From a bacterium (GTDB lineage Bacteria; SAR324; NAC60-12), in the NCBI GenBank assembly GCA_965205865.1, contig CBDBHR010000029.1, positions 1-64,000 on the forward strand: 64,000 bases of DNA, given 5' to 3'. The translations under genes and the position numbers were made by a program. Of the stretch, positions 1-64,000 are shown in pieces (positions within the stretch are counted from its first letter, which is position 1; each line of letters opens with the position of its first letter). The notes under the pieces are model-generated. The model was not told where the DNA came from. It worked only from the letters and a program-made list of their open reading frames with translations, and did no database searches.

Positions 1-519
1 ACCTCGCAGGCGAGATCACTCGTCAACGCGTCAACGCCTGCCTTCGCGGCGGCATAGGGCACGTGGGGAATGGTGTAGAGAAACGCGGCGCCTGACGCGA
101 TGTTCACGATCGTTCCCGTGTTGCGCTTGCGCATCTCCTCCACCACTTGCTTGCAGCAAAGGAAAGTTCCCTTTAGATTGACGCCGAGCACCGCATCGTA
201 CTCGGCTTCGGTATGTTCCGAGATGTGCTTCTTGACGACTATGCCAGCATTGTTGACCAAGATGTCGATCCGCCCGAACCGTTCGAGCGTCGCGCGCACC
301 ATGTGGTCCACCGAGCTCGCCTGGGTCACGTCGGTGTGGACACCCAACGCCAGCGCCCCTACCGCTTCGATCTTGGCGACGGCCGCCGGGAATACGCTCC
401 TCCACCACCTCGGCCAGCATCACCTTGGCGCCTGCACGGGCCAGGCTCAGGCTCACTCCCAGGCCGATCCTCTGGACCCCTCCAGTCACGATTGCAACCC
501 GTCCGTTTAGTTGAATTAT
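1..519 (-). pseudogene. SDR-family oxidoreductase, 5' part (mirror of 42718-43473)
   Basis: Reverse complement of the SDR at 42718-43473. It has an ATA in place of the start codon and an extra G near 390 that shifts the frame. Confidence 0.8.
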
Positions 520-564
520 GAGATTCCCTCCTCTGCGTTGTGTTAGGCTACTCGCGCTCGCCAG

Positions 565-942
565 TCAGGGTCGGCACAATCTCCCCCAGAGTGATGCCGA
601 AGTGGTTTTCCTGGGTGCGTTGAAAAACCGGAAACTCAACGGGTTCTGGCGCGCGAGTTGCTCCATCATAAAAGGCGTGGGACTGCCGGCCACCCGATGC
701 CAGTCGATCGGCGTTTCCGGATCGCAGGTGCGTAACGAAACAGCAATGCGCCGATCCGCGGTCACCTGCGTCGCGTGTAATGCGTTGAGGCTCGTCAGCA
801 CCAAGTCGCCGGGCCCAACCTCCGGAGTCTCCATGACATCCTCGACTTCGAGGAAGTCGATCTCTTCACGGCTCAGGAATTCCGGGACAACGCAGAAGCT
901 CCGTTCCTCGAGCGAGGAGGCGATTGCTTTGAAATCAGTCAT
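565..942 (-). pseudogene. Probable PhyH-like dioxygenase remnant with large internal deletion
   Basis: N-terminus (ERSFCVVPEFLSREEID) and C-terminal strand motif (GPGDLVL...LHAT...RIAVS) resemble PhyH, but the central HxD region is absent. Confidence 0.5.
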
Positions 943-959
943 GTGTATCCCTTTCTAAT

Positions 960-1167
960 TAATGCTTGGCCTAAAATTAGATAACTTCATGATATTTAAT
1001 GGTATTCACCTATTTTCAAGAAACGAAGATTTTGGGGAAACTCATCAAAAATCCCATTTTTTGCTGATTTTGGCCATCTGAACACTGTATCAACAAATCT
1101 TCATCCTGTGAAATTGATGAAATGTCATTTAATATCAGCAATTTGAGTATTTTTCTGCCAAGCACTA
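960..1167. mobile_element. MITE family A (~208 bp)
   Basis: Terminal inverted repeats TA(A/G)TGCTTGGC..AAAA. Non-coding. Further copies at 42068-42276 and 32769-32945. Confidence 0.8.
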
Positions 1168-1412
1168 ACTATAAATGAATTCTTCTGACTCCTTTAGAAG
1201 AGAAGGCATGGAAGCCAGGGTTCTCTGGGATGCCGTTTCGTTCACGAGCACGAGCACGTCTCCCGAGTACGATCACGAAAAGCCCTTGAGAAAAAAAGAG
1301 TTTGTCTCAATCTCTTCCTTCCGATTCGTTTAAAAGTAGATTAAAATGTTCATAGTCCAGCCATTTAATGATATGATAAAAGGAAAATTAAAACTCTAAA
1401 TAGAGAGGTCCT

Positions 1413-1889
1413 ATGAATTGGCAACAAGTTTGTGAAGATCCAAATTTAAAAGATTTACCGTACAAGATCGAGTTAAATGAAAGGGGACAGATTCTTATGA
1501 GTCCTGCACGATTATTCCACTCAGCTATACAAGGGGAAATTATAATTATTTTGAAACATTTATTGAACCAAGGAAAAATTTTCCCTGAATGCGCAATTTC
1601 TACTTCAAAAGGGACGAAAGTCGCAGATGTCGTTTGGTGTTCTCAAAAATTGTGGGAAAAAATAAAGCATGAAGCAGAAGCTTCAATTGCCCCAGAAATT
1701 TGTATTGAAGTCGTATCACCAACAAATACACAAGAAGAAATGAGAGGAAAAAAATTCTTATACCTAGAACAGGGTGCAAATGAGGTATGGATTTCTGATG
1801 AACAAGGAATAACAAAATTTTTTGATTCTCAAGGGGAATTAGAACAATCTAAGTTAGTACCAGGTTTTCCTCAGCAAATTGAGGTTTAA
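1413..1889 (+). CDS. Uma2-family (PD-(D/E)XK) putative endonuclease
   Basis: 158 aa with YKIELNERGQILMSP, KVADVVW, APEICIEVVSP and GANEVW motifs. RBS GAGG upstream. Confidence 0.88.
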   Translation: MNWQQVCEDPNLKDLPYKIELNERGQILMSPARLFHSAIQGEIIIILKHLLNQGKIFPECAISTSKGTKVADVVWCSQKLWEKIKHEAEASIAPEICIEVVSPTNTQEEMRGKKFLYLEQGANEVWISDEQGITKFFDSQGELEQSKLVPGFPQQIEV

Positions 1890-2087
1890 AAACAGCTGAC
1901 AAAACACTGCATTTATCGAATCAGGAATGCTCATGTATTGGGAGCGCTCAAAGTACTTGCTCTGCCACCCCTGGGAGGTCTGGGAGGGAATGCAGCAGGT
2001 CGTTGCTGCTGAAAGAGTCCAGGCCAATGCATCGAGTAGAGAAAAAGGGTAAAAATTCATAAAAAGCTGACATGGAGGGCAGAGATT

Positions 2088-2915
2088 ATGGACAGTTTTG
2101 AAGGAAAGGTCGGTCTCGTGACGGGCGGGGGCTGCGGGATTGGACGCGGCATCTGCCTGGCACTCGCCGATGCGGGCGCAAAAATGATCGTCGCGGACAT
2201 CGACCTCGACAACGCGGTGCGAGTCGCGGAAGAGGTGACGGGCAAGGGAGTTCGGGGGATTCCCGTTCACGTCGAGGTCAGGAAGACGGATTCCGTCGCG
2301 GCGCTCGCCGAGACGGCGGTACGGGAGATGGGCGGCGTCGACATCGTGCGCAACAACGCCGGGGTCTTGCTGGGCGGCTAGATGCGCGACACTACCGAGG
2401 ACGATTGGCGCTTCGTCATGTCAGTGAACCTCGACGGGGTCTTCCGGGTCGGGCAGTGCTTCGACCGGCTCCTGCGTGAGCAGAACCGAGGGGGACACAT
2501 CGTGAACACGGCCTCGATCGGGGGCTTCCTGCGCGGCGCCGGCTCCGTCGCCTATAGCGCCAGCAAGTTCGGGGTCGTCGCGTACAGCGAAGCATTGCGT
2601 GCCGACCTCGAACCCGATGGAATCGGGGTCTCGACCTTGTGCCCCGGGGACACCGTTACCAACCTGGCGGACTCCGACCGACTGCGCGACTCCGGTGATC
2701 AGGCAGGCAGCAAGTCCCAAGTCGTGTGGGAAGACATTCGCTGGGGACTGCAACCGGAACCGGTCGGCGAGATGGTCGTGTCGGGCATTCGCGACAACGC
2801 CGCGTACATCCACACCCAAGACTGGAGCGAGGCCTTTGCCGACCGGTTCCAACGCGTGCTGAAGGACTTCGAGGGGAAGGGCTTGAAGCGGCTTCGGCGT
2901 CTGGAACAGGAATAA
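2088..2915 (+). pseudogene. SDR-family oxidoreductase with internal TAG
   Basis: TGGGxGIG, NNAG and YSASK motifs. In-frame TAG at 2379-2381 where the paralog at 25431-26258 has GAG. Confidence 0.9.
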
Positions 2916-3036
2916 GAGGCCGGCGGAATGTTGTTTGAGAGACTCAGAATACAAAGGAAAGAGCAAAAAAGCTCTTCTCAAACACTGCCAAAATGGTTGT
3001 CGATTACTAGCTTATTTTTTTAAAAGGAGAAGATCC

Positions 3037-4276
3037 ATGAAAGCAGCAGTACTTTATGACGTCAATACCCCCTTAACAATCGAGCAGTTTGACTTGCCTG
3101 ACATTGAACCCGATCAAGTTCGCGTCCAGCTCATCGCGAGTGGCGTGTGTCATTCCGACTGGCATGTCGTCAAGGGAGAGTGGCTTGGTATCATTCCCAT
3201 TCCAGCGATCTTAGGTCACGAAGGGGCTGGCATAGTCGAGGAAGTGGGCTCGGCGGCACACTCGGTCAAGAAAGGCGACCATGTGATTCTTTCGTGGAAG
3301 CGCAACTGTGGGCTCTGCGAGATGTGCCAAGTCGGCTATCCCAATCTTTGCGAAATGCAACCCGATACGCGAGGATTGCCCCAATTTCCGGAGAGCGACC
3401 GCACCATGGACAAGATGACAGGGCTGGGGACCTTTAGTACTGAAACCATTGTCCCCAAGGATATGGCCATCCCCATCGATAAGGACATTCCGCTCCAAAA
3501 GGCAGCCCTGGTCGGCTGTGGGGTAATAACCGGAGTGGGTGCCGCTTTAAACACGGCTAATGTCCAGGCCGGCAAATCCGTAGCCGTTTTTGGTTGTGGG
3601 GGCGTGGGATTGAACGTGATTCAAGGGGCGGCAATTGCCGGGGCAGAGCCCATTATCGCGGTGGATCTCATGGACAACAAACTCGAACTGGGCAAACAAT
3701 TCGGGGCCACGCACACCGTCAATGCCTCCCAAGGCGATCCGGTCGAGGCAATCCGGGAATTGACGAATGGGCAAGGGGTCCATTATGCGTTTGAAGCGAT
3801 CGGGTTGGTCAGTGATCCCTTCAAGCAGTCCATCCTTTGTACCCGCAGGCGAGGGGTTACCGTTTATGTCGGCCATGCGCCTGTGAACACGCCGGTCGAT
3901 CTTGACGCCCGGGATCTGTTTTTAGAAAAGACCGTCATTGGCTCGATGTATGGGACAGGTCGCCCCCGGATTGATTTTCCCCGCTTGCTCAATCGTAACT
4001 ATTCAGGTGCGGGTTTCCTGGGCTTGCGGGCATTTCCCTTTGAAAATGCGCACTAAATCATCCACTTTTGAGGTATTTTGACGCAATATAGAGGTTCTGT
4101 CGACCTCTAGCCCAGTGTTTTCGCACCTGAATAGTTACGCTCAATCTTTACAAAGCGGGCAAGCTCAAGCTCGATGAGTTGGTGTCACGCGTCTATCCCT
4201 GGAAGAGGTCAATGAGGCCTTCGACGCCCTGGGTAAGGGTGAAGTGGCCCGCAGTGTGTTGGATTTGACAAAATAA
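3037..4276 (+). pseudogene. Zn-dependent alcohol dehydrogenase disrupted by a MITE and a frameshift
   Basis: GVCHSD, GHEGAG, CxxCxxC and GCGGVG motifs. Removing MITE 3994-4139 restores RLLNLYKAGKLKLDELVSR. A further -1 shift near 4197 precedes EEVNEAFDAL...RSVL. Confidence 0.9.
3994..4139. mobile_element. MITE family B (146 bp)
   Basis: Perfect 18-bp TIR CGTAACTATTCAGGTGCG. 6-bp target duplication CTCAAT at 3988-3993 and 4140-4145. Confidence 0.93.
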
Positions 4277-4390
4277 GGAGCAAAAAGGATGGAAACAGTG
4301 ACAGCCAAATTCGAAGACCATGGCAAACAATAAGCATCATTTGGAATACGAAGTCATCTCTAACAAAAGACAACGAGGAAGGAGCAGACA

Positions 4391-5470
4391 ATGAAAATAA
4401 CGGACATCACACTCACCGCACTGAAGACCGGCAAGAACCTCCTGCGCATTCAGACCGACGCCGGCGTCGAAGGCTGGGCGGAGGCGAATGGCCGGCACGT
4501 CTTCGCGGCCTATCTCGAAGCCGTAATCAAACCGGCGCTGGTCGGCGAGAATCCGCTCGACATCGGCCGCCATTGGGACACGCTCGCACTGGGGCGCGGC
4601 GAAGGCTTCCACAAACTGCCGGGCGCGGTGGTCGGCAGCGTCGACGTAGCGCTCTGGGATCTGCTCGGCAAGGAGACCGGGCAACCCGTTTTCACGCTCA
4701 TGGGCGGCGCGACGCGAAAGGAGATCCCGCTTTACTGGTCGACCGGATCGGGGTGGAAGATGCAGCCCGAAGAAATGCTGGAGAAGGTGCGCGAAGGCTG
4801 GGATACCGGCTACCGGTCGTTCAAAATCCGTATGGACTGGCGTGGCTGGCGGCAGGACATCGACCCGGAGAAAGACTACCAGATGTTCAAGCTGGTGCGT
4901 GAATTCCTCGAACCCCCCATCTACCTCGGGTTCGACGCGAACAACGGCTACTCGGTTTCGACCGCCATCCAGCAGGGCCGGCGCTTCGAGGCGCTCGGCA
5001 TCGACCACTTTGAAGAACCGATCCCTCACTGGGATCTGCCGGGGCTGCGCGAAATCTCGGACGCACTCGACGTCGCCGTATCCGCGGGCGAGCAGGACGC
5101 CTTTCGCTGGTGGTTTCAGAACCTCGTTGCGCTGGGTAATCCCGACATCCTACAGCCGGACATCCTGAACGCAGGCGGACCGTCAGAGGTGAAGCGCATC
5201 TTCGACTACGCCACCACGATCGACAAACCTGTGATGCCGCACAGCCCACAGGCCGGTATCAACTCCATGGCATCGCTGCACGTCTACGCAACGACGCTGA
5301 ACGCCAATCGCCCGCACGAGTTCTCGACGGAATTCTCGGGCCCGCTCGAAGACGTGGCGGAACTCTACGGGGAACATGTGGTCCCCAAGGATGGCAAGAT
5401 AATATTGACCGACCGGCCGGGCTTCGGCATCGATCTGAACGAAGCTGCCGCGCAGCGAATGCAGGCCTGA
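4391..5470 (+). CDS. Mandelate racemase/muconate lactonizing enzyme family protein
   Basis: 359 aa with IQTDAGVEGW, VDVALWDLLGK, KxR, DAN, EEP, GEQ and QPD motifs. Intact. Confidence 0.92.
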   Translation: MKITDITLTALKTGKNLLRIQTDAGVEGWAEANGRHVFAAYLEAVIKPALVGENPLDIGRHWDTLALGRGEGFHKLPGAVVGSVDVALWDLLGKETGQPVFTLMGGATRKEIPLYWSTGSGWKMQPEEMLEKVREGWDTGYRSFKIRMDWRGWRQDIDPEKDYQMFKLVREFLEPPIYLGFDANNGYSVSTAIQQGRRFEALGIDHFEEPIPHWDLPGLREISDALDVAVSAGEQDAFRWWFQNLVALGNPDILQPDILNAGGPSEVKRIFDYATTIDKPVMPHSPQAGINSMASLHVYATTLNANRPHEFSTEFSGPLEDVAELYGEHVVPKDGKIILTDRPGFGIDLNEAAAQRMQA

Positions 5471-5721
5471 TCCAGCTCAATGTCGCGGCCGCTGTGCCGT
5501 CTCTTTGGCAAAGTCTTCATCAACAGTTCATGGAGTATTAACAGAAGAGGAAACTCGCAAGAGCATCATCAGAGAGAATGATTGCTTGAGGATTTATAGC
5601 AAAATCTGAAAATCTACAGCAAGTTAAAGTGCTTGACAATAGAGTCTGACCTGGTCAGAGTGGTAAGGTTATTCTTAAAAAAGCCAATCTTTTTTGAAAA
5701 GCAAAAGAGGAAAGAGAATCC

Positions 5722-6477
5722 ATGACCGAAATTCTCTCAATCGAACAGTAGCAACAGTTGTACCGAGAGGGCTACCTCATCCTAAAGGACGCTGTTTCCA
5801 AGGAGTTGACGGGCACCAACTACGATCCGCTCTTCATGGATCCGGAGATGACCCTGGGAATCGGCAGCTTCACCGCCTTCATCTTTGTCTGCCTCAATGA
5901 CCAGACACGAGAGGGTTGTGGACAGACCGCGATACTCCCAGGGGGGCACCACGTCGCTGAGCGGTTCTTCAACAGGCAACGTGCTGACGGGGAGCGCCTT
6001 GGGCAAGAGGGACCCGGCTGGCCCCGGTTCGATTATACCTCGCCTAACCGCTGCGGCATGAAGTTAATGCCGGACTACATGTATGACGCGCTGACGGACG
6101 AGACCTCGGAATGTACGCCCGACGGCAAGCGGTGGCCCAAACCGACGCAGCTTCTGATGGAAGAAGGCGATGCCGCAATCGTCACGTCCCACATGCCACA
6201 TAGCGGTACTCGCAACGAGTTGGGCGCCGAGAGCCGCATGATCGTGCTTTTCCGCCTTCGCGCCAAATCCCATCAACCGTCGATGGTGGTGGACTTCCAC
6301 GGCCATAGCGACCACCCGGACCGTGGATTCCACGGTGAGTGGCTGGAGTATCCGGAAGGGGTGGATCCGTGGGAGCGCTCAAAGCACTTGCTCTGCCACC
6401 CCTGGGAGGCCTGGGAGGGAATGCAGCAGGTCATTGCTGCTGAAAGAGCCAAGGCCAACGCATCGAGTCAGGTGTAA
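5722..6477 (+). pseudogene. PhyH-like dioxygenase pseudogene
   Basis: ATG at 5722 reads MTEILSIEQ*QQLYREGYLILKDAV (TAG at codon 10). Later GQTAILPGGH and GDAAI..HMPHSG motifs are present. Appears internally deleted. Confidence 0.7.
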
Positions 6478-6908
6478 GCAAATATGACCGCTATAAGTAG
6501 ACCTTATGCCCCGAAAAGTTGCTTTTACCAAAGGACACGGGGTAGCCGTGTTGGAATACGAAGATCACCTGTTGGCGTCCAATGAGGTGCGTATTCAGAC
6601 CGAATATGCCTCCGGCAAACACGGGACGAACATGGCCATGATGGATGGACTTTCTCCTAATTCCATTAGCAATCGTATCGAGGAAGTCACCCTCATCGGT
6701 TTATTCAATTGTGAACAGCAATAATGCTAGCGCTGCCGATGGCAGCGAAAAAAAACCTTTTAAATTGAGGTATATGCGAAATAACAAAAAAACTTGAAGA
6801 CAAGCCCCCTTTTTTTATGTGGAGACAACAGCCCAACAATGAACAGTATGGGGCCTAATATCAATTTTTCAGGAAAAAATCTTATGACAAAGTTAAACCA
6901 CTCAAGTT

Positions 6909-7750
6909 ATGGTTTACCTCAACCCCCCTACGGATCTCACAGAGGCCAAAGCGCAGATGGGTAAGTTTGGCTACTGCATTTTGGCCAATGCCATCAGCCC
7001 GGAGGAGGCCGCTGCCTTGCGCGCACGACTGCTGGAACAAGCAGAAACGGAAGCACAGCGGGGAATCGCCAGGCTGACGGAGGACAAGAAGTAACTCGTC
7101 CTTTTTTTAATCAACAAAGGGCAAGGGATTCGTGACTTGATGTTCCACCCCGGCTTACGAGAACTGGTCGGTCATGTGCTGTGTTCCGTCTATTTGCTCT
7201 CCTCCTATGTCGGCCATATGGCTCTCCCTGGAGGCACGAAGGCATTTCACACCGATCAGTGGTGGATGCCCCCCCGACCAATGACCGGAAAGAGACGCTG
7301 ATGAAACCCGGTTCCATGACGCGTGAAGGTCATTTTGGGCATCATGGGGCAGAGGCCACCATGAACCTGCCTGCCATAGCCCCCGCCTGTGCCTGCAATG
7401 CGATGTGGATGCTGGACGATTTTCGGGACGACAATGGAGCCACGATTGTCGTGCCTGAAAGCCATCTTTCCGGCCGTCAACCGGACCCGGAACTCTATTC
7501 AGAGGCCAATTGGATTCCGGTGGAAGCTCCCGCAAGATCCGTCATGATTTTTGAAGGAAGCACCTGGCACTCCACCGGTGCCAACCGTAGCGATCAGACT
7601 CGCATCGGCCTGACCACCAACTTCTGTGCCCCGCAATTTCGACAACAAGAGAATTTATTACTGGGCACTTCCCCGGAGGTGTTGGAAGAAGCCTCAGAAG
7701 AACTGCTGGCCGAGATTGGGTATAAATCGTGGTATGGCTATGGAAGCTTG
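6909..7750 (+). pseudogene. PhyH-family dioxygenase pseudogene
   Basis: GYCILANAIS, FHTDQWW, NAMWMLDDF..NGATIVVPESH, WHSTGAN and RQQEN motifs are spread over frames. TAA at 7092-7094 plus frameshifts. Confidence 0.85.
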
Positions 7751-7794
7751 TTGAATACTGCCAAAAGCGAATCGGAGGAAAGCTGGCAAGAAAC

Positions 7795-7869
7795 GGGGTC
7801 AGGCTTCGCTATTTCGTTTTTGAATTTTCAATTATGCTTCCATTTAGCGAAATACCGAAGCCTGACCCC
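7795..7869. repeat. REPIN-like inverted pair GGGGTCAGGCTTCG(C/G)TATTTCG
   Basis: 22-bp inverted arms with 1 mismatch around an AT-rich spacer. Mirror copy at 35363-35437. Confidence 0.75.
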
Positions 7870-8226
7870 TGTTCCTGTTCAAGTCGGATTTGATGCGATT
7901 TTGAACACGGTTGCGATCGTTGAGCAGTTGACGTCGATGGCGAATCAGTTTGCGTTGCATCAGTCCTTCTTCACTGGGAACAAAGATGCTTTTGAGCATT
8001 CCGCGGGTGAGATAAAATGCCAATTTCTTGCTATCTTTACGGTCGGTTTTGACACGATTGCCCGAAGCTAGAGGAATCAAACTCGGTGGAGTGACACGAC
8101 AGCAAACTCCCCACTGGCTTAAATGACGATAAAGCCAGTAACCGAAATAAACCGCTTCATAGGCCGCTTCGAAATCGAGCGCTTTGAAGGGACTCAACAG
8201 CTTTTTCAACGCCGACCAACTAGCTG
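7870..8226 (-). pseudogene. IS110-family transposase fragment
   Basis: AAYEA..GYWLYR and RVKTDRKDS motifs of the IS110 DEDD domain. Cut by the IS at 8227 and truncated at the 3' end. Confidence 0.85.
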
Positions 8227-10059
8227 GACCCTAGCCGAAAAGGGTTTCGAAAATAGTAAATGTAACCAATTTGATTCTATTTGATTCTCTATTTGATTCA
8301 ATATGACGAGAAAACGATTTTTTTGTTTTTTATTCGCCCACAGCACAGTTTTTATAGGGAAAAAATCTTTTTTGGACATACTTTCCTCGCCCCTGCTCAT
8401 ATTTCACACTCCCCCATTGAATATTCAGGCCGCTTGTTTGAGTTGTCTTTTTTTCAACTCAATCATTTTGCAAAAATTATAGGTTAATGCTTTTTCCAGC
8501 AACTCTGCCCGAACGTTTTCAATCCCTCTGCGCATAACTTGTCCGAAATGGAAACGATGCTTAAGATGAAACATCAACGACTCTGCAGCAGATCTTCCAT
8601 TTCGTGATTCCAAATAGATTTCACTTTCCCATTCTTCAATCGGGGTCATCTTTTTTCCCTTTGCCCCACTAATACTAAAAACCTTAACGCCTTTGCCCAT
8701 CCACTTTTCTCTGATCGCCTGATTGGCATATCCATCATCAAGGCTCACTTCAGAGGGAATGGTGATGGTGCATCGCAAATGTTCAACAAGGGCAGGGTCG
8801 AGTTGCCCTGAATCAGCAGCATTGCCCTCCGGAGTAATTAACACGGAAATAAAACCATTTCCGCTCCTTCCTAATTGAGGCTTATATCCGATAAGCGCTT
8901 CTCGATCTCCCTTTTGAATATAAGCCGAGCTCTGATCGGAAAGACTCAATACTTTCTCAGTAGAAGGAACCTTCTTTTCTTCAAAAACTCTTTGATGACA
9001 GTAGATGATTACCCGTTGCAAATTAGAAATATCTTCATTCATCATTTCAATGAGGCGAATCAAACGCGTTTTCCGAGAAGGGGGGAGAAGAGCTTTTTGG
9101 GCACGGATATCCACCTTTGCCATTTCTTTTAAAAATTTCCCATGAGCGCTTTGAGCTTTCTTCAATAGGGTTTTGTAATGTTTTTTTCGCTTCGTTTTAC
9201 TGTCCTTTTTACCTGTCTCAAAAGCCATCATCTTAGAGAGCTTATTCATCTCCTTGATGAGGAAATCAAAATTTCTTTCACTGATCTCAGCGATTCCAAA
9301 TGTATCAAGGGAACGCCCTCGATGGTAGCTTCGCTCCACGAGACGAGTCAATATCGACGAATCAGTAGGCCAAGCTGTATTTCCTTTTACAGAGGTGCTA
9401 TCCAGTTTTAAAATATCAAAATCGTCCAACTCTTCATCGAGAACCATTCGAATTTGAGCATCGAAAATAAACTGTCTGCTCTCGTTGCTGACAGCATTGA
9501 CATTATCAAGGATTGTACTCGCTCCCGGCATTTTCAATCCACGGTTGAGCAGAAGCAGATGCAGTGTGATTGACTCTGAAAGAAATATTTGGGCCGTTTG
9601 GGATTTGATACTTCCTAAATATCCCCGAATCATCATAAAAAGGTAGACTAAAAAAGCCGACATCCGAGGACACCCTATTTCCAGCCTCAGTTCTTCCGGC
9701 TTCAATTCCTCATCTTCTACGGGAAGATGAGGAAGCCATGGATTCCGGGCTTCCTGCCATCGTTTATCCTCTAAACGCTCTTTCTTTTTATTTCTTGCGT
9801 ATTTCTCCAAATCCTGTTCAATTTTGTCCAATATCTCCGGCTCTCGCTCAGACAATTGATCAAGTTCTGATAAGAAATTTTCAAATTCTGTATCAGGAGC
9901 GCTTAAAATAAGATGTTTTTCTGCTCGAATGAATGGTTTCATTTTGGGTGCCATAATTCTTAATATTGAAGTTATTCACAGTTATTTCAATGAATTATGG
10001 CACTTTCTAACCTCAAGTTTAAAGATATAATTCTAAAAAATACCTTTTCGGCTAGGATC
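8227..10059 (-). mobile_element. Intact DDE insertion sequence (IS5/ISNCY-like), copy 1
   Basis: 17-bp TIR GA(T/C)CCTAGCCGAAAAGG. Flanks are TAGCTA and CAGCTA (mismatched). Confidence 0.92.
8425..9954 (-). CDS. DDE transposase, 509 aa
   Basis: LDST...WPTD, KVLSL...YIQKG, DDGY and RSAAE motifs. Inside TIRs. Confidence 0.9.
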   Translation of the reverse strand: MAPKMKPFIRAEKHLILSAPDTEFENFLSELDQLSEREPEILDKIEQDLEKYARNKKKERLEDKRWQEARNPWLPHLPVEDEELKPEELRLEIGCPRMSAFLVYLFMMIRGYLGSIKSQTAQIFLSESITLHLLLLNRGLKMPGASTILDNVNAVSNESRQFIFDAQIRMVLDEELDDFDILKLDSTSVKGNTAWPTDSSILTRLVERSYHRGRSLDTFGIAEISERNFDFLIKEMNKLSKMMAFETGKKDSKTKRKKHYKTLLKKAQSAHGKFLKEMAKVDIRAQKALLPPSRKTRLIRLIEMMNEDISNLQRVIIYCHQRVFEEKKVPSTEKVLSLSDQSSAYIQKGDREALIGYKPQLGRSGNGFISVLITPEGNAADSGQLDPALVEHLRCTITIPSEVSLDDGYANQAIREKWMGKGVKVFSISGAKGKKMTPIEEWESEIYLESRNGRSAAESLMFHLKHRFHFGQVMRRGIENVRAELLEKALTYNFCKMIELKKRQLKQAA

Positions 10060-10095
10060 TAGCTAGGAACTGGGTGCCGGGTGCCGGGTGATTGA

Positions 10096-10124
10096 ATGAT
10101 ACTCTCATTTTAACCTCTTGTCAA
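10096..10124 (-). promoter_or_regulatory. Sigma70-type promoter TTGACA-17-TATCAT
   Basis: Consensus -35, 17-bp spacer. Homologous to the promoter at 20488-20516. Confidence 0.65.
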
Positions 10125-10172
10125 AAGTTTTTATACTCGAAACAGATTAATTTCAGACTTTCATGTCATCCT

Positions 10173-10326
10173 AAGGGATTATTATGAATTAATCAACACA
10201 AAATGCATTTGGCGCTCTTTTTTTGATTTTTTTCGATCCAAATAGGAAAATCAAAAATTTATGAAGCCATTTTAAAGGATTATTATGATTATATCAACAC
10301 AAAAATACATTTGACGCTCTTTTTTG
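10173..10326. repeat. Two degenerate ~52-bp direct repeats
   Basis: GGATTATTATGA...TCAACACAAAA...CATTTG(G/A)CGCTCTTTTTT at ~10173 and ~10274. Confidence 0.75.
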
Positions 10327-10573
10327 TTAACAGCACTGACAAAGTGTAGCAAAAACGTTAGTATCAACGTACAATACTCCCCATTAGTCTGAAGTGCAAC
10401 AGCAATCGTTTTTCTTTTTCAATATTCTTGATTTTGATTCTTCCATTTTCTTTCTCACTTTTATTCTCCCTTGATCCTGCTCTTCTTCTTTTTTCTTCCT
10501 CTTCCCTGAGTGAATCTTAGTGGGTGTTCAGTGAAGCTCATTCAATCTAACCTGTGGCAGCAATCATTTTTTT

Positions 10574-10897
10574 AAAAATTTATCAAAAAAGAAAACGAAA
10601 AACAAGCAGAAATTCTTAGCAACCTTCAGCCAAAGGCGATTTCGTGAGAACTATCAAAATTGCCCTTCCATTAACCCAAAGCTGATTTCGTTGAAATCTA
10701 TCAAAAGAGAAAAAGAAAAACAAGCCGAAATTCTTAAAAACCGTCAGCCCAAGGCGTTTTCGTGAGAACTATCAAAATTGCCCTTCCGTCAGTCAAAGGC
10801 GTTTTCGTTGAAAATTATCAAAAAAAGAGAAAGAAAAACAAGCCGAAATTCTTAAAAACCTTCAGCAAAAGGCGATTTCTTGAAAACTATCACAAAA
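10574..10897. repeat. Higher-order tandem repeat, 118-bp period built from ~37-bp subunits
   Basis: Subunit CC(T/G)TCAGCCAAAGGCG(A/T)TTTCGT..AACTATCAAAA starts at 10623, 10668, 10741, 10786 and 10859. Confidence 0.88.
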
Positions 10898-10959
10898 GAA
10901 CGATGATGGCAAAATCCTGGTAGATTTCATTATCCCCTTCAGTATCCTCTCTATATAAC

Positions 10960-11215
10960 AATATTTAGAGGAGGTCAATCGATTTTTTTTGCTCACCTTA
11001 ATTCCTCATTGGCGAGTGCTTGTCTCATCCTGGACTTGATCCTCGCTCCTATCTGTATCAGTCCCTGAAAATAGCGAAGGCATCCTTCCAATACAATATA
11101 AAAATATTTAGAGGATGTCAATAGATTTTTTTGCTCCTCTTCACTCCTCAGGGGCGAGTGCTGGTGTCATCCTGGACTTGATCCTCGCTGCTCTCTGTGT
11201 CAGTCCTTGAAAATA
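10960..11215. repeat. Two degenerate direct repeats, 143-bp period
   Basis: AATATTTAGAGGA.GTCAAT...GGCGAGTGCT...TCATCCTGGACTTGATCCTCGCT...CAGTCC.TGAAAATA at 10960 and 11103. Confidence 0.8.
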
Positions 11216-11588
11216 CTGGGCAATCCTGCCTTTCCCGGAACGAAAAGCATGGGATTCAGAGCAAATCATTTCAAGGACTGATGCGCATTCAAAATAAGCA
11301 GCTTTCGCAAAAAGTTGCTTGAGCTTGCTTAGGAGCGATTGAGTTGAGATTGAAGTTGTTGAAGCAGGCTTTGTAACTCTTCTTTACTTTTTCGAATCAA
11401 CTCTTCTCGAGGAGTCCTCTCTTGTTTGAGAAGGTTTTGAGTCATGTGGATTTGACCAATCAGTTTTTTTTCGAGACCTTCTTTCAAACCTTGTGATTAT
11501 CCGATTTGAAAAGGGGTCTAGTATTAAATTGTCTTTTTATATTTGCCCCCTTTTCACTATTTATTAAAAAGGAGTCTGGTATGCATTT

Positions 11589-12557
11589 TCAGGACTCCTC
11601 CACAGGGACATAGTTCAGAGACAAATGGTCCCTGGTGGTGGGGTCTTTCACGATGCGATACTGCTTCCCATGGATGGTGACCGGCTCCTCGAAAAGTTGG
11701 GACCAGGTCTTCTCAGTGGCGCGCTCACGCCAGGGGAACACCCCGCGAGTATCATTGTAGCTCCAGATATCTTCGAGATTGAGCAATTTACGAAACCGCA
11801 CACCGTTGCGGGCAATCATTTCATCGCTGATCCGGCCTTGGAAGTTCTCCTGCGCACGGTAGTGGAACGCGCCAAAAAACAGGCTGAGACTGAGCCGTAA
11901 CCCCGGATTGTGCCGGGGGAACGCCCCGTGCCACACGTTGCCATGGAACACCAGGACGGAGCCGGCAGGGGCTTCGACCGGAACCGCCTCCTTCACCCCC
12001 TCACCAGGTTTGGGCTTACGGCGGAGTTTGTGGGAGCCCGGAACAACACAAAAAGCGCAATTGGCTTTAGTGTAGTCGGTGAGAATCCAATTGGTGTTGA
12101 AACACTGGGGAGGATCCGGCAAATAGGTCCCTTGATACAGATGGTCGTCGGCATGAAGGCCCAGGTTCTCCCCATAGCCCTCAGGATCCTGCCATTTGAT
12201 GAAAGCACAGAGGGAAGAGAGCAGACAGGTGTGGCCCAAGTAGTTTTCTACCAGGGGCAGGGTCATCGGGTGTTGAATGATTTTTTCAAAGGCGGGATCT
12301 TCCTCGAGAATGGACACCAGGAGATATTGATGCTGATAGGAGGCCATGATATCGAGGTTACCGTGGGCCCCTGTCTCCAGGTCGTGCTTGACACCGGTGC
12401 GCTCATCGGCAATCCGAAGAACGGCTGCCCGGCATTGCTCCAAGAGGCATGGATCGCCGATTTGCTCGGGAGTGATCACGGTCAACCCATAGGCGTCGAG
12501 TTCTTCCAGGTTTTTGGTGAGCCCGCGTTTCCTGATCACTTGATAGGTCGAAGGCAT
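11589..12557 (-). CDS. PhyH-family Fe(II)/2-oxoglutarate dioxygenase (paralog 3)
   Basis: LHADD (HxD), NTNWILTDYT, VPGSH, WHGA and RLSL motifs. The homologous MITQDW start at ~12592 is out of frame. Confidence 0.88.
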   Translation of the reverse strand: MPSTYQVIRKRGLTKNLEELDAYGLTVITPEQIGDPCLLEQCRAAVLRIADERTGVKHDLETGAHGNLDIMASYQHQYLLVSILEEDPAFEKIIQHPMTLPLVENYLGHTCLLSSLCAFIKWQDPEGYGENLGLHADDHLYQGTYLPDPPQCFNTNWILTDYTKANCAFCVVPGSHKLRRKPKPGEGVKEAVPVEAPAGSVLVFHGNVWHGAFPRHNPGLRLSLSLFFGAFHYRAQENFQGRISDEMIARNGVRFRKLLNLEDIWSYNDTRGVFPWRERATEKTWSQLFEEPVTIHGKQYRIVKDPTTRDHLSLNYVPVEES

Positions 12558-12604
12558 GGTTTTCGCTTGGTTTTCCAGTCTTGAGTAATCATGGGGTCCC
12601 TTTC

Positions 12605-13549
12605 TTATAAAGATCGTTTTTCTCGCATATCGTCAAAGACGGCCTGTCGTTCATTTTCCGTCATGGTGTCCCAGGTCTCACGGAGGTAGTAGGGAATGGG
12701 GCCCCGTTCATCGGTCCATCCCCAGACATCTTCATAGCCCACCAGGACGCGAAACCGCTCATCGTTGCGGGCCAGCATTTCCTCAGTGATCCGGCCCTGA
12801 AAGTTTTCCTGACAACGGAAATGCCGGCCACAGTAATAGGTATTGACCGATAAGCGGATGCCCGGAGTGAGACGGGGAAAAGCGCCATGCCAGACGTTGC
12901 CGTGAAAGACGATGGCGGAACCGGCTGGTGCTTCCACCGGGATCGCGTCTTCTACGCCTTCCCCAGGTTTGGGGTGCCGGCAAAGTTTGTGGGAGCCGGG
13001 CACGATACAAAAGGCGCCGTTCTCTTTGGTATAGTCCGTGAGAATCCAATTGCAATTGAAAGTGTGAGGCACCACTCCCGGCAGAGGCCCATCATACAAT
13101 CGCGTATCGTCATGCAAGCCCAGGGTTTTCCCATAGCCTTCGGGCTCCTGCCATTTGAGGAAGGAAACCAGCGAGGACAATTGACATCGGGGGCCCAGAA
13201 AGTATTCCACCAAGGACAGGGTTTTCGGGTGTTGAATGATCTCTTCAAAGACGCGATCGTGCTCCAGTAAGGCAAAGAGCAGGTACTGACCTTTGTTGGT
13301 GCCAATATTGTGGATCCGGCCATGGGCGCCGGTTTCGAGGTCGTGCTTGACACCCGTACGCTCCTCAGCCAACCGGAGCAGCGCCGCCCGGGCACGCTCC
13401 AAAAGGCTGGGATCTCCCAGTTCTTCTGGTAGAATCACCGTCAACCCATAGGCATGCAATTCTTCCAGATGCTCGCTAAGTCCTCGTTCTTTGATCATTT
13501 GGTAGGCCGGGGAAATGGTTTTCAATTGAGGCCAATTTTGTGTTGTCAT
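12605..13549 (-). CDS. PhyH-family dioxygenase (paralog 2)
   Basis: LHDDT, NGAFCIVPGSH and WHGAFP motifs. Intact. Confidence 0.92.
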   Translation of the reverse strand: MTTQNWPQLKTISPAYQMIKERGLSEHLEELHAYGLTVILPEELGDPSLLERARAALLRLAEERTGVKHDLETGAHGRIHNIGTNKGQYLLFALLEHDRVFEEIIQHPKTLSLVEYFLGPRCQLSSLVSFLKWQEPEGYGKTLGLHDDTRLYDGPLPGVVPHTFNCNWILTDYTKENGAFCIVPGSHKLCRHPKPGEGVEDAIPVEAPAGSAIVFHGNVWHGAFPRLTPGIRLSVNTYYCGRHFRCQENFQGRITEEMLARNDERFRVLVGYEDVWGWTDERGPIPYYLRETWDTMTENERQAVFDDMREKRSL

Positions 13550-13690
13550 AAAGATTTATTTTTGTTTAATGTTGTTTAGCGTGTTTAGTGTCATCACGAA
13601 CAAACGTGCGGGATCTTTTAAAGAATTCCGTAATTTTATAAGATCTCTCCCTTTGTTCGAGATGACGAAATTTAAGTTTTTGCTGGATTC

Positions 13691-14644
13691 CTATTTAATT
13701 TTTACAGCAATGTTTTTATATAGTTCATCTTTGGCTGCCTGCCTTTCACTATTGCTGAGGGATTCCCAGCGGTCACGGAGGCAATAGGGGATAGGTCCCC
13801 GTTTGTCAGTATATCCCCAAGGATCGTCATAGTTCAGCAGTTGGCGAAACCGGGCATTGTTGCGGGCCAGCATTTCCTTACTGATCCGGCCATGAAAGTC
13901 TTCCTGAACCCGGAAGTGCCGGCCGCAATAGTAGGCATTGACCGATAAGCGCAGGCCTGGATTGATCCGGGGGAACGCTCCATGCCAGACATTGCCGTGA
14001 AAGACCAGGACCGAACCGGCTTCAGCTTCAATCGGGACCGTGTCTTCGATGCCCTCCCCAGGTTTGGGATGTCTACAGAGTTTGTGGGAACCGGGCACAA
14101 TGCAAAAGGCTCCGTTGTCTTTGGTGTAGTCGGTGAGAATCCAATTGGTATTGAAGGTATGAGGCACTACCCCTGGCAGCGGACCATCATACAACCCCGT
14201 ATCGTCGTGCAAACCGAGCCCTTCTCCATAACCGTGAGGATTCTGCCATTTGACGAAACAGGTGAGCGAGGACAACTGACAGGCGGCTCCAATAAAGTAT
14301 TCCACCAAGGGAAGGGTCATCTTGTGCTGGATGATTTCTTCGAAAACCCGGTCACTCTCAAGAAAGGAAAAGATCAGGTATTGACTGTCATTGGAACCTA
14401 CCGCATCGTATTCGCCGTGCTCTCCGGTGTTGATATCGTGTTTGACGCCCGTTCGGTCCTCGGTAAGTTTGAGGATCGCTGCCCGGGCGCGCTCCAGAAT
14501 TCCGGGGTCTCCTATTTTTTCAGGGGGAATCACCGTCAAACCATAGGCTTGCAGCTCTTCCAGGTGTTTGGCGAGCCCCCGTTCTTTGATCAATTGGTAG
14601 GCGGGGGAAATGGTATTCAGTTGAGGCCAATTTTGTGTTGTCAT
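13691..14644 (-). CDS. PhyH-family dioxygenase (paralog 1)
   Basis: Same motifs. Shares the MTTQNWPQL N-terminus with paralog 2. RBS AAGGAG. Confidence 0.92.
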   Translation of the reverse strand: MTTQNWPQLNTISPAYQLIKERGLAKHLEELQAYGLTVIPPEKIGDPGILERARAAILKLTEDRTGVKHDINTGEHGEYDAVGSNDSQYLIFSFLESDRVFEEIIQHKMTLPLVEYFIGAACQLSSLTCFVKWQNPHGYGEGLGLHDDTGLYDGPLPGVVPHTFNTNWILTDYTKDNGAFCIVPGSHKLCRHPKPGEGIEDTVPIEAEAGSVLVFHGNVWHGAFPRINPGLRLSVNAYYCGRHFRVQEDFHGRISKEMLARNNARFRQLLNYDDPWGYTDKRGPIPYCLRDRWESLSNSERQAAKDELYKNIAVKIK

Positions 14645-14653
14645 GATAACTCC

Positions 14654-15625
14654 TTATGGTTTGTTTGTTTTTTTCAATTGTCGATAAAACTTTTGGACGG
14701 CTTTCTTCGCGGTGCCTAAATTGCCGGTGCCGCCTTTCAGTCGGGGATCGACCAAATCTCTGACGGCATCGCCGAACATATTGATCGAGAAAACCACCAC
14801 CGCCAGACAAGCGCCAGGCCACAGAGCCAAATCGGGACTGCGCAGCATGTATTTTTTCCCGGCCATATTGAGCATCCCCCCCCAACTAGGCTCGGGAGGC
14901 GGAATCCCGAATCCGAGAAAACTGATCTCCGCCTCGGTGATGATGGCCGCACCCAAAGCTGTGGAGAACATCACAATCATCGGGGCGACCAGTTGCGGCA
15001 GGATGTGTCGCCAGAGGATCCGCCAGGTTCCACAGCCCACCGAGCGGGCTGCCTCCACATACATGTTTTCCCTGGCACTGAGCACCACCCCCCGGAGGAT
15101 ACGCGATCCTCCAATCCCCCACCACACTCCGATCACGATAATGACCGATAGGATCCCCTGGGGCAGCAGGGTCATCACAGTCAAAATAATGAAGAGGGGA
15201 GGAAAGGTGAGAAAGGCATCCACCAGCCGTTGAATGAAGAGGTCCACTTTGCCGCCCAAATAGCCGGAGAGCAAGGCGAGGATCACGGCGATCACCAGAT
15301 GGAGCGCCGCCGCTCCGACTCCGACAATCATCGAAATTCGTGCTCCGAAGACCAATCGGCTGAAGAGGTCCCGGCCGAGTTGGTCTGCTCCCAGAATGTG
15401 CTCGGCAGAGGCATCGGCAAAGCGGGCTTTCATATTGATCGTGCTGACGCCATAGGGGGCAATGACATCGGCAAAAATACCCAGCAGCAGCAAAGCCAGG
15501 ACCACCACTGCCCCGGCTGCGCCGAGTTTCTTCTCCCGGAACAGTCTGATCATGAAGGTTCGAACTTGTCCTCCGGACTTTGGTGTCTCAGCTGCCGCAA
15601 ATTTTGTTTCGATGCTTGCTTCCAT
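14654..15625 (-). CDS. ABC transporter permease, DppC/OppC family
   Basis: HILGADQLGRDLFSRL, YVEAARSVG (EAA loop) and SFLGFG..PPEPSWG motifs. Confidence 0.95.
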   Translation of the reverse strand: MEASIETKFAAAETPKSGGQVRTFMIRLFREKKLGAAGAVVVLALLLLGIFADVIAPYGVSTINMKARFADASAEHILGADQLGRDLFSRLVFGARISMIVGVGAAALHLVIAVILALLSGYLGGKVDLFIQRLVDAFLTFPPLFIILTVMTLLPQGILSVIIVIGVWWGIGGSRILRGVVLSARENMYVEAARSVGCGTWRILWRHILPQLVAPMIVMFSTALGAAIITEAEISFLGFGIPPPEPSWGGMLNMAGKKYMLRSPDLALWPGACLAVVVFSINMFGDAVRDLVDPRLKGGTGNLGTAKKAVQKFYRQLKKTNKP

Positions 15626-15670
15626 AGAATACTTTATTAATTGAAGACGGGACTTTGGGCCGAGTCCCCT

Positions 15671-16531
15671 TTAGCCGTCGTAGAATTGCATTGGGTGCAG
15701 CCCCAGCAGGCGGCGTTCTCGATCCGAAGCGATGCGTTGGATAGCGGCTGGATCGACGTGATTCACCGACTCCGTGGTTTTGACCCGTTGGGCGATATCG
15801 CGCCTGGCATAGTGCACTTGCAAGAAAAACCGTCCCGTATCCCCTTTCTGCGTAGGCAGCCGCCGGTGCCACATGTCGGAGACAAACAATGCCACGTCAC
15901 CGGCTTTGGCAATCAAGGGCTTCGCTTTGACGCCATTCCAACTCAGTTCTTCGTCCAAGAGCCGATCCAACGGTGGGTGTGTTCCGGACTTGTGACTGCC
16001 GGGGATCACCCCGGTGGGACCACATTTGCGAGGGCAGTCGATTAAAAAGATATGGGCTCCGATGGCAAATACCGGATGTGGAAGGTTTTCAGGCCACACC
16101 TGGCCTGGACGGAGGGGAATGTGCGGACCGCCATCGAGATGCCATGCTCCGGCCTGACCCACTTCGCCAGGAGGATTTCTCCAGCAGGTATTGGCAATGA
16201 TGTGACAATCTTCCCCCAGCAGAGGCTCAATCACGTCGAGAATCTCCCGTCGTCCCGCAATGGCCTGACACAATGGGCCGTGATTATACATCTCGTAGCG
16301 GAAATGGTGACTGTCTTTCAAACCAAGTTTATCACGATACCGGCTATCAGGCTGCCGTTCGTCGTAAACCTTATTGATCTCTGTTCTGAGCGCTTTCAAC
16401 TCCTTGGCGTTGAAGGCTTTGCGTACAATAGTATACCCCTGCTCCTCCAACTCTACGGACTCTATAGGTACCGGGGTCTCCCTGACTGCTAAGTATTTGA
16501 TATCGCTAATAAATTCTACACGTGTCAACAT
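15671..16531 (-). CDS. PhyH-family dioxygenase
   Basis: LEEQGYTIV, WHLDG, GPTGVIPGSH and AGDVALF..WHR motifs. The true start may lie downstream. Confidence 0.9.
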   Translation of the reverse strand: MLTRVEFISDIKYLAVRETPVPIESVELEEQGYTIVRKAFNAKELKALRTEINKVYDERQPDSRYRDKLGLKDSHHFRYEMYNHGPLCQAIAGRREILDVIEPLLGEDCHIIANTCWRNPPGEVGQAGAWHLDGGPHIPLRPGQVWPENLPHPVFAIGAHIFLIDCPRKCGPTGVIPGSHKSGTHPPLDRLLDEELSWNGVKAKPLIAKAGDVALFVSDMWHRRLPTQKGDTGRFFLQVHYARRDIAQRVKTTESVNHVDPAAIQRIASDRERRLLGLHPMQFYDG

Positions 16532-16838
16532 ATTAACCTTTCCGGAAAATGTTTAAATCATCAGATATTTCAAAAACTTTCCCTGGGATTGAACCTCACC
16601 CTCTTTCCCTCCTTCCGCTCTACCCAATGGAGGAGGTATTTTGCCAAAAGGAGACAATCTATTCAATCTAACACACTATAGTCGAGGAGTTCCCTATCCT
16701 GTTCCTTCTCCCGGAAGTGAAACCGTCCCCTCTCAAAACTGATGATCAATTCGAAGAGGGGGAATTGCCCCCTCGGCCTTGGTGTCTCGATTACCACAAC
16801 CAGTGTTTCGATTAAACAAAAAAACTGACAGCTAATAT

Positions 16839-17798
16839 CTACCGATAATGAATCCGCGGGTCGAGCCAGGCGTAGCTGATGTCCACCAGGAGATTGACGA
16901 TCAGCACAAAACCCGCCAACACGACATTGATGCCGGAAACGACGGTATAATCGCGGATCTTCAAGGCATCCACCAGGAGCGCCCCGACCCCGGGGAGGGA
17001 AAAGATGATCTCCACCACCACGGCCCCGCCAATCAATACCGGGACTTGCAGGCCCAGAATGGTGACCAGCGGGATGAGGGTATTCTTCACCACATGCCGG
17101 AGCACCACGATCCGCTCCCGGAGTCCCTTGGACCAGGCCGTCCGTACATAGTCCTGCCGCAACACCTCCAGGATCAGGGTGCGGGTCATTCTCATGGTAA
17201 AGCCGGAGAACCACATCCCCATGAGCAGGGACGGGATGATCATAATTCCCAGGTTGGTGAGGGGGTCCTCCCAGAATTCAACATAGGTCAATACGGGCGA
17301 CCAATGCCACCATAGGGCCGCGTAGAGGAGGATCATCGTGGCCAACCAGAACGTGGGGATGGTGATGAGGAGAATAGCAAAACTGCGCAGAATATTATCA
17401 GTCGTTGACCCGGGACGCATCCCGGAAAGTATTCCTACCGGCAAGCTGACAATAAATCCGATGAGGATGGTCAAAATGCCGAGTTCCACCGAGACCGGCA
17501 GTCTCATGAGGATATCCTCAAAGACAGGGGTGCCGGTCCACAGTGATTTGCCAAAGTCGCCCTGCAAGGCCCCGGTGATCCACCTTCCATACTGGACATA
17601 AGCAGGCGCATCAAGCCCCAATTGTTGCTCCAACAGCTTGCGGAGTTCCTTCACGTCCCCACCCCCCATCGCCAGTTGCGCGACCAGCAGGTCGACGACA
17701 TCGCCCGGAATGAAACGCAGGGTGAAAAAGACGATGATCGAAATCAGGAAAAGGGTGGGAATAATCAGTAAAACCCTTCTGATGATATAGGCTTGCAT
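16839..17798 (-). CDS. ABC transporter permease, DppB/OppB family
   Basis: YIIRR...IPGD, GDFGKS, DYVRTAWSKGL and VVEIIFSLPGVG motifs. Confidence 0.95.
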   Translation of the reverse strand: MQAYIIRRVLLIIPTLFLISIIVFFTLRFIPGDVVDLLVAQLAMGGGDVKELRKLLEQQLGLDAPAYVQYGRWITGALQGDFGKSLWTGTPVFEDILMRLPVSVELGILTILIGFIVSLPVGILSGMRPGSTTDNILRSFAILLITIPTFWLATMILLYAALWWHWSPVLTYVEFWEDPLTNLGIMIIPSLLMGMWFSGFTMRMTRTLILEVLRQDYVRTAWSKGLRERIVVLRHVVKNTLIPLVTILGLQVPVLIGGAVVVEIIFSLPGVGALLVDALKIRDYTVVSGINVVLAGFVLIVNLLVDISYAWLDPRIHYR

Positions 17799-17867
17799 GA
17801 TCCCCCTTGCCTAGTAGTCTGTGATTTTCTTTTTTGCTTTTTAGAATTATTAATGATTTCAATGAAT

Positions 17868-18094
17868 TGTCATCCCGGACTTGATCCTGGATCCAGTAAC
17901 TATATAGCGTTGCATATCTCTGGATTCCTGGTCCCGGATCAAGTCCGGGATCGCCAGGAATGACAAAAACAGAAAATAATGATTTGTCATCCCGGACTTT
18001 ATTCTGGATCCAGTAACTATATAGCGTTGCGTATCTCTGGATTCCTGGTCCCGGATCAAGTCCGGGATTGCCAGGAATGACAAAAACAGAAAAT
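17868..18094. repeat. Tandem pair (117-bp period) of TGTCAT-type REP-like palindrome doublets
   Basis: TGTCATCCCGGACTTGATCC..GATCCAG...CTGGATTCCTGG...CCAGGAATGACA at 17868 and 17985. Confidence 0.9.
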
Positions 18095-18108
18095 CACGTC
18101 CAACTATC

Positions 18109-18284
18109 TGAGGGGTAGCGGAGTTTTTTCTCCTTTGTCATTCCGGCCCCCGAGCCGGAATCCATTACTTCAATCCTCGATTTCTGGATCCCGGATCATC
18201 CCGGACTTGATCCGGGACCGGGATGACACATCCATAGAGATTAACTCTTGGATTTTATGTGAATAAAAACTCCGTTACTGCTCA
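18109..18284. mobile_element. MITE family C carrying a REP-like doublet
   Basis: TIR TGAG(GG/CA)GTA(G/A)CGGAGTTTTT, 17/20 match. Internal TGTCATTCCGG...CCGGGATGACA. Target duplication not clean. Confidence 0.65.
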
Positions 18285-18343
18285 ACCACCTAATATAACC
18301 GACAGCCCATTTCCCCCTTTGAAAAAAAGGGGGAGTTGAGATA

Positions 18344-20275
18344 TCAGTCATTACACTCGCGACCGCTTTTTTCTTTCTTCAAGGCGCAGTCCACCCAGAG
18401 GAACTTGTTGGTGTACCAGAAATTGAGCGAGAATCCCTGTTCTCCATGATAGTTCTTCAACCAAGCCTGCCAGTAGTTGTGTGGATAATACGCCACAGAG
18501 AACAATGCCCAACTGTTGCGCATAGCGGTGACATTGATCGCTTTCCATTTTTCAAGCCGCTCCTCAGGGTCGGCCGTCGATGTCGCGTCCTTAAAGTTGG
18601 CATCCCAAGACGGGTCGGTGATATGGCCGACATGGGGCATCGTGGCATTCAGATCAAAGGTCAGCCAGTGCCACGGGCTCAAACCAGGGGAGCCGGAGTC
18701 TTTAACCGCCATTCCCAAGTGCCCTGGCTTCATCAGCAGATTCTCCAGCGCTGTGAGATCCATCACCTTGATTTCGGCGTTAATTCCCACTGCGGAGAGG
18801 TAACCGGCAAACATTTCCGACTCCTCGGGGAATACCGCCGTCACTATCTCGGTGTCAAAGCCATTGGGATAGCCGGCTTCGGCCAGAAGCTGTTTCGCTT
18901 TTTCCGGGTTATAGCCAAAGAGTTCCCGAACATCCGCGGGTTTTTCTTCCAAGGTCATATAATAGGGCTCTTGCCCCTTGTAGGTCAAATTGTGTACAAT
19001 CTCCGCGTTTCCCTGATAGAAATCGTCAACAATCCCCTGTTGGTCGATAGCCAGCATGGCCGCGTGGCGCACCCGCTGATCACTCCAGGGCTCCAGGTCC
19101 TGCCGTACGGGCATGTGCAATACATTTGCCGAGGAAGGGGCGTGCAGCACCTCGGGGTTGGTCTGCGACAGTTCAATCACGTAATCGTGTGGAACCCCAT
19201 ACCAGGGAGCAATCTTATCCAGTTTGCCGGTACGCAGCGCTGCCACCTGTACTCCCCAATCCCCGGAAAAGTGAACCATCTTCATGCCATCGAGATAAGG
19301 CAACCGGTTCTCGGGATGGAGGGGATCATAATCCCAGTAGTTCGGGTTCTTTTTAAAAGTGGTCGTCCCCCCACTGACATAATTGCTGGGGATGAAGGGA
19401 CCGGTACCCAAGGTATTTTTCCAATCTTTCCGGTCCAGTTCTCCGAGTTCTCGGGGTAACACAGCTGCAAAGACAGAAACCCACCACTGTGGCATGGAGG
19501 TATAGTTAGCTAGCTCCCACTGGATGAGAAGGTTACGCCTATCCAGAGGCACCGCTTTGTAGTTAGCTAGCTCCCACTGGATGAGAAGGTTACGCCTATC
19601 CAGAGGCACCGCTTTGTAGGGCTGACCCCAAAGGGAACTATTCAAATTGAGGGCAAACGCGACATCCTCGGCATCGGCTTCTCGTCCGTAAGCAGACGCC
19701 AACTGGTCATGAGGCTGGACGACATCCTCCTTATTCCAGAAGTGTATGCCCGTGCGGATTCTTAATCTCATGCTATTGCCATCTGTGAATTCCCAATGCT
19801 CGGCCACTCCTCCTGTGGCATACGACCAAAGGGGGTACACATCGGTAAAGCGCGCCTCACCGGTCCCCGAGGATCCTCTCGTCCAGTCCATCTGCCAAAA
19901 ATTGTCATATATCGGGAGAGTCATATGGGCAATATGGCGTCCCCCCATCGGGTCCCACACCCCGAGCCCTGCCCGCATGAGGTCAGTGATGGATCCGCCA
20001 TATTGCGGTTTTTCCACTTCTTTGGTGACCTCCGTGCCATCGAGTTTCTTCAGCTTTAAGGTCACCATTTCCGCAGCAGACACCGCGCCTGCTACAAACA
20101 ACACGACCAACAAGGTCATCATTTTTTTACTGATATTATTCATATATCCTCCATTTATTGAGACTGATTGAGAAAAATAAGCGGACCAATTCCGCTTTCG
20201 TGAATTCAACATGTTAACTTCCTTATGAAAAGTTGAAGTAATAAAATTCATTTTCTGCTGACTTGATTGCATCAT
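18344..20275 (-). CDS. ABC transporter substrate-binding protein, family 5
   Basis: PQYGG, GTGPF, KNPNYW...RLPYLD, RVRHAAMLAID and YNPEKAKQLLAEAGYPNGF motifs. The start is probably ~20143. Contains a 57-bp in-frame tandem duplication. Confidence 0.93.
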   Translation of the reverse strand: MMQSSQQKMNFITSTFHKEVNMLNSRKRNWSAYFSQSVSINGGYMNNISKKMMTLLVVLFVAGAVSAAEMVTLKLKKLDGTEVTKEVEKPQYGGSITDLMRAGLGVWDPMGGRHIAHMTLPIYDNFWQMDWTRGSSGTGEARFTDVYPLWSYATGGVAEHWEFTDGNSMRLRIRTGIHFWNKEDVVQPHDQLASAYGREADAEDVAFALNLNSSLWGQPYKAVPLDRRNLLIQWELANYKAVPLDRRNLLIQWELANYTSMPQWWVSVFAAVLPRELGELDRKDWKNTLGTGPFIPSNYVSGGTTTFKKNPNYWDYDPLHPENRLPYLDGMKMVHFSGDWGVQVAALRTGKLDKIAPWYGVPHDYVIELSQTNPEVLHAPSSANVLHMPVRQDLEPWSDQRVRHAAMLAIDQQGIVDDFYQGNAEIVHNLTYKGQEPYYMTLEEKPADVRELFGYNPEKAKQLLAEAGYPNGFDTEIVTAVFPEESEMFAGYLSAVGINAEIKVMDLTALENLLMKPGHLGMAVKDSGSPGLSPWHWLTFDLNATMPHVGHITDPSWDANFKDATSTADPEERLEKWKAINVTAMRNSWALFSVAYYPHNYWQAWLKNYHGEQGFSLNFWYTNKFLWVDCALKKEKSGRECND

Positions 20276-20487
20276 AGCGATCTCCTTAAAAAAATAAACA
20301 AAATAATGACGCTCTCAGGCGCCGATGATTTTCCAAATTCCCCATTGCCCTTTCTATCCTGGAACTTGGAATTGTAATTTGGAACGAGGAATCTCAAGGA
20401 TCTCTCCCTGAAGTCGAGAAGACACCGGGGGTACAAGCCAATGAACCTGTATATTTAGGACTTGGGACTTGAAATTTGGGACTTGGG

Positions 20488-20516
20488 ATGCTACTATCAT
20501 TTTAACCTTTTGTCAA
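20488..20516 (-). promoter_or_regulatory. Sigma70-type promoter TTGACA-17-TAGCAT upstream of the SBP gene
   Basis: Consensus -35 and spacing. Oriented toward 20275. Confidence 0.6.
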
Positions 20517-20850
20517 AATATTTTTAAATACGGCGACTCACCAAATTGTCCTTCCGCTTTTGGAAATTATATCTTTTATTTAGATAAAGAAGCCAACATT
20601 AATTTTTTCACTTGAATTTATCCTTAAATAACTTGAATATTGGTATATCCTGATATTTTTAAATACGGCGACTCACCAAATTGTTCTTTCGTCTTTGGAA
20701 ATTATTTTCTTTATCTTTATTGAGATAAAGAAGTCAACATTTATTTTTTCACTTATTTCCGTCCTTGGTCAGATACGGGGTCAGGCTTGCGATTTTGGGA
20801 AATAGGAGTTATGATATTTATTAAGTTTCTCCCTTCAGCCGATTTTGCCA

Positions 20851-21190
20851 ATGTCCCGCAAACTCGTCTTTACTTCTCCGGCGCCTTTTATCATATCATG
20901 CTCCGTGGCAATGGCGGACCAGCCATTTTTTCGAGCATCCCGATTATCATTATTTTTACAAGTTGCTGGCAGAGGGTCATGCACGTTTTGATCATCGCAT
21001 TCATGCCTTCCGTTTGATGAACCATCATCTGCCTCTGGCCATCCAAACAGGCAGTCAGTCCCTTTCGCCGATTATGCAAAATGTATCATTTCGTGACACC
21101 CGCTGGGTCAACAAACGGTAAATTGGAATGATCGCTTTCGACTGGAAGTCTTCAACAATCAGAGAGGTAGCAAACAAGCTCAATCGAGTA
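20851..21190 (+). pseudogene. REP-associated tyrosine (HUH/Y1) transposase remnant (RAYT-like)
   Basis: MSRK(P)RLYFSGAFYHIMLRGNGG..IF, RFDHRIHAF.LM.NH and SLSPIMQNVSFR.TRWVNKR across frameshifts. Confidence 0.8.
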
Positions 21191-21351
21191 GTATATATCT
21201 CTTTGACGAACGTCTTCTTTGGTCTGCCGCAGCTCACGCTAGTCGTTGTTAATACTATGAATAATGGGTGTGTCCCACTGAATCTATCTCGAATCAGGCC
21301 TAACTGATTGAAAGGACTTGACAAACTGACTTTCCTGCTTATCTCCTATTA

Positions 21352-22531
21352 GATAGTCTCCCTCTCAAGTGTTGGGAGGGGCAATAACGGTTAAAAGTTC
21401 TTTGACAGTCCAGATATGATTTGTTAAGCTAGCAGCCATTGCGGGTGTGCGAGGTTGCCATCGCCGTCTTGGATCGTCGAGCACTTTGAGTCGTAAGGTT
21501 TTCAGAGAACGCCCCAGGTTATAATAGAGGTCTTGCCAAGCGGCGGAAGCCTGGTACATGCGCAGGACTTTGGAGAAAGCGAGTGTTTTTTGGGCTAAGC
21601 GGCCATTAAAATGCCGCATCGTCAGATGAGTTCATTCCACATAGGAGGTACTTTTTCCTAACGTTTGTAAGACAACTTCCTCCTCTCCAAAGACCACTTT
21701 TAATCGAGTTCCGTTCACCTGTCCATTTTCACGTTGTTTTATCACTTGCAAATATTGCCAGCCCGCTTGCGGTTGTTTGAGCGTGGGGGGACGCCTGATG
21801 CCTGCATATTGGGGAACTTTACCATAAACGGCCACCATGGCTTCATCAATCCCACCCCATCCGTCAGAAACGGTGGGCGGTGGCGCATCCGGATGACCTC
21901 GTCGTTGAAGCCTTTCAAAGACTTCGACGCTGGCATGGGTTTCGGTTTTGCCAATCCCGTGAGCCACGCGCAAGCGGTTATCAATCTCAATCATTGTCGA
22001 TCGCCAGAAGGTTCCGCTTTCTTCGGTCTCCTGATAAGTTTTTTTTCACCTTTATTCTTGACATAGGACCAGAGGCCATCAAGCTGGCCTCGTTGAATCG
22101 AATACTCTTTAAACAAAACATTTTCAATCGACTCGGCATGCTCACCGGCTGCTTGAATCCAATCTTGGATGGTATCTTCTTTATACCCTTTGCTGCGGGA
22201 GAGACTACTAATCCGGTCGCCTTCGGCCACTTGGGCCAGCGTATCGATGATGGCTGCTCTGGCAGTACGACGACGATAGAAGATCGTTCCCTTGGTTTCG
22301 GTAAAGGTTTTGCCGCAACTGGTGCATTGATATCTCTGGCAACCGGCTTTGGTTTTACCAAATTTCGTGATATTGGCGCTCTCCTGATCTTTCTGCAGTT
22401 TGCCATAATCACCACACTGCTCGTTAGGACAAAAATCTCCGGGGTTCGCGAATGCTGGCATCTCTATTCTCCTCAATAGGTTAAGGAGAAAGAATAAATC
22501 ATTTCTCTCAATACTCAAGAGGGAGACTATC
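21352..22531 (-). mobile_element. IS1-family-like element with defective transposase
   Basis: 14-bp TIR GATAGTCTCCCTCT. Zn-ribbon CPN..C/RYQCTSC, QLDGLWSYV, A8 slippery run at 22039-22046, SDGW and TSYVE motifs. Internal TGA at 21632-21634. Confidence 0.85.
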
Positions 22532-22742
22532 GAATTTTGAGGCGGCAGAAAACAAGTACCTTCAATTTAACCCAATTCTCTACCTCAAAGGACTCACCTA
22601 TTTTGAAGATTGTGATACCGCGAAGCCGAAAATGATCAATTCCGAAATCTCATTCGAGCAAGTCCAGGAAAAACTCATTCAGGAAGCAGATCAACCGATT
22701 TTATGTTCCTATATTTTAGAAAACGGTATTATGTCCCCTGAT

Positions 22743-24378
22743 TTACAACTGGGGCTCGAATGATTTGTTCATCGCAAAGCCAGAGTAACCGTCGGCGGCG
22801 CTCGCGTCGCAGAGCTCGCGGTAGTTTATCATGCCACCGCTGTACGGCATGAACACACGCGGCTTGCCGGGGATGTTCGCCCCGAGGTACCACGAATCGA
22901 CCAGCAAGAACAGCCCCTCCTCAGCGAGCTCGTTCACGTGAGCCACCCACTCGACCTCGGCCTCCGTATCCACATCGACCACGTCGATCGCGCGTTCGCG
23001 CAGGTACTCGACGAAGCCGGAGAGCCACTCGACGTGCTGCTCGATCGCGACCGGCATGTTGGACAGCACCGATGGGCTGCCTGGCCCCGTGATCATGAAC
23101 AAGTTCGGGAAACCGACGGTTGCCAGGCCGAGGTAGGTCTTGGGTCCCTCGCTCCACTTCTCTTTCAATTCAAGGCCGCCGCGACCGCGGATTTCCATTT
23201 TGAAGAAGCTGCCCGTCATCGCGTCGTAACCGGTGGCGAAGACGATGATGTCGAGTTCATGTTCCTGGCCGTCTGCGGTTCGCATCCCCGTCGGCGTGAT
23301 TTCCTCGATTGGGAAGTGCCGGATGTCCACCAGGTCGACGTTGTCGCGGTTGTAGGTCTCAAAATAATCGGTGTCGATCAGCGGCCGCTTCGAGCCGAGG
23401 GGATGGTCTCGGGGGAACAGCTTTTTGGCGGTCTTCCGGTCCTTCACGATCTCGCGGATCTTGGAGCGAATGAACTCGGAGGCCGTGTAGTTCGCGCGCA
23501 GGTCGCGTTGGATGTCGGTGAACGCAAAGAAGAAGTTGTTGAAGCCCTTGACCCAGGCGGATTCGTACGTTGCCCGGCGTTCTTCTTCGCTTGCCTCGAG
23601 CGTGGAACGCTCCGGTTCGTCGTAGGGATGGCCGCTGCGATTAGTCTTGCACGTTTTCCAGATCTCGGCGTAGTTGGCCTTGACTTGCGCCAGGAACTTT
23701 TGATCGACGGTGTGGTGGCGCGCCGGCACCATGTACTGGGGCGTACGCTGGAAGACCGTCAGGTGTCCGGCTTCCTTGGCGATGACCGGGATCGCCTGCA
23801 CGCCGCTCGAGCCTGTGCCGATCACGCCGACGCGTTTGCCTTCGAAGTCAATCCCATCATGGGGCCAGCCGCCGGTGTGGTACCACTCACCCGTAAAGCT
23901 CTCGAGACCCGGAATATTCGGGATCTGACTGGCCGAGATGCAACCGATCGCGGTGATCAGGTAGTGCGCCGTGACCCGGTCTCCGTGGTCGGTTTCGACC
24001 TCCCAGTGACCGTCTGCCTCGTTGAAGTGGGCGGCTGTGACGCGCGTGTTGAACTGGATATTGCTACGTAGATCGTAGCGGTCGGCGACGTGGTTGAGGT
24101 ACGTGAAGACCTCGGGCTGCACGGGGAACTTGCCCGCTCCAGTTCCATTCCTGGAGCAGATCCTCGTCGAATGAGTAGCAGTAGACGTAGCTCAGGGAAT
24201 CGACGCGTGCGTCGGGGTAGCGATTCCAGTACCAGGCGCCGCCGACGCCGCTGCCCGCCTCGTAGACCTGCGTCGACATACCCAGCTCATCGCGCAGGCG
24301 GTGGAGCATGTAGAGCCCCAAAAATCCGGCGCCGATCACAACGGCGTCGAAGTGTGCGCTATTGGTGTTGTTTGACAT
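22743..24378 (-). pseudogene. Baeyer-Villiger monooxygenase, frameshifted near 24120
   Basis: GAGFLG, GGAWYWNRYP, FTGEWYHTGGWP fingerprint, GTGSSG, ATGYD and SWYLGANIPGKPR motifs. Split over two ORFs. Confidence 0.9.
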
Positions 24379-24406
24379 CTTCGTTCTTCCTTTCATACCG
24401 GTCAGT

Positions 24407-25378
24407 TCAGATGTTCTGAGCGGATGTTTTCTGAGTTGCTGTTGGCCGCTGCCGCCGCACGATGTGCGCTCGGATCGCCTTCACGACTTGCTGATACCCA
24501 CGTTCGCTGCCCGGCAGCATCTGCAGCGTGAAGAACCCATGGATCTGTCCCGTGTAGCGCTGCAGGTCGACCTGCACGCCCGCGTCGGCAAGTCGCTCCG
24601 CGTAGGCCTCGCCCTCGTCACGCAACACGTCGTATTCCGCTGTCAGCACTACGGCCGGCGGAAGAGCGGAAAGGTCCGGCGTCTGCAACGACGAGGCGTC
24701 TGGTTCGGCACGCTGCGCGGGCTCGGGCACGTAGTGGTCCCAGAACCAGATCATCGCCTCTCTGGTCAGCAGCAACGCGTTATCGGGATCCGTGTACGAT
24801 GGCCGATCGAAATTTGCGTCGGTGACGGGGTAGATGAGGATCTGCAGCGCGATCTCGGGACCATTGCGGTCGCGCGCGCGGACCGCGACCACAGCGCTGA
24901 GGTTTCCCCCGGCGCTGTCGCCGGCCACGAACAGCGGTACCTCGCCCCCGGCAATTTCTTGCAGATGCGCGGCAGTCCACTCCAGTGCGGCATACGAGTC
25001 GTCGACTGCGACCGGATAACGGTGCTCGGGCGCCAGCCGGTATTCTACCAGCACCACGGCGCATGACGTGCGCTCGGCCAGCTTGCGCGCCAACGTGTCG
25101 TACTCGTCGATCGACCCGATCACCCAACCGCCGCCGTGGTAGTAAACGATCACGCCCTCGGGCGGGTCGATCGGGACCAGCACCCGGAGGCCATCGTTCC
25201 CGCCCTCTCGTTCGAGCGTGTGCTCCTCGACACGAGCAATCGGCGGAGCGGGTCCGGCCGTCTCGGCCAGAGATCTGCTATAGGCACGCGCTTCCTCGGG
25301 CGTCATCTCTTTCAGCTTTTTGGCGTCGGGGTCGGCTATCGATTGAATGAACTGTTTCGTCGCACGGTCAAGTGTCAT
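24407..25378 (-). CDS. Alpha/beta hydrolase (HSL-family esterase/lactonase)
   Basis: HGGGW, GDSAGG, DVLRDEG and HGF motifs. Confidence 0.94.
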   Translation of the reverse strand: MTLDRATKQFIQSIADPDAKKLKEMTPEEARAYSRSLAETAGPAPPIARVEEHTLEREGGNDGLRVLVPIDPPEGVIVYYHGGGWVIGSIDEYDTLARKLAERTSCAVVLVEYRLAPEHRYPVAVDDSYAALEWTAAHLQEIAGGEVPLFVAGDSAGGNLSAVVAVRARDRNGPEIALQILIYPVTDANFDRPSYTDPDNALLLTREAMIWFWDHYVPEPAQRAEPDASSLQTPDLSALPPAVVLTAEYDVLRDEGEAYAERLADAGVQVDLQRYTGQIHGFFTLQMLPGSERGYQQVVKAIRAHIVRRQRPTATQKTSAQNI

Positions 25379-25430
25379 AGGTAAGGGCTCCTTTGTATTC
25401 TGAATCTCTCAATAACATTCCGCCGGCTTC

Positions 25431-26258
25431 TTATTCCTGTTCCAGACGCCGAGTCCGCTTCAAGCCCTTCCCCTCGAAGTCCTTCAGCACGCGTTGGAAC
25501 CGGTCGGCAAAGGCCTCGCTCCAGTCTTGGGTGTGGATGTACGCGGCATTCTCGCGAATGCCCGACACGACCATCTCGCCGACTTCTTCCGGTTGCAGTC
25601 CCCAGCGAATGTCTTCCCACACGAATTGGGACTTAACGCCTGCCTGCTCTCCGGGGTCGCGCAGTCGGTCGGAGTCCGCCAGGTTGGTGACGGTATCTCC
25701 GGGGCACAGGGTCGAGACTCCGATTCCATCGGGTTCGAGGTCAGCACGCAATGCCTCGCTGTATGCGACGAAATCGAACTTGCTGGCGCTATAGGCGACG
25801 GAGCGGGCGCTGGGCAGGAAGCCCCTGATCGAGGCCGTGTTCACGATGTGTCCCCCTCGGTTCTGCTCACGCAGGAGCTTGGTAAAGCACTGCCTGACCC
25901 GGAAGACCCCGTCGAGGTTCACTGACATGACGAAGCGCCAGTCTTCTTCGGTGGTGTCTCGCATCTCGCCGCCCAGGAAGACCCCGGCGTTGTTGCGCAC
26001 GATGTCGACGCCGCCCATCTCCCGCACCGCCGTCTCGACGAGTGCGGCGACGGAATCCGTTTTCCTTACGTCGACATGAACGGGTATCCCCCGAACCCCC
26101 TTGCCCGTCACCTCTTCCGCGACTCACGCCGCGTTGTCGAGGTCGATGTCCGCGACGATCAGGTTTGCGCCTACATCGGCGAGTGCCAGGCAGATGCCGC
26201 GACCGATCCCGCTGCCCCCGCCCGTCACAAGCCCAACCTTCCCTTCGAAAATGTCCAT
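25431..26258 (-). pseudogene. SDR oxidoreductase with internal TGA (paralog of 2088-2915)
   Basis: Colinear with 2088-2915. In-frame TGA at 26124-26126 where the paralog has CGA. Confidence 0.9.
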
Positions 26259-26301
26259 AATGTCTGCCCTCCAAATCTCTGTTATGTTGTCTCCTATTTA
26301 A

Positions 26302-26443
26302 TAATTAGTCGCTGTCGTGAAATAGGTGTTAGGTGTTAGGTTTAAGGCATTAGCTCTTTAAAAAACTTATAATATCAGTAGTAATTCAAAAGCTAAAACC
26401 TAATACCTGATACCTAAATGCTTTTCGCGACAGCGACTAATTA
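26302..26443. mobile_element. MITE family D (~142 bp)
   Basis: 21-bp TIR TAATTAGTCGCTGTCG(T/C)GAAA. Internal inverted heptamer repeats (TAGGTGT). Confidence 0.82.
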
Positions 26444-26511
26444 GTGCTTGGCCGAAAACTCGTTCCTCCCTTTAGCAAAGGGGGGAAGCAAGAAACAGAT
26501 CATCTTCGTTA

Positions 26512-27010
26512 TCAGCCGCTGAATTCCAGGCCCTCGTAGTTCGCCTTAACGACAGCATTGCAGCGTTCCCGGTACATCACGTTGCTTCCGGTAAAGGGCG
26601 ATACGACTCGTGGCTTGCCGGGAATGTTCGCGCCGACGTACCAGGAATTGCCGCGGACTATCAGCAAGTGTTCCGAGCCTTCCGCTGTCCAGGCGTCGGC
26701 CAAACGAAGTCCGTCGCTTCCCATCGTATTTTCAGCCGTGATTACGACAACACAAACCCCTCATACCCGTTGGTTACGACCGCTTTGCACTTTTCAACGT
26801 AGGGCGGGAAGCCCTTCAGCAAGGTCATAGTGACCCGGGGTTTGCCGGGATGGCCCCCAGATACCACGAATGGCAGGTCACGAGCAGGGTTTTACCGGCC
26901 ATCTCATTGACGTGAGCGACCCAATCGTCCTGGGCATCCTCGGTCGCCTCAATACAGGCGTGGTTATGCTCGACCAAATAGTTGATGCAGTCGGTGATCC
27001 CGGCGCTGAC
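26512..27010 (-). pseudogene. Two BVMO C-terminal fragments
   Basis: SWYVGANIPGKPR...YRERC and WVAHVNEMA...SWYLGA motifs without N-terminal domains. Confidence 0.75.
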
Positions 27011-27358
27011 GATGATGACTTCGAATTTTCCTGCTAATTTCATTTCTTCCCATTATATCCTATTATTTGCTGTAATGTCTAATACAAATGCGGTTACTCA
27101 TCTAACCCATCCGTTCTTCAAAGAAATTGAAAATAATAGATCTCTGAATTAAATACTCCACCATTTTTGGCCAATATCAGCACTATTTCTACATTTCCTA
27201 GATTTTTTTGCAGGAATCCTGATTTTTTAAGAATTTCTCTTGGTTCCAGGGCTCCAGCCACTTTTTGAAACCAGGAAGAACGTCGTTAGTGCCTTGTTTT
27301 TTTTGGCATGGAGGTTATGAAGATCGTTTGGGGTAACCGTCAAAACCCGAGTCCGAGT

Positions 27359-27554
27359 GGGAGGAAGACGAGAAAAACGTCTTACGTGCCTTTATAAAAG
27401 CGGAACCTGAATCGCTATTTAACTCTTTATAAAACACCTCAAATAAAACTGTGATTGGGAGGAAGACGAGAAAAACGTCTTACATGCCTTTATAAAAGCG
27501 GAACCTGAATCGCTATTTAACTCTTTATAAAACACCTCAAATAAAACTGTGATT
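27359..27554. repeat. 98-bp tandem duplication overlapping an IS end
   Basis: Two copies differing at one base. Each ends in CTGTGATT, the first 8 nt of the adjacent TIR. Confidence 0.92.
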
Positions 27555-29394
27555 CGGAAAGGTTCCTTATTTTTTTGTTTCATCGTTAGTGGTAATTTTT
27601 TCATCCTTGCCTGAGAGCGATGATTTTGTTTTCAATGACCTTTTGAGCAGAAAATTCCTTTCCCATATTTCCCAAGCGAGGAGGAATGCTCTGTTTTGGT
27701 TGCATTGCGGACACGGCGATCCCCTGTTTTGTATAGAGGAGATGCAGGCTGTGGTTGGATGAGTCTTGGTTCACTCAAGAGAACTCAAAAGGCCACAGAT
27801 CGCTGGTGTTTTGGACCCAGGGTTCAATTTGCTGTTTCAATTTTTGTTGAGCATTCTCAGGCACGTGGAGTAGCCACCAGAGCAGTTCAACCGGTCTCAA
27901 GATGACAAAACATCCCCAGGCCACAAGGATAATACGAATGTTTTTGGGATGGCCTTCTTCGCGTTTGGCCTGCTGAATGGTTTTTTGGGAGAAGCGTTTT
28001 CCCGCTTTGGTGCCGTTATAATAAACAAACAAACTGTAAGCGGCCAGCGTGATGAGCAGATGAAAAACAATGTAGATGAGATTGGTGGTGGAAAAAAGCG
28101 TTCCTTCCCAAGAACATTTGACTTGTTTATTGTCTTCCTCAATCTCGTCTCGCAACTGGCAAGTGAGGAGAATTTGCGCTGCGGTGAGTTTGAGATTGCT
28201 GCAGATAAAGAGCAGATATTCGAAACTCCCACCGGGCTTTTGCCATCGCACCAAAGCGCCATTGATCTCAACTTCGCATCCCTGCCAGGCAGCTTTCAAG
28301 TCCCTCACTAAGGTGACTTGTTGACCTTCAATTCCGGGATGCTCCCGCCAGATCGTTTTTCCTTTTCCTGGGGCTTGCTCTTCAGCCAACTGGCTCACAG
28401 CGATGGCCTCTTTGAGCACTTCCATGTTAGAACGAATCGGCACAATGACATCTACTTGACGCTTCTTTTTCAATGCATTCAATAATGTCGTGTCTATCAA
28501 GCCGCGATCATAAATGAGCGTATCGCCTGGTTTGAGGACAGGCGTGCTCAGTAACAAACGCTTGGCTAGTACCAGATCATGGCGCTGAATCGGTCCTAAC
28601 TCGACGCCCGTCAAGACATCGGCTTCATCGAGGTAGGATTTGAGTAAGCCGGCTTTATAGCCCCGCACCAAAGTGCCATCATCCTCCTTGAGGATCCCAC
28701 TGCCTTCATAGCAATCATTTTCAAAACAGACCGGCAATTTAGTGCCGTCAAAGGCATGAACGACCTTGCCATAGCGCTGACGAAAACCAGGCCCCACCTG
28801 CTCATTATACCATTGGACAAAACTAAAGCCGATTTGAAGATCCTCAGGATGCTCATCGGCGCTCATATCACGGGGGGGGCTCCTTTTCACGCTGTTGCCG
28901 CAAATACTTGCGAATGGCGTCAGGAGTAAAGGCTAATTCCTGCTCGGTCCCACGGCGCGTGATGCCATTGCCACGCTCCAATACCTCCACCCCATAGCCC
29001 AATTCTTCCAACAAAGTTCGGCTACGCAGAGCAAAGGGTACGCCACTTTCGGAGAGAAACCCCCTGAAAAGCTGCGGCTAAACTGCCCACTAAAATGACC
29101 TTCTCACTAATTTCTTTTTCCTGACGAGGATCGGGAAAGTGCGATAACCATTCCTCCAAAAAACCATCTTACATACTACACAGCACATAGCCATCGGCCA
29201 CACTCAGTTGGGTGCCCAAAATCTGATCCACCACTCCCGAATTTAAGGCTTCTTTCACCACTGCTTCGCTTTGACGGATTAATTTAAAAGATTCTGCTAC
29301 CATCGGCATCACTACCTCCTTGAAATGAGATTGCTCTATGATACCTGATAGGATAACTCATTTGCTCTACAAAAAATACCTTTCCGAATCACAG
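27547..29394 (-). mobile_element. IS4-superfamily-like DDE element, transposase frameshifted (~29309 to 27775)
   Basis: Perfect 16-bp TIR CTGTGATTCGGAAAGG. AFDGT, IYDRG and RDEIEE motifs. Confidence 0.85.
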
Positions 29395-29614
29395 GTTTGG
29401 CAATACCTTGCTTCGTCTCAATCGATGGCCCATAATCGCCTTGATCCTGATTAGCGAAATAGAGCTTCAGCAATAACAAACCCACACTCAATAAACTCCT
29501 AAAAATGGATGATTCCACCTGATGGGCTTCTTGATCTTTAGCACCCAATACCTCATGGATGATTTGATCAAACATCCCTTGACAGGCCTCAACACTCTTT
29601 TCTACTTCATTCAC
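29395..29614 (-). pseudogene. Transposase N-terminal fragment (ISKra4-like) cut by the adjacent IS
   Basis: EAHQVESSIFRSLLSVGLLLLKLYF...GDYG resembles ISKra4 N-termini. Ends at the TIR. Confidence 0.5.
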
Positions 29615-29700
29615 AGAATTGGATTGATCTCTTCCTTCAATTAACTTATTAAGGGGTCAAATATTAATTTGTCTTTTTTATGTCCCCTTTCCGATTGGTT

Positions 29701-30050
29701 TTACATAAACCTGCCCCCATCGATATAATGGGACTGGCCGGTGATATTTTTGGCTTCCTCTGAAAGGAGGAAGGCGATCATGTGTCCTATATCCTCTCCA
29801 GTCTGCGATCGCCCCAGCGGGGTGGCGGTTTTTACTCGATTTTCCAGCCACTCGCGATCGGTTCCCTCGAACTCTTCAAACCGTTCCGGGTAGAGGGCTT
29901 TCGTCTGCGACACCGTTTTTTCATGGAACCCCGGGGTATAAACGACGCCCACAGCAATACTCGCTCCTTCTTCAGCAGCAATTTTGACCGTAGCTTCCCA
30001 ATCCCCGGGCCAGCCCCGGCGACAATCAGCACTTTATCTTTCAGTCTCAT
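29701..30050 (-). pseudogene. SDR remnant with large internal deletion
   Basis: MRLKDKVLIVAGAGPGIG joined out of frame to TPLGR...IAFLLSEEAKNITGQ...DGG. Confidence 0.8.
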
Positions 30051-30070
30051 TTTATTTCTCCTTATAATAA

Positions 30071-30233
30071 ACTCGTCAGTGAAGAGTTCTCGTAAGTCAT
30101 TGAAATTATTAACTCAATATCGAATGTTGCGTCATTCCTGGCTTGACAAGGAATCCAGTGTATTTTCAAGGGGTTACGAAGACTGGATCCCGGATCAAGT
30201 CCGGGATGACATTAGAACTCACGACTCATGAGT
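30071..30233. mobile_element. MITE family E carrying a REP-like doublet
   Basis: Imperfect TIR ACTC.T.AGT...GAGTTCT (15/20). AATAA direct repeat on both sides. Internal CGTCATTCCTGG...CCGGGATGACA. Confidence 0.68.
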
Positions 30234-30239
30234 AATAAA

Positions 30240-31252
30240 TCAGTCTATCCTATACTTGACTACGGCATCCGGATCTAATTCAAATCCCAGGCCGGGTTTA
30301 TCAGGGAAAGGTGTCCACATTCCGTTCACCGGGAGAGGTATTTCCGTAAAGAAGTTCGCCTTCCCGACACTGCCCCAACCTCCATCGAAATACTCCACGA
30401 CTTTTAGATTAGCTATGGCCATACACAAGTGCAAATGGACTTCAGGTATGCCATGGGGGGCAATCTGGAGACCAAAGGAATCCGCTAATGCAGCAACTTT
30501 CATCCATTCTGTCACTCCTCCGACTCTGGCAACATCAGGCTGAATGATATCGGCTCCCCTCTTAGCAATAAGTTCTTTAAATCCGTGTCTGGTATATTCA
30601 TTCTCTCCGGTGGCGATCGGTATATCGGAGGCCCTGGTGACTTCAGCGAGCCCTTCAATATTATCAGCGAGCACAGGTTCTTCCAGCCAGCCGACATTAT
30701 ATTCCTCAAATATCCGTGTCATTCTGATAGCTTGCTTCACGTTGTAGCCCATGTTTGCATCCACATAAATTTCAATGTCGTCGCCTACCGCTTTTCTGAC
30801 AGCGGCTAGCCTTTTTATATCTTCCCTTTCCTCCTGCCCAAAATTCATTCCCACCTTCATTTTGACTTTGGAAAAGCCCTGCTCGACAAATCCGGTGGCT
30901 TCTTCAATCAGCTCTTCCTCAGTCATATTTGTCCAGCCACCCGAACCATAGACGGGGACACTGTCGTACCTCGGATTAAGTAAACGATAAAGCGGAACTC
31001 CTAATGCTTTCGCTTTCAAATCCCATAAACCAACATCGATGGCAGAGAGCGCCTGGATGGCAACGCCTTTGCGACCATAATTACGAATTTTCCAGAACAT
31101 TTCATTCCATATCTTCTCTATGTTGAAAGGATCCTGCCCTATCAATAATTCTTTCAGTTCACGCTCGACAATAACACGGATAGCGTGGGCAGGCCTGGGA
31201 TCCGCTATTCCGAATCCCTCTATTCCCTCGTCCGTTTTTATGCGTATAAATA
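30240..31252 (-). pseudogene. Mandelate racemase/MLE family enzyme, 5'-truncated by an IS
   Basis: IKTDEGIEG, IDVGLWDLKAK, KMK, DAN, EEP and GEN motifs. The N-terminus in the ORF track is IS-derived. Confidence 0.82.
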
Positions 31253-32768
31253 GTGCCTGACAGAAAAATACAATTTTACTAATAGGAGGTGTAGAACTCG
31301 CGAGAACATCCGTTCTTGAACAAGCCATATTTTAGATTGCTGAAGCTATTTTTCTTTGAGATCTCCGCTTTTTTGTTAACCCCCCTTTTTTTGGACACTC
31401 GCTCCCGGCCTCCCCTCTTATTTTAGAATGGGGAGTCGTCCTTTGGTTCAGGCTGCTTTTTTGTAGGGTCCTCGTTTACGACGCTGCCATTCTTTTTGTT
31501 GTTCACGCAGGACGGTGCCGAGACGGTGGATGTTTTTTGCAAGCACAGCCAGAGCGACATAGCGTTCGAAACCCTGGATTCCATGATCAGGACATTGATC
31601 GAGTCCGTGCGTTTCCAGGGCGTTGATGGCGGATTCGACCGCAGAGTGTTGGCGGTGCAGGAGTTTGAATTCCCGGGAATCTTCTCTCTGCCGGTCTGCT
31701 TTGCTCAACTTGCCTTTTTTGGGAAGCACGACAAGATCCGCAGTGCTTTGAGTTCACGCTGATTCTGTGGGCTGTGAGCGCCCTTGTCCCAACTCACGAC
31801 CGCAAGCTCGGCAAAGCGTTTTTTGGTTTCTTCGACGATTTCCACGGCCACCTTCTCATCGGTCTGCCTGCGCATCACTTGATGGTGAAGGATGAATTGA
31901 TGCTGTTCCTCAATGAGGTTGACCCCGAGTCCGAGTTCCACCGGCACTCCCGCCTTGCCCTTGCTGATCCACTCGGTGTGGGGCTCGAAGATGGAAAAGA
32001 TTTTTTCATGATGAGGGATGGTTTCGTTGAAGCGCACCCTGCGGATGATTTGGCTCATGAGTTTTTTTGCAGAGCCCATGTACTCCCGCAAGCGCAGCAG
32101 TTTCAAGGGGGAGCGCACCCGTTTTTCCAAAAGTTCCAGGTTTGTCCGGACCCGCAGGTGATACGCTTGGGCCATGAGGACGTATTTGAGATATTCCTTG
32201 CGCCTCTTTTCTTCACGGGCACGCTTTATTTGCTCAACTTTCGAAGTGGAGGGCCTGAGCTTTTGATGGTTAGCCAACTCATGGATGCGGTCGTAATCGG
32301 TGTTGAGACCCAGGCGCAGTACGCCAAGCACCAGAATCTTCCACTGCTCCATCCCGGGACGACCAAGACGGGGGTCCGCTTTGCGATGCCTGTCTTCGTT
32401 GCTCAGGCCCGAACCGCTTCGCGAGGGGATGACCCGTTCCGGAACCTTGAATACCGATGCGCGTAATGCTGGCGTGGCGTATATGTATTGCAAACCACTA
32501 AGGATAGGAGGGAAGTCATCACGGGATTTTAGATCCAACTCGATGGCGGCAACGTCGACTTCGCCGAACTGCATCTGGGGCTCACGTATGGTGCGCATAA
32601 AATTTCAAATCTTGAAGATTTACGGAAAAACGAAAGAAACCAGTCAGAAGATACTGTAACTGCAACGATTGACCCTTCATGCGAGGTGGCGCAAACTCGG
32701 GTTTTTTCAAATCTTCGCGTCACAAATATCAGTTTATCATCTTGATATAATTAATGAAAGACTTTACT
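31253..32768 (-). mobile_element. ISNCY-like transposase pseudogene (deleted, frameshifted)
   Basis: GRPGMEQWKILVLG, HEKIFSIFEPHTEWISKGKAG, WDKG and HSAVESAINALE motifs. Boundaries approximate. Confidence 0.82.
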
Positions 32769-32945
32769 TGATATTTAATGGTATTCACCTATTTTTAAGA
32801 AACGAAGATTTTGGAGAAACTCATAAAAATCCCATTTTTTGCTGATTTTGGCCATCTGAACACTGCATCAAACCAATCTTCATCCTGTGAAATTGAAGAA
32901 TTGTCAATGAATATCAGGAATTTGAGTATTTTCGGCCAAGCACTA
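32769..32945. mobile_element. MITE family A, truncated copy
   Basis: Aligns with ~989-1167 and ends in ATTTTCGGCCAAGCACTA. Confidence 0.8.
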
Positions 32946-33162
32946 GTTACTATGTAAAACAGACAGTCTCCGAGGGTTGTGATAAAAATGAAGTTTATCA
33001 AACTATAAACAACCCTTTTAAAGGAGACTGTCATGAAAAAAGATAACATTGAATCATTATCAGGCCAAATTCTTTTTGTTGGCATTGACGTGCATAAGAA
33101 GAGTTTTCACGTACCCTTTCGGAGCTTTGATTGCGAGATGAGCAGTCAGTCGATCCCAGCTA

Positions 33163-35005
33163 GATCCTAGCCGAAAAGGTATTTTAAGGTATTTTTTAGA
33201 ATTATATCTTTAAACTTGAGGTTAAAAAGTGCCATAATTCATTGAAATAACTGTGAATAACTTCAATATTAAGAATTATGGCACCCAAAATGAAACCATT
33301 CATTCGAGCAGAAAAACATCTTATTTTAAGCGCTCCTGATACAGAATTTGAAAATTTCTTATCAGAACTTGATCAATTGTCTGAGCGAGAGCCGGAGATA
33401 TTGGACAAAATTGAACAGGATTTGGAGAAATACGCAAGAAATAAAAAGAAAGAGCGTTTAGAGGATAAACGATGGCAGGAAGCCCGGAATCCATGGCTTC
33501 CTCATCTTCCCGTGGAAGATGAGGAATTGAAGCCGGAAGAACTGAGGCTGGAAATAGGGTGTCCTCGGATGTCGGCTTTTTTAGTCTACCTTTTTATGAT
33601 GATTCGGGGATATTTAGGAAGTATCAAATCCCAAACGGCCCAAATATTTCTTTCAGAGTCAATCACACTGCATCTGCTTCTGCTCAACCGTGGATTGAAA
33701 ATGCCGGGAGCGAGTACAATCCTTGATAATGTCAATGCTGTCAGCAACGAGACCAGACAGTTTATTTTCGATGCTCAAATTCGAATGGTTCTCGATGAAG
33801 AGTTGGACGATTTTGATATTTTAAAACTGGATAGCACCTCTGTAAAAGGAAATACAGCTTGGCCTACTGATTCGTCGATATTGACTCGTCTCGTGGAGCG
33901 AAGCTACCATCGAGGGCGTTCCCTTGATACATTTGGAATCGCTGAGATCAGTGAAAGAAATTTTGATTTCCTCATCAAGGAGATGAATAAGCTCTCTAAG
34001 ATGATGGCTTTTGAGACAGGTAAAAAGGACAGTAAAACGAAGCGAAAAAAACATTACAAAACCCTATTGAAGAAAGCTCAAAGCGCTCATGGGAAATTTT
34101 TAAAAGAAATGGCAAAGGTGGATATCCGTGCCCAAAAAGCTCTTCTCCCCCCTTCTCGGAAAACGCGTTTGATTCGCCTCATTGAAATGATGAATGAAGA
34201 TATTTCTAATTTGCAACGGGTAATCATCTACTGTCATCAAAGAGTTTTTGAAGAAAAGAAGGTTCCTTCTACTGAGAAAGTATTGAGTCTTTCCGATCAG
34301 AGCTCGGCTTATATTCAAAAGGGAGATCGAGAAGCGCTTATCGGATATAAGCCTCAATTAGGAAGGAGCGGAAATGGTTTTATTTCCGTGTTAATTACTC
34401 CGGAGGGCAATGCTGCTGATTCAGGGCAACTCGACCCTGCCCTTGTTGAACATTTGCGATGCACCATCACCATTCCCTCTGAAGTGAGCCTTGATGATGG
34501 ATATGCCAATCAGGCGATCAGAGAAAAGTGGATGGGCAAAGGCGTTAAGGTTTTTAGTATTAGTGGGGCAAAGGGAAAAAAGATGACCCCGATTGAAGAA
34601 TGGGAAAGTGAAATCTATTTGGAATCACGAAATGGAAGATCTGCTGCAGAGTCGTTGATGTTTCATCTTAAGCATCGTTTCCATTTCGGACAAGTTATGC
34701 GCAGAGGGATTGAAAACGTTCGGGCAGAGTTGCTGGAAAAAGCATTAACCTATAATTTTTGCAAAATGATTGAGTTGAAAAAAAGACAACTCAAACAAGC
34801 GGCCTGAATATTCAATGGGGGAGTGTGAAATATGAGCAGGGGCGAGGAAAGTATGTCCAAAAAAGATTTTTTCCCTATAAAAACTGTGCTGTGGGCGAAT
34901 AAAAAACAAAAAAATCGTTTTCTCGTCATATTGAATCAAATAGAGAATCCAATAGAATCAAATTGGTTACATTTACTATTTTCGAAACCCTTTTCGGCTA
35001 GGGTC
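33163..35005 (+). mobile_element. Intact DDE insertion sequence (IS5/ISNCY-like), copy 2
   Basis: Same TIR as copy 1. Matching 6-bp target duplication CAGCTA at 33157-33162 and 35006-35011. Confidence 0.94.
33278..34807 (+). CDS. DDE transposase, 509 aa
   Basis: Identical to 8425-9954 except one residue (NET vs NES). Confidence 0.9.
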   Translation: MAPKMKPFIRAEKHLILSAPDTEFENFLSELDQLSEREPEILDKIEQDLEKYARNKKKERLEDKRWQEARNPWLPHLPVEDEELKPEELRLEIGCPRMSAFLVYLFMMIRGYLGSIKSQTAQIFLSESITLHLLLLNRGLKMPGASTILDNVNAVSNETRQFIFDAQIRMVLDEELDDFDILKLDSTSVKGNTAWPTDSSILTRLVERSYHRGRSLDTFGIAEISERNFDFLIKEMNKLSKMMAFETGKKDSKTKRKKHYKTLLKKAQSAHGKFLKEMAKVDIRAQKALLPPSRKTRLIRLIEMMNEDISNLQRVIIYCHQRVFEEKKVPSTEKVLSLSDQSSAYIQKGDREALIGYKPQLGRSGNGFISVLITPEGNAADSGQLDPALVEHLRCTITIPSEVSLDDGYANQAIREKWMGKGVKVFSISGAKGKKMTPIEEWESEIYLESRNGRSAAESLMFHLKHRFHFGQVMRRGIENVRAELLEKALTYNFCKMIELKKRQLKQAA

Positions 35006-35481
35006 CAGCTAGTTGGTCGGCGTTGAAAAAGCTGTTGAGTCCCTTCAAAGCGCTCGATTTCGAAGCGGCCTATGAAGCGGTTTATTTCGGTTACTGGCTT
35101 TATCGTCATTTAAGCCAGTGGGGAGTTTGCTGTCGTGTCACTCCACCGAGTTTGATTCCTCTAGCTTCGGGCAATCGTGTCAAAACCGACCGTAAAGATA
35201 GCAAGAAATTGGCATTTTATCTCACCCGCGGAATGCTCAAAAGCATCTTTGTTCCCAGTGAAGAAGGACTGATGCAACGCAAACTGATTCGCCATCGACG
35301 TCAACTGCTCAACGATCGCAACCGTGTTCAAAATCGCATCAAATCCGACTTGAACAGGAACAGGGGTCAGGCTTCGGTATTTCGCTAAATGGAAGCATAA
35401 TTGAAAATTCAAAAACGAAATAGCGAAGCCTGACCCCGTTTCTTGCCAGCTTTCCTCCGATTCGCTTTTGGCAGTATTCAA

Positions 35482-36323
35482 CAAGCTTCCATAGCCATAC
35501 CACGATTTATACCCAATCTAGGCCAGCAGTTCTTCTGAGGCTTCTTCCAACACCTCCGGGGAAGTGCCCAGTAATAAATTCTCTTGTTGTCGAAATTGCG
35601 GGGCACAGAAGTTGGTGGTCAGGCCGATGCGAGTCTGATCGCTACGGTTGGCACCGGTGGAGTGCCAGGTGCTTCCTTCAAAAATCATGACGGATCTTGC
35701 GGGAGCTTCCACCGGAATCCAATTGGCCTCTGAATAGAGTTCCGGGTCCGGTTGACGGCCGGAAAGATGGCTTTCAGGCACGACAATCGTGGCTCCATTG
35801 TCGTCCCGAAAATCGTCCAGCATCCACATCGCATTGCAGGCACAGGCGGGGGCTATGGCAGGCAGGTTCATGGTGGCCTCTGCCCCATGATGCCCAAAAT
35901 GACCTTCACGCGTCATGGAACCGGGTTTCATCAGCGTCTCTTTCCGGTCATTGGTCGGGGGGGCATCCACCACTGATCGGTGTGAAATGCCTTCGTGCCT
36001 CCAGGGAGAGCCATATGGCCGACATAGGAGGAGAGCAAATAGACGGAACACAGCACATGACCGACCAGTTCTCGTAAGCCGGGGTGGAACATCAAGTCAC
36101 GAATCCCTTGCCCTTTGTTGATTAAAAAAAGGACGAGTTACTTCTTGTCCTCCGTCAGCCTGGCGATTCCCCGCTGTGCTTCCGTTTCTGCTTGTTCCAG
36201 CAGTCGTGCGCGCAAGGCAGCGGCCTCCTCCGGGCTGATGGCATTGGCCAAAATGCAGTAGCCAAACTTACCCATCTGCGCTTTGGCCTCTGTGAAATCC
36301 GTAGGGGGGTTGAGGTAAACCAT
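35482..36323 (-). pseudogene. PhyH-family pseudogene (mirror of 6909-7750)
   Basis: Mirror copy with one extra TAG at 35518-35520. Confidence 0.85.
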
Positions 36324-36754
36324 AACTTGAGTGGTTTAACTTTGTCATAAGATTTTTTCCTGAAAAATTGATATTAGGCCCCATACTGTTCATTGTTGGG
36401 CTGTTGTCTCCACATAAAAAAAGGGGGCTTGTCTTCAAGTTTTTTTGTTATTTCGCATATACCTCAATTTAAAAGGTTTTTTTTCGCTGCCATCGGCAGC
36501 GCTAGCATTATTGCTGTTCACAATTGAATAAACCGATGAGGGTGACTTCCTCGATACGATTGCTAATGGAATTAGGAGAAAGTCCATCCATCATGGCCAT
36601 GTTCGTCCCGTGTTTGCCGGAGGCATATTCGGTCTGAATACGCACCTCATTGGACGCCAACAGGTGATCTTCGTATTCCAACACGGCTACCCCGTGTCCT
36701 TTGGTAAAAGCAACTTTTCGGGGCATAAGGTCTACTTATAGCGGTCATATTTGC

Positions 36755-37510
36755 TTACACCTGACTCGATGCGTTGGCCTTGGCTCTTTCAGCAGCAATG
36801 ACCTGCTGCATTCCCTCCCAGGCCTCCCAGGGGTGGCAGAGCAAGTGCTTTGAGCGCTCCCACGGATCCACCCCTTCCGGATACTCCAGCCACTCACCGT
36901 GGAATCCACGGTCCGGGTGGTCGCTATGGCCGTGGAAGTCCACCACCATCGACGGTTGATGGGATTTGGCGCGAAGGCGGAAAAGCACGATCATGCGGCT
37001 CTCGGCGCCCAACTCGTTGCGAGTACCGCTATGTGGCATGTGGGACGTGACGATTGCGGCATCGCCTTCTTCCATCAGAAGCTGCGTCGGTTTGGGCCAC
37101 CGCTTGCCGTCGGGCGTACATTCCGAGGTCTCGTCCGTCAGCGCGTCATACATGTAGTCCGGCATTAACTTCATGCCGCAGCGGTTAGGCGAGGTATAAT
37201 CGAACCGGGGCCAGCCGGGTCCCTCTTGCCCAAGGCGCTCCCCGTCAGCACGTTGCCTGTTGAAGAACCGCTCAGCGACGTGGTGCCCCCCTGGGAGTAT
37301 CGCGGTCTGTCCACAACCCTCTCGTGTCTGGTCATTGAGGCAGACAAAGATGAAGGCGGTGAAGCTGCCGATTCCCAGGGTCATCTCCGGATCCATGAAG
37401 AGCGGATCGTAGTTGGTGCCCGTCAACTCCTTGGAAACAGCGTCCTTTAGGATGAGGTAGCCCTCTCGGTACAACTGTTGCTACTGTTCGATTGAGAGAA
37501 TTTCGGTCAT
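36755..37510 (-). pseudogene. PhyH-like pseudogene (mirror of 5722-6477)
   Basis: Mirror copy. Confidence 0.7.
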
Positions 37511-37761
37511 GGATTCTCTTTCCTCTTTTGCTTTTCAAAAAAGATTGGCTTTTTTAAGAATAACCTTACCACTCTGACCAGGTCAGACTCTATTGTCAAG
37601 CACTTTAACTTGCTGTAGATTTTCAGATTTTGCTATAAATCCTCAAGCAATCATTCTCTCTGATGATGCTCTTGCGAGTTTCCTCTTCTGTTAATACTCC
37701 ATGAACTGTTGATGAAGACTTTGCCAAAGAGACGGCACAGCGGCCGCGACATTGAGCTGGA

Positions 37762-38841
37762 TCAGGCCTGCATTCGCTGCGCGGCAGCTTCGTTCAGATC
37801 GATGCCGAAGCCCGGCCGGTCGGTCAATATTATCTTGCCATCCTTGGGGACCACATGTTCCCCGTAGAGTTCCGCCACGTCTTCGAGCGGGCCCGAGAAT
37901 TCCGTCGAGAACTCGTGCGGGCGATTGGCGTTCAGCGTCGTTGCGTAGACGTGCAGCGATGCCATGGAGTTGATACCGGCCTGTGGGCTGTGCGGCATCA
38001 CAGGTTTGTCGATCGTGGTGGCGTAGTCGAAGATGCGCTTCACCTCTGACGGTCCGCCTGCGTTCAGGATGTCCGGCTGTAGGATGTCGGGATTACCCAG
38101 CGCAACGAGGTTCTGAAACCACCAGCGAAAGGCGTCCTGCTCGCCCGCGGATACGGCGACGTCGAGTGCGTCCGAGATTTCGCGCAGCCCCGGCAGATCC
38201 CAGTGAGGGATCGGTTCTTCAAAGTGGTCGATGCCGAGCGCCTCGAAGCGCCGGCCCTGCTGGATGGCGGTCGAAACCGAGTAGCCGTTGTTCGCGTCGA
38301 ACCCGAGGTAGATGGGGGGTTCGAGGAATTCACGCACCAGCTTGAACATCTGGTAGTCTTTCTCCGGGTCGATGTCCTGCCGCCAGCCACGCCAGTCCAT
38401 ACGGATTTTGAACGACCGGTAGCCGGTATCCCAGCCTTCGCGCACCTTCTCCAGCATTTCTTCGGGCTGCATCTTCCACCCCGATCCGGTCGACCAGTAA
38501 AGCGGGATCTCCTTTCGCGTCGCGCCGCCCATGAGCGTGAAAACGGGTTGCCCGGTCTCCTTGCCGAGCAGATCCCAGAGCGCTACGTCGACGCTGCCGA
38601 CCACCGCGCCCGGCAGTTTGTGGAAGCCTTCGCCGCGCCCCAGTGCGAGCGTGTCCCAATGGCGGCCGATGTCGAGCGGATTCTCGCCGACCAGCGCCGG
38701 TTTGATTACGGCTTCGAGATAGGCCGCGAAGACGTGCCGGCCATTCGCCTCCGCCCAGCCTTCGACGCCGGCGTCGGTCTGAATGCGCAGGAGGTTCTTG
38801 CCGGTCTTCAGTGCGGTGAGTGTGATGTCCGTTATTTTCAT
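37762..38841 (-). CDS. Mandelate racemase/MLE family protein (mirror of 4391-5470)
   Basis: Identical translation. Confidence 0.92.
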   Translation of the reverse strand: MKITDITLTALKTGKNLLRIQTDAGVEGWAEANGRHVFAAYLEAVIKPALVGENPLDIGRHWDTLALGRGEGFHKLPGAVVGSVDVALWDLLGKETGQPVFTLMGGATRKEIPLYWSTGSGWKMQPEEMLEKVREGWDTGYRSFKIRMDWRGWRQDIDPEKDYQMFKLVREFLEPPIYLGFDANNGYSVSTAIQQGRRFEALGIDHFEEPIPHWDLPGLREISDALDVAVSAGEQDAFRWWFQNLVALGNPDILQPDILNAGGPSEVKRIFDYATTIDKPVMPHSPQAGINSMASLHVYATTLNANRPHEFSTEFSGPLEDVAELYGEHVVPKDGKIILTDRPGFGIDLNEAAAQRMQA

Positions 38842-38955
38842 TGTCTGCTCCTTCCTCGTTGTCTTTTGTTAGAGATGACTTCGTATTCCAAATGATGCTT
38901 ATTGTTTGCCATGGTCTTCGAATTTGGCTGTCACTGTTTCCATCCTTTTTGCTCC

Positions 38956-40195
38956 TTATTTTGTCAAATCCAACACACTGCGGGCCACTTCACCCTTACC
39001 CAGGGCGTCGAAGGCCTCATTGACCTCTTCCAGGGATAGACGCGTGACACCAACTCATCGAGCTTGAGCTTGCCCGCTTTGTAAAGATTGAGCGTAACTA
39101 TTCAGGTGCGAAAACACTGGGCTAGAGGTCGACAGAACCTCTATATTGCGTCAAAATACCTCAAAAGTGGATGATTTAGTGCGCATTTTCAAAGGGAAAT
39201 GCCCGCAAGCCCAGGAAACCCGCACCTGAATAGTTACGATTGAGCAAGCGGGGAAAATCAATCCGGGGGCGACCTGTCCCATACATCGAGCCAATGACGG
39301 TCTTTTCTAAAAACAGATCCCGGGCGTCAAGATCGACCGGCGTGTTCACAGGCGCATGGCCGACATAAACGGTAACCCCTCGCCTGCGGGTACAAAGGAT
39401 GGACTGCTTGAAGGGATCACTGACCAACCCGATCGCTTCAAACGCATAATGGACCCCTTGCCCATTCGTCAATTCCCGGATTGCCTCGACCGGATCGCCT
39501 TGGGAGGCATTGACGGTGTGCGTGGCCCCGAATTGTTTGCCCAGTTCGAGTTTGTTGTCCATGAGATCCACCGCGATAATGGGCTCTGCCCCGGCAATTG
39601 CCGCCCCTTGAATCACGTTCAATCCCACGCCCCCACAACCAAAAACGGCTACGGATTTGCCGGCCTGGACATTAGCCGTGTTTAAAGCGGCACCCACTCC
39701 GGTTATTACCCCACAGCCGACCAGGGCTGCCTTTTGGAGCGGAATGTCCTTATCGATGGGGATGGCCATATCCTTGGGGACAATGGTTTCAGTACTAAAG
39801 GTCCCCAGCCCTGTCATCTTGTCCATGGTGCGGTCGCTCTCCGGAAATTGGGGCAATCCTCGCGTATCGGGTTGCATTTCGCAAAGATTGGGATAGCCGA
39901 CTTGGCACATCTCGCAGAGCCCACAGTTGCGCTTCCACGAAAGAATCACATGGTCGCCTTTCTTGACCGAGTGTGCCGCCGAGCCCACTTCCTCGACTAT
40001 GCCAGCCCCTTCGTGACCTAAGATCGCTGGAATGGGAATGATACCAAGCCACTCTCCCTTGACGACATGCCAGTCGGAATGACACACGCCACTCGCGATG
40101 AGCTGGACGCGAACTTGATCGGGTTCAATGTCAGGCAAGTCAAACTGCTCGATTGTTAAGGGGGTATTGACGTCATAAAGTACTGCTGCTTTCAT
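38956..40195 (-). pseudogene. Zn-ADH disrupted by MITE B at 39093-39238 (mirror of 3037-4276)
   Basis: Mirror copy with the same lesions. Confidence 0.9.
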
Positions 40196-40316
40196 GGATC
40201 TTCTCCTTTTAAAAAAATAAGCTAGTAATCGACAACCATTTTGGCAGTGTTTGAGAAGAGCTTTTTTGCTCTTTCCTTTGTATTCTGAGTCTCTCAAACA
40301 ACATTCCGCCGGCCTC

Positions 40317-41144
40317 TTATTCCTGTTCCAGACGCCGAAGCCGCTTCAAGCCCTTCCCCTCGAAGTCCTTCAGCACGCGTTGGAACCGGTCGGCAAAGGC
40401 CTCGCTCCAGTCTTGGGTGTGGATGTACGCGGCGTTGTCGCGAATGCCCGACACGACCATCTCGCCGACCGGTTCCGGTTGCAGTCCCCAGCGAATGTCT
40501 TCCCACACGACTTGGGACTTGCTGCCTGCCTGATCACCGGAGTCGCGCAGTCGGTCGGAGTCCGCCAGGTTGGTAACGGTGTCCCCGGGGCACAAGGTCG
40601 AGACCCCGATTCCATCGGGTTCGAGGTCGGCACGCAATGCTTCGCTGTACGCGACGACCCCGAACTTGCTGGCGCTATAGGCGACGGAGCCGGCGCCGCG
40701 CAGGAAGCCCCCGATCGAGGCCGTGTTCACGATGTGTCCCCCTCGGTTCTGCTCACGCAGGAGCCGGTCGAAGCACTGCCCGACCCGGAAGACCCCGTCG
40801 AGGTTCACTGACATGACGAAGCGCCAATCGTCCTCGGTAGTGTCGCGCATCTAGCCGCCCAGCAAGACCCCGGCGTTGTTGCGCACGATGTCGACGCCGC
40901 CCATCTCCCGTACCGCCGTCTCGGCGAGCGCCGCGACGGAATCCGTCTTCCTGACCTCGACGTGAACGGGAATCCCCCGAACTCCCTTGCCCGTCACCTC
41001 TTCCGCGACTCGCACCGCGTTGTCGAGGTCGATGTCCGCGACGATCATTTTTGCGCCCGCATCGGCGAGTGCCAGGCAGATGCCGCGTCCAATCCCGCAG
41101 CCCCCGCCCGTCACGAGACCGACCTTTCCTTCAAAACTGTCCAT
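40317..41144 (-). pseudogene. SDR with internal TAG (mirror of 2088-2915)
   Basis: Mirror copy. Confidence 0.9.
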
Positions 41145-41342
41145 AATCTCTGCCCTCCATGTCAGCTTTTTATGAATTTTTACCCTTTTTCTCTACTCGA
41201 TGCATTGGCCTGGACTCTTTCAGCAGCAACGACCTGCTGCATTCCCTCCCAGACCTCCCAGGGGTGGCAGAGCAAGTACTTTGAGCGCTCCCAATACATG
41301 AGCATTCCTGATTCGATAAATGCAGTGTTTTGTCAGCTGTTT

Positions 41343-41819
41343 TTAAACCTCAATTTGCTGAGGAAAACCTGGTACTAACTTAGATTGTTCTAATTCCCCT
41401 TGAGAATCAAAAAATTTTGTTATTCCTTGTTCATCAGAAATCCATACCTCATTTGCACCCTGTTCTAGGTATAAGAATTTTTTTCCTCTCATTTCTTCTT
41501 GTGTATTTGTTGGTGATACGACTTCAATACAAATTTCTGGGGCAATTGAAGCTTCTGCTTCATGCTTTATTTTTTCCCACAATTTTTGAGAACACCAAAC
41601 GACATCTGCGACTTTCGTCCCTTTTGAAGTAGAAATTGCGCATTCAGGGAAAATTTTTCCTTGGTTCAATAAATGTTTCAAAATAATTATAATTTCCCCT
41701 TGTATAGCTGAGTGGAATAATCGTGCAGGACTCATAAGAATCTGTCCCCTTTCATTTAACTCGATCTTGTACGGTAAATCTTTTAAATTTGGATCTTCAC
41801 AAACTTGTTGCCAATTCAT
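41343..41819 (-). CDS. Uma2-family putative endonuclease (mirror of 1413-1889)
   Basis: Identical translation. Confidence 0.88.
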   Translation of the reverse strand: MNWQQVCEDPNLKDLPYKIELNERGQILMSPARLFHSAIQGEIIIILKHLLNQGKIFPECAISTSKGTKVADVVWCSQKLWEKIKHEAEASIAPEICIEVVSPTNTQEEMRGKKFLYLEQGANEVWISDEQGITKFFDSQGELEQSKLVPGFPQQIEV

Positions 41820-42067
41820 AGGACCTCTCTATTTAGAGTTTTTAATTTTCCTTTTATCATATCATTAAATGGCTGGACTATGAACATTTTAATCTACTTT
41901 TAAACGAATCGGAAGGAAGAGATTGAGACAAAACTCTTTTTTTCTCAAGGGGCTTTTCGTGATCGTACTCGGGAGACGTGCTCGTGCTCGTGAACGAAAC
42001 GGCATCCCAGAGAACCCTGGCTTCCATGCCTTCTCTTCTAAAGGAGTCAGAAGAATTCATTTATAGT

Positions 42068-42276
42068 TAGTGCTTGGCAGAAAAATACTCAAATTGCTGA
42101 TATTAAATGACATTTCATCAATTTCACAGGATGAAGATTTGTTTGATACAGTGTTCAGATGGCCAAAATCAGCAAAAAATGGGATTTTTGATGAGTTTCC
42201 CCAAAATCTTCGTTTCTTGAAAATAGGTGAATACCATTAAATATCATGAAGTTATCTAATTTTCGGCCAAGCATTA
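42068..42276. mobile_element. MITE family A (mirror copy)
   Basis: TAGTGCTTGGC...GGCCAAGCATTA ends. Confidence 0.8.
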
Positions 42277-42293
42277 ATTAGAAAGGGATACAC

Positions 42294-42689
42294 ATGACTG
42301 ATTTCAAAGCAATCGCCTCCTCGCTCGAGGAACGGAGCTTCTGCGTTGTCCCGGAATTCCTGAGCCGTGAAGAGATCGACTTCCTCGAAGTCGAGGATGT
42401 CATGGAGACTCCGGAGGTTGGGCCCGGCGACTTGGTGCTGACGAGCCTCAACGCATTACACGCGACGCAGGTGACCGCGGATCGGCGCATTGCTGTTTCG
42501 TTACGCACCTGCGATCCGGAAACGCCGATCGACTGGCATCGGGTGGCCGGCAGTCCCACGCCTTTTATGATGGAGCAACTCGCGCGCCAGAACCCGTTGA
42601 GTTTCCCGGTTTTTCAACGCACCCAGGAAAACCACTTCGGCATCACTCTGGGGGAGATTGTGCCGACCCTGACTGGCGAGCGCGAGTAG
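42294..42689 (+). pseudogene. Probable PhyH-like remnant (mirror of 565-942)
   Basis: Mirror copy. Confidence 0.5.
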
Positions 42690-42717
42690 CCTAACACAAC
42701 GCAGAGGAGGGAATCTC

Positions 42718-43473
42718 ATAATTCAACTAAACGGACGGGTTGCAATCGTGACTGGAGGGGTCCAGAGGATCGGCCTGGGAGTGAGCCTGAGCCTGGCCCG
42801 TGCAGGCGCCAAGGTGATGCTGGCCGAGGTGGTGGAGGAGCGTATTCCGGCGGCCGTCGCCAAGATCGAAGCGGTAGGGGCGCTGGCGTTGGGTGTCCAC
42901 ACCGACGTGACCCAGGCGAGCTCGGTGGACCACATGGTGCGCGCGACGCTCGAACGGTTCGGGCGGATCGACATCTTGGTCAACAATGCTGGCATAGTCG
43001 TCAAGAAGCACATCTCGGAACATACCGAAGCCGAGTACGATGCGGTGCTCGGCGTCAATCTAAAGGGAACTTTCCTTTGCTGCAAGCAAGTGGTGGAGGA
43101 GATGCGCAAGCGCAACACGGGAACGATCGTGAACATCGCGTCAGGCGCCGCGTTTCTCTACACCATTCCCCACGTGCCCTATGCCGCCGCGAAGGCAGGC
43201 GTTGACGCGTTGACGAGTGATCTCGCCTGCGAGGTAGGGTCGATGGGCATCCGTGTGAACGCCATCGCCCCGGGGATGATCGAGCCGCCAGGTCAGCATA
43301 GCACCAATACCGACGAGGAAATAACGGAGATGACCAAGGCTATTTCCGCCGGGCGCATCGGCCAGCCGCGCGACATCGGCGATGCGGTGGCCTTTCTGGT
43401 CTCTGATGCGGCGGGATACATCTCTGGGGTCACGCTGCCGGTCATGGGTGGCGCTGGTCTCAAATCAGCGTAA
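42718..43473 (+). CDS. SDR (FabG-like) oxidoreductase with ATA in place of ATG start
   Basis: RBS GGAGG then ATA-IQLNGRVAIVTGG. NNAG, YAAAK and IRVNAIAPG motifs are intact. Confidence 0.8.
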   Translation: MIQLNGRVAIVTGGVQRIGLGVSLSLARAGAKVMLAEVVEERIPAAVAKIEAVGALALGVHTDVTQASSVDHMVRATLERFGRIDILVNNAGIVVKKHISEHTEAEYDAVLGVNLKGTFLCCKQVVEEMRKRNTGTIVNIASGAAFLYTIPHVPYAAAKAGVDALTSDLACEVGSMGIRVNAIAPGMIEPPGQHSTNTDEEITEMTKAISAGRIGQPRDIGDAVAFLVSDAAGYISGVTLPVMGGAGLKSA

Positions 43474-43581
43474 TACCTTAGTTCGCATGTCACTCACCGA
43501 CTATCCTTTCCTTTAATAAATGGCTGAAGCCATAGCGATCAGCGCGTGGCTAATATTTATCTATCTTGAGAGGTAACACTT

Positions 43582-44334
43582 ATGACACCGAATCAAATTG
43601 CTCAAGCAGCTGAAAAATTAGCAAAGGGGCGGCTGGAAAATGAGAGGATTGAACGCCTTTCCGGAGAATTTCGTCCCCAAGACCAAAAAACGGCAATCGC
43701 CATCCAGGACGAGTTGGCGAGACTCATTGGGCACAAGGTGGTTGGATGGAAAGTAGGCGGTGACTTTGTTGGGCGTGTTTTTCAACCAAATCATTTTAAA
43801 AATCTTGCAGCGCTGCCTGAGAAAAACTACGGTCATGCCATGCTTGAGGCCGAGTTGGGTTTCAGGTTGCTTTCTGATCTTCCGGCTCGATCTGCGGTTT
43901 ATGATTCCAATGAAGTCGCAGAACAGGTCGTGCTCGTGTCTGCATTCGAACTAGGGGATTCGCGTTTTTCGGGCGAAAAGATTGATCCGCGGATTGAAGC
44001 CGATTATCTTCTGGCGTATGCAGACAATTCCGGACAGCTTGGGGTCGTCGTCGGCGACGATATTAAGGACTGGCGGGAGAGGGCTCTGCTTGATATGAAA
44101 ATTGAACTAATGGTTGACGGGGGCTCTCCCGCTCCAGGTTTGCCTGACGAGATGCGACGTGAGCCTTTGGATGTTTTAGTTCGGCTAACCAATGATCTTT
44201 CTCAGAGAGGGATTGGTTTGGAAGCCGGTCAAGTAGTGGTCTGCGGAGCGGTTGCAATCGCGCCCATGGGTAAAGAAGCGATTGCGACTTTCGGGGAACT
44301 TACACGCATTGAAGCAAAGATAACCAACCCGTAA
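43582..44334 (+). CDS. 2-keto-4-pentenoate hydratase/FAH-superfamily protein
   Basis: AIQD, GWKVG, EAELGF, ELGDSRF, ADNS and GLEAGQVVVCG motifs. Confidence 0.85.
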   Translation: MTPNQIAQAAEKLAKGRLENERIERLSGEFRPQDQKTAIAIQDELARLIGHKVVGWKVGGDFVGRVFQPNHFKNLAALPEKNYGHAMLEAELGFRLLSDLPARSAVYDSNEVAEQVVLVSAFELGDSRFSGEKIDPRIEADYLLAYADNSGQLGVVVGDDIKDWRERALLDMKIELMVDGGSPAPGLPDEMRREPLDVLVRLTNDLSQRGIGLEAGQVVVCGAVAIAPMGKEAIATFGELTRIEAKITNP

Positions 44335-44519
44335 CCAATTCAAAAAATTGGCTTTTGTGAAGTTCAGGTCTTACCCTGCCGGTGACCCTACCTGCCGTGG
44401 TGGCTTTTCCCGAGTTGGTCTTGGGCTGCCCTCTACACTGGATTAGGTCGCTTGAGACCTGTCCCTTTTTAAGAAGTCTTATTATGTCCGATAATGCGCA
44501 ATCAAAAGGAGAGCAAGAG

Positions 44520-45345
44520 ATGAATCAGAGCAAGATCGATGCAGTCGCCGATGCCATGGCCGATGCCTACCGCAATGGTGGCGCCGTGGCCGAACTGGCC
44601 GAAGCATTATTGCCGGTAAACTGGCAGGAAGCTTATCAGGTCCAGGATGCGCTCGATGAGCGCATGGGCTTTGAAGTGGCGGGTTGGAAAATAGGCTGTA
44701 CCAGCCGGGCCCAAATGGAGGAATTCGATATGGACCATCCGCCGTTTTTTGGCCGCGAATACCGTAATTTTAACCTGAGTTCGACATAAATCTTCAATAA
44801 TATGAGTATCCTAGTGTATATGTCATCCTCGCGAAACTTGTCCCCGCGAAAGCGGGGAGCGGGGATCCGGATTTCAGTCTGGCTGCATATCTCCGGATTC
44901 CTGCTTTCGCAGGAATGACAAGCTTTCTCTAAGATATGAAGATTCCATAACATATTGAATTTATTAAATTCTTATCTCGAAATCAGGTTAATTTTACCCA
45001 ACACAGCCCGGCGCGCTTCCGGATTGCCGATTTTCGCCACGCCCCGATGATCGAAGGGGAGTTTTCCTTTCGCCTGGGCCGCGATCTGCCGCCCCGCGAA
45101 CAGGCCTACAGCCAAGCCGAAGTGCGCGATGCCGTCACTGACGTCGTCATGGCCATCGATGCGGTCGATACTCGTTGGAGCACGCATCATTTCGAGTTGA
45201 ATATGTTCCTGGGCAATGCCGACAACGCCAATGCGGGTGTTTTTGTCATCGGCGATGTGCTTGCGGGCTGGCAGACCCTCGACCTGACCACGCTGCCGGT
45301 CGAGGTGTACGTCGACGGCAAACACGTTCAGGAGACCATCCTCAG
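44520..45345 (+). pseudogene. Second hydratase paralog, MITE-interrupted and 3'-truncated
   Basis: AYQVQ and GWKIGCTS motifs. Rejoins in frame to IEGEFSF...DTRW...ADNANAG after MITE removal. Then runs into an IS1380-like scrap (GVQPTYKKVKGF). Confidence 0.85.
44772..44989. mobile_element. MITE family F (218 bp) carrying a REP-like doublet
   Basis: TIR AACCTGA(G/T)TTCGA(C/G)ATAA (16/18). Target duplication AATTTT at 44766-44771 and 44990-44995. Confidence 0.92.
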
Positions 45346-45789
45346 GGGCCGCCATGGCGTCCAGCCGACTTACAAGAAGGTCAAAGGATTTCATCCCCTG
45401 CATGTGAGCAGCCGACAAGGCTGTGGATTTTTGAGAGTGAAAGTCTCTCTGTCGTCAGTTTCCCATTTGGGCGACTAGCATATCCGGTGCGTTTAGCAGG
45501 TAACTGCTTTGCGTTCTGCCCGGAAGTAAAGTCACCGTCTGCTTTGGACGAGAGTTCATAGTGGGAGCCAACAGAGTGGCGAGCAAAACAGGAGGCCTGT
45601 TAAAGCGTCCTTGCTTGAAAATCCCATGCCGTATTTGATAGATCTCGAATCCTATTGAAATATGACACCATTCTGAAGAAGAGAAAGGATCTGGGGGGGT
45701 TACCGTGTTAATTCTGAACATTTGAAATCGTTGAAGGAAGGCGCTATGATTGGAGACAGTCAGCCATTCATTCGATCTCCACTCTTAGT

Positions 45790-46125
45790 TTGAGAAATCC
45801 CATGAGCGTCAATCTGCCAAAACCTGATGAACTGAACATCAATTCCTTGGAAGAGTCTGTAGAAATCATCCGATTGCTTCTTCTGAAAATTAAAGAAATT
45901 GAAGAGTGGGAACCAATTCGTGATCGAGGGTTGGTAGAAGAAATCATCCATCTGCGCCAGGAAACCAGAGAGGGATTTACAGCCGTGGATAAACGGTTTG
46001 AAAAATTAGAAGATAAAGTAGATGAAAACACGCTTGCTGTTAAATCCCTGGAAACCGTCATGAAGGGTGGTTTTGACAATGTGGGCACGATATTACAAGA
46101 GATTTCAAATAAATTGGATAAATGA
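45790..46125 (+). CDS. Hypothetical coiled-coil protein
   Basis: Heptad-like ETREGFTAVDKRFEKLEDKVD segment. Function unknown. Confidence 0.6.
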   Translation: MRNPMSVNLPKPDELNINSLEESVEIIRLLLLKIKEIEEWEPIRDRGLVEEIIHLRQETREGFTAVDKRFEKLEDKVDENTLAVKSLETVMKGGFDNVGTILQEISNKLDK

Positions 46126-46398
46126 TTCTCCCCAATCTTTTCAAGTAAAAGAAATGGCACTTTATATATTGGAGTGACCAATGACCCTCTTAAAAGAGTT
46201 TATGAACATAAAAAAAATCTCATAGAAGGATTTACCAGTAAATACCAAGTACGTCAATTGGTATACTATGAGACCACTTCAGAGCTAACAGCTGCTCTCC
46301 GGAGAGAAAAACAACTTGAGAAATGGAAACGAGCTTGGACAATCGAACTCATTGAGAAAAATAATCCTCAATGGATAGATTTATATGAAACGTTTTAG
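46126..46398 (+). pseudogene. Small GIY-YIG nuclease, N-terminus lost
   Basis: SKRNGTLYIGVTND...RVYEHK...FTSKY...LVYYE...REKQL.KW.R.W...NP.W.DL. An in-frame TGA lies just upstream and the first YVY strand is missing. Confidence 0.85.
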
Positions 46399-46494
46399 TC
46401 ACCCTGGATCGCTAGCAAAGTGGATTCCTGGTCTTCGCCAGGAATGACAACTCGATGAGACGCATAACTGCAAAAATTGTTCACGTAACATCAG

Positions 46495-47077
46495 TAAACA
46501 AGTCAAATGTTCTTGGGAAGGAACGCTTTTTTCCACCACCAATCTCATCTACATTGTCTTTCATCTGCTCATCACGCTGGCCGCTTACAGTTTGTTTGTT
46601 TATTATAACGGCACCAAAGCGGGAAAACGCTTCTCCCAAAAAACCATTCAGCAGGCCAAACGTGAAGAAGGCCATCCCAAAAACATTCGTATTATCCTGG
46701 TGGCCTGGGGATGTTTTGTCATCTTGAGACCGGTTGAACTGGTCTGGTGGCTACTCCATGTGCCTGAGAATGCTCAACAAAAATTGAAACAGCAAATTGA
46801 ACCCTGGGTCCAAGACACCAGCGATCTGTGGCCTTTTGAGTTCCCTTGAGTGAACCAAGACTCATCCAACCACAGCCTGCATCTCCTCTATACAAAACAG
46901 GGGATCGCTGTGTCCGCAATGCAACCAAAACAGAGCATTCCTCCTCGCTTGGGAAATATGGGAAAGGAATTTTCTGCTCAAAAGGCCATTGAAAACAAAA
47001 TCATCGTTCTCAGGCAAGGATGAAAAAATTACCACTAACGATGAAACAGAAAAATAAGGAACCTTTCCGAATCACAG
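46495..47077 (+). mobile_element. 3' fragment of the IS at 27547-29394
   Basis: Near-identical inverted copy ending in CCTTTCCGAATCACAG. Confidence 0.9.
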
Positions 47078-47472
47078 TTGGTTGAAATATTCCCCTTGAA
47101 TTTAAGAAATATACTAATATACTGACCGCTTGTTAAAACTGTTACCATGGAAATTCTTACCAACTGGTTCAAGGGGTAAGCATTGGGCATCGACTCACTA
47201 ACACATCGGGACCACGGTTCCAAAGTCGCGGTTTCCGTGTTCCACGACGATTTGCTGCAATGGGTGAGCGCAGGACGGAAACAAGGACCTCGAATTCCTC
47301 GAGTTTCTTCTGGACCGGGTCAGGGAGTTCGAGGCCGGCATACTCCGGCTGTTACAAGAGTTGGGCCGCCTAAAAGGTTTCCAACCGCCCGAATCGTAAA
47401 TCTGTCTATAAAATCAACGGAAGTTTCGGCAGCATGGACCATTTAAAACTCAGATAAGAAAGGAATCTTGAT

Positions 47473-49611
47473 TTGGATGCAATCGTATTATGGATCATTG
47501 TATTGGGCATTTCAGGTCTGGTAATCGCTCTGGTTTATGCCCGAAAAACGGTGACCATTCCCATTGATGAGGGTGTAGAATCGCCGGAGCAAGCCGAACA
47601 GTTGCGTTCCATTCATGGGGCCATCGCGGACGGGGCCATGGCTTTTTTATCCCAACAGTACCGCTATCTCGCAATTTTTATCATCGTTTTTGCCCTGGTC
47701 ATCACCTTTTTGATCGACGATCCTCACACAGTGGACATCCATGAAGGCGTATATACCGCCATTGCCTTCGTGCTGGGCTGTCTGATATCTCTCATTTCCG
47801 GATTCATCGGGATGAAAATTGCAACGGCGGGAAATGTACGGGTCACTGTTATGGCGAGAATCTCCATCGAAAGAGCTTTCAACATCGCCTTGAGATCCGG
47901 TGCAGTGATGGGATTTGCTTTAGTAGGTTTGGCGGTGCTTGGTTTGATTCTAATATACGTGATATTGCATGCAATCCTGCCTGATTTGGATACGCATATC
48001 TTGATGGAAGTCATCGCAGGGTTTGGACTGGGAGGTTCTTCCATTGCGCTGTTTGCTCGTGTTGGCGGTGGAATTTTTACAAAAGCGGCAGATGTGGGAG
48101 CGGATCTGGTGGGAAAAGTGGAACAGGGGATTCCTGAAGACGATCCGAGAAATCCTGCCGTAATTGCTGACAATGTCGGGGATAACGTGGGGGACGTCGC
48201 CGGGATGGGTGCCGATTTGTTTGGCTCCTGCGCAGAAAGCACTTGCGCCGCTTTAGTTATCGGAGCAGTCGCCTTTGCCGCCAATCTTCAGGCGCTGCTT
48301 TATCCCATCCTGATTTCTGCCATCGGCATTCCGATCAGCCTGCTCACCCTCTTGGTCATCCGGGTGAAGCAGGAAAGCGATGTCGCCCCTGCTCTCAAAC
48401 GCATACTGCTGATTGCCAGCGCCTTGATGGCCATTGCCATTTTCTTTGTCACTTTGTGGCTGCTGCCAGATTCTTTTGAGATCAATGGCGTTGCTTATAC
48501 AAATCTCGGTGTATTTTGGTGTTTCCTTTCAGGGCTCACTGGAGGATTGGTCATCGGGCTTTTTACCGAGCGATACACCTCCCATGATTACAAACATGTT
48601 CGTGAAGTTGCTAAATCTTCTGAAACCGGTGCTGCAACGAATATTATTTTCGGCCTGGCATTGGGATATTTCAGTTCCGTACCGGCAATACTGGCAATCG
48701 CAATCAGTGTCTTCATTTCCTTTCAGTTAGGAGGCATGTATGGCGTGGCAATCGCCTCTTTAGGCATGCTGGGCACCTTGGTCGTGGCCCTTACCATCGA
48801 TGCTTATGGACCTGTAGCCGACAATGCCGGCGGCATCGCCGAAATGGCGGGAATGGGAAAAGACGTACGTGATCGCACGGATTTACTGGATGCGGCCGGT
48901 AACACGACCGCTGCCATTGGCAAAGGTTTTGCCATTGGTTCGGCAATCTTGACGGCGCTGGCGCTGATCACCGCATTTTTAACGAGGGCCAATTTATTGG
49001 ATCCGGAGGCTCGCATTTTGGAAAGCATCAATTTGATCGATCCCTTGGTATTGACTAGTTTGTTTATCGGAGCGGTTTTGCCTTTCTTTTTTTCAGCCAT
49101 GACCATGAAATCCGTAGGTAAAGCAGCCTACGACATGATTGAAGAAGTCCGGCGACAATTCAAAACAATTCCAGGCTTGATGGAAGGGAAAGCGACTCCT
49201 GACTATCGCAAGTGCGTGGAAATTTCCACTGCGGCCGCTTTACGGGAAATGATACCTCCCGGGATTTTGATCTTTGCCACCCCCTTGACAATTGGATTTT
49301 TATTTGGCATTCCCGCCGTAGCAGGTATCCTCATCGGCTCCCTTGTATCCGGAGGGGTCTTGGCAATTGCTTCTGCCAATTCCGGCGGTGCCTGGGACAA
49401 TGCGAAGAAATTTATCGAAACCGGCCAATTGGGAGGAAAAGGCTCTGATGCTCATAAAGCAGCCGTTGTTGGAGACACCGTAGGAGATCCTTTCAAAGAT
49501 ACTTCCGGACCCTCCCTGAATATCCTGATTAAACTTTCGGCTATTCTGAGTCTTGTGTTTGTGCCTTTCTTTGTCCAATACGGAGGCATACTTACTGACT
49601 TTATAAAATAA
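47473..49611 (+). CDS. hppA: Membrane-bound ion-translocating pyrophosphatase
   Basis: [41 protein letters not shown] and [10 protein letters not shown] motifs. Confidence 0.97.
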
Positions 49612-49649
49612 AGTTCGATTCCCTCTTTTCCTGCAGGTAGCACTACAGG

Positions 49650-50921
49650 TCAACGGACGTGCTGCAGGGCGTTCTCCAAGATTGCCAATCCCTCCTCCAA
49701 CTCCTTTTTCGTAATATTGAGCGCAGGAAAAATGCGGATGGCGTTACCCTGGGTTTGCCTGACGAACAAGGCATGCTCCTGGCAATAATTGCTGACGGCA
49801 GTGGCTGTCTTTTCTTCCTTGAATTCCAGGAGCAGCAACAATCCTTTTCCGCGAATATCCGAAATCATCTCAGTATTTTCTTGCTGCCAACTTCTCATAC
49901 GCTGCAAGGCAAGTCGGCTCATCGACGCCACGTTTGAGGAGATGTCATGATCGAGTAAATATTTGATCACTCCATGGGAAACTGCGCATCCAAGGGGATT
50001 TCCACAATAAGTGCCCCCATGATCTCCTACCTCGAATTGCGCTGCCACTGCTTCGGAAACCGCAAATGCTCCCAGGGGAAATCCACCAGCCATGCCTTTG
50101 GCCATGGTAAAAAAATCTGCTTCCATGTCCAGGGAGTCGATAGCGAACATCGGACCTGTCCTGCAGAATCCTGTTTGGATTTCATCGACAATCAGCAGGC
50201 TGCCATTGGCTTTGCAAAGCCTGGATACCGATTCCAGGTAACCTTCAGCAGGGACTTGTACACCGCCTTCTCCCTGGATCGGCTCCAGGATGACAGCCGC
50301 TACTTGAGGATCCAATGCCTCTTCCAGGGTGGGAATATCATTAAAAGGGATGAATTTGTAATTGGGCATCACCGGATTGAATTTTGCGCGATGCTGTGCC
50401 TGTCCTGTCGCGGATGCCGTACTGATCGTCCTCCCATGGAAACTCTGATTGGTGGAGACAACATCTGTTCTTCCCGTGACTTTGCGCGCCATTTTCAGTG
50501 CGGCATCATTGGCTTCCGCACCGCTATTGGAAAAGAAGACCCGTGTCAGGTTACCAGGTAAAATCTGTTGTAAGAGTTCCAGCAATCGCGCCCGTGCCGG
50601 TGAGTAGGTCAAACCCGAATTGGGATTCTGAATGATCTTCCGCCCTTGCTCCTGCAAGGCATTGGTGATGACAGGATTGGCGTGCCCAATGGAAGTCACT
50701 CCCCATCCTGAAGTAAAATCGAGGTATTTGCGGTTGTTTTCATCCCAAACGTAGACTCCTTCTCCACGCGTGATGGAAATAGGAATTTTATTGAAAAAAG
50801 ATGGGGAGTGCTTGTCTTCAATTTCCATAGTTCTTGTAGTCGTCATTGTATCCCTGTTCCTTTCCGTACTTCGTTTGATTACGGATGTTTGAAAATCGTC
50901 ACTCTGCTGCGATTCGTTCAT
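49650..50921 (-). CDS. argD: Acetylornithine aminotransferase (class III)
   Basis: NSGAEAN, SFHGRT, EPIQGEGG, DEIQTG, TMAKG and HGGTYCGNP motifs. The start may be ~50846. Confidence 0.85.
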   Translation of the reverse strand: MNESQQSDDFQTSVIKRSTERNRDTMTTTRTMEIEDKHSPSFFNKIPISITRGEGVYVWDENNRKYLDFTSGWGVTSIGHANPVITNALQEQGRKIIQNPNSGLTYSPARARLLELLQQILPGNLTRVFFSNSGAEANDAALKMARKVTGRTDVVSTNQSFHGRTISTASATGQAQHRAKFNPVMPNYKFIPFNDIPTLEEALDPQVAAVILEPIQGEGGVQVPAEGYLESVSRLCKANGSLLIVDEIQTGFCRTGPMFAIDSLDMEADFFTMAKGMAGGFPLGAFAVSEAVAAQFEVGDHGGTYCGNPLGCAVSHGVIKYLLDHDISSNVASMSRLALQRMRSWQQENTEMISDIRGKGLLLLLEFKEEKTATAVSNYCQEHALFVRQTQGNAIRIFPALNITKKELEEGLAILENALQHVR

Positions 50922-51188
50922 TCAAGTGGCTGTATCCAACAATCCAAATTTCCTGAAAAAAGCTTCAAAATGAGTGAAATTGTAGCAAAGGGTTGGAATA
51001 TAAACAAGGGGCTCCCTCGTGATTACCAAAATGGGATTCCGCTGAAAAAAGTTGTGGTGCCGGAATAGTTGAAATTTATCTTAAGTATCATGCGCAAACA
51101 ATGTATGATGCTCTAAAAAATGAACTCGCTCCTCCTTACAAATTAGAAATGGTGTTTTAAGAGCACTTTTTCGGCAACGGTTATTGAA

Positions 51189-52373
51189 ATGAAACCATTG
51201 GAGATTCCGGCCCCCAACCAAGTTCTTTCGTGGGTCAATCATGAATTGGGCAGTGATGAGAGCCGTATGATCCGGAACATGGCCAGCCTGCCATGTATTT
51301 TCAAACATATCGCCCTCATGCCGGATGCCCATCTGGGAAAAGGGGCTATGGTGGGTTCCGTGATTGCCACAAAAGAGGCGATCATTCCTGCAGCAGTGGG
51401 AGTGGACATCGGCTGTGGGATGATGGCCAGGAAGTTGCCCTTCAAGGCATCGGCGCTGGAGGGGAAATTACACGATCTGCGCCTCGCCATCGAATCCAGA
51501 ATCCCGCTGGGGTTCGAAGGAAACAAACGCGTCGAGAGACCCGTGGATCAATGGAGGGGATGGAAACGCTTCAATGACCTCCATCCCGGAGTGCGGAAAA
51601 AAAGTGAAAAAGCCCTCTCCCAATTGGGATCATTGGGTGGAGGGAACCATTTTATCGAAGTTTGCGTCGATTACGAATCAGCAGATCCTCATGTTTGGTT
51701 GATGCTGCACAGTGGCTCGCGTCATATCGGAAATGCGCTGGCAATTTGTCATATCAGCACGGCCAAACATCTTCGTAAATTGATGGAACAACCCGTTCCG
51801 GACCCCGACTTGTCCTACTTCGTCCAGGGAACCGCAGAATTCAACGCCTATTGGCGGGATCTCCAATGGGCGCAGAAGTATGCTTTCAAAAATCGTGAAG
51901 TCATGATGGAGCGCCTGATGGGTATCATGGCCAGATATTTGAACGACAGGGAACCCTTCGCAGTGGATTTATCGGTCAATTGTCATCACAACTATGCCAG
52001 TCTGGAACACCATTTTGGTAAAGACGTTTATATCACGCGCAAAGGGGCGGTTGCCGCAAACACGGACGATTATGGGATCATTCCAGGGTCGATGGGAACC
52101 AAATCGTACATCGTACGAGGAAAAGGCAACCCGCAAAGTTTTTACTCCTGCAGCCATGGAGCAGGTCGCAGCATGTCCAGAAATCAGGCTAAAAAACGCT
52201 TTTCCATCAGGGATCTGGAGCAGCAGACCTCAGGAGTGGAATGCCGCAAGGACAAAGGCGTTCTCGATGAAATTCCAGGCGCCTACAAAGACATTGACGC
52301 GGTTATGGAAGCACAGGCCGACCTGGTGGAAATCGTTGCCTGTCTCAAACAAGTCCTTTGTGTAAAGGGATAG
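51189..52373 (+). CDS. rtcB: RtcB RNA-splicing/repair ligase
   Basis: MPDAH.G, VGVDIGCG, GGGNHFIE, HSGSR, HHNY, RKGA, PGSMG, SHGAGR and DEIP.AYK motifs. Confidence 0.96.
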   Translation: MKPLEIPAPNQVLSWVNHELGSDESRMIRNMASLPCIFKHIALMPDAHLGKGAMVGSVIATKEAIIPAAVGVDIGCGMMARKLPFKASALEGKLHDLRLAIESRIPLGFEGNKRVERPVDQWRGWKRFNDLHPGVRKKSEKALSQLGSLGGGNHFIEVCVDYESADPHVWLMLHSGSRHIGNALAICHISTAKHLRKLMEQPVPDPDLSYFVQGTAEFNAYWRDLQWAQKYAFKNREVMMERLMGIMARYLNDREPFAVDLSVNCHHNYASLEHHFGKDVYITRKGAVAANTDDYGIIPGSMGTKSYIVRGKGNPQSFYSCSHGAGRSMSRNQAKKRFSIRDLEQQTSGVECRKDKGVLDEIPGAYKDIDAVMEAQADLVEIVACLKQVLCVKG

Positions 52374-52375
52374 CG

Positions 52376-53488
52376 ATGATCTTTTTTCGCTATATCTTTA
52401 TTCAATTACTGATTCCCTACGCCATGGGAGTGGTGATTCTGACCTTCGTTCTTTCACTGGATAGCCTCTATCAGTTGATCAATCTGCTTGTCAGCAAGGG
52501 CGGAGGCAGTAGTGTTTTCTGGCTTGTTTTGTATCGGATGCCCCAATTTTTTGCGTCGACTCTGCCATTGGCGGTCGTAATTGCAGTGATTGTGGTGATG
52601 GCACGACTCTCCATGGATCTGGAAATAACAGCGATGCGGACTATGGGAAGCGGTATTCGAACATTCGTTCAACCAGTCTTGGTTTTTGGTTTGCTGATCA
52701 CGGGAATGACATATTTTGTGACTTTATGGGCCCAGCCGATGGGTTACGCTGCATTTGAAAAAGAAAAAATGAAATTGCTTCGCTCCCATGCTTCCAAACA
52801 AATCCAGCCCAAAGTGATCAATCAAGACTTCAATGGCAAAATCCTTTACGTGGATGGCAAATCAAACAGTGAACAACTCTTGGGAGTGTTTATTGCAGAC
52901 CGGGAACTCAAAAAACAGTCCATGGTTATCATGGCCGATCATGGAAAAATCGCTTTGAAGGAAGAAGAACAAGAGATGAAACTGAAACTGTTTGACGGCA
53001 CTATTCATCTCACGCCAGGAAACCCTGAGATTCACCGCACTGTGACTTTCAAGGCACTGGATTATATTTTTGATGCGCCAGGCGTCCCCGAAGTAAACTC
53101 CAGTATTTGGGGAGTGCCGACACACGAATTGCTCAATTTCGAACGAAAAAAATCCCTCTTGGAATTGCTGCTTCGGCTGACGACTCCTTTGGCAGGAGTA
53201 GCATTCGCCCTCGCTTCCATTACCCTGGGCATCACTGATCCCAGAAGCGGACGTACCGGTTCCTATTTGCGCGCCGTGATCCTGGTCATTGTCTATTACA
53301 TCTTGTGGTTAGGAGCCAAAAACTTATCATCCAGGAATATTGTTTCCCCCCATATTTTATGGGGACCTCCTGCGATCATCCTCACCTACGGCTTCTATAC
53401 GCTATATAAACTGCACTACAACCTAGAACGTCTACCCGCGGTTTTTCAACACTTGTGGTCGAGCAATTCAAAATTCAATCCCTCGTGA
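52376..53488 (+). CDS. lptF: LptF/LptG-family LPS export permease
   Basis: RYI N-terminus, TLPLA...RLSMDLEITAMR..G, periplasmic domain and PRSGR motif. Confidence 0.82.
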   Translation: MIFFRYIFIQLLIPYAMGVVILTFVLSLDSLYQLINLLVSKGGGSSVFWLVLYRMPQFFASTLPLAVVIAVIVVMARLSMDLEITAMRTMGSGIRTFVQPVLVFGLLITGMTYFVTLWAQPMGYAAFEKEKMKLLRSHASKQIQPKVINQDFNGKILYVDGKSNSEQLLGVFIADRELKKQSMVIMADHGKIALKEEEQEMKLKLFDGTIHLTPGNPEIHRTVTFKALDYIFDAPGVPEVNSSIWGVPTHELLNFERKKSLLELLLRLTTPLAGVAFALASITLGITDPRSGRTGSYLRAVILVIVYYILWLGAKNLSSRNIVSPHILWGPPAIILTYGFYTLYKLHYNLERLPAVFQHLWSSNSKFNPS

Positions 53489-53621
53489 ACACGAGAATAA
53501 AAGGCATCGTTTTTGGTTTTGAAAGGGTCTCAATTAATCATTTTCTCGGAGTGAGTATTTACTCAACCACAAAAAGGGGCTCTGTCTGAGCCATAATGAA
53601 TATCTCTATCCCTCAAAATCC

Positions 53622-54647
53622 TTGATGAAATTTGTCGATTCTGTAAAAATTCAGGTGCGTTCCGGCAACGGAGGGGCAGGTTGCAGTTCCTTTCGACGCG
53701 AAAAATACGTACCACGAGGAGGTACGGATGGCGGGGATGGGGGCAATGGAGGCAATATCATATTCCGTGGAGATCCTCATAAAAATACATTACTGGATTT
53801 GTCATTCAATCAGCACCAGCATGCTGAAAACGGACTGGCAGGAGCCGGGAAAAATCAGCATGGGAAAAATGGGCAGGATCGCCGAATTCCGCTTCCTTTG
53901 GGGACGATAGTCAAAAATTCTGAAAGCGGAGAAACACTTTTAGAAATCATAGAAGCGAAATCCTACCTTTTTTTGGAAGGTGGAAAGGGAGGCGCCGGCA
54001 ATACCCGGTTTAAGTCTTCGACCAATCGGGCTCCCGAATATCATCAGCCTGGAAAAGAAGGACAGGAGCTTTGGGTGCGTTTGGAAGTGAAATTGATGGC
54101 TGATGTGGGATTGGTTGGTTTGCCAAATGCCGGAAAATCCACCTTCATCCGTACCATCTCTCACGCCCATCCCAAGGTCGCAGACTATCCTTTCACTACT
54201 CTCATTCCCAATCTTGGAGTGGTCCGAACAGAAAACTTTGAAACATTTGTGGTGGCGGATATTCCGGGAATCATCGAAGGAGCCCATGCCGGCAGCGGCT
54301 TGGGAGATCGTTTTTTGCGTCATATCGAAAGAACGTCGATTTTGGCAATTTTGCTCGATGTTACAGGATTTTCAAAGCATTCCCCCTTAGATACCTACCA
54401 TATTCTGCTCAATGAGCTGCAATTGTTCTCGTCGTTGCTCAAAAAAAAACCACGATTGATGATTCTGACCAAGCTCGATGCGGTTTCTGATCATGCGGAA
54501 CTACAGATGCTTGTGGAAAAACTGGAATCACTGGGAGAAACAGTTTTTACAATTTCAGCGGTGACCGGGAAAAATTTACAGCCGCTATTGCAGTTCCTGG
54601 CAAAATCAGTTAAGAAAAATAAAACCAAAGTAAGCTCGGTTCCCTGA
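53622..54647 (+). CDS. obgE: GTPase ObgE/CgtA
   Basis: FRREKYVPRGG.DGGDGG, GLPNAGKS, YPFTTL, DIPG and FLRHIERT motifs. Confidence 0.97.
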   Translation: MMKFVDSVKIQVRSGNGGAGCSSFRREKYVPRGGTDGGDGGNGGNIIFRGDPHKNTLLDLSFNQHQHAENGLAGAGKNQHGKNGQDRRIPLPLGTIVKNSESGETLLEIIEAKSYLFLEGGKGGAGNTRFKSSTNRAPEYHQPGKEGQELWVRLEVKLMADVGLVGLPNAGKSTFIRTISHAHPKVADYPFTTLIPNLGVVRTENFETFVVADIPGIIEGAHAGSGLGDRFLRHIERTSILAILLDVTGFSKHSPLDTYHILLNELQLFSSLLKKKPRLMILTKLDAVSDHAELQMLVEKLESLGETVFTISAVTGKNLQPLLQFLAKSVKKNKTKVSSVP

Positions 54648-55247
54648 TTTCGCAAAAACCATTTTGTGAGAGATCATCCCCAATCCTTTCTCTGTTCAAA
54701 GCAATCCTCCCAATCCCTTTCCAGCCAACAATTAAAAAAAAATCAATCGCCTCCTTAGGAACAAACCTTAAATAACCTGTAATTCTTCCAATCGTGTGAG
54801 CAAAATTGGGGGATATGTACACCGCTGCGCATCCCAACTCTACTGTTTTATGCCTGCTGTTACGTGTCCCCTAATTTTGCGAATCCATACTTCTAACTTA
54901 TTTAAATTTCATTCCTTAGCAGACTTCATCGATTTTATTTTATAATTTTTTTTGCGAATCCTGCATTTTTTCATCCAGAGCTTGAAGCTGCGTAGTAGTG
55001 CTAAAATCATGCCTTGTTGTTTTGGGGAAGGAGAGGTTTCCCACTCGTTCGATTCAAAATTAGCTGTGGGAAGGTTCCTGCTCGATCGATTGAACAATAT
55101 CGTGAGAGAACGTGAAAGCGATGGATCCTCCCGGGAATCTTTTTCAACGTTATTGAACTGAACGGCTTCTGACTGTCCCCGGATTTGAGCGGATTTATTG
55201 ATTTCTATTTTTTTTTGCGAATCCTGCATTTATTTTACCTCAGGGGG

Positions 55248-55276
55248 TTGACATTGTGTTGTTGTGCTAGTATCGT
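55248..55276 (+). promoter_or_regulatory. Sigma70-type promoter TTGACA-17-TATCGT
   Basis: Consensus -35 and spacing. Upstream of the SBP gene. Confidence 0.55.
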
Positions 55277-55378
55277 GCCTTCACTGAGTTGTTTTAGTGA
55301 ATGAGAGGGTTCCCGATCGATGGAACAATATCGCAAGAGGAATTGAAAACGATCGATCCTCCCCGGGAATCTTTTTTA

Positions 55379-55468
55379 AACGATATTGAACTAAACGGGT
55401 TTTTCAGAGACCTGAATAGTTACAACGATATTGAACTAAACGGGTTTTTCAGAGACCTGAATAGTTAC
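55379..55468. repeat. Exact 45-bp tandem duplication ending in a MITE-B-like end
   Basis: AACGATATTGAACTAAACGGGTTTTTCAGAGACCTGAATAGTTAC twice. Confidence 0.92.
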
Positions 55469-55493
55469 CTTTCAAGCTCAGAAAAGGCGCTGA

Positions 55494-57518
55494 GTGGTTA
55501 CGATTTTTGATCATTTGAACAGGAGAAAAATTATGCAAATCAATAAAAATAACAGAAAGTACAGTTCAATCCTGCTGGCCCCCCTCATGGGGCTAACCGT
55601 AGCAGACGTCGTGTCTGCTGCGAAAACCCGATTCGCCCCAGGGCGGGTGAATCGTTCTCAACACCCTCAACCAAAAGAGGTCATTATGGGTATGATGAAA
55701 AAACTTGTCGCCTCCCTCGTGGGGCTGAACCCGGCAGGCTTCTGGTCTGCTGCAAAAATGCAATTATTGTTGTTAACCCTCATTGTGAGCATCTTTGCCT
55801 TCGGGGAGAGTCTGACCGCTGCCCTTGCGGCAGAGATGGTCTGGGACCGCACCATCCGCAAGATGGTGGAAGCGCCTCGGTATGGCGGAACCTTGACCTA
55901 CGCCAACAATAATGAGGCGCCAAATACTGACCCCTCGATTGGGGGGGCCGAAGCGGGATTTGCCATTTCGGGGGTGCTTGAGAAACTCAGCATCGCGGAC
56001 TGGGCCATCGACCGGAAGGTGAATGACCTGGGAAACGAGTTCCTGGCAGATGATCACTATGCACCAGCGCTGGCTGAAGGTTGGGAACAACCCGACCCCA
56101 CTACGTATATCTTCCACATCCGTCAGGGGGTGCGTTGGCACAATAAAGCCCCTTTGAATGGTCGAGAATTTACGGCACAAGATGTCGAATATAACTATCA
56201 CCGTTTAACGGGAACAGGCAGCTTCAGCGAACCTCCCGGCGTTACCCAACTACTCCCCGCACTGGAATACGAATCGATCCGGGCGACCGACAAATATACC
56301 GTTGTCATTAAGTTGAAGAAACCCCGCCTCGATGCGCTGACGGTGCTCATCGAAGACGCCTATGCCTTTATGGCCCCTCCCGAGCTCATCAAGCAGGACG
56401 GTAACACTGCGGATTGGCGGAAGCTGGTCGGCACCGGACCGCTGATGCTGACCGACTGGGTCGAAGGAAGCTCGATCACCTGGCAGAAGAATCCCGACTA
56501 CTGGGGGGTCGACGAGAAGTTCCCACAGAACCGCTTGCCCTATATTGACACCTTGAAGAGCTTGATCATACCGGAAGAAGTAGCCCGCGTCGCGGCTATG
56601 CGCTCGGGGAAAGTGGATTATATCGGTCACCAATCCAGATCGGCCCTCAAAGTCCCCGACATAGTGGAGAGCCTCCTGCGGACCAATCCCGACCTCAAAG
56701 TGCATGCGTATTATTTTCGCTCGAATGCCGGGATGGGCTATGACGTGACCAAGCCGCCCTTTAACGACATCCGGGTGCGCAAAGCCATGCAACTGGCCCT
56801 GGATCTCGAGACCGTCAACAAGACCTTTTATAAAGGATTATCCATTGTGACCCCGCAAGGGCCGACTGGGCATTTTCAGACCCAGTTTACGGTCCATTAT
56901 GATCAGTGGCCTGAGGAACTCAAAGCGGGCTATCGCTACGACCCGGAGGCGGCAGAGAAGCTGCTGGATGAGGCCGGCTACCCGCGTGGCGCGGATGGCA
57001 TTCGCTTTTCGACGAAAATGGATGGCGCCAAGCACAACGGCTTCATTCTGGATTATTGGGCCATCGTCCAGGAATACTGGCGCAAAATTGGCATTCAGTC
57101 AGAAGTGACGGTCCATGACATAACAGATTGGGTCGCTCGGGTTCGAAACCATACATTTGAAGGCATGACCTGGACGATTGCGGCCGGCCCCTATCACCCT
57201 TTATCTGGTCTGGAATCATATTACACCGGCGCCACCTGGAACCGCGGTCAAGTGGATGATCCCCAATATAATGCCCTCTATGATGCGATGAGAGCCGCGA
57301 CCACCCTGGAGGAACTGGGGAAGTACTCCAAAGAGGCCAATCTGCGTATCGTTGCGCAGCACTGGCAGCTCTGGGGGCCTGTCGAACCCTCGTATAACTT
57401 CGCCCAACCCTGGATCAAAGGGTATAACGGAGAATTCTATATGGGGGTCTGGAACAAAAATGCCGCCTACGTCCGCTTCTGGATTGACCAGGATCTGAAG
57501 AAGCAAATGGGCTTCTAG
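55494..57518 (+). CDS. ABC transporter substrate-binding protein, family 5
   Basis: PRYGGTL, LAEGWEQPD, GTGP, KNPDYW...RLPYID and YDPEAAEKLLDEAGYP motifs. The true start is probably downstream (~55686). Confidence 0.93.
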   Translation: MVTIFDHLNRRKIMQINKNNRKYSSILLAPLMGLTVADVVSAAKTRFAPGRVNRSQHPQPKEVIMGMMKKLVASLVGLNPAGFWSAAKMQLLLLTLIVSIFAFGESLTAALAAEMVWDRTIRKMVEAPRYGGTLTYANNNEAPNTDPSIGGAEAGFAISGVLEKLSIADWAIDRKVNDLGNEFLADDHYAPALAEGWEQPDPTTYIFHIRQGVRWHNKAPLNGREFTAQDVEYNYHRLTGTGSFSEPPGVTQLLPALEYESIRATDKYTVVIKLKKPRLDALTVLIEDAYAFMAPPELIKQDGNTADWRKLVGTGPLMLTDWVEGSSITWQKNPDYWGVDEKFPQNRLPYIDTLKSLIIPEEVARVAAMRSGKVDYIGHQSRSALKVPDIVESLLRTNPDLKVHAYYFRSNAGMGYDVTKPPFNDIRVRKAMQLALDLETVNKTFYKGLSIVTPQGPTGHFQTQFTVHYDQWPEELKAGYRYDPEAAEKLLDEAGYPRGADGIRFSTKMDGAKHNGFILDYWAIVQEYWRKIGIQSEVTVHDITDWVARVRNHTFEGMTWTIAAGPYHPLSGLESYYTGATWNRGQVDDPQYNALYDAMRAATTLEELGKYSKEANLRIVAQHWQLWGPVEPSYNFAQPWIKGYNGEFYMGVWNKNAAYVRFWIDQDLKKQMGF

Positions 57519-57779
57519 ATCATCCTTCTCATTTTCCCCCTCTTCCACCAGGGGAGAGGGGACTTTCTCACCATAAAATATCAATCATTATGGCGAACAA
57601 TATATGAGCTTCCAAGTGGCAGGCGGTAAGAAAAAAAAGGTTTTCTCTCACGAATAGTCCGACATTCCCACTCCTTAGTTGTCGTGGAATGCCGCTTCGT
57701 CTGACTGGCTGGGTCTTAGCAGACGGAGAACTCATTCGGACAGCTAGCCCCCGCAAAATGTGTCAGTCTTCGCTCGATG

Positions 57780-57854
57780 CGCTAACGTTTGGATAACCTT
57801 ATTCGAGGGAAGCGAAAAGCGCCCCCTCGAATAAGATTTATCCACTGGTTCGCA
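57780..57854 (-). other. attC-like integron recombination site (site 3)
   Basis: Minus strand: TGCGAAC-5nt-GATAAATC...palindrome...GGTTATC-5nt-GTTAGCG. Confidence 0.75.
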
Positions 57855-58144
57855 AATTTTGTATTTTCTCTTGTTTCTTTAAAATGTCCTTTTCGCCCTT
57901 AAAAAGGGTGTTCTAAGCCCTGTTTTCGGTCTGTATTTTTTCAAAATATATTTTATATTAGAGAGTTACGGGAAATCATTTGGTCCGACCCCTGATTCCT
58001 GATTCACCTGATTCTCTGATTCTACTATAATGTTGAGTTTTCCATAAAGGTTATTTATAACTAGTTTTATTATTTTGTATGCGAAATTATTACAAATATT
58101 GTTATAATCATACTTAGCAGTTAAACTAATGTTAAGGAGATCGC

Positions 58145-58384
58145 AAGAACAAATTTCACCCATATTTTCTAAACAGTGTCTTAAAAAGAAGACCCTGTTT
58201 AACCAAAGAGATCTGTATTAGAATTGTTGAATCTTCAATTGATGCAGAAGAACAAGAAGACGGACGATTCCGTTTTTGGGGATTTGTTCCGGAACCAGGA
58301 ACTTATTTGAGGGTTATTACCGAAGCGGATCTAGTAACAATCTTCAATGCTTTCAAAGATCCTGATTTTAACCCAAAAATTTAA
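58145..58384 (+). pseudogene. RelE-fold/DUF4258-like toxin lacking a start codon
   Basis: RBS AAGGAG then AAG instead of ATG. Open frame of 79 codons (YF..VL.RRP...EQEDGRFRFWG...YLRVIT...TIFNAF.D.DF) directly before a DUF2283 gene. Confidence 0.72.
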
Positions 58385-58393
58385 AGAGGACAT

Positions 58394-58624
58394 ATGAAAT
58401 TAGAATATTATCCTGAAGCTGACGCTCTTTATATTGCATTAAAGAACGAATGCAAAAGCGTAGACTCTAAAGAAGTCTCAAAAGGAATTGTGCTGGACTA
58501 TGACAAAGATGGAAATGTAATAGGAATTGATATTCATAGCCAAGCGAGTCAAAAGGTTGATCTTGATAGTATCAACTTTGATAAATTTTTTGAAGCTAAA
58601 CAAGAAAATGCAGAAGTTGCATAA
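58394..58624 (+). CDS. DUF2283-family putative antitoxin
   Basis: MKLEYYPEADALYI...EVSKGIVLDYDKDGNVIGIDI. Confidence 0.88.
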   Translation: MKLEYYPEADALYIALKNECKSVDSKEVSKGIVLDYDKDGNVIGIDIHSQASQKVDLDSINFDKFFEAKQENAEVA

Positions 58625-58657
58625 TCTGTTTTGGAAATCATTCAGAACCAAAGTAGC

Positions 58658-59637
58658 GACGCGGTAGGAATGCCAGTTACCCGGCACCCCCCGCACAGAT
58701 CCCCGCATGAAGTTTTCCCTCACGGGGCTCCTCGGTTGTACTCGCTTCCGCTCAGCGTCTTTCTAAAACAACAGTATGCAGACGTTTCTTTAAGAACGTC
58801 TGATGAGTTTCGCTTTGTACGTCTTCTCTTTCAACCGCCTCTCTAAATCAGAGAGATTGTCTAAAAGATTTTGAGAATACTCCCTCGCCGTTACTTTGTC
58901 TACTCCGCTGGCTGCCTGCTTATTGAGGTGCTTCCAGCCTTCATAGAGCAACTCTCGATTGAGTAATCCGTAGAGATTTCTAAAGCGATGTTGCTTATTA
59001 GAAGCCGCTGTGATTGCTATACCCCTCAGTGAGGTTGGCTTATGTTTATCCGATCCAGCATTGTCCGGCATAAGTTGCCTTTGATAGGTTAAGTACTTCC
59101 GTCAGGTCCTTCCCCCTGTAGTAGGCTCTCCCTACCTCAGAGTACTACGCCTGATTCGCCACCCTGAAACCAAATGGCTTTCCCCATTAAGGTAATTCTC
59201 ATTCGACCTGTAAAAACAGGCTTCTTTTCAGGGCTTCCCAAGTTCTTGTCCGCATCTTTACTTACATGCCATAGTCTAAGGTGGACCCCGGTGGCCCTTC
59301 ACATCCTCGCCATTGACGGATGCTCTTGTGTTGGCTTCGGCATTCGTTAACACCCTCGCCGACCACGACTACTTGTTTCGAGGCTGTATCAACTTTCAGG
59401 AGGCGGCTCTCCCTACGGCCTGCAAGTTTCTCTGTGTACGCTTCGTGTATCTTGTTCGGATAACCGGTGCCTCTCATGGTGGATTGTCGATCGAGCCGAC
59501 TACCAATGTCCTTTGAGTATCCGGGTGATACCCACAAGATTTCCCGGTAGAGCCTCCGCCATACACGCAACACTCGATACGGGTGACAGGCTAGGTCTTA
59601 CCCGACGGGGACTTGCACCCCGCAAGATGCGCCAAGC
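58658..59637 (-). mobile_element. Group II intron derivative with internally deleted RT
   Basis: Domain V GAGGAGCCCCGTGAGGGAAAACTTCATGCGGGGATCTG (58696-58733) and domain VI ending CCTACCGCGTC. RT N-terminus HRFRNLY...ASGVDKVT...YKAKLIRR at 58790-59071. Structured 5' region without a clean GTGCG. Confidence 0.9.
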
Positions 59638-59758
59638 TGAGCGTGCAGAACCCCAAATCTAAACTCGGCAAAATTGATAAACTTTCAAATTTCTAAGAAA
59701 CTCAGAAAAAACAATCATTTGCGCGGATTTTTGCTACGTCTCTAGCGGTTTGTTAGGC
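59635..59758 (-). other. attC-like site (site 2), right end interrupted by the intron
   Basis: GCCTAAC-AAACC-GCT(A)GAG(A)CGT(A)GCA... pairs with ...TGC-ACG-CTC-AGC, giving three unpaired bases. The intron begins where the spacer and GTT should be. Confidence 0.72.
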
Positions 59759-59795
59759 TACCTCTTTTCTGACGCCACAAAATTTTGTATACTAA

Positions 59796-60053
59796 TTATG
59801 CGGCAACATCCCATTGCGCAGCTTTCGACACACGAACATATTCATCTTCATGTAACCAATGAACAACATCCGAATAAGTTGGCGAACTATAAGCTACTTC
59901 ATAGTTTTCTTTGGGATCATAAACTTTAAATTGTTTATCCTCATTGCCAACGATTAGAACATAAGGAGGATAAGCTGTTTCATCAACCCAATATTCACAG
60001 GCTCCGATTAACTTATTATCTTCATGTGTTTGGTTTGGTACGTGGGATGACAT
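59796..60053 (-). CDS. Small hypothetical protein, possible immunity/antitoxin partner
   Basis: 85 aa, acidic, ...YDPKENY...WLHEDEY. Overlaps the upstream gene. Confidence 0.7.
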   Translation of the reverse strand: MSSHVPNQTHEDNKLIGACEYWVDETAYPPYVLIVGNEDKQFKVYDPKENYEVAYSSPTYSDVVHWLHEDEYVRVSKAAQWDVAA

Positions 60054-60384
60054 GGTATTCCTTTCTTTTATTAATTTTCATTTCTGCGTAATGGAGGGGA
60101 AGCACATTACCATCCAGATCAAAACGATAACCGATTTGCTCTTTAAACATAAGTCCAAATCGTTGGTGTCCTCGAATCCATCCTGAAAAACACCCTTGCT
60201 GAGAAATTAATTCTGTAACATATTTTAGTTTTGATTCATCATTAAACACATGAATTTCACCTTAATTTTTCAATTTTTTTTGACTCTCCAATATGTTTGG
60301 AAGGTGTTTTCTTGTATGTTTTTCCGATTTAAAAATGGAATCATGAATTCCTGTTCCTGTTTTTCCAACAATCGTATATTTCAT
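60022..60384 (-). pseudogene. Hypothetical toxin-like gene with in-frame TAA
   Basis: ATG 60384 to TGA 60022 in one frame with a single TAA at 60262-60264. Contains KHLP and a C-terminal YHVIP. Confidence 0.68.
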
Positions 60385-60436
60385 AGTGATTCAATGATCA
60401 TATCATACAGAATTTCTCGCACTCAATTGTTTTTTA

Positions 60437-60512
60437 GCCCAACGTCCGGGATAACCATATTCGAGGGGGCGCTTTTCGCTTCCCTCGAATACGGTTTATC
60501 CCCTTGTTCGCA
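60437..60512 (-). other. attC-like site (site 1)
   Basis: Minus strand: TGCGAAC-AAGGG-GAT(A)AACC...GGTTATC-CCGGAC-GTTGGGC, the canonical 7-5-8...7-6-7 geometry. Confidence 0.8.
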
Positions 60513-60546
60513 AATTCTGGTTTTCTTTAAACAATTATTAATATCA

Positions 60547-61441
60547 CCTAAATTGAGCGATTCTGAAAAAGGATCAGATTTTCAAGATGATTTTTTTGCC
60601 TGAGAAAGGCAATCATTCTGAAATCAGATTTATATCATCAAATCCATGGATGTTTGAGTGAGAATGAGCATCAAAATGCTGTTTTCAGATGTGGAAAGTC
60701 TTCATTTCTCATGTTTTGGACGCACTTATCTCCTTAAACTTTAATGTTTTTGTTTTTTAATTGAGGCGAAACCCGTTGATCAGATTGGCGTCAATGCGTG
60801 CTGGCAGGTGGCAAATAGTTGGTCCAATTGCAAGCGCTCAAAGGTCGTTTTGGGTATTTTCAAGATCAGTTTTCCGGCATGACGAAGCAGTTTGCCTGCC
60901 GTATCAAGAAACTGGCGCCGGAAGGAATCAGCATACATCGTTACCGCAATCACTGGCTTGCTGACATCTTCTTTGAAGGCTTCGAAGAGGTTATTGCCAA
61001 GCAGCATCAGGTAGTAGCATGCGGTATTGGAAATGAAGTCCTTGAAGGGTAGTTGTTGATGACCAAAGTTTTTCAGCGCCCGGTTGGCCAGTTCATCCTT
61101 TCCCCGTCCGTGGTACGAGCCAAGGATGCTATGAGCATTGATGCGCTTTTTATTTTTACGCATCGAAGCAAACATCCTTTCGATGATCGGCATCAGCCGA
61201 ATGTTTTGCAGATACTGGGCAAACAAGGCCAATCCGGCACGACTTGTCAAGTGTTCATCGGTTGGCTGAATGGCATCAATTATCTGTTTCTTTTTATCCT
61301 GAACTGTTATATTTTTTTCCATAAAGCTCTCTACTTGTTGGGTTGTGTTAGATTTTGTCGTGATATTGTTTTTACTCACTGAAATATAACATATTTTCCC
61401 CAAGGTTGGGAGCTTTTTTATTACGAATCGCTCAACTTAGG
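60547..61441 (-). mobile_element. IS1380-family element, internally deleted
   Basis: 17-bp TIR CCTAA(A/G)TTGAGCGATTC. LTSRAGL and YHGRGKDEL.NR.LK motifs fused with the middle missing. Confidence 0.82.
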
Positions 61442-61495
61442 GATAAGAAATATTCAAAATTTGGGGATGAAGTGATTTATGAGAGGACATTCTGT

Positions 61496-64000
61496 TCAAT
61501 GGACATCAACGTCGGAGAGGTTGAACTCGGGCAGGGTATTGATGATGCGCATGGTTTCGATGCTGACATGGATAATCCGCTTGATGGCGGTTACCAGATC
61601 TTGCGGGTGTTTGAACCGGGCGTTGGGATCGTTGACGATGCCGCTTTGCTTGTCCTTTATGATGCGGTAACGGTCGATGAACCACTGCAGCGGTGTTTTC
61701 CCGTTGACCTGATAGCGATGCGCGGCAGCGGGAATGCCCTGCAAGCTCACGTGCTCGTTGATGCGAAGGGTGGTTTTTTCGTTGTCGAGGAAACGCATTT
61801 TCTGGTGACCGATGCGAAAATGCTCCGCTCTTGCCTCTCCACCGTGCGCGCACTTGATTGTCAACGGGTATTCCTCACAGGTTTCGTAACCGAGGTGGAG
61901 GGTGGCCAGATCATGCCCGGCTTGGGCAAACGAATGAAAATCCGTTGTGAATGGAATGCGTGGTAACTCTTTGGTCAAATCGTTAGCAAATTGATTCCCA
62001 TAACCAGGAGAGTGCAGGAACCCGTAAACATAGTCGAAAATCTGGTCCTTGTCGATCGAGTCATCTTGATAATGCATGCGAAATTCTGCGCAATGCCGTG
62101 TCCGTGATGTTATCGATACGATCCAGTATTTGTCCTAATCCCGGGTTCGCTCCCTGTCCTTCCATCACTTTCGAATACTCATACCGAGGAAAGCACTGTC
62201 CAAAACCGACAAAGTGGAGATCCGGTATCGAATCGACCATGAGCACGGAAAACGAGGTAGTTGATCCAATTCCCGGTACGCAGATTGCGCGGTTTTCAGT
62301 CGAAACGTGCGGGAAAATGCGATCAAGTTGGTACTTGTTGTTCACTAGTGTGTCGCTCTTTTATTAATGTGTAAATAATTCCTTGGTTTGCTATACTACG
62401 AGCTGTCTTTTTTTTTTCATAAATGGAGACAGCATGAGAAAAGCACCAAGTATAAAACTGACCCGGGAAGAACAGGATGAATTGAGCAAAACCGCACGCC
62501 GTCAGACCGGAGCGATGAGAGACACTCGTCGTGCGCACATCATCCTGTTGGCTGCTGATGGCCTTAAGAATCAAGAGATTGCCAAAACGCTTGGAACCAG
62601 CGGTAATGCCGTTGGAAAGTGGCGACGGCGATTTGTTGAAAAAGGAATAACAGGTCTCAATGATGATCCGCGGCCTGGCAGGACACGCATTTTGGAGCGG
62701 ATAAAATCGAGGAGATTGTGAAGAAAACCATTGAAGAGAAGCCTGAGGACCGTACCCATTGGAGCACGCGATCGATGGCCAAGGCAGTTGGCGTAGGCAA
62801 GACAACCGTCGGTAAAGTATGGAAAGCCCATCGCCTCAAGCCTCATCTGGAAAAAACATTTAAGTTGTCGCATGATAAGCATCACTGCGAAACTGAAAGA
62901 TGTCATCGGAAGGTACATGAATCCTCCTGAGAAAGCGCTGGTCTTGAGCGTCGATGAGAAAATCACAAATCCAGGCACTCGATCGCACCCAGCCAGGTCT
63001 TCCACTGAAAGAGGGCGCAATGGCACCAGAACTCATGATTATATCCGTCATGGCACCTGCTGTCTGTTTACTGCTTTGAATACGCAGACAGGGAAAGTGC
63101 TCGCTCGCTGTGAAAAACGGCACCGACACCAAGAGTATCTGCGCTTCCTGCGTCTTATTGACAAGTCTTACCTCGAAGCAACTGCAGGTATCACTTGATC
63201 CTGGACAATTACGCCACCCACAAACATCTTAAGGTGAAAGAATGGCTCAAAAAACACCCGCGATTTCACCCGCATTTCATTCCTACTTCCTCCTCATGGC
63301 TGAAATGGTGGAACGCTTTTTTGGCAAGATCACTGCAGAACGGATTCGACGAGGCGCCTTCAAAAGCGTCCTCGAGTTGACCAAGCCATCATAGTTACAT
63401 CGAGACACACAATCGAAACCCAAAACCCTATGTCTGGACTAAAACTGCCGAAGAAATTATCGACGTACTCAAACCTGTCTACCAAATAACCAATAATACA
63501 ATGTATTAAACAGGCAATACACTAGCACATATTCAACATAGCAATGCTGCTTGACAAATGGATCGGTATGGAGATTCTCTTATCTTTTTCAGCTCGAAGA
63601 AAATTTTCTTTTCGCTTTTCAAATTATTCCAATTTGATCCCATCGAAGATGTGAGGAAAACAATTGTGTTACTTCATAGAGGGTCAAGTCACGATGATCT
63701 CTGTTAGCTAGTATCGCTCCCAGATAGTCTTTGTTGCCAATTGTGCGTTTTGCGCGCAAGCATCTTGAGAAAAATTGTACAGATACGCATCTCTGCTGGT
63801 ATTTAATCCTTGTGAATACAAATTGAAAACAGCATCGTCAGTCTTGCCTGCCTTGGCGTCCTTCGACCCCATTGGAAAGAAGCGTTGGAATGCTTCATTA
63901 CGCAGGCCCACCCAGTCGTGATGTCGATCAGGCGTAATCGTTTGCCAGTCATTAATACCAGCAATTGACCCTGTATTACTCAGTATTTCTAGTTTCTCAT
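61496..64000 (-). pseudogene. Type ISP restriction-modification enzyme, C-terminal region, disrupted
   Basis: PDRHHDW, TSRDAYLYNFS, QCFPRY, DNITD, IFDYVYG.LH, LPRIP and W.IDRY....DK.SGIVNDPN motifs. Frameshifts plus an IS630 insertion. Confidence 0.88.
62346..63524 (+). mobile_element. IS630-family element with frameshifted transposase
   Basis: CTAG at both ends with TAGTGT..GC inverted ends. HWSTRSMA, SVDEK, THDYIRHGT, LDNYATH and PTSSSWL motifs. Confidence 0.92.

Follow-up and report, generated by a model that had tools for sequence, protein, structure and literature searches.

A decayed group II intron among attC-like sites and its lineage, which appears to home to the R' core of integron attC sites

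An intron remnant in a cluster of attC-like hairpins

The window analysed here, a stretch of 64,000 nucleotides (C29:1-64000 of genome G000), carries on its minus strand a group II intron remnant that runs from about 59646 to 58658 (989 nt, with boundaries set by alignment of copies and relatives). A preliminary description had placed a group II intron within 58640-59758, and this was borne out, on the minus strand, by two Rfam models. RF02005 (domains I-IV) matched 59615 to 59272 along its whole length (109.7 bits against a cut-off of 49, E 3.7e-30, model positions 1-225 of 225), and RF00029 (domains V and VI) matched 58732 to 58659 with 41.7 bits against a cut-off of 40. As both covariance models recognise the element, it qualifies as a group II intron. 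In the RF00029 alignment, domain V (58698-58730, minus strand) is of full length and has an AGC triad at 58729-58727, as had been read before, together with a 5-nt GAAAA loop at 58717-58713. Domain VI (58658-58696, minus strand) has a bulged A at 58665 and finishes with GCGUC. The last intron base is 58658, so the intron ends in GTC, as first described, and the 3' exon starts with GCTAC.

The intron ends had been called degenerate, which holds for the 5' end, where GTGCG is missing; the 3' end is normal, and the same GCGUC is found in the three other copies discussed below (G001a, G001b and C30), being identical in G001a. At the damaged 5' terminus (59632-59646, minus strand) the window copy reads GCACG followed by CTCAGCTTGG; the intact copies aligned to it have GCGCG followed by the hairpin CCAAGC-GAA-GCTTGG and are 5 nt longer there. 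The idea that the missing GTGCG marks another type of ribozyme was rejected, because the aligned start of relatives varies between GUGCG, GAGCG, GCGCG and UCGCG. An imperfect direct repeat is present at the intron borders, TTTGGGGTTCTG (59657-59646) versus TTTGGTTCTG (58652-58643, minus strand), for which we have no explanation.

A complete genome of the same genus, G001, contains a full-length copy of 2005 nt (G001a) that is 99% identical to the window copy over query positions 23-870 and 870-1005. Relative to G001a, about 1011 nt of the RT ORF and the outermost 5 nt of the 5' end are missing from the window copy, and this accounts for its length (2005 - 1011 - 5 = 989 nt). The RT/maturase ORF in domain IV, full-length in G001a, is reduced in the window to its first 93 codons (58790-59071, minus strand; 99% identity to residues 1-93 of P0001), and the stop codon of this remnant was created at the junction of the ~1011-nt deletion. 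The G001a ORF encodes 443 amino acids with Pfam matches to RVT_1 (111 bits) and GIIM (29.2 bits) and no endonuclease domain; without the ORF, the ribozyme measures 673 nt (2005 - 1332). G001a is the sole full-length copy in the genus and lies antisense within an autotransporter-like gene, and an internally deleted second copy (G001b) is present in the same genome. Further partial copies in G000 comprise C30:986464-986957 and a 100-nt 5' fragment on C3. No intact RT of the intron lineage was found in G000, the other group II RTs of this genome being only 41-43% identical, and the lineage was not seen in the PLSDB plasmids, where the best RT match was at most 43.5% identical. The window element is an ordinary fossil, and its value is that of a pointer to its lineage.

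The remnant lies between two attC-like hairpins of the minus strand, site 1 (57780-57854, R'' TGCGAAC, R' GTTAGCG) and site 3 (60437-60512, R'' TGCGAAC, R' GTTGGGC). Such hairpins were evaluated with an arm score of our own, distinct from the model used by IntegronFinder, that measures the pairing between an upstream AAC and the exon GTT and leaves the spacer free; other GTT[AG] sites within the same loci served as controls. Sites 1 and 3 score 19.0 and 17.5, respectively, and the controls have a median of 4.0-4.5, a 95th percentile of 8.1-8.5 and a 99th percentile of 10.6-11.9. Both sites have the form of attC: a hairpin closed by AAC...GTT, a spacer, L boxes and an extra base on the minus-strand 5' arm. 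This extra base and the minus-strand ends GTTAGCG and GTTGGGC identify the minus strand as the top strand of the array, in agreement with the cassette strand proposed earlier. The two sites, 75-76 nt long, are direct repeats 2658 nt apart with the loop flipped, and no third copy was found in the genome. An inverted arrangement of the two was considered and rejected, as the repeats are direct and in register, and only the loop is flipped.

Between site 3 and a putative degenerate attC at the 5' side of the intron (site 2; 59647-59762, minus strand), a cassette-like unit at 59796-60384 (minus strand) holds three small ORFs in the top-strand sense, one of them with a match to DUF6972, and the intron is co-oriented with these ORFs (60384 to 59796). 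In the cassette-like unit that separates the intron from site 1 there is a DUF2283 gene (58394-58624, plus strand, 58.4 bits), which is antisense to the array. No IntI match above the TIGR02249 cut-off was obtained in G000, which is 92% complete (best match 43 bits); the cluster is hence at most a CALIN. Upstream of site 3 we observed a transposase fragment as well as a restriction gene of Type ISP, which IS630-like pieces interrupt. An intron-free allele of the locus was not found in the sister genome G001, where the left flank matches only paralogous ABC-transporter genes (65-69% identity) and the right flank only two small genes (59764-60244, 89%).

Junctions and exon pairing across the lineage

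Full-length relatives of the intron were found in many bacterial phyla; the set was built from the close copies, then from G008 and G010, and then from 80 loci on genome contigs. With iterated nhmmer profiles, 5' junctions could be placed in 49 of the 80 loci, 51 in total, of which 50 have at least 5 nt of exon. Intact relatives start with G[U/A/C]GCG or UCGCG, directly followed by the short hairpin described above, and finish with CCUACC and NNGAY, the latter being GCGUC in the genus of the window. The 5' exon ends with GTTN at 34 of the 50 junctions, with CGTTN at 30 and with GTTA at 27. A GTTN end is absent from the other 16, or from 15 of the 46 junctions that have enough flank. At 29 sites examined, the 3' exon opens with G (16), T (8) or A (5), and never with C.

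The exon sequence is tracked by a terminal loop of domain I. Across 41 aligned relatives, exon and loop read GCGTTA/UAACGC, ACGTTA/UAACGU and CCGTTA/UAACGG, and compensating pairs are found where the exon deviates: GCTA/UAGC, GGTA/UACC, ATTA/UAAU, GTTC/GAAC, GTTG/CAAC, TGTG/CACA, TCGT/ACGA and ATGTTA/UAACAU. This covariation validates the mapped junctions and indicates that the choice of target is encoded in the RNA. In the window, the loop at 59349-59344 (minus strand, UAACGA) is, as judged from the covariation, EBS1, and it is predicted to expect the 5' exon UCGUUA; the actual 5' exon, GGGGTTCT, pairs with it over only about three bases. Copies residing in the same genome (L061/L063, L037/L038, L077/L099) have only 6-9 nt of 5' exon in common, suggesting that a second exon pairing is not needed. 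This fits the in vitro splicing of IIE/IIF introns, for which the available text of Nagy et al. (2013, PMC3753933) reports that the EBS1-IBS1 pairing is decisive and EBS2 is dispensable.

Nature of the target sites

The flanks of the mapped introns are attC-like well above the control level. With the span floor of 30 nt used in the final scoring, 17 of 31 junction sites exceeded the 95th percentile of the controls, compared with 9 of 178 control sites (Mann-Whitney p 2e-9), and the 99th percentile was exceeded by 9/31 and 2/178, respectively. An earlier floor of 40 nt, which missed the short attCs of L065 and L068, gave 13/31 versus 9/263 above the 95th percentile, and a cruder earlier score gave 8/31 versus 13/263. 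The remaining 14 of the 31 GTTN sites stay within the 95th percentile of the controls, and GTTRRRY is fitted exactly by only 6 of 29 empty sites. Empty sites that resemble a textbook attC include L065, L068, L073, L080, L081, L063 and L042, among others; their layout is an R'' box ending in ..CTAAC, a spacer of 3-5 nt, an L box, one bulged base and a stem, followed by a spacer and GTTA|GGC. A clear case in the genus is G001b, which sits in an attC with R'' ..GCCAAC, long L stems, a TTTGC spacer and GTTA|GGCAT, and which has an intI pseudogene 12.5 kb away in the right geometry (upstream and divergent).

In attC sites, the extrahelical bases are located on the R''-L'' arm. Among the 17 high-scoring junction sites, 14 have more unpaired stem bases in the 5' arm (p 0.013), so the sense strand of the intron corresponds to the top strand of attC. 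IntI is found upstream of and divergent from 4 of 10 copies checked (5 genomes) and was not seen near the other six. It exceeds the TIGR02249 cut-off for L037 (~45 kb away), L038 (~30 kb) and L076 (~28 kb), and for L077 a fragment of 123 bits lies at 6.4 kb; these distances take contig C1 to be the named record, with which the coordinates are in agreement, and the contigs of G064 were not matched to record names. The IntI cut-off was reached in 0 of 14 control genomes. Upstream of the introns L063 and L080 there are arrays of three or four hairpins spaced by ~450-700 nt.

The arm score itself is blind to the difference between attC and other hairpins closed by AAC...GTT, and since six of the ten copies checked, as well as G000, are without a nearby or detectable IntI, one could suppose that the introns insert after palindromic repeats of another kind that precede CGTTA, such as terminators or REP-like elements, much as ordinary IIC introns insert after hairpins. 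We regard this as very improbable in view of the recurring geometry (R box, spacer of 3-5 nt, L box and a single 5'-arm bulge), the R'' boxes that mostly end in ..CTAAC, the hairpin arrays at cassette spacing, and the IntI placement in the four copies and G001b, set against its absence from the control genomes. The data support homing of the lineage into the R' core of attC, in the top strand and with the intron oriented like the cassettes. The preliminary suggestion that attC is targeted, at its opposite end and strand, by a second lineage outside IIC is in this way upheld at the level of the family.

It fared less well in its reconstruction of the window's own site. There, the intron was taken to start right after an L' box, CTCAGC, with an R' box GTTCTGA downstream, so that its removal would restore CTCAGC-TACTTTG-GTTCTGA at nearly canonical spacing. 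GTTCTGA is indeed present at 58647-58641, 10 nt past the 3' end of the intron, and the sequence joined in this way attains an arm score of 8.0. That value is at or below the 95th percentile of the controls and is reached with bases of the intron. CTCAGC (59641-59636) belongs to the intron, whose first hairpin it helps to form as loop and 3' arm: it aligns to that hairpin in intact introns and recurs in the C30 and G001 copies at unrelated loci, so the reconstruction falls, the apparent site being an artefact. Moreover, relatives have the R' GTT directly upstream of the intron, which in the window corresponds to 59651-59649. An insertion between these two boxes is thus hardly credible.

The reading that we prefer for site 2, with a modest lean in its favour, is a degenerate attC split by the intron after the R' GTT at 59651-59649. 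Its R'' box, GCCTAAC, was confirmed at 59758-59752; it is preceded by GTAGC and fits RYYYAAC. Beyond the intron, GCTAC (58657-58653) supplies the remainder of the R' box, and the R boxes pair across the insertion point, GTAGC-CT-AAC with GTT-CT-GCTAC, as in the family. With the intron removed, R' reads GTTCTGC and does not fit GTTRRRY. No L''/L' stem or foldable hairpin was detected in site 2, the arm score being 5.5, within the control range, and the MFE -11.3 (z -1.17 against shuffled sequences).

It is conceivable, if rather unlikely, that the lineage homes to attC as described while the window copy itself arose by ectopic insertion into the spacer between two cassette-like gene pairs, site 2 not being an attC at all. 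Besides the low arm score and fold z, the AT-rich interior of site 2 without a long stem and the poor match of the 5' exon to EBS1 speak for such an event, which has a precedent in G001a: 5 of the 6 bases of its exon, TCGTTT, agree with EBS1 and no hairpin is present, so that this copy occupies a non-attC site and ectopic insertion by the lineage does occur. On the other hand, the complementarity of GTAGC-CT-AAC (59762-59752) to GTT-CT and GCTAC across the intron has a chance of ~0.003 over the span permitted, a rough and post hoc estimate, and the R'' sequence is of the attC type. Sites 1 and 3, which flank site 2, share its orientation. If site 2 is counted, the units are ~0.7-0.8 kb long, as is typical of cassettes; if it is left out, a single unit of 1.65 kb with convergent gene pairs would result.

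Class of the ribozyme, mode of insertion and relation to known introns

Throughout the family, domain V has an AGC triad and a length of 33-34 nt, with 5-nt loops in nearly all of the 78 aligned relatives. Group IIC introns are defined by a shortened domain V with a CGC triad, and these three features place the RNA outside IIC. Nor do the insertions follow the bottom-strand, antisense mode of the IIC-attC introns, as seen from the 5'-arm bulges, the IntI geometry and the co-oriented ORFs of the window. According to the available text of Nagy et al. (PMC3753933), IIE/IIF introns can be told by a 5-nt loop that replaces the GNRA tetraloop of domain V, by their En-minus IEP and by a ribozyme of 450-700 nt. 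All three are seen here (the GAAAA loop in the window, the En-minus IEP and the 673-nt ribozyme of G001a), and on these RNA and IEP features the ribozyme is IIE/IIF-like. Comparison of the RT with PDB entries gave scores too close to separate classes (LtrA 148 bits, GsI-IIC 138, the T.el4h type 135.5 and 7uim 130).

Taken as a whole, the element in the window is probably a dead, ORF-less copy of an endonuclease-less, IIE/IIF-like lineage that homes to the R' end of attC in the top strand. Through the EBS1 loop of domain I, usually UAACG, intact members would read the 5-7 bases with which the 5' exon ends. As (G)CGTTA is the start of the attC R' core, reverse splicing would proceed into the top strand just after GTTA; the insertion point would adjoin the base of the attC hairpin, and the intron would come to lie in the sense of the cassette genes. 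Since a second exon pairing seems not to be needed, one intron could use many attC sites. As there is no endonuclease, entry probably takes place via single-stranded or replicating DNA with the nascent strand as primer, and the intron would presumably be spliced from cassette transcripts. The window copy may have inserted into a weak third attC, at its R' end, in a three-site cluster without an integrase, and afterwards lost ~1 kb of the RT gene and the 5 nt of its 5' end; its exon has ceased to match EBS1, and the copy would no longer be able to splice or move.

Integrons are the main bacterial gene-capture platforms, and attC sites are their currency. Tentatively, the lineage could be a specialised, low-cost resident of integrons, which is spliced in the sense orientation, keeps attC usable, travels with the next cassette and spreads by means of a short EBS1. 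If so, the sense position would allow the intron to be spliced from Pc-driven transcripts, sparing downstream expression, and transcription of the array would supply the intron RNA. Insertion after GTTA of an intron that starts with GUG would rebuild an R'-like GTTAGTG, so that attC would still be usable by IntI, and the intron would move as the leader of the next cassette. With one short EBS1 matched to the best-conserved bases of attC, the intron could spread among all attC sites and across phyla, and the lineage could also help to join new genes to attC sites. The IIC-attC introns, the sole well-described attC-targeting clade, act antisense and disruptively; if a second, unrelated ribozyme lineage acts in sense on the same hairpins, at the opposite strand and end, retroelements would provide a clear example of convergence in target specialisation. 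The annotation of cassette arrays would change as well, since a 2-kb 'cassette' may be an intron, and a natural module for targeting single-stranded hairpin DNA would be on offer.

The lineage resembles the IIC-attC introns (such as S.ma.I2) in its En-minus IEP, its attC targets, its position beside a DNA hairpin, its short EBS1 and the apparent lack of need for EBS2. In contrast to the top-strand, sense insertion at the R' end proposed here, the IIC-attC introns are inserted in the bottom strand of attC, antisense (Leon et al. 2010, PMC3001079, available text), between a gene and its attC, where they block transcription from Pc; the RNA of the lineage differs as well by its AGC triad, 34-nt domain V and an EBS1 pairing of 5-7 bp. 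The preliminary description held that all attC introns described so far are IIC, and in its available text a 2015 review lists attC targeting for class C only (Zimmerly and Semper, PMC4424553). This is right insofar as IIC is the sole well-described group, and has to be amended for a CL1 intron (UHB.I2) and two truncated class E introns that lie beside attC in the orientation of the cassettes (Sonbol and Siam 2021, PMC7923331). In its available text, that paper deals with a total of four elements, of which three are truncated, treats a role of the hairpin as speculation, and finds the exon conservation of UHB.I2 poor.

These introns, H.ha.F1 and H.ha.F2 (class E IEP with IIB RNA) and UHB.I2 (CL1), share with the lineage a non-IIC ribozyme, an En-minus IEP and a location directly downstream of attC-like hairpins in cassette orientation. 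From the same available text (PMC7923331), they reside in halophile CALINs, that is, integrase-less clusters of attC rich in toxin-antitoxin cassettes, and those of H. halochloris are truncated, a relic state shared with the window copy. The lineage goes beyond these anecdotal IIB/class E cases in print: it comprises attC-targeting introns with a conserved GTTA junction, covariation of EBS1, comparison with controls and IntI geometry over 80 relatives, the published cases having been compared by description only. The literature searched did not yield any account of a conserved homing site at GTTA|R' in which EBS1 covaries; an earlier remark may exist.

With IIE/IIF introns the lineage has in common the 5-nt loop of domain V, the En-minus IEP, the small ribozyme and an IIB-like organisation (PMC3753933; Toro and Martinez-Abarca 2013, PMC3552965). 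In the available text of these two papers no mention of an attC or hairpin target was found, the terms 'attC' and 'target' each occurring 0 times in that of PMC3552965. The lineage deviates from IIE/IIF in that most of its members have a G opposite the A at the triad G, and in the hairpin that directly follows GUGCG at the 5' end.

Variation in the domain V core

The catalytic triad is AAC rather than AGC in 13 of the 78 aligned domain V sequences, as read from the domain V alignment columns (loci L039-L048, L053, L086, L091 and L106). Most of these relatives whose 5' junction was mapped also begin with UCGCG, not GUGCG, the exceptions being L043 and L045. Despite the two non-canonical core features, the AAC-triad relatives look active, because their ORFs are intact, their insertions into attC sites are independent of one another, and EBS1, the domain I loop that pairs with the end of the 5' exon, covaries.

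A further departure was seen in the same alignment. The usual partner of the triad G is U, forming a G.U wobble. In most family members the G of AGC lies opposite an A (..GGGAUC), as in the window copy, where position 58728 faces 58700, and the G.U pair is kept only by distant relatives of the Sphaerochaeta/Clostridia type.

Multiple copies and the sister genome

Loci L054 and L056 each carry more than one intron copy. In L054 the copies are in tandem (2563-2750), the 5' end of the second directly following the 3' end of the first. In L056 two copies are separated by 3.6 kb, their exons end in ..TGCTA and ..GGGTA, and each exon is matched by the EBS1 of its own copy.

The only full-length copy of the genus is found in the complete sister genome G001, where it splits, in antisense orientation, an autotransporter-like gene (L022, 1020-6207) into an N-terminal piece of 192 aa and a C-terminal piece of 816 aa, both on the minus strand. 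G001 also carries an integron integrase pseudogene with one in-frame TAG (G001:C1:484641-485036; 122 bits, model positions 135-266), and a search of the genome holding the window for an integron integrase found no counterpart of it.

Borders and surroundings of the window intron

Both intron borders carry an imperfect direct repeat, TTTGG(GG)TTCTG (59646-59657 and 58643-58652, minus strand), which group II retrohoming would not account for, since it does not produce a target duplication. The stems and flanks of the two attC-like hairpins on either side of the intron region (57795-57838 and 60453-60496) are direct repeats and their 14-nt loops are mutual reverse complements, as if the loop had been flipped between them.

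Beyond the second hairpin lies a DDE_Tnp_1_4 transposase fragment (60780-61403). It is followed by a Type ISP restriction-enzyme gene (61496-63998), of which C-terminal specificity domain pieces are present on the minus strand at 61496-62345 and 63708-63998, interrupted by a frameshifted IS630-like element with HTH and DDE_3 pieces on the plus strand (62383-63380).
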